From a bacterium (GTDB lineage Bacteria > Zhuqueibacterota > Zhuqueibacteria > Oceanimicrobiales > Oceanimicrobiaceae): DNA of 47,208 nt. The stretch is taken from assembly GCA_046757025.1 (NCBI GenBank), contig JBHHXN010000023.1, positions 1 to 47,208 of the forward strand, given 5' to 3'. Shown in pieces: positions 1-47,208 of this stretch (within the stretch, counting starts at the first letter, position 1; each line of letters opens with the position of its first letter). The notes under the pieces are model-generated. The model searched no databases. It saw nothing but the letters and a program-made list of their open reading frames with translations, and was not told the origin of the DNA. The position numbers and the translations under genes are program-made.

Positions 1-49
1 CATGCTTCGACTCCGCTCAGCATGAAGACGCTCGTTTTCGGTCAATCAC
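1..49. mobile_element. Right end of MITE-like element (truncated by window edge) carrying a CTTCGAC..CTCAG REP-like palindrome
   Basis: TTTTCGGTCAATCAC (35-49) is identical to the right terminal repeat of the element at 406-564. It is followed by TAAATA (50-55). Internal palindrome catgcttcgactccgctcagcatg at 1-24. Confidence 0.7.
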
Positions 50-60
50 TAAATAATTTA

Positions 61-290
61 GTGGCAACATGATTCACGGGGAAAACCCTGTCGATAACCC
101 CTGACGTCGAAATCCAAGCCATCTCAGGTGCAAATTGTCGTCCAAGTCCTGGGATTGGTCTTCTCGATTCATCGAGAACGGGATAGATTTTGGAATGAAC
201 CGATCTATCAGAATGAGCTGGCCTTGCCGGTTTATTCAACGCGCGTGGTTAAAGGCGACGCCATGGAGCAATTTTGACCAGGGTAGCCAC
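61..290. mobile_element. Degenerate MITE-like element
   Basis: Ends GTGGCAAC...GTAGCCAC (7/8 inverted match), flanked by a perfect direct repeat AATTTA at 55-60 and 291-296. Confidence 0.45.
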
Positions 291-405
291 AATTTAAAAA
301 CGACTTTTCCGTGGCTTGAATTTAAATCATTTTACCATAAAATAATTTTGTCTTCAGAACTGAATAGTTACTATGGATTTGACGTAAAGTGCTGTTTATT
401 AGGTA

Positions 406-564
406 GTGATTGACCGAAAACTCGATTCTTTATGTCATTCCAGCGATCTCCCTGCTAAAGACATACAGGGACAAACTTTGTACTGGAATCTCCTCATCTC
501 AGGAAGGAGATTCCTGCTTAAAACTTGCAGGCATGACAAGAAAAGGTTGTTTTCGGTCAATCAC
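406..564. mobile_element. MITE-like element with 15-bp TIRs and internal GTCATTCC...GGAATC/GATTCC...ATGAC palindromes
   Basis: GTGATTGACCGAAAA (406-420) and TTTTCGGTCAATCAC (550-564) form a perfect inverted repeat. Flanks are TAGGTA (400-405) and CAGGTA (565-570). Confidence 0.75.
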
Positions 565-730
565 CAGGTAATTTCTTTCAGCCTCGCCCGCAAAGCGGGG
601 ATTGACGATTAGGGCATGCTCGGTTTTAAGTTGATGTTTCGACTTTTCACACAATCTCTTTAGCGTGTTTTTCCCCCGGTAAGGATTTGCTCAATTCAGG
701 TAAAAAATTCAACCAATTTTAATGAAACAG

Positions 731-759
731 AAAAGGCTTCCTAAAAGAAGAAGCCTTTT
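731..759 (-). terminator. Intrinsic (probably bidirectional) terminator downstream of the pspC/LiaF-like genes
   Basis: AAAAGGCTTC-N9-GAAGCCTTTT perfect inverted repeat about 25 nt past the stop at 784. Confidence 0.7.
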
Positions 760-783
760 GTGAATTGTGCCCTCTTTGAAACT

Positions 784-1299
784 TCATTGTGTTTTTTTAC
801 GCATACTGTTCAAAATAATGCTGGCCCCGATGGCGATCAAAATCAGCGGCCAATAATCTACAAAATCATGCCAATAGAATAGCCGCGCCGATCGGAGTAA
901 AAAAATGACGCCGAAAAACAACAAAATGCTGCCGGGAATAACCACTCCCCAGTCTTCCGATTTAACAAAAAACAAAACGATAAAACCCAAACCAAACGCA
1001 ATTAAAAAAATGGGCCAGATATCCCGAAAATCGTAAAAATAATAATCAAAGGAAAACACATCAAAATTGCGGCAAAAGAAAAACAAACCTAAAACCAGAA
1101 GTACGGTTGCGGGGAATACTGCACTTTTTTCGTTTTTTGTAAAAATCGCCATTAAAAACACGGCACCAATACCCAGCAACAATACCGGATAGACATGCCG
1201 CCATCGAATGAAAAAGAAATCGAATCGCTGTAAAAGAAAATACGTCCCCACCAAAATCAATACAATGCCAGGTAAATACGACCTTTGTTTTTTTTCCAT
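784..1299 (-). CDS. LiaF/LiaI-like (DUF5668-type) multi-pass membrane protein
   Basis: Repeated GxxLIxxG...WPxxLIxxG hydrophobic units; follows a PspC-domain gene. Confidence 0.7.
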   Translation of the reverse strand: MEKKQRSYLPGIVLILVGTYFLLQRFDFFFIRWRHVYPVLLLGIGAVFLMAIFTKNEKSAVFPATVLLVLGLFFFCRNFDVFSFDYYFYDFRDIWPIFLIAFGLGFIVLFFVKSEDWGVVIPGSILLFFGVIFLLRSARLFYWHDFVDYWPLILIAIGASIILNSMRKKTQ

Positions 1300-1328
1300 A
1301 GAAAATGACTCCTGAACAAAAAATCGTT

Positions 1329-2132
1329 TTACTTTTTTTGTGTTTTTGTGGCAGCGGATTTGGGAGACGACTCAGAAACTTCCGTGGAGGTTTCTTCCGG
1401 CACCACGATCAGCATAACGATGTACGCCACGATGCCGAGAAATCCGCCGCTCGCAATGGTCAACAGCACCCAGCCGATTCGCACAAGAGAGGGGTCGAAA
1501 TTAAAATACGCCGCTACTCCACCACAGACGCCTCCTATCATTTTATCGCACACGGATCTGGTTAATTTTTTATCCAATTGATAACCTCCGGATTTTTTTT
1601 GACTTTGCTTTTGTGCTGTAGTCGTTTCTTTTTTTGAAACTTTGATGAGATAAATGACTCCCAGGATTATCAGCAAAACGGGAAGCAATAAGCCAAACCC
1701 GAAATTGCCGAACCACCAGGGCCGCCAGTGCCAGCGAAAATGGATTGGATAAATATCGAACCAATCCAGATGTTGAAACAGAAACATGCATCCCACCACG
1801 ATGAGCAGTAAGCCCCACATCAAATTAGAATTGGATGATTTGCTCTCGCTTTTTTTTACCACGCTTTTCGGAGACGGATTTTCCGGAATCACAATCCAGC
1901 TTAAAATGTAAGCAATAATCCCGAGTCCGCCAGTAAAAATGGAAACCACCCAGATTACTCGGATGATGAGAACATCAAAATTGAAATATTCCGCAATTCC
2001 GCCACACACGCCGGCCAGCATACGCTCATCCAGGGACCGATAGATCCTTCGGGGCGACTCTTCTTGAGCCGCCGGTTTCTCTACCGCCGATTTACTTTCT
2101 TGATTTTTTTGCTCTTTCTTCTTTTCTGCCAT
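1329..2132 (-). CDS. pspC: PspC domain protein (two PspC domains flanking a LiaF-like TM segment)
   Basis: Two RS..(D/E)(R/K)M(L/I)(A/G)GVCGG(I/V)A.YF motifs, each followed by a TM helix ending in (V/I)PE. Confidence 0.85.
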   Translation of the reverse strand: MAEKKKEQKNQESKSAVEKPAAQEESPRRIYRSLDERMLAGVCGGIAEYFNFDVLIIRVIWVVSIFTGGLGIIAYILSWIVIPENPSPKSVVKKSESKSSNSNLMWGLLLIVVGCMFLFQHLDWFDIYPIHFRWHWRPWWFGNFGFGLLLPVLLIILGVIYLIKVSKKETTTAQKQSQKKSGGYQLDKKLTRSVCDKMIGGVCGGVAAYFNFDPSLVRIGWVLLTIASGGFLGIVAYIVMLIVVPEETSTEVSESSPKSAATKTQKK

Positions 2133-2259
2133 GACCTTTTAACTTTTCATTTGATGATAGTACCATAAAATGTTTGGACGAAAACTTCTGTACAAGACAC
2201 ACAACTTCCTTTCTCTACGGTTATCCAATTAGCTCGGAAAACGGCATTCTGCAGACGTC

Positions 2260-2275
2260 CTTCGACGTTGCTCAG
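2260..2275. repeat. REP-like CTTCGAC-N-CTCAG palindrome variant
   Basis: cttcgacgttgctcag matches the copies at 5-20, 25619-25634 and 45396-45411. Confidence 0.55.
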
Positions 2276-2372
2276 AGCCTGCCTTGAGCCTCGCAGTGGG
2301 ATAATCTCCGCCTCTGAAGCATCTCTGACCCTCATACTTCATTCCCGCTAACAAGCTCCGTAGCATGAGATA

Positions 2373-2436
2373 GTTTGCTCTGCCGCTGCGCGGGGAATCG
2401 CACAGAATGACCATATTGGAAGATTGCTGAGCAAAC
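2373..2436. mobile_element. 64-bp mini-MITE-like element
   Basis: GTTTGCTCTGC...GCTGAGCAAAC inverted ends (10/11); flanks GAGATA (2367-2372) and TAGATA (2437-2442). Confidence 0.5.
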
Positions 2437-2570
2437 TAGATAACCGCATCCCTTCTCAAATAACCTCGAGTATTTTCAGTGTTAAAGAAAACGTGAATTA
2501 TTCATTTAAATAAATTTGTGGTGTCTATTAAAGGGATTAACGGAGAAAATTGAGCAAGGTTTCCGAGATT

Positions 2571-3215
2571 TTATATGCGATATTTCCGGTCAATATCCAT
2601 TATTTTGTCCACTCGATTGGCATGTCGGCCGCCTTCAAATTCGGTATTTAGCCACACTGTCACAATGTCTGTGGCCACATCCGGGCCTAACACTCTGCTG
2701 CCCAGAGTCAAAACGTTGGCGTTGTTGTGAGCGCGACTGTTTCTGGCGGTGTACACATCCTGACAGGCTGCAGCCCGCACGCCGGGAACTTTGTTCGCGG
2801 CTATGGAGGAGCCAACCCCCGCCCCATCGACGATGATGCCGCGTAAATCGGTTGCTTGCGCTACCTTTTGCGCCACCACGTGGGCAAAATCAGGGTAGTC
2901 CACCGATTCGGTAGAAAACGTGCCCACATCCTCCACTTCGTAGCCCAGTTTCTGAAGCTGCTGTTTCAACTGTTCTTTGAGCTCAAAACCACCGTGGTCC
3001 GAACCGATGATGATCTTTTTAGAATGGTCTGCGGAAGTTGGGGCCGGCACGGGCTTTTGGGATTCCTGTACGGAGATTTTTTCAATGACGATGCCATGCA
3101 CGTTGGCGGCGTTTTCAGCGGCCGGCGTGATCAGGCCGTTAGCGGGCACTTGAATACGCGATTCGCGCTTTTTCCAGGCGTCTAAAACATCGCGTTCTGT
3201 AATCAACCTTTTCAT
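2571..3215 (-). CDS. rpiB: Ribose-5-phosphate isomerase B with N-terminal EutQ-like extension
   Basis: GSDHGG, DYPDFA, GxGxGSSIAANKVPGVRAA, HNNANVL and FEGGRH motifs, plus about 65 extra N-terminal residues. Confidence 0.9.
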   Translation of the reverse strand: MKRLITERDVLDAWKKRESRIQVPANGLITPAAENAANVHGIVIEKISVQESQKPVPAPTSADHSKKIIIGSDHGGFELKEQLKQQLQKLGYEVEDVGTFSTESVDYPDFAHVVAQKVAQATDLRGIIVDGAGVGSSIAANKVPGVRAAACQDVYTARNSRAHNNANVLTLGSRVLGPDVATDIVTVWLNTEFEGGRHANRVDKIMDIDRKYRI

Positions 3216-3904
3216 GAATTATTGCGTTTCTTTTCGGCTTTTCCTAACATGGGAACAAATCGCACCGGGATGCGTGATTCGGTTTTAAAATTTCCGTCGT
3301 GAAATTTGGTCACTACCAGCAGCTCCTGGTCCTGCTCCCCCACTGGAATGACCAGTTTGGCAGATGGTTTGAGCTGATCCAGTAAAGTTTGCGGTACGTG
3401 ATCCGGTGCGGCCGTGACGATGATACCGTCAAAGGGAGCCTGCTCTGGCCAGCCTTTGTAGCCGTCGCCAAATTTCAGTGAAATGTTGTGATACCCTAAT
3501 TTCTTCAAACGGCGCGCCACCTCGATGGTCAAATTTTCATTGATCTCGATGGTATAAACCCAATTAGCAATCTCCGCTAAAACCGCGGCCTGGTAGCCGG
3601 AGCCAGTGCCGATTTCCAGAACTTTCTCGCCGCCCTTGAGCCCCAGCGCCGCAGTCATGTACGCCACGATAAACGGTTGTGAAATGGTCTGGTCACATCC
3701 GATCGGCAGCGGCGTATCATCGTAAGCCACACTTTCCAATTGCTCGTCCACGAATCGATGCCTAGGAACGCTTTTTAGAGCTTTCAAAACCAAAAAGTCT
3801 TTAATGCCTCGCGACCAGATTTGCTCCTTGATCATTTTTTTGCGAAACTCAAAATGGCTGGCTGTGTCACCGTATTTGAGATGGCTTTCTTGCTCAAAAT
3901 CCAC
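3212..3904 (-). CDS. pcm: Protein-L-isoaspartate(D-aspartate) O-methyltransferase
   Basis: QTISQP, VLEIGTGSGYQAA, APFDGIIVTAA and VRFVPM motifs. Confidence 0.95.
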   Translation of the reverse strand: MDFEQESHLKYGDTASHFEFRKKMIKEQIWSRGIKDFLVLKALKSVPRHRFVDEQLESVAYDDTPLPIGCDQTISQPFIVAYMTAALGLKGGEKVLEIGTGSGYQAAVLAEIANWVYTIEINENLTIEVARRLKKLGYHNISLKFGDGYKGWPEQAPFDGIIVTAAPDHVPQTLLDQLKPSAKLVIPVGEQDQELLVVTKFHDGNFKTESRIPVRFVPMLGKAEKKRNNS

Positions 3905-3960
3905 CTATTTTACCTCCCCGTAAACGGTTTTGTTTGTAAAAATCATTTTTTTTGTCATTA

Positions 3961-4920
3961 TTAATTTTGCAAATTACGCAAATGAACTTCCACGCTTCTG
4001 GCTAATGCCATGAGATTATATCCCCCTTCTAACAATGAAACCATGCGGCCATGACAACATTTTGCAGCTACGTCCTTTAAACATGTTGTCATTTCCACAA
4101 AGCCTTCCTCAGTCAGCTCCATGTTCGCCAGGGGGTCATCCGTGTGCGCATCAAAACCGGCTGAGATCAAAAGAAATTCTGGTTCAAATTTTTGCAGCGC
4201 CGGTATAATTTGCTGGTCGAACACAACCCGATAATCCTGGTCGCCTGAACCCGGCGGCTGCGGCAGATTCAAAGTCGCGCCGACTCCAGCGCCGTTGCCC
4301 CTTTCTTCCGCTCGACCCGTGCCCGGATAGAGCGGGCGTTGATGAACGCTGATATAAAAAACCGAAGCGTCCTCATAAAAGGCATTTTGCGTGCCGTTGC
4401 CGTGGTGCACATCCCAATCCACAATGGCCACTTTTTGAATCGGAAATTCTTTTTGTAAATACCTGGCTGTGATCGCCACGTTGTTGAACATACAGAACCC
4501 CATGGCCCGATTTGGCTCCGCGTGATGCCCCGGCGGACGCACCGCACAAAAAACGTTGTCAACTTCCCCGTTCATAACAGCGTCGCAGGCATTAAGCACG
4601 CTGCCAGCTGCCAGCAAAGCCGTCTCAAATGAGGCCTGGCACACCACGGTATCCGCATCCAAATGATGCAAACCCGACTGACAAGCGGCTCGTACTTGTT
4701 CAATATAGGCCATTGGGTGGATGTTGGCAATGGAATGGATTTCAGCCATATTAGTTGGAATACGAACCAGTTCGCTTAAAAGTCCCGTTTGCTGCAAATG
4801 CTGCCCCAAATATCGCAAACGCTCTGGCCGCTCAGGATGCCCCTCTCCCGTTTTGTGATTTAAAAATTCTTCGCTAAAAACAATGCCGGTTTTGCTCATC
4901 GTGTTTTCCCCGATGTCCAT
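3961..4920 (-). CDS. Zn-dependent histone deacetylase family protein (start may be 4899)
   Basis: HPERPER, RPPGHHA, GFCMFNN, DWDVHHGNGT, SAGFDAH and LEGGY motifs. Confidence 0.92.
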   Translation of the reverse strand: MDIGENTMSKTGIVFSEEFLNHKTGEGHPERPERLRYLGQHLQQTGLLSELVRIPTNMAEIHSIANIHPMAYIEQVRAACQSGLHHLDADTVVCQASFETALLAAGSVLNACDAVMNGEVDNVFCAVRPPGHHAEPNRAMGFCMFNNVAITARYLQKEFPIQKVAIVDWDVHHGNGTQNAFYEDASVFYISVHQRPLYPGTGRAEERGNGAGVGATLNLPQPPGSGDQDYRVVFDQQIIPALQKFEPEFLLISAGFDAHTDDPLANMELTEEGFVEMTTCLKDVAAKCCHGRMVSLLEGGYNLMALARSVEVHLRNLQN

Positions 4921-4994
4921 CCCTTTTTCGGGCCTGCAAAATTAAACCGCGTTTATTCCGCAGGCTTCATTTCCGCGTAAAAGAGAATTCGAAT

Positions 4995-5423
4995 TTATTC
5001 ATTGACCCGTACCTGGGACTTCGAAACCGCCGTATCTCCGCGACCGTTGACTTTGATTTCGTAAATTCCTGGCTTGAGATTATCAACACGACAAACTTCT
5101 TCAAACGGTACCAGCACCTGGATCACCATTTTATTGGCGTCGTGTCGCGCCAGCGGTGAAATCTCAATGGTTTTGCCTCTAACTTCGATATCAAACCGTT
5201 CAAAGGTATAAGCCGGCGAAGGCAAGTTGCCTTTGATTTTCACCTCCAGAACCTCGTCCTTTAAAACCACCGCTTTTGAGTCCACAGAATCTATATAGAT
5301 TTTTTGCAGCATGGAATGTTCTTTCTCCGACGGGGATGATTTGTTAAAGGCCGTACAACCTGCACTTAACAAAACCAATGCACAGAGCGCAACAATGACA
5401 CAATAAAATTTGTAATTATTCAT
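4995..5423 (-). CDS. Hypothetical lipoprotein
   Basis: ATG at 5423 after a GAGGTG SD; signal peptide with lipobox LSAG-C; beta-rich mature region. Confidence 0.7.
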   Translation of the reverse strand: MNNYKFYCVIVALCALVLLSAGCTAFNKSSPSEKEHSMLQKIYIDSVDSKAVVLKDEVLEVKIKGNLPSPAYTFERFDIEVRGKTIEISPLARHDANKMVIQVLVPFEEVCRVDNLKPGIYEIKVNGRGDTAVSKSQVRVNE

Positions 5424-5468
5424 GACATCACCTCGTAGAATAATCACGATTTACTTTATATTAAAATG

Positions 5469-5505
5469 CACATTTTCAATATACGAAAATGTGTTCAAAA
5501 AGCAA
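5469..5505 (-). promoter_or_regulatory. sigma70-like promoter (TTGCTT-N16-TATATT) overlapped by a 9-7-9 inverted repeat
   Basis: CACATTTTC-aatatac-GAAAATGTG at 5469-5493 straddles the -10 hexamer. Confidence 0.45.
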
Positions 5506-5594
5506 TGAATTTAGAATATTTTTTCATCAAATTGCATTGGTTTTCAAGAGATGAGTGTTCAGAGTCAAGAAAGTCGTATTCAGCCAGGTGTGAA

Positions 5595-7382
5595 TCATTT
5601 TTGTTTGCTGGCCTTCAGAAAATCCTCGATACCCTTGACAATGGCTTCGGCCGTTTTCTTTTTATATTCTGCGGTTTTGATCAAACTCTCCCCTTCCGGA
5701 TGCATGATAAAGGCCGGCTCGAGCAGAATTGCCGGCATTTGTGTCGGGCGGCAAAGCGTTAAATTATCATAGTACAATCCAAAATCCGGCAATTTCAATT
5801 TCTGCAACATTCGCCGGTGAATGGCCTCTGCTAACGGTCGGCTTTGAATGTGATAATAATAGGTGCTGGTTCCGTTGTTGAGAAACGGATTCACTCCATC
5901 GGGCAGGGCGTTGTGATGTAAGCTGATCAAAATATCCGCACCCACCACGGTAGCTAATTTTGGCCGGGCAGACAGAGCCACTCCAAAAGGATCTTTGCGG
6001 GTTAAAAAGACTCTTGCGCCTTTTTTCTCTAATTTTTGTTTCAGTGCCAGAGCCAGTTGCAAGTTAGCGTCCTTTTCCGTTAACCGAGTGGGACCCACCG
6101 CGCCTTTGTCCGGCCCGTGGCCGGCGTCCACACAAACTAACAAATTTTTCAAACGCAATTTCCGTGGCGGCCGCTTGACTTCGATGATAAGATCGTTGCC
6201 TTCGTAGTAAGGATCAAAGCCCCACTGCTGCTCATTTGCAAGGGCAATGACCAGTCGGTAAACGCCTTCTGCCGGCTGCGACCATTGGATTCCGCGCAGC
6301 AGCGCATCCTCGCGCTGAAACCGAATCCAATCCGTATCGGAAGTGGCCCCGTAAATCGTCACGATGAGCTCAGAAGGGGTACGGGTCTGCTCGATCTTAA
6401 ATGGCAGCTTCTGCTGCAGGTAGATTTTGACGCGCAATTTCTCTGGCCGACTTTCCGTGCGCAGAACGGAAACGGTACTGTGGGGGATGGCCGTTCCGGC
6501 CGGCAGCAACGTGAGGTGCGATTCGGGCAACCAAACCTGCTCCAGACCACTCAATCGAGCACGAAAATAGCCGCCCTTTTTTCCCGTAATCCAGAGCCGG
6601 ATGCCAGCGGGAAAGAATAATTGATATCCTAATCCGGGGCCAGTACGGGCCACGGTGTGCTCACTGTGCGTTTCCGCTATTTGTGGAAAGAACTCGTGGC
6701 GCACCGTGAGCCGGCCCGGCGCCGAAGCTTTTACACGGTGACCGTCGCTGCCTTGCAGCGTAAAAAGGATGTCCGCCTCGTTTAACTCCACATTTTGAGG
6801 TATGAGATACCCGCCCTCGTACACGCCTTCGATTTCAGCCGTTGTCGGCGGTTTACCTTCGCCAAAAACCGCCTCACCCCAGTCAAATTCCTTCCAGGGC
6901 TGGCGCTCCGTCATAGGGGCATTTTCAACCAGCCCGGTAATGGTGAAGGTAGCGATTAAACCCGGCGTGCCTTTAAATGCCACCCGCACGTAATCACCCG
7001 AGCGCAATTCGAGGTTTTCCTCTGGCAGGAGATAGCTGCTGTCGATGGCCACCGTATCTCGTGGTGTCGAAGTCAAATAGGGAGAAATTACCACCTCCCT
7101 CAAAACCACCGCCGTGTCGGCTGCGCTCACGGCGCGGCATTCAAAGGTGAAGTCCCCAACCGAGATCGGCAGGAACGCCAGAAACGCACCGTTGGGAAAT
7201 AGGTTAACTGGCAACTCGTTGATGAATAATTTTGCAGACGGACGGTTCACAGACCCAAATATAAAAGTTGAGTCTGTGGCAGTCACCGTTTGCCCTTCTC
7301 TGGGATAGACTACATCGACGGCGATTTGTGAAAAGGCCGGCGTCGATAGCAGCCAGAAAAATATGACGAATAATCTGGTCAT
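5595..7382 (-). CDS. N-acetylmuramoyl-L-alanine amidase (Amidase_3) with large N-terminal region
   Basis: C-terminal VDAGHG...EK..NL, ISLHHNA and ILLEPAF motifs. Start moved to ATG 7382 (MTRLFVIFFWLLSTPAFS, a signal peptide), because the longer ORF start runs through a repeat tract. Confidence 0.88.
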   Translation of the reverse strand: MTRLFVIFFWLLSTPAFSQIAVDVVYPREGQTVTATDSTFIFGSVNRPSAKLFINELPVNLFPNGAFLAFLPISVGDFTFECRAVSAADTAVVLREVVISPYLTSTPRDTVAIDSSYLLPEENLELRSGDYVRVAFKGTPGLIATFTITGLVENAPMTERQPWKEFDWGEAVFGEGKPPTTAEIEGVYEGGYLIPQNVELNEADILFTLQGSDGHRVKASAPGRLTVRHEFFPQIAETHSEHTVARTGPGLGYQLFFPAGIRLWITGKKGGYFRARLSGLEQVWLPESHLTLLPAGTAIPHSTVSVLRTESRPEKLRVKIYLQQKLPFKIEQTRTPSELIVTIYGATSDTDWIRFQREDALLRGIQWSQPAEGVYRLVIALANEQQWGFDPYYEGNDLIIEVKRPPRKLRLKNLLVCVDAGHGPDKGAVGPTRLTEKDANLQLALALKQKLEKKGARVFLTRKDPFGVALSARPKLATVVGADILISLHHNALPDGVNPFLNNGTSTYYYHIQSRPLAEAIHRRMLQKLKLPDFGLYYDNLTLCRPTQMPAILLEPAFIMHPEGESLIKTAEYKKKTAEAIVKGIEDFLKASKQK

Positions 7383-7455
7383 GGTTTTTGAAATTAACTT
7401 ACCATTCTTTTGGGGAAAATAATCATAAAAAAATAAAATTACAAGCGTAACAACT

Positions 7456-7507
7456 GGGGATGGAGGGAAGATGGAGAATGGAAGGTGAGGATGGAGGATG
7501 GAGGGTT
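7456..7507. repeat. Degenerate heptamer tandem repeat (GGATGGA-like)
   Basis: ggatggagggaagatggagaatggaaggtgaggatggaggatggaggg. Confidence 0.6.
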
Positions 7508-7544
7508 GTAGGACGGGACAATGACACCCCGAAACTCGAAACGC

Positions 7545-7864
7545 ACCCCCGTGCTTCAATACGACGAATGTGTTCCAACAAAACATCCCGAGGGCATTTT
7601 TTTAGTAAGTATTTCAAGGCAAGGTATAAAATGAACAAATCATCAAAATAGCCGATAACGGGAATTAAAAATCTGAAAAAAGATCAAAGGGAGAGAGAAT
7701 ATAACCGAATGCTAAAAACAACAACAATTTTGGATGCAGGGGTACCCGGATATCTGTGACTAAATTGGCAACAACTGGATAAATTTGGGAAAAAATTGAA
7801 TAACCTTGAAAAATCCAGCCGGGTTTTTGAGTCCTACTAAAATTAGTCTTTTAAATCCGGACAT
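7545..7864 (-). pseudogene. DUF1232/YkvA family membrane protein, frameshifted twice
   Basis: Joining three frames gives MSGFKRL...FIQLL/NLVTDIRVPLHPKLLLFLAFGYILSPFDLFSDF/IPVIGYFDDLFILYLAL..., which contains the YxxSPxD..D.IP..G..DD motif. Shifts occur near 7770 and 7668. Confidence 0.75.
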
Positions 7865-8040
7865 CGACCAGGATGAACGGCGGGGAAAGCAAGAGATGAA
7901 GTTTGATGGAAGACGAGACATTGAAAATGTCACCGTTACAAAAATCATGCCTCTGCTTTCCCTGTCCACTCCATTTTTTTGTCAGGCTACCCAAGTAGCG
8001 ATTGTAAAGCCATAACTCAAAGGATTTTTCATGTGGACCA

Positions 8041-8292
8041 TTAACCGCATCCACATCCTTCAGTTGAAGCATTTACCTCAGTCTCAGTGTTTTTGAAGAT
8101 AGTTGCAACAAGCTGATCCATTTTGGTTATTGCACCCTTTCTTACTAGCTTTGCTGCTTCAATTGCCTCCACGATTTCGCGTTCATTGGCTCCGTTTTCT
8201 TGAGCCTTGCTAACATGATATCTCAAACAAGGTTGACAATTTGCAGTAACCGATGCTCCAACTGCTATTAACTCTTTGATTCGATTATCCAT
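8041..8292 (-). CDS. Carboxymuconolactone decarboxylase/AhpD-like protein with CxxC and C-terminal CGC
   Basis: ELIAVGASVTANCQPCLRYH and G....EI.EAI motifs; GGAGG SD. Confidence 0.85.
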   Translation of the reverse strand: MDNRIKELIAVGASVTANCQPCLRYHVSKAQENGANEREIVEAIEAAKLVRKGAITKMDQLVATIFKNTETEVNASTEGCGCG

Positions 8293-8343
8293 GACAAACC
8301 TCCATAAATTTTCCTGTTTCGATTAATTTCGTTTGAGATGATT

Positions 8344-8565
8344 TCAGCAACAACCACCTTCTCGTACTGTAGAAATCCCAAGGAGAAAGTAACTGGGACA
8401 AAACCCAAGAACTCCAGAAACGAGAAGCAGCATGCCGAGAATCATAAGGAGGTCTCTGATTGTTCCCATCATAAAAAGGCTCCCCAGAACTATCAGACCA
8501 GTCCCAACGCAGATTCGAAAACATCGATCAAGCATACCCACATTTTGTTTAAATGGAATCTTCAT
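8344..8565 (-). CDS. DUF2892/YgaP-like membrane protein with C-terminal CC
   Basis: NVG.LDR..RI..G and SG..GFCP.Y.LLGIST motifs; strong SD AAGGAGGTGA. Confidence 0.85.
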   Translation of the reverse strand: MKIPFKQNVGMLDRCFRICVGTGLIVLGSLFMMGTIRDLLMILGMLLLVSGVLGFCPSYFLLGISTVREGGCC

Positions 8566-8600
8566 GGTGCATCACCTCCTTTCTGACTTGTCTAACCTTT

Positions 8601-8629
8601 TAGACGGAGGTCAGTCAGGAAAGGATACA
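8601..8629 (-). promoter_or_regulatory. Candidate ECF-sigma promoter TGTATC-N17-CGTCTA
   Basis: CGTC-type -10 element and 17-nt spacer immediately after the ECF gene stop and upstream of DUF2892. Confidence 0.5.
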
Positions 8630-8635
8630 CCTTAA

Positions 8636-9259
8636 TTAACATGCCTCCCGAAACCCCTCGAAGGCACTTTTCAAATCGCACGCCAATTCATTTCGTTCAT
8701 CACGATAAAAGCTGCAATGGTTCTCCAGTTCCTTCTTTAGTTTGGTTCTGGCCCGATGTAATCTGATTTTGACCGTATCAATAGTGATCCCAAGAATATT
8801 GGCAATCTCTCTATTTTTTAGATCCTCCAACTCACTGAGAACCAGGACAGTCTTGTAATTTTCTGGAAGCCGCTCAACAAATTCTCGGATGCATTCATTC
8901 ATTTCTTTTCGAATAAGTTGTTGGTCAACTAAAGGGGTTGTTTCGTCACGCCATACATCTTTATCCTCGATTTCCGTCTTATCTTTGGCAATTGAACCTT
9001 CAGACAAACTGCGCTTACGCGTTCGACGAAAGGTTGGGCTACGCAGCCTATCTAATGCGGCATTCGTGGCGATTCTATATATCCACGTAGAAAGTCGAGA
9101 TTCACCCCTAAAACGTTTCAATGATTGATTGATTTTTACAAACACTTCTTGAGTCAGGTCTTCAGCCTCATATTCACCAACCAATCCACCGAGATAACGG
9201 GTAACCTTAGGCTGAAAAGTTTCAAAGATATTTTGAAATTCTAATTCGTAATCGTTCAT
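8636..9259 (-). CDS. ECF RNA polymerase sigma factor with Cys-containing C-terminal extension (SigZ/CorE-like)
   Basis: Region 2 AEDLTQEVF...STWIYRIATN; region 4 EIANILGI...TVKIRLHRAR; tail HCSFYRDERNELACD...C. No adjacent anti-sigma gene. Confidence 0.9.
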   Translation of the reverse strand: MNDYELEFQNIFETFQPKVTRYLGGLVGEYEAEDLTQEVFVKINQSLKRFRGESRLSTWIYRIATNAALDRLRSPTFRRTRKRSLSEGSIAKDKTEIEDKDVWRDETTPLVDQQLIRKEMNECIREFVERLPENYKTVLVLSELEDLKNREIANILGITIDTVKIRLHRARTKLKKELENHCSFYRDERNELACDLKSAFEGFREAC

Positions 9260-9399
9260 CTGATTATCTGCCTCTCGATTTTGCTTAGTTCGATTGTATC
9301 AGGAAACGTTGAAATTCATCACAAATAGCACCGACCTACATTGAAACCAAACATGGAAATCGCCTTCAGGATGTTTTACTCACCACAATTTCGTATTCG

Positions 9400-10620
9400 T
9401 TAAATCAAACAAGTTTTCCAAAATTCATCGCGTAAAAGAACCTCCACCTGTTTTCCGGCAGGTAAATTTTCTACGGTTGCAGGAATAATGACGAATGAAT
9501 TACTCCTGGCAAAGGCCAGGATATCGGCCGAACCTTTTGAGTCAATAGCAGCCACCTGAAATTCTGATTTCACCATGGAAGTCCAGGCGGGCGGATAAAA
9601 TGTTCGCCGAGTTCGACTCTTAATTTCATTTTTCAGAGTGGCTTTGACCGTTAAATTATGAATTTGCTCAAAACCCATCATCTTTTTGATGGCAGGTTTG
9701 GCAATGATTTCGAAAATGGTGCTGGCTGAAACCGGATTGCCCGGTAGTCCAAAAACCAGGGTATCGTTTCGTTTCCCAAACACCGCCGGCTTGCCGGGTT
9801 TGATGTTGATTTTATTGTAAATCGTTTCCACCCCCACGCGTTCGAACACCTCTTCCACCAGGTCTAATTCTCCCATGGAAACCCCGCCGGAAATGAGCAA
9901 AACATCATTCGTCAAACCTTGCTCGATCATCTTTTGCAGCTCCTGAATTTTATCCGCTGCGATGCCCAGTAGCGCCGGTTTGGCGCCGGTTTCCTGCACT
10001 TGTTGATAGAGCACATATCCGTTACTGTTGCGTATCTGGCCAGGGCCGGGTGTTTCCTGAATCTCAACCAGCTCGTCTCCGGTCACCAAAATGCCCACCT
10101 GTGGCTGGCGATAAACGGGTACGCGTTCTTTGCCCACCGTGGCCAGCACCCCCGCTACCGCCGGTGAAATCAGGCGCCCTTTTTCCAGCACTCTCGAATT
10201 GGCCCGAATAATTTCACCCCTGCGAGCCACGTGTTTTCCGACAGCAACCGATTCTAAAATTTCAACCTGTCCGTCTGCTCGCGCAGCGGTTTTTTCCACC
10301 ATCTGCACGCTATCTGCACCGGGGGGCAGCGGAGCGCCCGTCATGATTTTTGCAGCCTGGCCCGAAAGCAGACTCACATCGGGCTGCACGCCGGCGGGAA
10401 TAAATCCGGCGACTTTGAGCACAACCGGCGCCTTTTGTACCTCCCTGGCTTTTAAGGCATAACCGTCCATGGCCGATTTGTCGAAGGGCGGCATATCGAT
10501 ATCCGCCAAAACATCTTCTGCGAGCACATAACCGGCGGCTTCGGAAACGGGCACCGGTTCAATGGTGCCTGCTTTCGCGTGCTTCAAGGTTAATTCGATG
10601 GCTTCTTTTACGGAAATCAT
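9400..10620 (-). CDS. moeA: Molybdopterin molybdotransferase
   Basis: PPFDKSAMDGYA, IMTGAPLP, TGDEL, SGGVSMG, KPGKP and GLPGNPVS motifs. Confidence 0.95.
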   Translation of the reverse strand: MISVKEAIELTLKHAKAGTIEPVPVSEAAGYVLAEDVLADIDMPPFDKSAMDGYALKAREVQKAPVVLKVAGFIPAGVQPDVSLLSGQAAKIMTGAPLPPGADSVQMVEKTAARADGQVEILESVAVGKHVARRGEIIRANSRVLEKGRLISPAVAGVLATVGKERVPVYRQPQVGILVTGDELVEIQETPGPGQIRNSNGYVLYQQVQETGAKPALLGIAADKIQELQKMIEQGLTNDVLLISGGVSMGELDLVEEVFERVGVETIYNKINIKPGKPAVFGKRNDTLVFGLPGNPVSASTIFEIIAKPAIKKMMGFEQIHNLTVKATLKNEIKSRTRRTFYPPAWTSMVKSEFQVAAIDSKGSADILAFARSNSFVIIPATVENLPAGKQVEVLLRDEFWKTCLI

Positions 10621-10647
10621 TTTTGATTTTTTTTGGGGGGAATCGCG

Positions 10648-11448
10648 CTAACGGGTAACAATTCGGTAAGGTTTGCCATGCTCGCCTTTGAATTTGTCAC
10701 CAAAGAGAGCGGCGTCGCTGCGGGTTTTAAAAGAACCGATCCAGACCAAATACACTGTGGAAGCATTTTCACGCTTTTCCCGAATTTCAACGGGCAATCC
10801 TAACTTTTCACAGTAATTCTTCAAATTCAGGGCGTTGTTGACTTTTTTGAATGCGCCAATTTGCAGGGCGTATTTTCCCTCTACAAGGGAAAGGTTCGTA
10901 CTCAGCGCAACAAAATCACCTTTATCCGAAATTTCCTTTAAGTCTTCCTTTGCCAGTTTAACAAACTCGGAGCGGGGATTTTGTGCGAGGAAGTTTTTTA
11001 GCTCGGTGTAACACGATTTGAACTTGCCGGAAGCAAACAAACAGGCTGCGGCTAAATACATGGCATCGTCCACCAGATCAGACTGCGGATACTTTTCGAT
11101 CAACTCGAGAAAATGTTTTCTGGCTGTGATATACAGACCACGAGAAAAATAGTACTGACCGCTTTTAATTCGTGCGAGCTCAGCGTATTTTGAATGGGGA
11201 AACCGCTGCGCAAGAAGCTTGAATTTCTCGTTGGCTTTATTGGCGTTGCTTTCTGTCACCGCTTCCAAATAAAAAGCCAGGGGGGCGCCTTTATACTGAG
11301 AAATATAATATTGAATTTTTGCAGAAAGTTTTTTGGAATCGCTGATAGCCAGCAGCTTGTTCAAATCGATCTCTGGTTCCTGAGAAAACAGGTTGGTTGA
11401 AAACGCCAATAAAATCAAAATATGTAACCGCCAATTTCGCATGGTCAT
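10648..11448 (-). CDS. Exported TPR + SPOR domain protein
   Basis: Signal peptide; BamD/YbgF-like TPRs (YP.S); C-terminal LQIGAF....NA...Y.VWIG.F SPOR domain. Confidence 0.8.
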   Translation of the reverse strand: MTMRNWRLHILILLAFSTNLFSQEPEIDLNKLLAISDSKKLSAKIQYYISQYKGAPLAFYLEAVTESNANKANEKFKLLAQRFPHSKYAELARIKSGQYYFSRGLYITARKHFLELIEKYPQSDLVDDAMYLAAACLFASGKFKSCYTELKNFLAQNPRSEFVKLAKEDLKEISDKGDFVALSTNLSLVEGKYALQIGAFKKVNNALNLKNYCEKLGLPVEIREKRENASTVYLVWIGSFKTRSDAALFGDKFKGEHGKPYRIVTR

Positions 11449-11522
11449 ATCAAAATCAAATTTCAGTTGCCAACGGCCGATCTAGCTTTAAAATTTAACT
11501 TTAAAATTTGTTTGTACTCCGG

Positions 11523-12671
11523 CTAATTTTTTGCAAAAGTTTCCCACTCATGGCATTCAGGGCAGCGCCAGAACGCTTCTTCGGATTCAAATCCACACAA
11601 TTGACATTGGAACAGCTCTTTTTGCTGCAGAGATTCGTCGATCAAATTCAACGCCTGCTCAACGGCTTTATCGTTATCACCGGACTTGTGGTACAATCTT
11701 ACCAGATACTTTTTGGCCAGTTTGTGAGCGGCATCCTTTTCCAACACCGCCAGGCACATCTCAATGGCCTTTTCTAATTCGCCTTTTTTCTCGAAGTTTT
11801 CAGCCAGCGCTAATCGCGCCATGTGATTTTCAGGCTGCTTTTCGATGATGTCATAATAGACGTTTTGTATTTCACCATATTTCCCCCCCTCGTAAAGCAG
11901 CTCTTTGATTCGAGCAAACGCCAGATAAGATTGTTCTGGCGCCTTTTCCATAAATTGCCGCAAGATTTTCAGGGCTTCGCTATTTTGATTGTTTTTTTTG
12001 TGTAGATCAGCTAAATAGATGTAAGCTGGCGGACTGGTGGGTGCGGTCTTAATGGCATCTTTGAAACAATTCTGCGCTTCTTTCTCTTTACCCTTATCAA
12101 TGAGCTGCAGACCTTTTTGAACTTTGTACAAAGCAAGCCGGCCCGGATCGTAGTGGTTTTTATTTTTCATAAACTCGCGATAGACTTGAAAGGCGCTATC
12201 CCACTCTTCTTTTTGTTCAAATATTCGCAGTTTCATTTCATGCGCCCAGGTCAGGTTTTTATTGCCTTCCAGAGTCCGATTCAAAACCTCTAACGCCCGG
12301 TCATAATCTTTGGCAGCCTGATAATCTTGCGCCAGACTGCAGGAAATGGACTCGATTTCTTTTGAATTCAAACCGCGGCGAACGGTGAGATATTTGTGCA
12401 CATTGATGGCTTTTTCAATCTGGCCAGATTCACGCAACATATCTCCAATCTTCAAATAGGCATCGATGTTGCGACTGTTTTTTTTAACCGCTTCCTTCAG
12501 CTTCAGCAAGGCACCTTCACGGTCGCCCGCTAACAGCAAGTTCAGACCCTCAGCGTAATCTGTCGCCGCCGTGTCGATGGACGATTCAGGTTTTCTTTTG
12601 AAGATGAAAAGCACCAGCAAGGCCGTTGCTGCGCCAATAATAATAAACAATAATAAAACCGCAAGATCCAT
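11523..12671 (-). CDS. lapB: Lipopolysaccharide assembly protein B (TPR + rubredoxin-like)
   Basis: N-terminal TM, TPR array, C-terminal CQLCG...WRCPECHEW; lies next to lapA. Confidence 0.85.
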   Translation of the reverse strand: MDLAVLLLFIIIGAATALLVLFIFKRKPESSIDTAATDYAEGLNLLLAGDREGALLKLKEAVKKNSRNIDAYLKIGDMLRESGQIEKAINVHKYLTVRRGLNSKEIESISCSLAQDYQAAKDYDRALEVLNRTLEGNKNLTWAHEMKLRIFEQKEEWDSAFQVYREFMKNKNHYDPGRLALYKVQKGLQLIDKGKEKEAQNCFKDAIKTAPTSPPAYIYLADLHKKNNQNSEALKILRQFMEKAPEQSYLAFARIKELLYEGGKYGEIQNVYYDIIEKQPENHMARLALAENFEKKGELEKAIEMCLAVLEKDAAHKLAKKYLVRLYHKSGDNDKAVEQALNLIDESLQQKELFQCQLCGFESEEAFWRCPECHEWETFAKN

Positions 12672-12700
12672 TTTTTCTCTTTACAGTTAAATTGATCAAA

Positions 12701-13030
12701 TTAGGCTTCTTCTTTTATATCAAAACTTACATCGTCATCGCTGAGCGGTAAATTTCTCAAACTATCCAGCTCGTGCTGCATATCCTGCGTCTGTTTTTGT
12801 AACCGGCGCATATCGTTTTTAAGCTGCAGCACTTGAAACACCGACACGATAAGCCAGAAAATGACTCCCAGGCCAAATGAAGCGTAGATCACCAACCACA
12901 ATTGAACCTGCTGAAATTCCCAGACGCCCTGAAGAAACACGACGTCCACTGTTTGGGCGCTATTTTGTAATGCAAATCCCAAAACCATCAAAATGACCAC
13001 AACTGCTAAAAACCATTTAATAGCCCACAT
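12701..13030 (-). CDS. lapA: LapA family membrane protein
   Basis: FALQN motif, two TM helices and a coiled coil; rpsA-lapA-lapB order. Confidence 0.85.
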   Translation of the reverse strand: MWAIKWFLAVVVILMVLGFALQNSAQTVDVVFLQGVWEFQQVQLWLVIYASFGLGVIFWLIVSVFQVLQLKNDMRRLQKQTQDMQHELDSLRNLPLSDDDVSFDIKEEA

Positions 13031-13312
13031 GGCCTCTCCCTTTTCAATAATTCGAATAATTTCGGACTAACGCCGTCAACTGGTTAGAGATAATAAAAGT
13101 TATTCTATCGAATCAAACATTCCGAAATGCTGAAAGCACACAATTGCGATTGCCTGCTTGGGCAACAACTTTACATTATTGCATTTAATGAATGGAAAGT
13201 CATCCCGTCCTCCTCTCCATCCATCATACACAAAAAATATTAAATATGTTGGTATTTCAAACCTGAGACACGTCGTTCAAAAAATCTCCCCGTAGATCGA
13301 TTTTGAACAGAA

Positions 13313-13352
13313 GGACTCCGGCTGAAGTGTTGAATTTCCCCGACCCGAGTCC
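13313..13352 (-). terminator. Hairpin downstream of rpsA (possible terminator or stabiliser)
   Basis: Minus strand GGACTCGGGT...GCCGGAGTCC followed by TTCTGTT. Confidence 0.4.
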
Positions 13353-13381
13353 ACTCATGTTCTCGGTAGTCGTTCAAATGA

Positions 13382-15595
13382 CTACTTTTTTTCTGACTCT
13401 TCTTCAGAATCGCTTTCGTTTTTTTCTCCCGAATCTGATTCGCTTTTTTCGGCAGTTTCAGGTTCGTTTTTTTCCTCAGACGCTGATTCAGAACTGGCTT
13501 CTACCGTATCTGTGGCGCTGTCTGCCGATTCCGCCTGGGTATCTTCAGCCGTTGTTTCTGTTTCTGCTTCTGCTGTCGCATCGGCAGCTGGTGTTTCCAC
13601 ATCATTGGCCGCGCTGGCTTCGGCGCTATCAGCCGCAGTTGCGTCCGTTTCAGCCGCCGCCTGAACCTCGGCAGAAACCTCATCAGGCTGACCTTTGTTC
13701 TTGTCCGCTTTTGTATCTTCGGTTTTTATTTCAGCGGCAGACCTTTTATCAGCGGTAGAAACATTCGATGCCATTTCCTTCTCGTACTCCGCGATGGCTT
13801 CGGCATCATCCACTGCCAATTCCAGCTTTTTGTCTTTTACAGTCTTATCATCAACATGTTTTTCGGAAAGGATAATCTTTTTATTCTCTTTATTGAAATC
13901 GAGCACCAGGATTTCCAGCTCGTCTCCCACCTTGTATGCATCGGCGGGTTTGCGTATGCCTTCTTGCTTCAGTTGGGAAAGCGGCACGAAGCCATCCACG
14001 CCGTCCGGGAGTTCCACGATCACGCCCTTCTCGATCATACGGACAATTCTGCCTTTCGTTTTAGCCTGAGGCTTGTAAACCTTTTCAAATTGATTCCAGG
14101 GATTCTCAGTGGTTTGTTTATAACCCAGAGAAATTCTGCGATTATCCTTGTCGATATTCAATACGACGATTTCAACTTCATCGCCTTTTTTGACCACTTC
14201 CCCGGGGTGGCGGATTTTTTTTGTCCAGGACAAATCGGAAATGTGAATCAAACCATCTACACCTTCTTCCAATTCAACAAAGGCTCCGAAGTTGGTCAAA
14301 TTCCGAACGATGCCTTTTTGTTTGGAATTGACCGGATATTTAGCTTCGATATCGGTCCAGGGATCGGGCTCCAATTGCTTCAATCCCAGAGAAATCTTGC
14401 GGCCCTCGTAATCGATGTTCAGAATCTTGGCTTCAACGGTTTCACCGAGAGAAACAATTTTGGAAGGATGTTTGATATGCTGAGTCCAGGACATTTCAGA
14501 AATATGAATGAGCCCTTCGATGCCTTTTTCCAGCTCCACAAAGGTACCGTAATCAGAAATATTGACCACTTTGCCTTTCACCACATCGCCTACATTGTAT
14601 TTGTCTTTCACGTTATCCCACGGGTGTGGCTGCAATTGTTTCAGACCCAATGAAATACGATCCTTTTCTTCATTAAAATCTAAAATTTGAACTTTGATTT
14701 TTTCGTCAAATGACACGATTTCAGAAGGATGGTTTACCCTGCCCCAGGATAGATCGTTGATATGCAACAGACCATCCACGCCGCCTAAATCGATGAATAC
14801 CCCAAAATCGGTAATGTTTTTGACCGTGCCCTCCAGCACCTGACCTTTTTCGAGATTTTCCAGAATCTCGGCACGCTGCTCTTTCATCCCTTCTTCGATA
14901 AGCACTCGATGAGAAACCACAATGTTTTTACGCAGCTCATTGACTTTGACGATCTTGAAGTCCATGGTTTTACCGATCAACGCATCAAAATCACGAATCG
15001 GTTTCACATCGATTTGGGAACCGGGCAAAAAGGCATCGACGCCTTGCAGATCAACCACAATTCCCCCTTTGATGCGTCGGGTGCATACCCCCTGAAAAAT
15101 TTCATCGGTCTGGTGCGCGGCAATAATTTTTTCCCATTGACGCAGAAAGTCGGCTTTCTTTTTTGATAGCACCAGTTGGCCGTCGCTATCTTCCACATTG
15201 TCAAGATACACTTCGATGTCATCGCCTACCTGAATTTCGGTGATATCCTTAAATTCGTCTATGGGGATGACCCCTTCTGATTTAAATCCGATGTCCACTG
15301 ACACTTCTTTGTCGCCAATGGCCAGAATTTTTCCAACCACCAGTTCTCCTTCCACAAAGTCCGTCAGCGTTTGTTCATAGAGATTCAGCATTTCGCTGTA
15401 TTCTTCTTCAGAATATTCGCTTTCGTCTTCCAAATCACTCAGCTTGTAATAGACTTCCTCAGCCGTGTTTTGGGCTTTTTCAGCGACTGTAGCATTCTGA
15501 TTTTCAGAAACGCTTTGCGTTACCTCAGCATCACCTCCATTCGTCGAATTTAAATTGTTTTCATTACTTTGAATTTGATCCGTACTTTCAGACAT
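13382..15595 (-). CDS. rpsA: 30S ribosomal protein S1 with long acidic C-terminal tail
   Basis: Six S1 repeats (VDIGFKSEG, AFLPGSQID, DGLLHINDLSW, EGLIHISEMSW...); AGGAGG SD; follows cmk. Confidence 0.97.
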   Translation of the reverse strand: MSESTDQIQSNENNLNSTNGGDAEVTQSVSENQNATVAEKAQNTAEEVYYKLSDLEDESEYSEEEYSEMLNLYEQTLTDFVEGELVVGKILAIGDKEVSVDIGFKSEGVIPIDEFKDITEIQVGDDIEVYLDNVEDSDGQLVLSKKKADFLRQWEKIIAAHQTDEIFQGVCTRRIKGGIVVDLQGVDAFLPGSQIDVKPIRDFDALIGKTMDFKIVKVNELRKNIVVSHRVLIEEGMKEQRAEILENLEKGQVLEGTVKNITDFGVFIDLGGVDGLLHINDLSWGRVNHPSEIVSFDEKIKVQILDFNEEKDRISLGLKQLQPHPWDNVKDKYNVGDVVKGKVVNISDYGTFVELEKGIEGLIHISEMSWTQHIKHPSKIVSLGETVEAKILNIDYEGRKISLGLKQLEPDPWTDIEAKYPVNSKQKGIVRNLTNFGAFVELEEGVDGLIHISDLSWTKKIRHPGEVVKKGDEVEIVVLNIDKDNRRISLGYKQTTENPWNQFEKVYKPQAKTKGRIVRMIEKGVIVELPDGVDGFVPLSQLKQEGIRKPADAYKVGDELEILVLDFNKENKKIILSEKHVDDKTVKDKKLELAVDDAEAIAEYEKEMASNVSTADKRSAAEIKTEDTKADKNKGQPDEVSAEVQAAAETDATAADSAEASAANDVETPAADATAEAETETTAEDTQAESADSATDTVEASSESASEEKNEPETAEKSESDSGEKNESDSEEESEKK

Positions 15596-15643
15596 AAATA
15601 AGTACCTCCTTATATAGATTTTTTTTGCTTAAAGCCAAAGGTT

Positions 15644-16354
15644 TTAATTTACAAATTTTAATGCTTTTTGTACAATAAAATTTACACTTTCTTCAATACT
15701 CAAATTAGTATTGTTCAAAATGACGGCATCGTCGGCCTTCATCAACGGGGATAATATTCTTTCTGAATCCTGCTTATCCCTGGCAGCGATCTCTGCGGCC
15801 ATTCGTTCTTTGTCTGAGTCCATTCCCGCTGCAACCAGCTCATGATGTCTGCGCTCGGCGCGAGCCTGAATGGAGGCTTCCAGATAGATTTTTAAATCGG
15901 CATTGGGAAAAACTTTCGTGCCAATGTCGCGTCCCTCTAAAATGATGGACTTATTTTCGGCAATTTCCCACAACTTTTGAGTGACGGCCTGACGAACCTT
16001 CGGATGTTTTGAAACCGAGGAAACGTAGGCGGTCACTTCAGGCGACCGAATCTCTTTGCTGACGTCGCGACCGTTCAACTCCACTCTGGTGCCCTTCTCC
16101 GAGGTTTGTACCATGACATGCGTTTGCGCAAGGATATCATCGATGGCCGTCTCATCCTGCAAGGAAATATGGTTTTGCAGAATTTGTAGCGTATAAGCCC
16201 GGTAAAAGGCGCCGGAATCGATATAGGAAATATTTAGCCTTTTGGCCACCATTTGAGCAGTGGTACTTTTACCAGAGCCGGCGGGTCCGTCAATAGCAAT
16301 GATAATATTCTTTTTAGCGGATTCCTTTCTGTTTTTCAAATAATCACCGAACAC
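15644..16354 (-). CDS. cmk: Cytidylate kinase
   Basis: IAIDGPAGSGKST, DSGAFYRA, EGRDIGT and RDKQDS.R..SPL motifs. Confidence 0.96.
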   Translation of the reverse strand: MFGDYLKNRKESAKKNIIIAIDGPAGSGKSTTAQMVAKRLNISYIDSGAFYRAYTLQILQNHISLQDETAIDDILAQTHVMVQTSEKGTRVELNGRDVSKEIRSPEVTAYVSSVSKHPKVRQAVTQKLWEIAENKSIILEGRDIGTKVFPNADLKIYLEASIQARAERRHHELVAAGMDSDKERMAAEIAARDKQDSERILSPLMKADDAVILNNTNLSIEESVNFIVQKALKFVN

Positions 16355-16358
16355 TCAT

Positions 16359-18068
16359 TTAGTCTTTCATGCGCAGACCTTGTTCTTCGTGCGCAAAGAT
16401 CCAGCCTACCACCTTACCGATGTTGATCATGTCATCTTCAAGCCAGTAACTTCGATCCTGTTCGAAGCGGGAGCTGGTTTCGTTTTCGGGTATCGATTCA
16501 ACCTCGGTCAGAATTTGAGTTATTCTTATCTGCCATTTTTTTAAGTTCGACACCCGTAAGTCCACCCAGCCATCTTTAGCCCATTTGTCGATGGTCTCGG
16601 GGGTGACATCGTAAGATTGCCGCCCCCGATAGGCGGGGATTTTCATGACAGGACCTCTCAACAAGCTGACGCCATCTTTCATGAGAATGGGAATGCCGAT
16701 GGAAAGAATGGCTGAACGAAGATCCTGATTTTGCGCGATCAGCTTTTCCAGTGTATCAGCCAACTCATCGAGTTCGGCTTCAACCACGCCTTGCATGCTG
16801 GAACACACCACCCGCAACAAGAACGCTTCATATAAAAGTTTGCTCAATCTGGGTGGGCCAAGAAGCTCAAAGGCCACGCTGTCGCATTGGTGCATTTCCA
16901 TCAATTCCTGCATTTTCTTCAAAGCAGCATGGCGCATGAGACCGGCCCGATAGGTGGGCCCCATGGTGGCGTTGTCCAACGCATTGATGATGTCGTGGCC
17001 GGTATTCCCCCCTTTTATTTCGTAGATGACGTTTTTAGCTATCTCTTCGGGTGTGACCAATTCCATCTGACCGGAGGAAGAAATGGCGGCAAATTCACCG
17101 AAGGAAAAAATACCGTTTTCGCCAGTGTCGATATACACAGATTTCAGCACTTTGTCGTCCAGACGGGTCCAGCTTTCTAGCCCCTTGGGTGACAATTCAT
17201 CCTGTAGTTTCGTCGCTTTTTCCGGCGGACAGTCGTACAACTGCACCGGTTGGTTGCCTTTTTTAATTTCTCCGTATGAGATTTTTTTCCAGGCGATGGC
17301 GGCGGTGGGTTTGATTTCTTTGGTGATGGGCGCATCCGGGGTTCGCGCCATTAAAAACAGCAATAAACTGTGCGCACCCGCGACAGAGGATTTACTTAAA
17401 AGAATGCGTGACGGCTTTTCCTCCGAATGTGTGTACGGAATATTCAAGCCCATGCCGCCGGTGCCGCTGGTGCCAATTTTAACATAAAACACGGTTTTGG
17501 ATTGGCGCATGGCTTCATAAAGGATTTGCACATGCCGAATCAACTGCGGGATGTAAAGCGTGCACAAGATCTTTTCAACCTCGCTCACAAACTTTTCTGA
17601 GTAATTTTTGTGCTCTTTGAATTGATTGAGCTCGCCCTTCAAATTGTAGTAGCCGCGAAACACGTCCTGATACGCCACGGCTGTGGCCGAGTTCACACAA
17701 TCAACTAGAACGTGTGGACGAAAGCGGCGGATGGTTTGATAGAGATAGGAATGGTGCAAAATTTCGTTGCTCAAATCTTCCAGGTTATCCTGAATCAGCC
17801 AATTACGATATTGGGAGTTCTCTAAAATCTCATTTCGTCCCAGCCCCTGCATGGTGTCCCGCACAAAAATGTTGCCCCAGTAAGGCGTGATTTTGGTTTG
17901 CGTTTCAATGCCTTGTTTTAATTCCTCACAAGCCTCTCGAGCTTCCCACTCGTTTAACGACAAAACGATAAGCTCTTCTGGTTCTTCCTCCAGCATTTTC
18001 CGACAGATGGCCATTCCAACCAGACCCCAGCCACCCAACACCATGACTTTTTTGTTTTTAATTTCCAT
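16359..18068 (-). CDS. Uncharacterised Rossmann-fold (NAD(P)-binding) protein, about 570 aa
   Basis: N-terminal VLGGWGLVG dinucleotide-binding motif and Gly-rich KIGTSGTGGMGLNIPYTHSE. Start taken at ATG 18068 (ORF track gives 18080). Confidence 0.7.
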   Translation of the reverse strand: MEIKNKKVMVLGGWGLVGMAICRKMLEEEPEELIVLSLNEWEAREACEELKQGIETQTKITPYWGNIFVRDTMQGLGRNEILENSQYRNWLIQDNLEDLSNEILHHSYLYQTIRRFRPHVLVDCVNSATAVAYQDVFRGYYNLKGELNQFKEHKNYSEKFVSEVEKILCTLYIPQLIRHVQILYEAMRQSKTVFYVKIGTSGTGGMGLNIPYTHSEEKPSRILLSKSSVAGAHSLLLFLMARTPDAPITKEIKPTAAIAWKKISYGEIKKGNQPVQLYDCPPEKATKLQDELSPKGLESWTRLDDKVLKSVYIDTGENGIFSFGEFAAISSSGQMELVTPEEIAKNVIYEIKGGNTGHDIINALDNATMGPTYRAGLMRHAALKKMQELMEMHQCDSVAFELLGPPRLSKLLYEAFLLRVVCSSMQGVVEAELDELADTLEKLIAQNQDLRSAILSIGIPILMKDGVSLLRGPVMKIPAYRGRQSYDVTPETIDKWAKDGWVDLRVSNLKKWQIRITQILTEVESIPENETSSRFEQDRSYWLEDDMINIGKVVGWIFAHEEQGLRMKD

Positions 18069-18783
18069 GTGCTCGATCAACCATTTGTTTTAAGCTTTTG
18101 ATTTCATCCATGGTCATTTTTCGGCAGGCCCCCGGCTTCAAACCCTGCAGCTCGATGCAGCCGACTTTTATTCTTTTCAAATCCAGCACTTTGTATCTTA
18201 GCACCGCAAACATACGTCGAATCTGACGCTTCCATCCCTGGTGCAAAGTCATTTGAAGTTGCTTTTTATTTTGTGGATTACGAAACGTGATTTTACACGG
18301 CGCGGTTTTGCCTTCTTCCAATATCAAGCCGGCTTGCAACTTTTTTCTATCGGCGGCTGTGAACTCTCTATCCAAAGTCACCTGGTAAACTTTTTCGATT
18401 TGGAACTTCGGGTGTGTAATCTGATAGGCCAGCTCGCCGTCGTTGGTTAAAATCAAAAGACCCGAAGTGTTCTTGTCCAACCGGCCCACAGGAAACAAGC
18501 GATTCTTGCCCGGAACGAGATCCAGAACCGTTTTTCGGCCTTTTTCATCCGAAGCGGTGGTGACGTAACCTTTGGGTTTATTCAAAATAAAATAATCCAA
18601 ATTTGATGGATAGTACAGCCGTTTTCCCGCGACCTCAACGCGATCGTTGTTTTCATCGATTTGAATGCCCAGTCTTGTTTCAGTCACGCCGTTAATGGCG
18701 ACCTTGCCAGATGAAATCAATTCGTCGCATTTTCGACGAGAGCTCAGTCCGCAGCCCGCCAGATATTTATTTAGCCGCATCAT
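18058..18783 (-). CDS. rluB: rRNA pseudouridine synthase (RluB/RsuA family)
   Basis: S4 domain RLNKYLA..G..SRR; LNKPKG, VGRLD and QIRRMF motifs; scpAB-rluB synteny. Confidence 0.9.
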   Translation of the reverse strand: MMRLNKYLAGCGLSSRRKCDELISSGKVAINGVTETRLGIQIDENNDRVEVAGKRLYYPSNLDYFILNKPKGYVTTASDEKGRKTVLDLVPGKNRLFPVGRLDKNTSGLLILTNDGELAYQITHPKFQIEKVYQVTLDREFTAADRKKLQAGLILEEGKTAPCKITFRNPQNKKQLQMTLHQGWKRQIRRMFAVLRYKVLDLKRIKVGCIELQGLKPGACRKMTMDEIKSLKQMVDRAHGN

Positions 18784-19393
18784 CGCTTGCCTCCGGTGGC
18801 TCTTCCTTAACTTCGGTTAATACTTCGACGATTTCATGGGAAAGGTCCTGCGCGCCATCCAGCTTACCCATGATCTCCTCGATTTCACGCGGTTTGGGCA
18901 GCTCAGAGATGTCATTGATGCCAAAATAGCGCAAGAATTCGCCGGTGGTGCCGTAGAGCAGCGGTTTACCTAAACCTTCGGAGCGCCCGGCAATGGCGAT
19001 CAGATTTCGCTCCATTAAGTTTTTAAGCACGCCACCGGAATGCACGCCGCGAATGGCGTCGATTTCTGCGCGACTGATGGGTTGCCTGAAAGCAGTAATC
19101 GCCAGTGATTCCAATGCCGCCTGGCTTAGTTTTGGCTTTGAGCGGCCTTTAAACATTTTTTTAATCCAGGGGGCAAACTCTTTGCGAGTATTAATTTGGT
19201 AACCACCAGCGACTTTTGTGACAAAAAAAGCCCGGTTCTGGGTTGAATATTCAGAATTTAATTCTTCAACGATTTTTTGAACTTGTTTGGGGCTTAACTC
19301 TTCTACGTAGCTGGCAATTTTGTGATCGGAAATCGGTACGTCGCTGGCTAAAACCAAAGCTTCAACGATTTGTTTTAGAAATGCTTGTTCCAT
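18767..19393 (-). CDS. scpB: SMC-Scp complex subunit ScpB
   Basis: LSQAALESLAI.AFRQPISRAEIDAIRGV and LYGTT.EFL.YFG motifs. Confidence 0.95.
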   Translation of the reverse strand: MEQAFLKQIVEALVLASDVPISDHKIASYVEELSPKQVQKIVEELNSEYSTQNRAFFVTKVAGGYQINTRKEFAPWIKKMFKGRSKPKLSQAALESLAITAFRQPISRAEIDAIRGVHSGGVLKNLMERNLIAIAGRSEGLGKPLLYGTTGEFLRYFGINDISELPKPREIEEIMGKLDGAQDLSHEIVEVLTEVKEEPPEASDDAAK

Positions 19394-20106
19394 TAAATTC
19401 TTTGAATCCAGATCTCCGAAAAAGGTTGATTTTGTTTCAAGCGTAAAATCTTATTTTTTACCAGCTCCAGAATAGCCACAAACGTCACGATCAAAACGAT
19501 CCTTTCTTTGATTTGTGCCATCAATTCGGTAAATTGAGCTTTATCGTTTCTATCTAAATAATCCAAAATAAATTGCGATTGTTCTTCAATCGTCACTGGT
19601 ATCCTGTCCACGATGTGCTGGTTCACCGGCGGTACTCTCTTCAAAACTTCCATAAATGTCGCCATCAAGTCGTACAAATTGACTTCTCGTCCGGGCTCTT
19701 CCTCCTCTTCTTCCACACCTTCGAGATCCAGGATGGGGCTGCCAGTGGGAAAATACTGGCGCTGGGTTTTCTCGAACTCCGACATTTGGTTTGCGACTTC
19801 TTTGAAGCTTTGATATTCCAGCAACCGTTGTATCAGTTCCTGGCGCGGGTCTTCGGCTTCCTCGTCTTCGGTCTGCGGTCGGGGCAGCAGCATTTGCGCT
19901 TTTATGCGGATGAGCGTGGCAGCCATCAACACAAATTCACCCGCGTTTTCCAGATCCAAAAATTCCATGAGCTCCACGTAGGCCAGGTATTGCTGCGTGA
20001 TTTCGGCAATGGGAATGTCATAGATCTCTACTTCATTTTTTTTAATCAAAAAAAGCAGCAGATCTAACGGCCCTTCAAATTTTTCAAGCTGCACACGATA
20101 AGGCAT
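19393..20106 (-). CDS. scpA: Segregation/condensation protein A
   Basis: FEGPLDLLLFLI, IKAQMLLP, DPRQEL..RLLEY and TFVAILEL motifs; start at ATG 20106. Confidence 0.95.
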   Translation of the reverse strand: MPYRVQLEKFEGPLDLLLFLIKKNEVEIYDIPIAEITQQYLAYVELMEFLDLENAGEFVLMAATLIRIKAQMLLPRPQTEDEEAEDPRQELIQRLLEYQSFKEVANQMSEFEKTQRQYFPTGSPILDLEGVEEEEEEPGREVNLYDLMATFMEVLKRVPPVNQHIVDRIPVTIEEQSQFILDYLDRNDKAQFTELMAQIKERIVLIVTFVAILELVKNKILRLKQNQPFSEIWIQRI

Positions 20107-20278
20107 TAAAAAAGCCCTCAATTTTACTTAAATCGGGCCTCCACTTAGTTCGGCATAGAGAGTCAGCCAAATAACAAAAACACACGGTTGGGAATTGCAC
20201 TTGTCCGAACGATTTTCATTCCCACCTCTACATGGAATTTATACCCTTTTAAATTGCTGATAGCAATAAATTTGTGAA

Positions 20279-20307
20279 AAATTACGATAAAAAATCAAAA
20301 TAGTCAA
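20279..20307 (-). promoter_or_regulatory. sigma70 promoter for the scpA...rpsA operon
   Basis: TTGACT-N17-TAATTT on the minus strand. Confidence 0.55.
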
Positions 20308-20414
20308 GTTATTTTTAAAGCAATGAAGTAGATGAAAATTTTCGTAACTTTTCAGCCTTAAGTCGGCCCCAAATAAAAAGAATTTTAAGACAATTTGTCC
20401 GGATCGAATCTCCT

Positions 20415-20579
20415 TTAAAACGACTCTGCCTCGTCGATGAGCATGATGGGAATGTCGTCTTTGATGTCATATTTTAAACGACACTTGTGACAGATGAGCT
20501 TTTGTTTTTTTTTATCATACTCCAGGTCGCCTTTGCATTTTGGACAGGCTAAAATGTCGAGCAACTTTTGATCTAACAT
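20415..20579 (-). CDS. Trm112/YcaR family protein, 54 aa (absent from ORF track)
   Basis: [54 protein letters not shown]; purine-rich SD upstream. Confidence 0.92.
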
Positions 20580-20600
20580 ATCCTCTCCTCCTCATGGTTA

Positions 20601-21557
20601 TTATTCATTGAAAAAAACCATCTTATTGTATTTTTCTATTCGGGCTTCGATCAAGTCCTGAGGCGCGATCTGTTCCAATTCCGTCAATTCCTGTTCCAGG
20701 TTTTCCTGCAACAGCCTGGCGGCTTCGTCATAGTTTTGATGTGCGCCGCCCACCGGTTCTTTGATGCTTTTATCGATGACGCCCATTTTCAACAGGTCGG
20801 GCGCCGTGAGCTGCATGGCTTCCGCAGCCTGACTGGCTTTGGTGCTGTCCCGCCACAGAATGGCCGCACAGCCTTCCGGTGAAATCACCGAATACCAGGT
20901 GTTTTCCATCATCAGCACGCGGTCGCCGATGCCGATGCCCAGAGCGCCCCCGGACGCGCCTTCGCCAATGATGGCGATAACGATGGGCACGGGCAAGTGC
21001 GACATCTCGAACAAATTGCGGGCGATGGCCTCGGCCTGTCCGCGCTCTTCCGCGCCAATGCCGGGATAGGCTCCCGGCGTGTCGATGAGACAGACCACCG
21101 GTCGCTTAAACTTAGCTGCCAGCTTCATGATGCGCAACGCCTTGCGGTACCCTTCCGGATGTGGCATGCCGAAATTGCGATAGAGTTTTTCTTTGGTGGT
21201 GCGGCCTTTTTGATGACCCACAAACACCACCTGCCGGTGCCCCATTTTCCCGAGCCCTCCCACGATAGCGGGATCGTCGCCAAAAGCGCGGTCGCCGTGC
21301 AGCTCGAAAAATTCCGCGGTCATCCTGTTAATATAATCCAGCGTGTAGGGCCGCTGAGGATGCCGCGCCAGTTGCACGCGCTGCCAGCGATTTAATTTGG
21401 AATAAATTTCCCGCCGCAGCTTTTCCGATTTCTGCTGCAGTTTTTTAATCTCATCCGAAATTTCAACATTTTCATTTTCTGAGTAATCCTTCATCTCTTG
21501 AATCCGACGTTCAAGCTCAACAATGGGTTTTTCAAAATCCAGCACAAACTCGTTCAT
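20601..21557 (-). CDS. accA: Acetyl-CoA carboxylase carboxyltransferase alpha subunit
   Basis: [38 protein letters not shown] and [14 protein letters not shown] motifs. Confidence 0.97.
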
Positions 21558-21564
21558 AGCGTCT

Positions 21565-23700
21565 CTAAATTTTAAATATGCTTTTAAAAATAATTTCCAA
21601 ATCTAACAATGGTGAATAATTTTTCAAATAGTAAAGATGATATTTTTCGATGTCATCCGGGCTCAGCTCCCGATGACGATTGATCTGCACCAACCCCGTT
21701 AGCCCTGGAAGCAAATCGAGCTCGTTTTGACATACTGAACTCGCTTGTTCTTCTATCTCCACCATTTCAGGTCCAACAAAACTTAAATCACCTTTTAAAA
21801 TAGACCAAAGATACGGAATTTTATTGAATGATTGCAATCTTTTATTTTCAAAAACATAGATGGTGCAAACCTGACCGCGAGGGCCGGCGATTTTTTTTTG
21901 TACCAGATTGCTGCCCAAAAGAATTTTTTTTACCAAAAATATTGGCAGACAGCAAGTGGATAGCACCAGAGCCAAAAGCAGATCGCAGGTTCGTTTCAGA
22001 AGTCGATAAGGCTTTTGATGCAGTTTATAATCCAGATGCAGCAAGGGTACGTCATCCATGCGGTCTATGGAAGCCTTACCGATGATGACATCGAGGTTGC
22101 TGGGCACCAATTTGAAATTCACATGCTGGTTGTGAGTACTGGAAATCAAACTCAAAATGCGATGGTAGGACAGTTCGCTGGTGGAAAATATGACCTCTTG
22201 AATACGGTACGCTTTAACGATTTGGTGCAAATCTTCAACGGAACCTAACACTTCCACACCATCATAGGTCTGGCCGGTTTCTTTGCCATTGAGACTCACC
22301 AGGCCCGATAAATGGTAGCTGTGCTCAATTTGTGAATTAAATTTTTTGATGAGCCGGGCGCCGGAAACGAGATCGCCAACGATCAAAGTATTTCGAGCAA
22401 GCAAGGTTTTACCCAGCGTACCTTTGAAGGGCAAGAGTCCCGTCCTCGGCAGCAGCTTTAAAGCAAAACGCCAGCCAGGTACCGCGATAAAACTCAAAAT
22501 GCCGCCGATCAACACCACAAAACGCGAGTAAGCAAATTGCTTAAAAAAGAAAAGCAAGCTGGCCATGATCAAGAATCCAGTAAAGATGGCAAAACTGGCT
22601 TTTGAAAACGAATATTTGAATTGATCGTAACTGCCAAAATGGTAGAGCAGCCCCAGACAAATGAAGGCACAAGCTAAAATAATGGGCACAAACGAATTTA
22701 AACTTTCCAGTCCGCCGTAGCGCAGGAACACACCCGTGATGATTGACAAACTCAGCAAACCGAAATCCACAAGCGGCGCCGCCAGGAAATGTGCGCTTTT
22801 CACCAGAAAGGCAAAACCGGCCCGCAGCCAGATGGCAACCCACAACAGCCAGTAAGGCATGAAAAAATATTTGTTTTTAAAGTGCTTGCTAACGAACAGA
22901 CTCATGGCTTGATAAAAAACTTTTAAATGGTCGAACTGCGAACGCTTGGAGCTTTCCCCTTTGAAATGAATGATCTTGGTGCCCGGAAAATACCGCACTT
23001 TCCAACCGTGTGCGCGTATTCGGAAACACCAGTCCAGATCTTCGCCGTACATAAAATACGCTTCATCGAGGAAGCCCACCTCGGTTAAAATGTCGTTCCG
23101 GATCATCATAAACGAGCCGGAAATCGCATCCACTTCGCACGGCTGGTCCGGGTTTAGGTAGGTTAAATTGTATTTGCCAAACAGTTTGCTGCGGGGAAAA
23201 AGATAACTCAGCCCGCTCAATTTTGTGAAGGCGATCCAGGGCGTGGGAAAACTGCGACGGCAGGCTAATTGCAAGCTGCCGTCCGGATTGAGGATTTTGC
23301 AGCCCAGCATGCCGGTATCCGGATGCCGTTTGTAGAACGCCAGCATGCTGGTAAAAGTATCTTCCTGTACGACGGTGTCCGGGTTGAGCAAAACCAAATA
23401 TTCCCCTTGCGCCGCTCTCAGTCCCTGATTGGAAGCCCGGGAAAAACCGACGTTGGTTTGGTTTTCAATGAGCTTGACTTGCGGGAATTTTTCCCGCAAC
23501 AAATTCACGCTGCCATCGTGGGAAGCGTTGTCCACCACGATGATTTCGCCGGTGATACTTTGTAGAGATTTCATCACCGAAACAAGGGTCTGTTCGAGAA
23601 AATCCTTGACGTTGTAGTTGACAATGATCACCGAAAGTTCGAGGGAGGCCCCCCGCGGTTGCTTTTTAGGGGATTTGATATTTTGCGGTGAGGTTTGCAT
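21565..23700 (-). CDS. GT2 glycosyltransferase fused to TM bundle, Rossmann-like domain and degenerate phosphoglycosyltransferase domain
   Basis: [23 protein letters not shown] and [10 protein letters not shown] motifs; C-terminal KGDLSFVG...PGLTG...YS.LLDLEI. Confidence 0.85.
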
Positions 23701-23729
23701 TTTACGGGTGCCGGTTCAGCCGTGTTTCA

Positions 23730-24449
23730 TTATATTTTTTTGAATAAACTGAGAAATCTGAGTTTCCACACCATCCAGGCGGCTTCGCGCATGACTTTGC
23801 GTGTCATTTTCGAATTGCCCTTTGCACGGTCAACGAAAATGATGGGAATCTCGCAGATTCGATAGTTCTTTTTCCAGGCCTTGAAGGTCATTTCGATCTG
23901 AAACGAATAGCCGTCGCTGGAAATGTGGTCGAGATCGATGTGTTCCAGAACTTTCCGCCGAAAGCACTTGTAGCCGCTGGTGCAATCCTTTATGGGCAAA
24001 CCGGTGATGATGCGAGAATACCAGTTGGCTGCTACGCTCAAAATCAAGCGTGCAAGCGGCCAGTTGATGACATTCACGCCGGTAATATAGCGGGAGCCGA
24101 TGACGAGATCATAATTTTCGATCTTTTCTAAAAACCGCGGAATTTCTTTGGGATCGTGTGAAAGATCGGCGTCCATCTCAAAAATATAGTCAAATTTCTC
24201 TTTTAAGGCAAATTTAAATCCTTCCACGTAAGCCGTGCCCAGGCCGGATTTGTGTTCGCGACGCAGCAATTTTATGCGCAAATCCACTTTGGCGATTTTT
24301 TCCACGATCTCACCGGTTCCGTCCGGCGAGTTGTCGTCCACGATCAGCAAAAACAGATTTGGTATATTCAGATCGATGAGCTGCTGAATAACGTTTTTTA
24401 TGTTTTCTGCTTCATTATAAGTCGGGATGATGATCAGGGTTTTTTTCAT
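23730..24449 (-). CDS. Polyprenol-monophosphomannose synthase-like GT2 (DPM1/Ppm1 family)
   Basis: IIPTYNE, VDDNSPDGT, EMDADLSH, IGSRY, D.TSG..CFRR and YSFQIEM motifs. Confidence 0.88.
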   Translation of the reverse strand: MKKTLIIIPTYNEAENIKNVIQQLIDLNIPNLFLLIVDDNSPDGTGEIVEKIAKVDLRIKLLRREHKSGLGTAYVEGFKFALKEKFDYIFEMDADLSHDPKEIPRFLEKIENYDLVIGSRYITGVNVINWPLARLILSVAANWYSRIITGLPIKDCTSGYKCFRRKVLEHIDLDHISSDGYSFQIEMTFKAWKKNYRICEIPIIFVDRAKGNSKMTRKVMREAAWMVWKLRFLSLFKKI

Positions 24450-24534
24450 TTATTCAATTCTTTCGGTGAATCATCCATGAATCACAGCCGTACGGGTGTT
24501 GACAAGCGACACAAGCCGTGCCAAGATGATGCGT

Positions 24535-25455
24535 TCAACTTAGTTCATTTAGCTGCTTTTTAAATATTTTCAATCCCTGCTCCACGCCGTGCATTTCCAC
24601 ACCCAATACATCGCGCAGTTTGTCGAGCTTGAATCTCGAATTCAATGGGCGCGGAGCTTTCTGATTCAAGTCCGTTGTTTTAATGGGCGCAATGAGATCG
24701 CGATTAAAATTGAACAATTCTGCCAGTTTGAGAGCGAAATCGAAGCGGCTGAGGTAATCCGGACCCACCACGTGAAAAAGGTCTGTCTTTTTCAGCTCCA
24801 CGATTTTACGTATGGTTTGCGCCAGGTCATCGGCTAGAGTCGGATGTCCGTACTGGTCGGTGACAATGCGCACGGGTTCGTTTTTGGATAATTTATCCAC
24901 CAACCAAGTGGCAAAATTGGGATTGATGTTTTTGCCAGCGCCGTATAAAATCATGGTGCGGGCGATGGCATATTCTGCCCGGCTTGCCCGCAAGGCGTTT
25001 TCCCCGGCCAGTTTGGCCCGGCCGTAATAACTTTGGGGAGCTGGTTTGGAGGTCTCGTCGTAGTTGCCCTCCTCGCCGTCAAACACATAATCGGTTGAAA
25101 CGTGTACCAAAAACGCCCCCACCGCGGCCGCTGCCTGAGCTAAATATTCCACGCCGGCGGCGTTCACTTTCCAGCACGTCTCCTTGTCGGTTTCGCAGCC
25201 ATCGACATTGGTGTAGGCTGCCGCATTGAGGATGAACGCCGGCTGCAAAGTGTGCACAAGCTGTTTGACGTGGTTGCGGTCGGTAATATCTCCCATCGTG
25301 TAATGATAGTTATCGTATGCTACCACAGGTCTGGAAGCACGGCCAAACCCATGTATTTCGAATCCATCTGAAAATACCTGCAGCAATTTCTGGCCGAGCA
25401 GGCCGTTGGCGCCGGCCACCAGTACTTTTTCCTTTAACAATTTTAATTTTGCCAT
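24535..25455 (-). CDS. rfbD: dTDP-4-dehydrorhamnose reductase
   Basis: GANGLLG, NAAAYTNVDGCE, STDYVFDG, YGRAKLAGE, DQYGHPT and APRP motifs. Start approximate (25455-25494). Confidence 0.9.
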   Translation of the reverse strand: MAKLKLLKEKVLVAGANGLLGQKLLQVFSDGFEIHGFGRASRPVVAYDNYHYTMGDITDRNHVKQLVHTLQPAFILNAAAYTNVDGCETDKETCWKVNAAGVEYLAQAAAAVGAFLVHVSTDYVFDGEEGNYDETSKPAPQSYYGRAKLAGENALRASRAEYAIARTMILYGAGKNINPNFATWLVDKLSKNEPVRIVTDQYGHPTLADDLAQTIRKIVELKKTDLFHVVGPDYLSRFDFALKLAELFNFNRDLIAPIKTTDLNQKAPRPLNSRFKLDKLRDVLGVEMHGVEQGLKIFKKQLNELS

Positions 25456-25560
25456 TTCAAATGCGTTGTCTCTGAATAAAAGTCCCGGTTCCACCTGTCA
25501 TTTTCCGAAAACCACTCGGAGCAGGCTGGAAGAACCTATTTTGAGTCTGAGAATTATTTA

Positions 25561-25739
25561 GTGTCTGACCGAAAATTCGAGAAATGTTCGATTTAAATAT
25601 CTCTTCGCGAAGGCGTCCCTTCGACAAGGCTCAGGACAGGCCCTTCGACAAGGCTCGGGACAGGCCTCGCCGAGCCATGCAGGAATTCACCCTCGGTCAG
25701 GAGGCCTTCGGGAAAATCGGGTCGTTATCGTTCAGGCAC
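25561..25739. mobile_element. MITE-like element carrying a 24-bp tandem REP-like repeat
   Basis: Ends GTGTCTGACCGAAAA / TTATCGTTCAGGCAC (degenerate TIR). Flanked by TATTTA at 25555-25560 and 25740-25745. Internal cccttcgacaaggctc(a/g)ggacagg x2 at 25617-25664. Confidence 0.7.
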
Positions 25740-25745
25740 TATTTA

Positions 25746-25892
25746 GTGTCCATTCGTAAAGAGCCCTTTTTTGTCATTCCCGCAATCTTTAAGCGGAAAT
25801 CCATTGTTCCGTTAGGCACGAGATTCCCGATGAGCTAGTCCCTGCCTGTTTTAAGCAGGGAGCATTCGGGAATGACGATTACGGATGGACAC
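25746..25892. mobile_element. Second MITE-like element in tandem with GTCATTCC...GGAATGAC palindromes
   Basis: Ends GTGTCCATTCGTAA / TTACGGATGGACAC (13/14); flanked by TATTTA at 25740-25745 and 25893-25898. Confidence 0.75.
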
Positions 25893-25993
25893 TATTTAGC
25901 TAAACCAATAAGAACTAAAAACCAAACCAGCTCCCAACTAGATGACAAAACAGATTGAACATTTACGGATTAAAACAAGTTCCATTCAGCGTC

Positions 25994-26929
25994 TCAATGA
26001 GCGACCGTTTCACTTTCTTTTAACAGGCTTCGAATGTTCCGCACGCCGGAGCTGCCGAGAAAAGTACAATTGATGGCCGAGACATAGATGGCCATTTGTG
26101 TGGCTTCTAACACATTTCCCGTAGCGAGGTAATTCTCCAGATAGCCGGCTGCAAACGCGTCGCCACATCCAATTATATCGACTACTTTTGAAACCGGTTT
26201 GGCATTAAATTTCTGAAAACATTTTTTGCCGTTTTCTGAATAAAACACCAGAGAACCCTGCTCGGCCAGCGTGATGTGGCAGACCTCGGGATTCATGTCC
26301 AAAACGCGGTTGCCGAAATCCACTAAATCCTGCAAGGGGCGCTCCTTTTCCAATCCCGCCAGGGTGCGCGCTTCCATTTCATTGAGCTGTAAGATATCCA
26401 CCAGTTGTACCCAGTCCTGCCAATCAGGCGGTCGGCGGTAAAAGCGCTTGCCTTTGTCATCGATGCCCAGGGCGTGGGAGTGAAAATCGAGATAAATCAA
26501 CGCCTTGGATTTTTTTCGAAATACGCGCAGCGATTTCAGGTCTAAATCAGAACCCGTAATCAGATTTACCAGCAACGCATCCGCGTCGTTCAGGATGGCC
26601 AAATCAGCTAACCTGAGCGCGGGCATGGGTTCGGTGGTGATCTCGTAGCGCTCCTGTGGACCGGTGTACACCAACTTCACCTGCGTGTGCTTGTGCGGGA
26701 CTTTTTTCAACCCATCCAGGCACACATTGGGATAGCTCGCAAGCTGATCCGCCAATATGGGATAAAAATCTTCGCCCACCACAGACACCGGCAAGATTTC
26801 CACCGTGTCGTCCATCAAGTTTGCCAGAAAGGAAACCGTAAAATAGATGCCGCCGATGCTCTCGAGGGCTTCCCTCTGCCAGGGATAAATTCGATCACGA
26901 ATAAACGTACCCGCTACACCGATTTTCAT
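25994..26929 (-). CDS. PfkB/ribokinase family carbohydrate kinase
   Basis: GGI.F.V N-terminal motif, LNEMEA, ITLAEQGS and DIIGCGDAF; start at ATG 26929. Confidence 0.85.
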   Translation of the reverse strand: MKIGVAGTFIRDRIYPWQREALESIGGIYFTVSFLANLMDDTVEILPVSVVGEDFYPILADQLASYPNVCLDGLKKVPHKHTQVKLVYTGPQERYEITTEPMPALRLADLAILNDADALLVNLITGSDLDLKSLRVFRKKSKALIYLDFHSHALGIDDKGKRFYRRPPDWQDWVQLVDILQLNEMEARTLAGLEKERPLQDLVDFGNRVLDMNPEVCHITLAEQGSLVFYSENGKKCFQKFNAKPVSKVVDIIGCGDAFAAGYLENYLATGNVLEATQMAIYVSAINCTFLGSSGVRNIRSLLKESETVAH

Positions 26930-27012
26930 GCCACACCCTTTTTCACACATTGAACGATCATTCCAAAAACAAATATTGCTTGCTTCTTTTCAACTTTTTT
27001 AATCATCTTGTT

Positions 27013-27105
27013 TCGTAAATCGTAAATCGAATATTGGAATTCGTAAATTGAGATTTGGAACCAGAAACTCGAAATTCGAAACTCGAAACTCGAAACTCGA
27101 AACTA
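27013..27105. repeat. Heptamer tandem repeat tract (TCGTAAA-like, then GAAACTC x6)
   Basis: GAAACTC GAAATTC GAAACTC GAAACTC GAAACTC GAAACTA at 27064-27105. The last unit contains the NCS2 stop codon. Confidence 0.85.
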
Positions 27106-28416
27106 ATTATACGGATAAAAAACATAAAATAAAACCGAAAGTCCGCACAGTACCCAGAGGCCCGGGCTCACTTCCTGCCTTCGGCCTGCAGCCACTTTGA
27201 ATACGGGGTAGAGCACAAAACCGGCGGTGATGCCGACGCCAATATTAAACGTGAAGCTCATCAGGATGATCACCGCAAAAGCCGGAAACAATTCCGTAAA
27301 GTCAGTCAAGTTGATGCGAGTGATGGGCTGCAGCATCAAATAGCCCACCACGATCAAAGCCGGTCCGAACGCCTGCGGCGGAACCGCGGTTAAAAAGGGC
27401 GCAAAAAACAGCGCCAGCAAAAACAAACCCGCAACCACCACGGCGGTAAATCCCGTGCGTCCGCCGGCTTCCACGCCCGCAGCAGACTCGATGTACGCGC
27501 CGGCCGTGGTGGTACCCACCAGCGCCGCAAAGGTGGTGGCCAGCGCGTCGGCCATCATGGGTTTTTCGATCTCGGGAAGATTTCCGCGCTCATCCAGGTA
27601 GCCGGCCCGGGCGGAAACCCCGATCAGCGTGCCCATGGTGTCCACAAACGCCATCACAAACACCGTCAGCACCACGGCAAAAAAGCCCCAATTGAAGGCG
27701 CCCCAAATATCCAATTTGAGAAAAATAGGCGATAAGCTGGGCGGCAGGCTCAGCCATTCGGCCGGCGCTTCCGAGACTTTGAAGACGAAACAAAGAAAAG
27801 TCGTGACCAGGATACCGAACAAAATCGCCCCCGGTACTTTCCGAATCATGAGAACGGTGATCAAAAGGAATCCAAAAATCGCAATCAACACACCGGCGCT
27901 GGTCACATCGCCGATTTTAACCGGAGCACCTTCCACGCCCAGAGTCACCAAGCCGGTGGCGTTCAAACCAATGAATGTTAAAAACAGGCCAATGCCCACC
28001 GAAAAACTGTAGCGCAGACTCTCGGGAATGGATTCCACCAGCCATTGCCGCAAACGCAAAGCCGTCAGCAAAATAAACATCACCCCGCCGATAAACACCG
28101 CAGCCAGGGCCGCCTGCCAGCTATAGCCCAACACCACCACCACCGTGAACGCGATAAAAGCGTTTTCGCCCATGTACGGGGCAATGGCGAACGGCCGTCT
28201 GGCATAAAGTCCCATGATCAAAGTGCCGAATACGGCGGTGAGAATGGTAGCCACCATGGAGGGGCCCAATGGAATGCCCGCAGCTTCCAGAATTTTAGGG
28301 TTCACCACGATGATGTAGGACATGGTCATAAACGTCGTGACACCGGCAATGATTTCATTGCGAAAAGTCGTTTGATATTTTTCGAATTCAAAATAACGGT
28401 TGATTTTTTCAATCAT
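27103..28416 (-). CDS. NCS2/AzgA-type purine permease
   Basis: EIIAGVTTFMTMSYII.VNP, APYMGENAF, DTMGT and YIESAAGVEAGGRTG motifs. True start MIEKINRYF at 28416; the ORF track start overlaps purE. Confidence 0.92.
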   Translation of the reverse strand: MIEKINRYFEFEKYQTTFRNEIIAGVTTFMTMSYIIVVNPKILEAAGIPLGPSMVATILTAVFGTLIMGLYARRPFAIAPYMGENAFIAFTVVVVLGYSWQAALAAVFIGGVMFILLTALRLRQWLVESIPESLRYSFSVGIGLFLTFIGLNATGLVTLGVEGAPVKIGDVTSAGVLIAIFGFLLITVLMIRKVPGAILFGILVTTFLCFVFKVSEAPAEWLSLPPSLSPIFLKLDIWGAFNWGFFAVVLTVFVMAFVDTMGTLIGVSARAGYLDERGNLPEIEKPMMADALATTFAALVGTTTAGAYIESAAGVEAGGRTGFTAVVVAGLFLLALFFAPFLTAVPPQAFGPALIVVGYLMLQPITRINLTDFTELFPAFAVIILMSFTFNIGVGITAGFVLYPVFKVAAGRRQEVSPGLWVLCGLSVLFYVFYPYN

Positions 28417-28429
28417 TAGGCAAATTAGG

Positions 28430-28903
28430 TTAAATGCGACATCCCTCTGCTTTAAATTTGCGTAATTTATTTTTAAGATCAGAATCTTGCAAAGCCAAAA
28501 TTTGCACAGCCAGCACACCGGCGTTGCCCGCGCCCGCGGTGCCAATAGCCAGAGTGGCCACCGGTACCCCCGTGGGCATCTGCACGATGGAGTACAACGC
28601 ATCGACGCCGTTTAGCTCGGAATTGGACATGGGCACGCCGAGGACCGGCAAGATAGTGGAAGCGGCAATCACGCCGGGTAAATGCGCTGCCATGCCCGCC
28701 GCTGCGATGATCACCTTAACACCGCGCTCTTCGGCCGACTCGGCGAATTTTGCGGTCTCTGCCGGCGTTCGATGTGCAGATAGTATGAACTCCTCGAACT
28801 TCACTTTAAAATGATTGAGATATTTTTTGCATTCCACCATGGTGGTTCTATCCGATTTGCTGCCCATGACAATCGCCACGGGCGCTGACGTAGGCACCGT
28901 CAT
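28430..28903 (-). CDS. purE: N5-carboxyaminoimidazole ribonucleotide mutase
   Basis: MGSKSD, SAHRTP, AGMAAHLPG and SIVQMP.GVPVAT motifs. Confidence 0.97.
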   Translation of the reverse strand: MTVPTSAPVAIVMGSKSDRTTMVECKKYLNHFKVKFEEFILSAHRTPAETAKFAESAEERGVKVIIAAAGMAAHLPGVIAASTILPVLGVPMSNSELNGVDALYSIVQMPTGVPVATLAIGTAGAGNAGVLAVQILALQDSDLKNKLRKFKAEGCRI

Positions 28904-28904
28904 T

Positions 28905-29960
28905 TCAGCTTGCCTCCTTCCCTTTCTCTTTTTTCAATTCTTGTGCGGTTTTGAACGAATGTGCCATGATATCCAGCTGGCGCAGAAACGGCTCTTTCTC
29001 ACCGCCAGGGAAAAACACCGCGATGTCGATCAGGTAAATTCTCGCCGAAGGCTCGTCGTAAAAACAGTAAGTACGAAAGGGGCCGCCGGCCTGTTTTTGC
29101 TCATTCTCCCAAAGACCTTCAAGCATCACGGCGTTGCGGTTGAGGAACACCGTTTCCTTTGATTTGGTGTATCCTTCCACCACGCGATCATTTTCATAAA
29201 ACTTAGCTGTCAATTTATTGCGCGTTGCAACGATCCATTTTTCCTCGATGACATTTGGATCGCCCTCTTCGATCCAGTGTACGAACAGCCAGCGCTCCCG
29301 GCCCGGCAGACTTCGGCGTAACATCACAAACTGGTCGAAGGTTCGCTCCACGTTGACGATATAATCGTGTTGTATGCGCAAAGTCCAGCCAAACTTCTCT
29401 AGCAAGCGATCCGCCAGATCGGTTTGCTCCAAGGTGTAATACATCTGATCGCGGGTCTCTTCGAGCAACTTTTCTTTAAATAAATTGTAAAGGTATTCTT
29501 TGTTTTCCAGTAATTTGGACTGTAATTCAGAAAGCGTGTTGCTTACCAGCACCACCAGCAGCTGATTGTCCGCCCAGGGGTTGTTTTTGGGAAAGACAAA
29601 AGCGCTCCCCTCTTCCACCATGTTTTTAACTTTTAGAGAAAGCATGTTTTGTATCTTTTGATTCAGGTCTCCGCTGGACTGTAAAGCGCCGGTGAGCACG
29701 AGATTTTTTTTGGTGGCGAACTCAGAAAAGCGCCGGGGCGGCACCCAGACGATTTTAAAGACTTTTTCAGGCTGCGGCGTTTTGATGACTTTTTCAAACA
29801 CCTCCGAAAAAGTCGGCTGCAGCACCTGCCAATCGGTGGAATCCGCCACCACAAACAGAATGGTGTCGCCCCCCAAACTCTTGGGCTTCTTAAAACAGCT
29901 CAAAGCAAACAGCACCGCGCCAATCAGCACACCGTACAAAATAGGTCTTGTGATATTCAT
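28905..29960 (-). CDS. DUF4837-like lipoprotein
   Basis: Lipobox FALS-C; TPQPE, W...QL and GLW......GGPF...F.PG..K motifs. Confidence 0.7.
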   Translation of the reverse strand: MNITRPILYGVLIGAVLFALSCFKKPKSLGGDTILFVVADSTDWQVLQPTFSEVFEKVIKTPQPEKVFKIVWVPPRRFSEFATKKNLVLTGALQSSGDLNQKIQNMLSLKVKNMVEEGSAFVFPKNNPWADNQLLVVLVSNTLSELQSKLLENKEYLYNLFKEKLLEETRDQMYYTLEQTDLADRLLEKFGWTLRIQHDYIVNVERTFDQFVMLRRSLPGRERWLFVHWIEEGDPNVIEEKWIVATRNKLTAKFYENDRVVEGYTKSKETVFLNRNAVMLEGLWENEQKQAGGPFRTYCFYDEPSARIYLIDIAVFFPGGEKEPFLRQLDIMAHSFKTAQELKKEKGKEAS

Positions 29961-29972
29961 AAATACCTCTCG

Positions 29973-30917
29973 TTATTTTTGGATAAAATACAAAATTGAC
30001 GAACCATTTCTTTTGGACCGCACCCGAAATCGGCTGGCGTAAATCAGTGAAACCAGAGCCACGGCTTTCGCTCTGACAAGAGACGCCGGCAAAAAGATTT
30101 TTTTGCGATTTGTTCTTCTGTTTATGAGCATCTCGCTCATCAGGCAATTAAAAAAAGCATCCAGAATGAGCTGCTGGTATTTGACTATTTTCAAACCGAC
30201 GCGCCCGCACAATCGAAGAAAACTGTGCGGCTCGAAATGCGTCAGATGCCGCGGGGCGTCCAGGGCCACCCAGTAGTTCTGGTAAAAGCGCGCGTCAAAA
30301 CTGGCGATATCCGGAACCGCCACCAAAATGATGCCGTCGTCTCTCAAGATCTCTTTTGCGTGCCGCAATGTCGCCACAGGATCGTAAAGATGCTCCAGTA
30401 CATGCCATAAAGTAATAACATCAAAACTTTTTTTCAAATAATTAATTTCGTTAAAATTCTCCGTCAACACTTTCAACTGGTAGGCTTTGTGCGCAAACTC
30501 CGCGGCGGCAGCATCTTTCTCCACCCCCTCCACCCGCCAGTTGTGCTGCTGCATTTCGTGCAAAAACTCACCGGTGCCGCAGCCAATATCCAGCAAATGG
30601 CCCGGACTCTGGTATTTTTGAATCAAGCGTCTTTTGTGGCTGAGCGCGTGTTCACGCACATAGCAGTAAAATTTATCCAATAAATTTAACCGGCTCTGCG
30701 TGGAGACAAACGGTTGATAGCCGCTGTCTTCATAAAATGCCGGCATGGATGCAGCCGCGGGCCGGGGGTTCAAATAGGCCAGGCCACAGTTGTCACAACG
30801 CACGATCTGAAATACCTCACCCGCTTCCGGATGAAATCGATCCGGTGCTTGAAAAAGCGGTCGATATTTTTCACTACCGCAAATGAGGCAATCAGTGGTT
30901 TCGAATTGAACTTGCAA
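29973..30917 (-). CDS. Class I SAM-dependent methyltransferase with N-terminal CxxC...CxxC
   Basis: LDIGCGTGEFL, FDVITLWHVLEH and LDAPRHL motifs. Confidence 0.88.
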   Translation of the reverse strand: MQVQFETTDCLICGSEKYRPLFQAPDRFHPEAGEVFQIVRCDNCGLAYLNPRPAAASMPAFYEDSGYQPFVSTQSRLNLLDKFYCYVREHALSHKRRLIQKYQSPGHLLDIGCGTGEFLHEMQQHNWRVEGVEKDAAAAEFAHKAYQLKVLTENFNEINYLKKSFDVITLWHVLEHLYDPVATLRHAKEILRDDGIILVAVPDIASFDARFYQNYWVALDAPRHLTHFEPHSFLRLCGRVGLKIVKYQQLILDAFFNCLMSEMLINRRTNRKKIFLPASLVRAKAVALVSLIYASRFRVRSKRNGSSILYFIQK

Positions 30918-31003
30918 CGCGTCTGATTTGGTTATTTTCGCAATTTCGACTGTAAGAAATGGATTGAGCCGGATACGACATTTGACTACTCCTTTTTTAC
31001 AAT

Positions 31004-32053
31004 TTACGACGGTAGATTAAGTTTCAGTTTTTCAACGGTGCGAATGCCTTTCACAAAATAATCGACCACGATGCTGCGGCGGTACATCAACGATCGCACC
31101 TGTGCATCGCGGCATTTACGCAGTTTTTGCACCAGCGGGCGTTTTCGCAAGATCTTTGGAAGGTGAGTGAAAACGTAAAGCAGTGCCCACGTCACCGCCC
31201 GCAATCGCACGAAATCCCCTTTCACCAGTGCAAAAACCAGCGTCAGGCATTCAAAAAGGATTCGCAGCGGCAGCACCCAGAGCAGGCTGCCCATGGCATA
31301 ATTTTTTAACAGCAGGATGAGATTGTTGCGATGATTGAGATAGGCTTTTTGCAGAGAATCGCTGCGCAAGGTGGCGGCGCCGCTGTGATAAACCACGGCT
31401 TCTGGCGCCGCTGCCACTCGGTAGCCCGCCAGGTGCAAACGCCAGCACAGGTCGATTTCCTCCATGTGGGCGAAAAAATCTTCGTCAAAATAACCCACTG
31501 CTTCCAGTGCGCTCTTTCTGGTCAGGAGAGCGGTACCCGAAGCCCAGAATATCCCGCCGCCTTCATCATATTGCCCGGTGTCGTATTCGATGCTGTCAAA
31601 GATGCGGCCTTTTGCAAACGGATAACCGAAAATATCGATGAGCCCGCCGGCGGCGCCGGCATAGTCAAACTTATTCGGGTTATTTCGCGACAGAATCTTG
31701 GGCTGGCAGGCGGCAATGCGGGCGTCGCTTTCACAACGCTGCACCAGCTTCTCGAGACACGCTGGCGCCACCATCGCGTCGTTATTCAAAAATAAAATAT
31801 ATTTTCCCCGCGCCAGCGTCATGCCGGCATTGCAGCCGCCGGCATAGCCTAAATTCTCAGCATTTTGCCTTATCTCAACATGCGGAAATTTGGCTTGAAC
31901 AAATTCCACGCTGCCATCGGTGGAGTCGTTGTCTGCCACGATCACCTGCTGATTTGGGTAGGGAGCCTTCTCCAAAGAGTGCAGACAATTTTCGAGCAGT
32001 TCCTTTCCATTGTAGTGCGGAATAATAATCGATAACAGCAGCTTCTCGGCCAT
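31004..32053 (-). CDS. GT2 family glycosyltransferase
   Basis: DNDSTDGS, NLGYAGGCN, FLNND, WASG and FFAHMEEIDLCWR motifs. Confidence 0.9.
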   Translation of the reverse strand: MAEKLLLSIIIPHYNGKELLENCLHSLEKAPYPNQQVIVADNDSTDGSVEFVQAKFPHVEIRQNAENLGYAGGCNAGMTLARGKYILFLNNDAMVAPACLEKLVQRCESDARIAACQPKILSRNNPNKFDYAGAAGGLIDIFGYPFAKGRIFDSIEYDTGQYDEGGGIFWASGTALLTRKSALEAVGYFDEDFFAHMEEIDLCWRLHLAGYRVAAAPEAVVYHSGAATLRSDSLQKAYLNHRNNLILLLKNYAMGSLLWVLPLRILFECLTLVFALVKGDFVRLRAVTWALLYVFTHLPKILRKRPLVQKLRKCRDAQVRSLMYRRSIVVDYFVKGIRTVEKLKLNLPS

Positions 32054-32087
32054 AGAGAACGGGGACGATCAATTGCTTATTTTGATG

Positions 32088-35030
32088 TTATGGCTTTTCG
32101 GATGCGCCATTGCTTTTTTCTTTTTTAGTCGAAAGCGTACTGTCCATTTGATTCGCTATTATTTTCAAACTGGCCAGTTGACTTTGCGCCTGCTTATCGG
32201 TTGGATGCTGCACCAGCCATTTTTCCAAAATTTCCACACCTTTATCGAACTGATTGGTGCGCGTGTAATGACTCACAAACCAGCCATAGGTTTCCGGAAA
32301 TTCCGGATGCGCATCCAAAATCGTTTGCGCCAGCGATTCGGCTTTGGCGTCGTTATTCAAATACTGAGAATAATATTCCGCCATGTACAATTTATCCATG
32401 GGCGCTAGATAATAAATTTCAGGCGCTTTTTTTAACCTTTTTTCCAATTCTTCCGGCCGGCCGGCTGCCGCATAAATCTGTCCGAAGTTAAGTGATAACC
32501 GGAACGTTCGCAGCGGGATGACTTCTTCGGGCATGACTTCGTTCATTTTGTCCAACACCGCCAGGGTTTTTTCATTGAAGGTCTTGTCCGTTTTACTTTT
32601 AGATTGATAGTAACTGGTGAGCCGCAAAAACGCCGAGCGGTAATTTTGCAGCAATCCCACGATATTGTTGTTAAAAAACACATCGGGATTGTTTAAGTTG
32701 CGATAGCGGAATTCTTCAAAAATATTTTTTTCCAATTTAGCGGGAGCGATAAAATCACGCGGACCGCCGTAAGGCATGATTTTAAATGCCAGGCCATCCA
32801 TCCGCAGGTAATTTGCCAGCCCTTTTACGTTGCGCCGGTTATCCAGGCCGAGCATGTTTTCCGGCGACACCGTCACCGCAAAATAGAGCGGCTTTTCAAA
32901 ATTATTGGCAGCGATGATGTGCAGAACCAGGCGATCCTGCACCAGCAGTACTTTGTGTCCGGAAATCTCACGGGTGTGCGTCAACTCGAATTTGATAGCC
33001 GGATTTTCAGGGATATCCTCTTCAGACAAATCGGCGTTGTCCTCATCGTTTTTCAAATATTCCAGCACCTTTGACCGCGGCACTTTGATTTCAACTTTTT
33101 TGGCTTGCGGCCACAAACTCGGCCCCAGGTTTTCAATTTGCGCATCTGTGAAGTTGATGGGCACCCTGGGTTCCTCATCCCGAAGCTGCTTGATATACCA
33201 GTCGGTGTTCAACAGGCTCAGGTTCACCACCCGCACGTCCGGTCGGATGCCTTCCACATACTGCAGATACCAAAGCGGAAAAGTGTCGTTATCGCCGTTG
33301 GTAAAAATGATTGCTCCGGGCTCACACGACTGCAGAATGTTGTATGAATAATCCCAGGCCACAAAATTGCCGGTGCGATTATGGCTCTTATAGTTGAAGT
33401 CGAATAAATTGAACGGCACCGCGATAAAGAGTATAACCAACGTCAGAGTCACGCCAATTTTCCGGAGCAATTGACTCTGCCGAATGGAACCGAGCACCAG
33501 CTCCAGCAGCGCGCTAGCCCCGATACCGATCCAGATAGAAAACGCAAAAAAAGAGCCCACGTAGGCGTAATCTCGTTCCCGCGGCTGCGGGTCCTCCTGG
33601 TTGAGATAAAGCGTGATGGCCACACCGGTCATGATAAATAATGTCAAGATGGAAAGAGCGCGTTTCCAATCGCGGTTAAAATGCTGAAACATACCGATCA
33701 TTCCGATCAGAAACGGCAGCGCCATTAAGCCTTTGGTTGAAATAGTTTCCACGATATAATTATCTGAACCCAGCGTGCTGCCTTTGCCAATGAACTGCCA
33801 GCCAAAATATCTGACGTACATTTTCTTGATCTGATATTCCCACACGGGCGCCCGACGTTCGGTTAAAGGAATATCGCCATACTGCTCGCGGTTCAAATAA
33901 CTGGCAAATCGTGAAGGCACATCAGGGTGATTTTCGTTGATGGCCGGTTTTAAACCTGAACGAATGTAGATCATAGAGTAGGTGGAATACCCGATCAGGA
34001 TCAGGGTGGTGGCCAGCAAAACTGTGTGCAATAAAGGCGTTCTTTTGAAACCAGACATCATATTCTTAGCAAGATTCGAAATCACGTTTCTGGCCAGCCG
34101 GGCCACCACTAAAAATCCAATCAGAAAGAGATTCATCTTGATCACTTCCGGGTTTGTATAATTCCCGGAACCCAGGGTAACAGCATTAAACAGTACCACA
34201 TAAAGTAATATAATTAAATAGGGTTTCTCGGAAGTTTGAAAGGCGAATGGCATGATTAAAAACGGACCGATGAGCAACGCCGCCACCGTCAAAACACTCC
34301 AGAAAGAAAATTCCTGCAATAGCCACGGGATACCCTTTACGATGACGGGATAGATCGCTCCAAAAACGGCGACAGCGCCCAAACTCCACAACAAAAATGT
34401 GCTGAGTTTCAATTCAGCTCTTTTAAAATAAATGATCAAAAATAAGGTGGGGATGGCTAAAATATTCAACAAATGCACGCCCGTGGCCAGACCAATTAGA
34501 TAGGCGATGAGCATCAAGTATTTGTCGTTCACCGGTTCCTCGGCTTTTTCCAGCCAGACCAAAATCAACCAAACCACGAAGGCCGTAAAAAACATGGACA
34601 CCGCGTACACCTCCGCTTCCACGGCGTTAAACCAGAAAGAATCGGAGAAGGCTAAACCTAACGCGCCGACGATTCCGCCTGTGTAAATGATCAGCTTTTC
34701 TTCCATGGCTTGCGGAATGCCCCTCCACTCCCGCATTAGGCGAACGATGATCAAATAGGTGAACATTATGGTGAAAGCGCTCACCAGCACCGAAATGATG
34801 TTCACTCGCAAGCCGATATCACTAAAAAATGGCAGCATGGTGAATATGCGGCCGATCAAAATATACAGCGGTGAGCCGGGCGGGTGCGGCACACCCAGTA
34901 TGTAGGAGCAGGTGATAAATTCACCGCAATCCCAGTAAGAGGTGGTTTTGGCTACGGTCATGCCATAAACGACCAGCGCGATTAGAAAAATTACCGCACC
35001 AATAATTCGATTGAGTTGTCGATGTTCCAT
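32088..35030 (-). CDS. DUF2723 (TMEM260-like) GT-C fold membrane glycosyltransferase with C-terminal TPR
   Basis: WDCGEFI...LGVPHPPG.PL, FWFNAVEAEVYA, QPRERDY and FTNGDNDTFPLWY motifs; many TM helices. Confidence 0.85.
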   Translation of the reverse strand: MEHRQLNRIIGAVIFLIALVVYGMTVAKTTSYWDCGEFITCSYILGVPHPPGSPLYILIGRIFTMLPFFSDIGLRVNIISVLVSAFTIMFTYLIIVRLMREWRGIPQAMEEKLIIYTGGIVGALGLAFSDSFWFNAVEAEVYAVSMFFTAFVVWLILVWLEKAEEPVNDKYLMLIAYLIGLATGVHLLNILAIPTLFLIIYFKRAELKLSTFLLWSLGAVAVFGAIYPVIVKGIPWLLQEFSFWSVLTVAALLIGPFLIMPFAFQTSEKPYLIILLYVVLFNAVTLGSGNYTNPEVIKMNLFLIGFLVVARLARNVISNLAKNMMSGFKRTPLLHTVLLATTLILIGYSTYSMIYIRSGLKPAINENHPDVPSRFASYLNREQYGDIPLTERRAPVWEYQIKKMYVRYFGWQFIGKGSTLGSDNYIVETISTKGLMALPFLIGMIGMFQHFNRDWKRALSILTLFIMTGVAITLYLNQEDPQPRERDYAYVGSFFAFSIWIGIGASALLELVLGSIRQSQLLRKIGVTLTLVILFIAVPFNLFDFNYKSHNRTGNFVAWDYSYNILQSCEPGAIIFTNGDNDTFPLWYLQYVEGIRPDVRVVNLSLLNTDWYIKQLRDEEPRVPINFTDAQIENLGPSLWPQAKKVEIKVPRSKVLEYLKNDEDNADLSEEDIPENPAIKFELTHTREISGHKVLLVQDRLVLHIIAANNFEKPLYFAVTVSPENMLGLDNRRNVKGLANYLRMDGLAFKIMPYGGPRDFIAPAKLEKNIFEEFRYRNLNNPDVFFNNNIVGLLQNYRSAFLRLTSYYQSKSKTDKTFNEKTLAVLDKMNEVMPEEVIPLRTFRLSLNFGQIYAAAGRPEELEKRLKKAPEIYYLAPMDKLYMAEYYSQYLNNDAKAESLAQTILDAHPEFPETYGWFVSHYTRTNQFDKGVEILEKWLVQHPTDKQAQSQLASLKIIANQMDSTLSTKKEKSNGASEKP

Positions 35031-35242
35031 AAAGATCAAAGCCTCCTGATAATGTCAAAATGAAAAGTCAGTTCGAATGCCCGGCATGCCCAGGTTGTTT
35101 TTTTTTAGACATGTCAGTGTTAAAAACATGCTGCCGGCCCAGAAGCCGAGTAACTTGAATCCTCAGATTTGTATTTTTTGTTTGGTTGTAACCCTGACCC
35201 GGTTAATTCAATACTGAAATCATTCGGTCAGAATAATCTTAC

Positions 35243-37345
35243 TCATCCAATTCTGGCCAGTTCAAATTTTTCGCGATAATTCTTAAAAAAATGGGCCCGC
35301 ACCGGCGCGTTGTGGAAATCCAAAATTTGTTTGTCTTTTCGCGCTAATTCAAACGCCTCTTCCCGCGCTTTCAGCAACAGCTCCGTGTCATGGACGATGT
35401 CGGCGATGCGCAACTGGGGCAAACCATGCTGGCGCGTGCCAAAAAATTCCCCCGGCCCCCTGAGCTTGAGATCCACTTCCGCAATTTTAAAACCGTCGTT
35501 GGTTTCAGCCAGCGTATTTAAACGCGTTCGGGCGTCATGGGAAATCGGATACTGGGCGATCAAAAAACAGTAAGATTTTTTATGGCCCCGGCCTACCCGA
35601 CCGCGTAACTGATGCAGTTGCGGCAGACCAAAACGTTCCGCGTTTTCCACGATCATGATGGTAGCGTTAGGCACATCGATGCCGACTTCGATGACGGTGG
35701 TGCTCACCAGCACCTGCAAATGGCCGGCTTTAAATTCCAGCATGACCTGCTCCTTTTCTTCGCCTTTCATGCGCCCGTGCAGCAAGCCCACCTTAAATTC
35801 GGCAAAAATGCCCTGACGTAAATTATCATAACTCTCAATGGCGGCTTTGAGATCCATTTTTTCGGATTCTTCCACCAGCGGGAAAATGATGTAAACCTGC
35901 TCACCTTCCGCTATTTTCGATTTCACAAATTGGTAGATATCCGACCGCTTTTTATCGCTGCGCCAGTAAGTGGCAATGGGTTTGCGGCCGGGCGGCAGCT
36001 CATCGATGATTGAAAAATTCAGATCCCCATACAGCGTCAGCGACAGCGTGCGCGGAATGGGCGTGGCGGTCATAACCAGGACGTCGGGCACGTCTCCCTT
36101 TTCCATGAGCGTGGCGCGCTGCAAGACACCAAAGCGATGCTGTTCATCCACAATAGCCATGCCTAATTTTTTGAATTTCACCCCCTCCTGAATGACCGCG
36201 TGCGTGCCCACTACGATGGCCGCCTCACCGGTTTCGATGGCGGCAAGAATTTCACTGCGCTGGCGTTTTTTCTGTTCACCCTTTAACAGCACAATCTTCA
36301 CTCCCAGCTCTTCCAGTAGCTTGTGCAATGTGAGAAAATGCTGCTCGGCCAGGATTTCCGTTGGCGCCATCAAAGCGGCCTGATAGCCGTTTTCCACCGC
36401 CATCATCATCGAAATCAACGCCACGATGGTTTTACCGGAGCCGACATCCCCTTGCAGCAAGCGATTCATGGGCGATTCTTTTTTCATATCTTCGCGAATT
36501 TCTTTCAACACTCTTTTTTGTGCTTGCGTCAGCTCGAACGGCAACGATTCGATCAGTTTGCGGGTTCGGTCGCCCACTTTGAGAAACAGGATGCCTTTGC
36601 GCTTGATCTCGATACTTTTTTTTCTGAAAGCCAGCATCAGCTCCAGATAAAACAGCTCCTCGAACTTCAACCTTTTGCGGGCCGCGCGCAAAGCATTCTT
36701 GTCAGAAGGAAAGTGTACGTTTTCCATGGCCGGTCGCAGCCCTACCAAGCCCTGACGCTTTAATATTTCAGAAGTCAAAGATTCACGGAGAAAGCAGACG
36801 TTTTCCCGCAAAGCGGTTTTCAGCGCCCGCCGAAATCCCCGGCTGTCCAACCCGACTTTGGTCAACGCCTCGGTAGAGGGATACAACGGGATGATGCGAC
36901 CGGTGTGTAAAAAGTTATCATCGCCTTCATCCGTCAGCCGGTCGAACTCGGGGTGCACCATCTGAAACTCGCCAAAAAATCCCACTTTCCCGCTGAAGGC
37001 GATGGTTTCGCCTTTTTCAAATAGCTTGTTCCAGTATTCCACCCGGTGAAACCAGATGCAATTTAAAAATCCCGTGCCGTCGAAAAGCGTCAAAATGAAA
37101 CGTTTGCGCCGGCCCTGCTTGATGCCGCAAAACTGCACTTTGCCCACCACGGTGGCCATCATTTCGGATTTCAGATCTTTAATTTGCGTGATATGACTGC
37201 GATCCAAATAACGGCGGGGGAAATAATAGAGCAGATCCAGGATGGTTTCGACCCCAATTTCTTTGAGACGCCTGGCGCGTTTCTCACCGATACCTTTCAA
37301 ATACTGAACAGACGTATTAAGGTTATTTTCGTTGGTCTCCGTCAA
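35243..37345 (-). CDS. recG: ATP-dependent DNA helicase RecG
   Basis: RLLQGDVGSGKT, MAPTEILAEQH, DEQHRFG, MTATPIPRT and QLHQLRGRVGRG motifs. Confidence 0.97.
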   Translation of the reverse strand: MTETNENNLNTSVQYLKGIGEKRARRLKEIGVETILDLLYYFPRRYLDRSHITQIKDLKSEMMATVVGKVQFCGIKQGRRKRFILTLFDGTGFLNCIWFHRVEYWNKLFEKGETIAFSGKVGFFGEFQMVHPEFDRLTDEGDDNFLHTGRIIPLYPSTEALTKVGLDSRGFRRALKTALRENVCFLRESLTSEILKRQGLVGLRPAMENVHFPSDKNALRAARKRLKFEELFYLELMLAFRKKSIEIKRKGILFLKVGDRTRKLIESLPFELTQAQKRVLKEIREDMKKESPMNRLLQGDVGSGKTIVALISMMMAVENGYQAALMAPTEILAEQHFLTLHKLLEELGVKIVLLKGEQKKRQRSEILAAIETGEAAIVVGTHAVIQEGVKFKKLGMAIVDEQHRFGVLQRATLMEKGDVPDVLVMTATPIPRTLSLTLYGDLNFSIIDELPPGRKPIATYWRSDKKRSDIYQFVKSKIAEGEQVYIIFPLVEESEKMDLKAAIESYDNLRQGIFAEFKVGLLHGRMKGEEKEQVMLEFKAGHLQVLVSTTVIEVGIDVPNATIMIVENAERFGLPQLHQLRGRVGRGHKKSYCFLIAQYPISHDARTRLNTLAETNDGFKIAEVDLKLRGPGEFFGTRQHGLPQLRIADIVHDTELLLKAREEAFELARKDKQILDFHNAPVRAHFFKNYREKFELARIG

Positions 37346-37401
37346 ATTTTTGTTTTATTGCAATCGTTTTTAATCAATGAATTCAATTTATCTTCAAGAC
37401 C

Positions 37402-37524
37402 CCTTGTTCCGCGCGACTGCATCGCGCGGAACAAGGCGCTTGACCCAACTGCGCGCGCGGGCTGTCCGCCCCGAACGGCGGTGCTACCAGCCTGCATGCT
37501 CTTGGGTCAACGCCGCGATTAGGC
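37402..37524 (+). other. GC-rich palindromic island: perfect 15-bp hairpin overlapping a degenerate attC-like site
   Basis: Hairpin arms at 37402-37416 and 37422-37436. attC-like gcggAAC-AAGGCGCTTGACCCAA...TTGGGTCAACGCC-gcg-ATTAGGC at 37426-37524. Confidence 0.5.
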
Positions 37525-37634
37525 CATGTTATTGATATTTCATTTTTGATAAACTATTTTATCGTTTATCTTTTACCAATTCTGCATTGTTTCCGGCTAA
37601 GTTCCGTCAGTCGACAATGGATTTCTTCTACTTT

Positions 37635-38477
37635 TTAACTCAAAGAAGGTCTCACAGCTGTGAATTTAACACTTGCCACATTTCCTCCTACCAGAGCGAG
37701 ATCTTCCTCAGCAGGAGGCGGAGTGAAATCTTCGCCAGGACAACACGCCATTGCTTCCAATTCTTCGGGAGTGAGAGTATGATGAGCCACGATCTGAATC
37801 TCAACAAAACCCGCCTTTTTTACCGTCTGCCAGTATTCCTTTTCTGCAATTGCCCCTCCCAAACATCCCGCCCAACTTAACTGGAAGCGCTCCCGCAATT
37901 CAGGGTTAATGTCATTTGTAAAAACAATATCCGAGATGGCGAGCCTCCCTCCGGGCCTCAGAATACGAAAGGCCTCTTTATAAACGGCGTCTTTGTCGGA
38001 GCACAAATTGATGACACAGTTTGATATCACAACGTCTGTGCAACTGTCGGGAAGTTGAGAATTCCCCATATCTGCGACACAGAGTTCAATGCTTCTGTCT
38101 TTCAATCCTGCCTCCGTCACCGTCTGCTTTGCTCGTTCAATCATTTGATGAGTAAAATCGATACCGACCACCTTACCCTGTTCACCGACTTTATTCGCAG
38201 CAAGAATGACGTCTATCCCGCCGCCGCAACCAAAATCTACCACCACATTGCCAGGCTGGAGTTTCGCGAAGCCAGTGGGATTACCACAACCCCGTGAGAG
38301 ATTGAGAGCAAGCTCTGGCACCAAATCAAGTTCTGCCTGCCCATAGAGTCCTGAATCAATTGCATAGCCCGAACCGGGCTCTCTCTTGCTTGGTCAACAG
38401 GATTCCTTGTTGCCGCCCGTTTCAGCGAATTTGCCATAGCGGGTCTTCACAATTTGTCTGATTTCATTACTTTTCAT
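37635..38477 (-). CDS. arsM: Arsenite methyltransferase-like protein, probable selenoprotein (Sec28 encoded by TGA 38394-38396), 280 aa
   Basis: GCGNP, DFGCGGGID, SNCVINL, WAGC.GGA and C-terminal CC motifs. Upstream in-frame MKSNEIRQIVKTRYGKFAETGGNKESC-TGA-PSK matches the ArsM N-terminus. Confidence 0.85.
38362..38393 (-). promoter_or_regulatory. Bacterial SECIS-like hairpin
   Basis: After UGA: ccaaGCAagagagAGCCC-GGUUC-GGGCUaUGC. The G-starting apical loop lies 18 nt downstream of UGA. Confidence 0.7.
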
Positions 38478-38522
38478 TTTTCTCATTCCTTCTGTTATTT
38501 CAATAACATAAAGGCTCAAGGC

Positions 38523-39896
38523 CTATCGCTCATTGTACCGCACCACATATTCCAGCACCACCTCGGCATCTTTCGCTATTTTGATCTCGAATTCTAAGGT
38601 AAAGGCATCGCGCTTTTTAAAAGGGTGCGTTTTGCGCAAAATTTCCCAGTTCAGATTTAAGTGCTCAATTACGGTGACGGTTACTTCGGTTTCTTTGTGA
38701 TTGCGCAATTTGATTTCGATGATTTCTTGCCAGCTCTTTTTATCAACCGTTCGGCGGTCTTTCACCGTTCTTTGCCCCACCACATCAAACGCGTTTCCCA
38801 CAAACACTCGCACTTTTTCGTTTTTGGGCGTGTGATCGATAAAATCTTCACCGATGAAAATCAGCGCGCCATCATCGTCTTTTTTATAAACCCGCACCTT
38901 GCCTTTAGGCAGCGGTAAACCCAGATCAAATTCTTTTTTATTTTCAAATTCTAAATTCACCCGCACTTTTTTGTTATCTCTGGCGCCGTCATAGGAATAT
39001 CTTTTCTGCACCGCAACATGGGTGGAAGGAAACAAAGAAATTTGCTTAATCTGATTGTTGGCCACAGTGGCTGGACGCTGCAGGGTGTAAAGATGGTATT
39101 CAAAAAAGGCTTTTTCTTTGAATTGATCCGGCGCAGCCATGCTTTTCACCAGCATTTCCTGCGGCCGGCCGTATGGCCGATATTCCCTGCGCGCCCGGTG
39201 CACATCGCCGGCCACCAGCTTTAATCGGGCCTTTTTATACGTCGCCCCCGATTTGTTGTCGATGGAAACCCAGCCGCCTAATTCCAGCATGGAATCATCC
39301 TGATTGGCCACGCCCACGTACTCCGCATGCCACTGAATCCCTGAAGTCAGATAGCCCACTTCAATTTGGTGAGTGCGCGATTCCTGACTATCGAGCGACC
39401 AGACCAGCGTGGGCCGGGTGATCAATCCATCGGGCAGTTCCGGGAAATCCATATCCTCCACTACCCCCATGCTCACGATTTTTATGTTGCCCCCTGCTTG
39501 CTGCAAAATAATGTCCTTGCCCGACGCGTTTAGAAGCTTTCCTGCATAGCTGCGGCCACCTTTGCCAGTAAGCTTAATTTGCTGGTCGATATACTTCTGC
39601 AAAATTTTAGTTGAACTGACCAGGTCGTACTCGTAATTTTGTTCGAGTATGGCTACTTTATCGGCCGCCGTAAGCGATTTAAAATAGACCGAGGTGGGGT
39701 CGATACGCGCCGCAACATCTTGAAATTTATACTCAAACACCCCCTTCTGCAGTTTCAGCGATCGAACGTCTTTTACCAGCGCCAGGTTGTCATTGTAAAC
39801 CGTAAGCGCCACTTCACTGTTCTGAGTATAACCCGAAGCAATCCCAAAAAACAAAACCCCCACAATAAACAATTTGACCTGCTGCGTTTTTTTCAT
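38523..39896 (-). CDS. DUF4139 domain exported protein
   Basis: Signal peptide; LTVYNDNLALVKD.R, EQNYEYDL, LITRPTLVW, YHLYTL and LPLPKGKVRVY motifs. Confidence 0.8.
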   Translation of the reverse strand: MKKTQQVKLFIVGVLFFGIASGYTQNSEVALTVYNDNLALVKDVRSLKLQKGVFEYKFQDVAARIDPTSVYFKSLTAADKVAILEQNYEYDLVSSTKILQKYIDQQIKLTGKGGRSYAGKLLNASGKDIILQQAGGNIKIVSMGVVEDMDFPELPDGLITRPTLVWSLDSQESRTHQIEVGYLTSGIQWHAEYVGVANQDDSMLELGGWVSIDNKSGATYKKARLKLVAGDVHRARREYRPYGRPQEMLVKSMAAPDQFKEKAFFEYHLYTLQRPATVANNQIKQISLFPSTHVAVQKRYSYDGARDNKKVRVNLEFENKKEFDLGLPLPKGKVRVYKKDDDGALIFIGEDFIDHTPKNEKVRVFVGNAFDVVGQRTVKDRRTVDKKSWQEIIEIKLRNHKETEVTVTVIEHLNLNWEILRKTHPFKKRDAFTLEFEIKIAKDAEVVLEYVVRYNER

Positions 39897-39969
39897 TTGA
39901 AATGCCTCAGCCCGTTTTAAGACCGCACTGCGAAACCCGAAATGCCTTTTGCGTCAGCCTTTCGGCGAA

Positions 39970-42651
39970 TTAAGAAGCAAAACTTTGCAGGTTTGCTTTA
40001 AGTCTTTCGAGATTTGATTCAAAATCCGCTTTCTTCTTTTTTTCTAAATCGATGATATTTTCCGGTGCTTTGGTCAGAAAGTCTGGGCTTTGAAGTTTGT
40101 TGTTGAGATTTTCCAACCGTGTTTCGAGCCGGTTGATCTCTTTCTCCAGTCGCGCTTTTTCTACCTCAAAGTCGATGAGCCCTTCCAACGGCAGATAAAT
40201 TTCCAGATCGCTGATCACCGCGCTGGCGGCGTTTTTGGGTTTCTCCGATTTGGAATGATACTCAAAAAAATCCACTTTCGCTAAGTGTTCGAAATAGGCT
40301 TCATGAGATTTGACCAGCTCCATATTTGAGCCGTTCTGGCAGTTGACGATGAGTCGGGCGGTTTTATTGGGCGCCACATTCATCTCCCCGCGAATATTTC
40401 TAACCGCTCCGATGACTTTTTGAATCATCTCCATTTCCTTTTCAGCTTTTTCGTCGATTAGCTGTCGGCTTTCCGTGGGCCATTTTGCAATCATAATGCT
40501 TTCCGCATCCTTGCCGTTGCGAATCTTCAGCCAGATTTCCTCGGTAATAAACGGAATGATGGGATGCAGCATTTTCAGGATATTTTTCAATACCAGCACC
40601 GCCACGGCCATTGCGGTGGTCTTGGCTTCCGGGCTTTTATCCGCCTGATATAATCTCGGTTTGATCAATTCCAGATACCAGTCACAAAATTCCCGCCAGA
40701 AAAAACTGTAGATGACGTCGGTGGCTTCGTGAAACTTAAAATTCTCCAACCCCCGGCTGACTTTGATGATGGTTTTTTGCAGACGGCTGAGTATCCAGCG
40801 ATCCGCCAAATCCAGTTTTTTCGCTTTTAACGTCCGCAGCACAAAATCCAGATTGCCGTTTGCCAGCGCGGTTTCGTCTAAATTCATCCACAGAAAGCGA
40901 AATGAATTCCACACTTTGTTGGAAAAATTGCGTCCAAGTTCAAAGTCGTTTTCGGCTAAATTGATATCCTGACCTTCGGAAGAAAGCATGAGCAAAGAAA
41001 ACCGCACCGCATCCGCGCTGTATTTCTGCACCATTTCCAGCGGATCGATGCCGTTACCACGGGATTTGCTCATCTTAACGCCCTGAGCGTCGCGAATGAT
41101 GCCGTTAAAATAGACCGAATGAAAGGGCACTTCGCCCATGAATTCCAGTCCCATCATCACCATGCGCGCCACCCAGAAAAAGATGATATCGGGACCGGTC
41201 ACCAGGGTATCGGTGGGATAAAAGTATTTCAGCTCTTTGGTTTCTTTAGGCCAGCCCAGAGTGGCAAACGGCCAGAGCTGCGACGAAAACCAGGTGTCCA
41301 AAACATCGGGATCCTGGCGGAATTTTTGATTTTTGCACTTTTTACAGATTCTGGGAGATCGAATGGAGGCTACGATTTCATTACACGATTCGCAATAATA
41401 AATGGGAATCCGATGCCCCCACCAGATTTGCCGACTGATGCACCAGTCGTGGATGTTTTCCAGCCAGTTGATGAACACTTTATTCCAGCGCGCCGGATGC
41501 AGTTTCACTTTGCCGTCTTTCACCGCTTGCAGGGCCGGTTCGGCTAACGGCTTCATTTTCACAAACCACTGCTCCGACAACAGCGGCTCGATGACCGTGT
41601 GACATCGATAGCAATGCCCAACTGAATGGTGGTGCTCTTCAATTTTTTCGATAAAACCGCCAGTTTTCAAATCCTGCAACAAATGTTTACGGGCTTTCAG
41701 CCGATCCATATTGGCATAATTTCCCGCCTGTTCATTCATGGTGGCATCTTCGTTCATCACAATCAACGGCTCGAGCCCGTGCCGCCGGCCAATGTCAAAG
41801 TCGTTGGGATCGTGAGCGGGCGTGACCTTTACCGCGCCGGTGCCGAATTCCATATCCACAGCCGCATCCGCCACAATCGCCAGCTCCCGCCCGACGATGG
41901 GCAAAGTCGCACTTTTCCCGATGAAATCTATGTAGCGTTTATCTTTGGGATGGACAGCCACTGCCATATCTCCCAGCATGGTCTCCGGTCGGGTGGTGGC
42001 TACCGTTATCGAGCGGTTGGTGCCGGTGATGGGGTACTGAACATACCAGAGATGACCTTCGTGGTCCTGATACTCGACTTCTTCCTCGGAGAGTGCCGTC
42101 TGGCAGCGCGGGCACCAGTTGATGATGTACTTGCCGCGATAGATCAGGCCTTTCTTGTACAACCGCACAAACACTTCCAGCACCGCCCGCGACAAACCGG
42201 CATCCATGGTGAAACGCTCCCGTTCCCAGTCGCAGGAAAATCCCATTTTTTTCAACTGCGCGATGATGGCGCCGCCGCGTTCCTTACGCCACTGCCACAC
42301 CAGCTCGATAAACTTTTCGCGCCCTAATTCATGTCGGGTTTTCTTATCCTGATTCCAGATGAATCTCTCGACCACGTTTTGCGTGGCGATTCCTGCGTGA
42401 TCCGTGCCCGGAAACCATAGCGCCTCCTTTTCCTGCATGCGCTGGAATCGAATGATTATGTCCTGAAAGGTGTTGTTGTAAGCGTGCCCCATGTGCAGAA
42501 TATCTGTAACGTTTGGCGGCGGAATGACGATGGTGTAAGGCTTTTTTTCAGGGTTCACATTCGCATGAAAATAGTTCTTCTCCAACCAGAATTGATACAG
42601 GCGGTTTTCCACATCCCGCGGTTCATAAACTTTGGGAATTTCTTGCTCCAT
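39970..42651 (-). CDS. valS: Valine--tRNA ligase
   Basis: PPPNVT..LHMGH, ATTRPET, WCISRQIWWGH, DVLDTWFSS and KMSKS motifs; C-terminal coiled coil. Confidence 0.98.
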   Translation of the reverse strand: MEQEIPKVYEPRDVENRLYQFWLEKNYFHANVNPEKKPYTIVIPPPNVTDILHMGHAYNNTFQDIIIRFQRMQEKEALWFPGTDHAGIATQNVVERFIWNQDKKTRHELGREKFIELVWQWRKERGGAIIAQLKKMGFSCDWERERFTMDAGLSRAVLEVFVRLYKKGLIYRGKYIINWCPRCQTALSEEEVEYQDHEGHLWYVQYPITGTNRSITVATTRPETMLGDMAVAVHPKDKRYIDFIGKSATLPIVGRELAIVADAAVDMEFGTGAVKVTPAHDPNDFDIGRRHGLEPLIVMNEDATMNEQAGNYANMDRLKARKHLLQDLKTGGFIEKIEEHHHSVGHCYRCHTVIEPLLSEQWFVKMKPLAEPALQAVKDGKVKLHPARWNKVFINWLENIHDWCISRQIWWGHRIPIYYCESCNEIVASIRSPRICKKCKNQKFRQDPDVLDTWFSSQLWPFATLGWPKETKELKYFYPTDTLVTGPDIIFFWVARMVMMGLEFMGEVPFHSVYFNGIIRDAQGVKMSKSRGNGIDPLEMVQKYSADAVRFSLLMLSSEGQDINLAENDFELGRNFSNKVWNSFRFLWMNLDETALANGNLDFVLRTLKAKKLDLADRWILSRLQKTIIKVSRGLENFKFHEATDVIYSFFWREFCDWYLELIKPRLYQADKSPEAKTTAMAVAVLVLKNILKMLHPIIPFITEEIWLKIRNGKDAESIMIAKWPTESRQLIDEKAEKEMEMIQKVIGAVRNIRGEMNVAPNKTARLIVNCQNGSNMELVKSHEAYFEHLAKVDFFEYHSKSEKPKNAASAVISDLEIYLPLEGLIDFEVEKARLEKEINRLETRLENLNNKLQSPDFLTKAPENIIDLEKKKKADFESNLERLKANLQSFAS

Positions 42652-42697
42652 TCAGTCCTCAGAATTGATTCACATAATTTCTTAAAATTAAGGTGAA

Positions 42698-42726
42698 AAT
42701 ATACGAAACTTGGCCGTGAATGTCAA
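42698..42726 (-). promoter_or_regulatory. sigma70 promoter of valS
   Basis: TTGACA-N17-TATATT, about 45 nt upstream of the ATG. Confidence 0.75.
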
Positions 42727-43143
42727 TGTTAAACGATTTGTTCTCGAAAATCGTTGACACGGTTGAAAGCGGGAGTTTCGACATTGATTTTGTTTATGCT
42801 GCGGTGTTTAAAACAGACTTCTATGCAGAGATTGAAGTCAATGGAAAGCACTCAGCAGGAGATTGGTAAGCCGGGTTAGGGTATAGGGGTGTGGCGGCAT
42901 TGAAACGGAATTAAAAGTCGGAATATTCACTAAAAATAAAATGTGTCACGTCACCATTTTTATTTTGGAAAATTTGTCACGATTCAACTGCTTTGCTTAT
43001 GGCAAAAATAAAATCAAGGCAAAATCATTTTGCTCTCAGAACTGAATAGTATCGTTTACTGAAAAAATGCTTCAGGCGAGATAATTCGAGGCTGTCCATG
43101 AAAGAACCCTTGATTGTGGCGCATGAAAATCTCAACGAGAATT

Positions 43144-44034
43144 TTACTCCAAATATTTCTCCCCACCGGCTTTATTCAGCTTCCAGTACTCCAACTTTTT
43201 GGTCTGACGCAGAGTAAATTCGCTGCCATCAAAAGTACGCCATTTGATAACGCGGTTGGGGAATTTAGCTTCGATCCAGAATTTATCCTGACCCTGGCCG
43301 TGCTTGACCACCAGCGCGTAAGTTTGAATATCTCCCATGGGCGTCTTTAGCGTTTCTTTTTCACCGATTTCAATTTTGGCAAGAGACAGTTCGGGTTTGC
43401 GCGCATTGTTTGTAATTTGTTTGGATAACAACTTCAGGTCGAGACTTTTGCCAGTCTGAAACTTCAGCGCTCTCAGCTGCACCGGCAAACCGTCGTACAA
43501 AACCAGGTCTTTTTCATCGGGCAGAGGATAGCTGCCGCTGCCGGTGCCATCGAAATACGAATTGTAATTCAGTACGTGGGTGTCCTCGAAATGGACGATT
43601 TCTTTGAAGGTGTTGCCGCACCACTCGTTGCTGGTGAGGGTCATTTTATAGACGTGCGCGTCCTCTTGCTTGAAGAAAATCGACGCCATCTGGTGATAAG
43701 TGTAAATACCGGTCTGAAAATTCAACACAAAATTGAACTTCAGCACGGGCATGGCGTCGGGGGCGCGCCAGTCATCGGCTTTCACTTTCTGGTCGGTGCG
43801 ATGCCTTTCCGCCACCACGATTTGATAGATTTCTTGGGTTTCCCGTGGCTGGCCGTAGCGCATGATGGTGGCGTCGTAGAAATTAATCTCGGCTTTGCCG
43901 TCAAACCAGTACGGATTTTTCATCCAGTCGTAATCGATGTTTTCGAAAAAAGATTGGCCGTCGTCCGTCCACGCCGACTGCGAAATGATCAGGGCGCTTA
44001 AAAGTAATCCAAACGTGAGGATTGGGTTTTTCAC
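43144..44034 (-). CDS. Exported hypothetical protein
   Basis: GTG at 44034 after GGAGG; signal peptide; W.DGKAE, TGIY.Y..M.S.F and EWCG.TF motifs. Function unknown. Confidence 0.75.
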   Translation of the reverse strand: MKNPILTFGLLLSALIISQSAWTDDGQSFFENIDYDWMKNPYWFDGKAEINFYDATIMRYGQPRETQEIYQIVVAERHRTDQKVKADDWRAPDAMPVLKFNFVLNFQTGIYTYHQMASIFFKQEDAHVYKMTLTSNEWCGNTFKEIVHFEDTHVLNYNSYFDGTGSGSYPLPDEKDLVLYDGLPVQLRALKFQTGKSLDLKLLSKQITNNARKPELSLAKIEIGEKETLKTPMGDIQTYALVVKHGQGQDKFWIEAKFPNRVIKWRTFDGSEFTLRQTKKLEYWKLNKAGGEKYLE

Positions 44035-44133
44035 AGGTTCCTCCGGGTAAATGGAAATATTGATCAAAATCAAGAACTTAATAATTACAACTCAAATTCA
44101 ATTAATATTATTTCCTAAGTTGGTTTTTCGATA

Positions 44134-46344
44134 TTACGGTTCCACCCATTTCTCATGTGCCTTAATCAACTCAATCAACTTTTCGTCAGCAACTTCCTCT
44201 GCAATATTCCGCTTGACGCACTCCTTGCCCACAAACAGGTTGACTTTCTGCGGGCCGGCGCCGACGTAGCCAAAGTCCGCATCCGCCATCTCTCCCGGTC
44301 CGTTGACGATGCAGCCCATGATGGCAATTTTAACGCCTTTCAAGTGGCCAGTTTTAGATTTGATGCGCTCGGTTGTGGTTTGGAGGTCAAAGAGCGTTCG
44401 TCCGCAGGAAGGACAGGAGATGAATTCGGTTTTTGAAATGCGGGCTCGAGCCGCCTGTAAAATATTGTAACTCAACCGCAGCAGATCGTCTGCTGGTAAA
44501 TTTGCCTGAATGTGGATGGCATCGCCGATGCCGTCGCATAATAGCACGCCGAGCTGAGTGGAGGCATCCAACAAAATGTGGTCAAAATCGGCGTCAGATG
44601 TGTAACGCAAAAGAATGGGGAAAGGGGCGCCGAGTGCATCCAGGCGGCCGGCTAAAAAACGATAATGCGCAATCAGAGACGGTTGGGAAAACGAGTTATC
44701 TAATGAAAAAAGCAGGTTCCAGAAATCGGCTTTTTCACAAACCAACAACGCTTTTTCCATGGAGCCACTCAAGAAATGAAATTTTGAATCAGCCTCGTTC
44801 GCAGATGAAATTTTCCATTCGACGGCCCGGCCAAACATGCCAGCGGCCCGTAGCAATTGTTGCAGCTCCTGCTCAACTGAGTTGGGCTGGACGGCATAAA
44901 CCAGACGGTCGGCGCTCGCAGCGATTTTCAACACCGCCTCCATCTGCTGGGTGACTTCCACTGCAAAGGGCACATAAATTTCCCTGCGGTGTAATTCCGC
45001 GTGCAACACCTCAAAGCCGCGCAAATCTTCATTGGTCTGCAGTTGAACATGGACGGTTTCGCACTTGAAATCCGTGCGATTCGGGCCAGGCGAAATAACG
45101 TTCAACTGGCCGTTCCCAACAGACCCCAGCATTTCAATTACTTTTTTAACCGTGGAATCGATATTTGAAAAAGGCTCGGATAGAGACAATTCCACCCGCG
45201 ATAGCTGCCCGTTGCCCAATTGGTGGAAAACCAGTTCGCATGACAAAGTATCTCTGCGCTGCGAAGCAAACGGATCCGGCAGTTTGAGCGCGAATCCATT
45301 AGATTCAGAAGGGGTGCCCCAGAATTCCCTTAAAGCATTGGGCTTCCAACTGAGCGGAGTCGAAGCACGCATGTTTTCCTGCAAATTACGCACCCCTTCG
45401 ACTCCACTCAGGGTGAAAAATTGCAGCTTTTCGGACTGCGGTGATGAGCGGCTCAGCTCGTTATATTTTTGTGCGATTTGAAATGCCACGGGCACTTCCG
45501 CCACCGCGTCCTCGGTCAATGAGACGCGAATGGTATCGCCAATGCCGTCTTCAAGCAGCGCACCAATTCCGATGGCGGATTTGATTCGGCCCTCTTCGCC
45601 GTCGCCGGCTTCGGTGACGCCCAGATGAAACGGGTAGTCCATGCCAAGCTCAAGCATGCGCGCCGCCAGCAGCCGGTAGGCCTGAATAGCTACCTGGGGG
45701 TTGGAAGATTTCATAGATAGCACGATGTCGTGAAAGTCGTATTTCTGGCAGATGCGCACAAATTCCAGAGCCGATTCCACCATGCCGGCCGGAGTGTCGC
45801 CGTAGCGGTTCATGATGCGGTCCGAAAGCGAGCCGTGGTTGGTGCCGATGCGCAGGGCGCGTCCTAACTTTTTGCACTTCAGCACCAGCGGCTTGAACTT
45901 CTCTTCGATGCGCCGCAGCTCCGCCTGGTATTCCTCGTCGGTGTATTCGCGCTGCTCGAATTTCTTTTTATCGGCATAATTGCCGGGATTGATGCGCACC
46001 TTTTCCACGTACTCGGCTGCCACCAGCGCCGCGTTGGGCGTGAAATGAATATCCGCCACCAGCGGCACCTTGACGCCGTAGCGGTTAAGTTCGGCCTTGA
46101 TGTTTTTTAGATTTTCAGCTTCTTTCAGGGATGGAGCCGTCACCCGCACGACTTCACACCCGACCTCGGCCAGCTGCTGAATCTCCCGCACCGTGGCTTC
46201 GGTATCCAGCGTGTCCGCAATCGTCATCGATTGCACACGAATGGGATGGTCGCCGCCGATTCCCACCTCACCCACGTAAACCACGCGGGTTGGTCGGCGG
46301 CGGTAGCTTAAGAGATTTTCGCAATACTTATGCGAATGATTCAT
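44134..46344 (-). CDS. ispG: HMBPP synthase IspG, long three-domain type
   Basis: IRVQSMT, PLVADIHF, RINPGN, RIGTNHGSLS, HLGVTEAG, GIGDTIRVSLT, SCPSCGRT and MGCIVNGPGE motifs. Confidence 0.97.
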   Translation of the reverse strand: MNHSHKYCENLLSYRRRPTRVVYVGEVGIGGDHPIRVQSMTIADTLDTEATVREIQQLAEVGCEVVRVTAPSLKEAENLKNIKAELNRYGVKVPLVADIHFTPNAALVAAEYVEKVRINPGNYADKKKFEQREYTDEEYQAELRRIEEKFKPLVLKCKKLGRALRIGTNHGSLSDRIMNRYGDTPAGMVESALEFVRICQKYDFHDIVLSMKSSNPQVAIQAYRLLAARMLELGMDYPFHLGVTEAGDGEEGRIKSAIGIGALLEDGIGDTIRVSLTEDAVAEVPVAFQIAQKYNELSRSSPQSEKLQFFTLSGVEGVRNLQENMRASTPLSWKPNALREFWGTPSESNGFALKLPDPFASQRRDTLSCELVFHQLGNGQLSRVELSLSEPFSNIDSTVKKVIEMLGSVGNGQLNVISPGPNRTDFKCETVHVQLQTNEDLRGFEVLHAELHRREIYVPFAVEVTQQMEAVLKIAASADRLVYAVQPNSVEQELQQLLRAAGMFGRAVEWKISSANEADSKFHFLSGSMEKALLVCEKADFWNLLFSLDNSFSQPSLIAHYRFLAGRLDALGAPFPILLRYTSDADFDHILLDASTQLGVLLCDGIGDAIHIQANLPADDLLRLSYNILQAARARISKTEFISCPSCGRTLFDLQTTTERIKSKTGHLKGVKIAIMGCIVNGPGEMADADFGYVGAGPQKVNLFVGKECVKRNIAEEVADEKLIELIKAHEKWVEP
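45350..45411. repeat. Inverted pair of REP-like palindromes inside the ispG coding sequence
   Basis: ctgagcggagtcgaagca (45350-45367) is the exact reverse complement of positions 3-20; its partner cttcgactccactcag is at 45396-45411. Confidence 0.85.
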
Positions 46345-46512
46345 TTATTCCTTTTTACTCTCTTCATTACTTCTATCATCATTTTTAGAAGGAACACCTG
46401 AACCTCCTTTGGGTGGATTTGAAGCGTCCAATTTACCTTTTGTTGGTTGATATCCCTCCCGCAAATCTCTAATAATTAGTTTATTCTTTGATTTATTATT
46501 ATCTATGGACAT
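46345..46512 (-). CDS. 55-aa hydrophilic peptide with GYQP...NPPKGGSG motif
   Basis: ATG at 46512 after a GGAGA SD, 16 nt past the DUF6338-like stop; its TAA abuts the ispG ATG. Confidence 0.6.
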   Translation of the reverse strand: MSIDNNKSKNKLIIRDLREGYQPTKGKLDASNPPKGGSGVPSKNDDRSNEESKKE

Positions 46513-46528
46513 GTATAAATCTCCATTT

Positions 46529-47113
46529 TTATTTAAACAATTCGATTGATGAAATTTCGTTCGATAGTACAATTATCCCTGCCGATCTATCAATGGGTTC
46601 AATAAATTTGCCTTTTTGGTCTAATTCCCAAACTTCTTCTAAATATAACTGTTCCTCGGCTGGAAAGGACGATGCGAAGGATTCTTTGTCAAACTTTCCA
46701 CCAATTTTCCTTCCATCTTTAAGATGCACTATCATCCAATAAAGTTCTCCTTTTCCAAACAGATAATCCCAGGGCTTTTTTATCGGATGAATTATATATT
46801 TTGCCAGTGGCTCCCAACTCCATAATCGAATGAATAAAACAGGCCATAGAGAAGGGAAAACTAACATTATCATCACTAATAGTATAAAAAACCATATCTT
46901 GTGTCCGAAGTAAAGATTTTCAAAATATAACCAGATAATTAGCCAAGAAAATACTGCATAATTCAAAGCACTATAGCCTATGACTTCAAACAACGATTTT
47001 GTGAAATCTCTTTGTTCTCCTGGTATAAACAAATCATAAATTTTAATAGAAACAAATCCAGGAATAAAAAACATTAAAAACAAAATTAATTTGTCAGTTT
47101 CCCAAATATTCAA
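46529..47113 (-). CDS. DUF6338-like membrane protein
   Basis: F.IPGF, three TM helices, P..WDY.F, V.LKDG..IGG, SFASS.P..EQLYLEE.W; TTG start after GGGAGG; AT-rich. Confidence 0.75.
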   Translation of the reverse strand: MNIWETDKLILFLMFFIPGFVSIKIYDLFIPGEQRDFTKSLFEVIGYSALNYAVFSWLIIWLYFENLYFGHKIWFFILLVMIMLVFPSLWPVLFIRLWSWEPLAKYIIHPIKKPWDYLFGKGELYWMIVHLKDGRKIGGKFDKESFASSFPAEEQLYLEEVWELDQKGKFIEPIDRSAGIIVLSNEISSIELFK

Positions 47114-47208
47114 TTTATCAACCTCCCTGCTACCGGAAATTGTTTAATCAATAAATAACTCAAGTTTCGCAGTTGTGTAATCAATGGTTTTTAAGGTATT
47201 TTTCTTAA

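Follow-up and report, generated by a model that had tools for sequence, protein, structure and literature searches.

A predicted selenocysteine in the N-terminal cysteine pair of an uncatalogued clade of ArsM-like methyltransferases

We describe a methyltransferase gene of the ArsM/AS3MT family whose reading frame continues through one TGA, and comparative evidence strongly indicates that this codon, the 28th, is decoded as selenocysteine (Sec). The gene lies on a bacterial contig (JBHHXN010000023.1, assembly GCA_046757025.1), of which we analysed a stretch of 47,208 nucleotides, referred to here as the window. That the UGA encodes Sec had been proposed from the letters of the window alone, and the proposal is supported by the Sec machinery of the genome, by a homologous column that holds either Cys or TGA, and by metagenomic contigs. 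Selenoproteins are already known in the ArsM family; the novelty is the position of the Sec, in a clade of ArsM-like proteins that has not been catalogued. The gene and the elements around its internal TGA are the following.

37635..38477, minus strand: full gene for an ArsM/AS3MT-family SAM methyltransferase, read through one TGA; 280 codons plus TAA
38394..38396, minus strand: in-frame TGA, codon 28, predicted selenocysteine U28
38397..38399, minus strand: Cys27, first residue of the Cys-Sec pair
38487..38491, minus strand: Shine-Dalgarno-like AAGGA, 9 nt before the start ATG at 38477
38362..38389, minus strand: predicted bacterial SECIS element with a weak 3-bp lower stem; upper stem-loop AGCCC-GGUUC-GGGCU at 38366-38380

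Translation of window:37635-38477(-) gives a frame whose sole internal stop is the TGA at 38394-38396, in the context ESC*PSK (the asterisk marks the stop codon). This bears out the sequence-only reading, which had joined the frame through a single TGA to the ATG at 38477 with its AAGGA; the same reading had noted that the ORF track shortens the gene to 229 aa, and the mechanical ORF list indeed holds only a TTG-initiated ORF of that length (37635-38324). A second in-frame ATG at 38486 abuts the Shine-Dalgarno sequence and has no alignment with relatives. The conserved start is the other one: of 32 TGA loci, 31 have an ATG placed exactly 27 codons ahead of the TGA, and a Shine-Dalgarno-like word is likewise found in 31. 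As judged by comparison of these loci, the 27 codons upstream of the TGA are under purifying selection, with a dN/dS for codons 2-27 of 0.13 against 0.09-0.14 in the core. The TGA itself was sought in environmental assemblies, and contigs from two metagenome runs (X2 and X4) bridge it with zero differences, while contigs of a second strain, among the matches listed, keep the TGA despite 8 differences in 120 nt. The four metagenome runs come from one study, labelled hydrothermal vent metagenome, and may include the source sample.

The same codon recurs far beyond the window. Our genome scan yielded 31 loci, 29 close and 2 remote, with TGA at column 28 in 29/29 of the close ones, and querying metagenomes with a Cys form brought in 9 more TGA loci together with the Cys loci. 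For statistics we used the set of 32 TGA loci already mentioned, which leaves out two duplicates, the interrupted locus L046 and the Cys locus L058; codon 28 is TGA in 32/32, never TAA or TAG. The preceding Cys27 is replaced by Gly in 2 of these 32 (L048, L049) with the TGA retained, and Sec is therefore the retained member of the pair. Among the best 120 database homologues the site reads Cys-Cys in 40 and Cys-Trp in 12, another 67 begin downstream of it and 1 lacks the anchor motif, so that Cys or TGA occupies position 28, as an alignment of homologues had been expected to show. We infer that the 12 Trp residues are TGA codons translated under an alternative code, because several such proteins overrun the usual end with further W residues. 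All 5 database proteins that could be matched to TGA loci start after the TGA, MBC8258112.1 being one. In one locus (L046:2629-4744) an insertion of ~1.3 kb interrupts the gene immediately behind Cys-TGA, and the end of the insert resembles what we take to be an IS3-family transposase.

Record titles place the TGA loci in Thermodesulfobacteriota, Chloroflexota, Nitrospinota, Myxococcota, SAR324 and Bacillota. Within the window's phylum the clade occurs in 6/167 genomes, all 6 of them in the window's family, five with TGA and one with Cys. The clade gene was absent from 350 further genomes sampled from the phylum of another carrier (G046), and the clade is therefore widespread but sparse.

The window's own genome (G000, 94.8% complete) has the machinery that Sec insertion needs: the search suggested at the outset for selA, selB, selD and a tRNA-Sec found all of them, with selA, selB and two selD genes above curated cut-offs and a tRNA-SeC(tca). 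One of the selD genes itself has an in-frame TGA, in CAG*. A selB match is present in 27/30 other genomes carrying the TGA form; the three without one are G007 (76% complete), G058 and G065, the last of which has selA. Co-occurrence with selB is a permissive test, because selB is found as well in 9/12 genomes of the same family that lack the clade gene, and G003, with both selA and selB, carries the Cys form. Our script scan for selenoproteins in the window's genome was too noisy to define a selenoproteome, and only its background counts are used below. Two further likely selenoproteins were seen in this genome by motif: a frame with LVPV*PMC on contig C2 near 8373, which we presume to be GrdB/PrdB-like, and a frame with HSYDP*LGC on contig C158 near 2211, presumably a hydrogenase large subunit-like protein.

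A hairpin follows the TGA at the place where a bacterial SECIS element would be expected. The stem AGCCC/GGGCU with a GGUUC loop, which had been described as starting 18 nt after the UGA, is indeed found at 38366-38380, with 18 nt between the UGA and the loop; an additional G-C pair closed by RNAfold leaves a GUU loop. The GCA/UGC lower stem that had also been described stands less firmly: its 3 bp form in 39- and 52-nt folds and are lost in a 67-nt fold. Published bSECIS constraints (PMC13188914) ask for a loop 16-37 nt after the UGA, a loop of 3-9 nt with G in its first two positions, a stem of 4-16 bp and a minimum free energy of at most -7.5. The SECIS check that the sequence-only reading had called for gave values inside these bounds, with a spacer of 18-19 nt, a stem of 5-6 bp, and -8.6 kcal/mol for the hairpin (-10.6 for 39 nt). 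The folding energy alone is not beyond chance (z -1.37, with 24/200 shuffles equally good), and we therefore relied on conservation as evidence. As a background, we took the 2150 TGAs that terminate open frames of 150 codons or more in the window's genome: only 6 are followed by an equally strong hairpin with its loop at position 17-22, and 51 conform to a looser published SECIS rule. A uniform rule was applied to the loci: the loop had to start 17-22 nt after the codon and have G in its first two positions, and the energy had to be at most -5 kcal/mol. By this rule 39/39 distinct TGA loci have the hairpin, vs 2/19 distinct Cys loci. Pairing in the upper stem reaches 93.8% in alignment A2, two pairs show two-sided changes, and 1/500 shuffles scored as high, in a test whose shuffles ignore relatedness and whose structure came from the window's own sequence; where two pairs are broken, in 5 rows, the same hairpin forms with a one-base shift. 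The lower stem is weaker, at 89.6% paired, with one pair broken in 8/32. Synonymous divergence is 0.34 in the stem codons against 0.63-0.69 elsewhere.

Could the TGA simply be a stop? Under this account an N-terminal peptide would be released and a shorter enzyme, without the first cysteine pair, would restart downstream. The 67 database homologues that begin after the site might seem to speak for it, and ArsMs without N-terminal cysteines can still methylate arsenic, according to the part of PMC6950371 available to us. Yet a downstream start is not conserved, codon 40 being GTG in 13/32 loci and ATT in the window's gene, whereas the ATG, the Shine-Dalgarno sequence and the selection on the 27 upstream codons are; and the stop is always TGA, aligned with Cys and accompanied by the hairpin. 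We regard a true stop as very improbable. Even less credible, to the point of being negligible, is that the TGA is a sequencing error, the mark of a nonsense pseudogene, or a Trp or Gly codon in a genome-wide alternative code. The W at column 28 of twelve database homologues could be cited for recoding, but the overrun of several of these proteins, with more W, looks like the result of an alternative code applied to a short contig. Ordinary genes in the window's genome end in TGA, among them an arsM on contig C119, and a tRNA-SeC is present. The recurrence of the TGA in 39 distinct loci and in the second strain refutes these readings, and leaves Sec decoding as the one on which we build.

The protein belongs with the arsenic methyltransferases by fold and by most of its cysteines. 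Its best NCBIfam match (best 25 of 47 families) is NF008823, arsenite methyltransferase, at 243.9 bits, below the cut-off of 263; four other clade members, at 241-255 bits, also fall below it, and among the matches listed in the profile search no NCBIfam model covers the clade. An AlphaFold2 model built on an alignment of 120 sequences reached a pLDDT of 89.5, with residues 30-35 below 50, and replaced a single-sequence model with a pLDDT of 35.5. It contains a SAM-binding class I methyltransferase domain and has the ArsM fold: its 11 best structure matches are all AS3MT, CrArsM or CmArsM, with TM 0.66-0.70. Alignment to 4kw7/4fr0 and comparison across the family give the following residues.

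38217..38237, minus strand: SAM-binding motif I DFGCGGG, residues 81-87
38286..38288, minus strand: Cys64 in GCGNP, equivalent to CmArsM Cys72; invariant in alignment A3
38016..38018, minus strand: Cys154 in SNCV, equivalent to CmArsM Cys174, an arsenic ligand; invariant in A3
38001..38003, minus strand: Cys159 (SNCVINLC), a clade-specific extra cysteine; in 50/50 U/W rows and 0/31 canonical rows
37863..37865, minus strand: Cys205 in AGCLGG, equivalent to CmArsM Cys224; the Sec position in catalogued ArsM selenoproteins, Cys here; invariant in A3
37740..37745, minus strand: Cys245-Cys246 in MACCPG, a clade-specific motif with C246 nearly invariant; absent from 31 canonical and 12 UxxG rows

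Codon 205 is TGT, and Cys stands there in all 38 U28 rows. The C-terminal CC pair that had been listed among the cysteines exists as C245-C246, and it sits 34 residues before the end, within the clade's own MxCCPG motif, instead of at the terminus. A published criterion for ArsM, as given in the portion of PMC5552862 at hand, is the presence of at least 3 of 4 cysteines equivalent to CmArsM 44, 72, 174 and 224; here C64, C154 and C205 are firm equivalents, and C27/U28 lie in the Cys44 region, in a register that is uncertain. The correspondence of U28 to Cys44 is of low confidence, as the alignment to CrArsM places U28 on the TSAC cysteine with a posterior of 3-4 and that to CmArsM is gapped by 7 residues.

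Of the 156 rows in a tree, 113 (those with TGA, Trp or Cys and a subgroup with P-C-P) share one branch of length 1.0 with an SH-aLRT of 100, and the 31 canonical and 12 UxxG rows fall outside it. The tree was built without the N-terminal site, by a quick search with SH-aLRT only, and long branches were flagged among the outer rows. Either Sec or Cys may have come first in the clade, whose base is an open fork; 5 changes would account for the Cys forms, and a single origin is possible. The P-C-P rows (L157-L166) form a sister subclade (7 rows) in which P-C-P replaces the Cys pair and which has lost Cys205 and the CC pair, so this scaffold can drift from arsenic chemistry. Within that subclade an aquaporin-family gene follows L158, and P0122 has a 170-aa N-terminal extension with no Pfam match, which we take to resemble a heavy-metal-associated domain.

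The clade differs from every Sec-containing ArsM relative with which we compared it. In the catalogues, as far as their available portions go, selenoprotein ArsM is described by the motif UxxG, alongside three UxxG fusion families (PMC13188914); it is also listed in PMC9312934 and PMC2398784, and its row in the supplement of PMC5029168 gives 41 genes in 39 organisms, with no positions. The published ArsM selenoprotein sequences that we compared (8 from GOS, 6 from deep-Sep file 1 and the representative WP_011987699.1; PMC12013277 supplements) have Sec at column 205 in 15/15. Our genome sample held 15 other ArsM-like matches with a TGA, of which 12 have it at column 205, one has it as the terminal stop and two are broken genes. 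The listings of selenoprotein ArsM in PMC13188914 and PMC9312934 cite Fomenko et al. 2007. The UxxG form (NF008823/PRK11873; WP_011987699.1) is the nearest comparison: it has the same fold and family, one UGA at a conserved cysteine with a bSECIS-type hairpin, and it occurs in the same phyla as the clade (12 such genes in 351 genomes searched). It differs in having Sec at the C-terminal arsenic ligand, CmArsM Cys224, where the clade gene has Cys205 and places its Sec at column 28, and the two belong to different clades. Eight UxxG-type genes (L113, L115-L119, L123, L125) share a near-identical hairpin ~17-36 nt after the TGA, with a CTCACC/TTCACC/TCACAC-type stem around CGG/CCGG, a SECIS different from that of the clade. 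Two UxxG-type genes (L121, L126) carry a further TGA at their end, as TGA-x-P-K-stop, in keeping with the UXPK-star name of NF047649.

More distant relatives are set apart in other ways. The NF041536 (DUF2284), NF041537 (AhpD) and NF047649 (UXPK-star) fusions share an ArsM-like domain with Sec, but they have UxxG (plus CxxU), 2-3 Sec and fused domains, whereas the window protein has a single TGA and no fusion and scores 159-168 bits against cut-offs of 460-575. Canonical ArsMs (NF008823, CmArsM, CrArsM, human AS3MT) have in common with it an N-terminal helix followed by a cysteine pair, GCGNP, the SAM motif, SNCV and xGCxxGA; the window protein, at ~40% identity, differs by the Sec in its N-terminal pair, the extra Cys159 and MxCCPG, another C-terminal third and a place outside ars clusters. 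HgcA-CU, SaoL, SaoC and MbdU, CU-motif selenoproteins that act in metal(loid) metabolism, likewise have Cys-Sec where homologues have Cys-Cys, and are likewise truncated in databases, according to the part of 10.1101/2022.07.06.499078 available to us; the likeness is in the motif only, the folds being unrelated. MduS (CxxU, 2 Sec) is listed with a different motif. An N-terminal CU form of ArsM was found neither in our literature search nor in the seven mentions of 'methyltransferase' in the available text of a 2026 review, and a listing in BSepDB, in Haft and Tolstoy 2025 or in Fomenko 2007 is possible.

The genomic setting of the gene says little about a partner. The neighbours are a DUF4139 protein and valS upstream and recG downstream, and the absence of flanking ars genes noted from sequence holds. 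The DUF4139 protein (window:38523-39896, minus strand, 457 aa, a weak Pfam match below cut-off) ends 45 nt before the methyltransferase start, and the two genes may be co-transcribed. A promoter scan found 7 promoter-like sites vs 3.2 expected, and the accompanying terminator scan found no terminator after the methyltransferase gene. Across clade loci, 161/189 flanking ORFs are singletons in neighbourhood clustering, which found no conserved partner gene; scans covered 117 flanking ORFs at 1e-12 and 60, for the most part ones scanned before, at 1e-5. Two unrelated TGA loci have an MtrA-like (PF04208) gene as the immediate neighbour of the clade gene, at L049:1264-2073 and L141:3836-4519. Arsenite methyltransferase genes typically, though not necessarily, sit in or near an ars cluster, and the clade gene does not; the exception is L145/L147, which adjoin a divergent ArsR-family gene, and in L145 a canonical arsM comes next. 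None of the 22 genomes with an acr3 match, many of them in short contigs, has the clade gene near acr3, whereas in 7/16 genomes holding both, canonical arsM and acr3 are no more than 15 kb apart, a comparison limited by fragmented assemblies. Canonical ArsM is also present in 21/31 carriers, the window's own genome included, and was not seen in the other 10, these genomes being incomplete.

That genome holds other genes of metalloid chemistry. On contig C119 (L016:3-2809) four genes follow one another on the same strand: a MarR-family gene, a canonical arsM (305.9 bits) and hgcA (430.2), these last two both scoring above cut-off, and a partial hgcB that the locus end truncates (95.6 vs a cut-off of 99). 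This row links arsenic and mercury methylation genes in the window's genome. A third, larger ArsM-like gene (L017/L020, contig C7:2645-3328) has YGCGDP and a CC end and by eye resembles an arsenosugar-type ArsM. A partial acr3 stands at the end of contig C180 (9-521).

How might Sec28 act in such an enzyme? In the model for CmArsM, as set out in the available part of PMC6138428, Cys174 and Cys224 bind the arsenical, and Cys44 (or Cys72) reduces enzyme-bound MAs(V) to give a Cys44-Cys72 disulfide that thioredoxin resolves; Cys44 and Cys72 are both required for the first methylation only. In the clade protein, SelB with Sec-tRNA would bind the hairpin, whose loop begins 18 nt past the UGA, and insert Sec, so that full-length protein would be made only with selenium available. 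By analogy with CmArsM (PMC6138428), Cys154 and Cys205 would bind As(III), and SAM would donate the methyl group. Sec28, on a flexible N-terminal arm, would replace CmArsM Cys44 and reduce bound MAs(V) to MAs(III), forming a selenenyl-sulfide with Cys64 or Cys27 that thioredoxin or another thiol would re-reduce; the extra cysteines 159 and 246 may relay electrons or bind metal(loid). A selenolate is a better nucleophile than a thiolate and is more easily re-reduced. Judging from the fold, the conserved cysteines and the CmArsM analogy, we consider it fairly probable that the enzyme methylates arsenite with Sec28 as reductant.

We count in favour of arsenite methylation the intact four-site cysteine set (PMC5552862) and the ArsR-family gene beside L145/L147, and against plain detoxification the unconserved flanks, the distance from acr3, the prevalence of canonical ArsM among carriers and the loss of Cys205 in the P-C-P subgroup. 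The same observations bear on an alternative that accepts the selenoprotein but sees in it a specialised paralogue whose main substrate is something other than inorganic arsenite: methylarsenite or aromatic arsenicals, thioarsenicals, Sb(III), Se/Te species or a thiol, which the Cys-Sec arm and the extra cysteines would bind or reduce. The long, fully supported branch of the clade, its scores under the NF008823 cut-off and the presence of Cys159 and Cys246, missing in canonical ArsM, would all suit such a role, as would a canonical ArsM already encoded in most carriers, the separation from acr3, and a sister subclade without Cys205, one member of which (P0122) is extended at its N-terminus. 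On the other hand, all four ArsM-defining cysteines (PMC5552862) are kept, with C64, C154 and C205 invariant in A3, the best structural matches are arsenic methyltransferases, and about a third of carriers, in genomes that are incomplete, show no canonical ArsM. We think another main substrate rather doubtful, at something like one chance in three. The link between selenium and arsenic methylation drawn in the sequence-only reading accordingly keeps its basis in the ArsM fold and the conserved cysteines and loses some ground to the scores below cut-off, the position outside ars clusters and the frequent company of canonical ArsM; we would infer it at that strength. For the broader reading, that this is a widespread, uncatalogued arsenic methyltransferase clade with Sec at the reducing cysteine (the Cys44 site), and hence a second independent recruitment of selenium in the family at a mechanistically different site, our confidence is tentative, falling slightly short of an even chance.

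Sec is usually a catalytic redox residue, and it was in that way that the C-terminal cysteine of ArsM was first flagged. Because all 5 database proteins matched to TGA loci begin after the TGA, the clade shows up as a three-cysteine or unnamed methyltransferase in surveys of arsM that rely on conserved cysteines, and searches for selenoproteins based on UxxG would miss it. The carriers come from sediment, peat and marine bacteria, and the record titles of many name sulfate-reducer or syntroph lineages; anaerobic arsenic methylators are poorly known. If the proposed function is right, methylation of arsenic, or of another metalloid, would be tied to selenium supply in these organisms, and the natural Cys-Sec, Gly-Sec and Cys-Cys variants would provide a direct test of the disulfide-cascade model.
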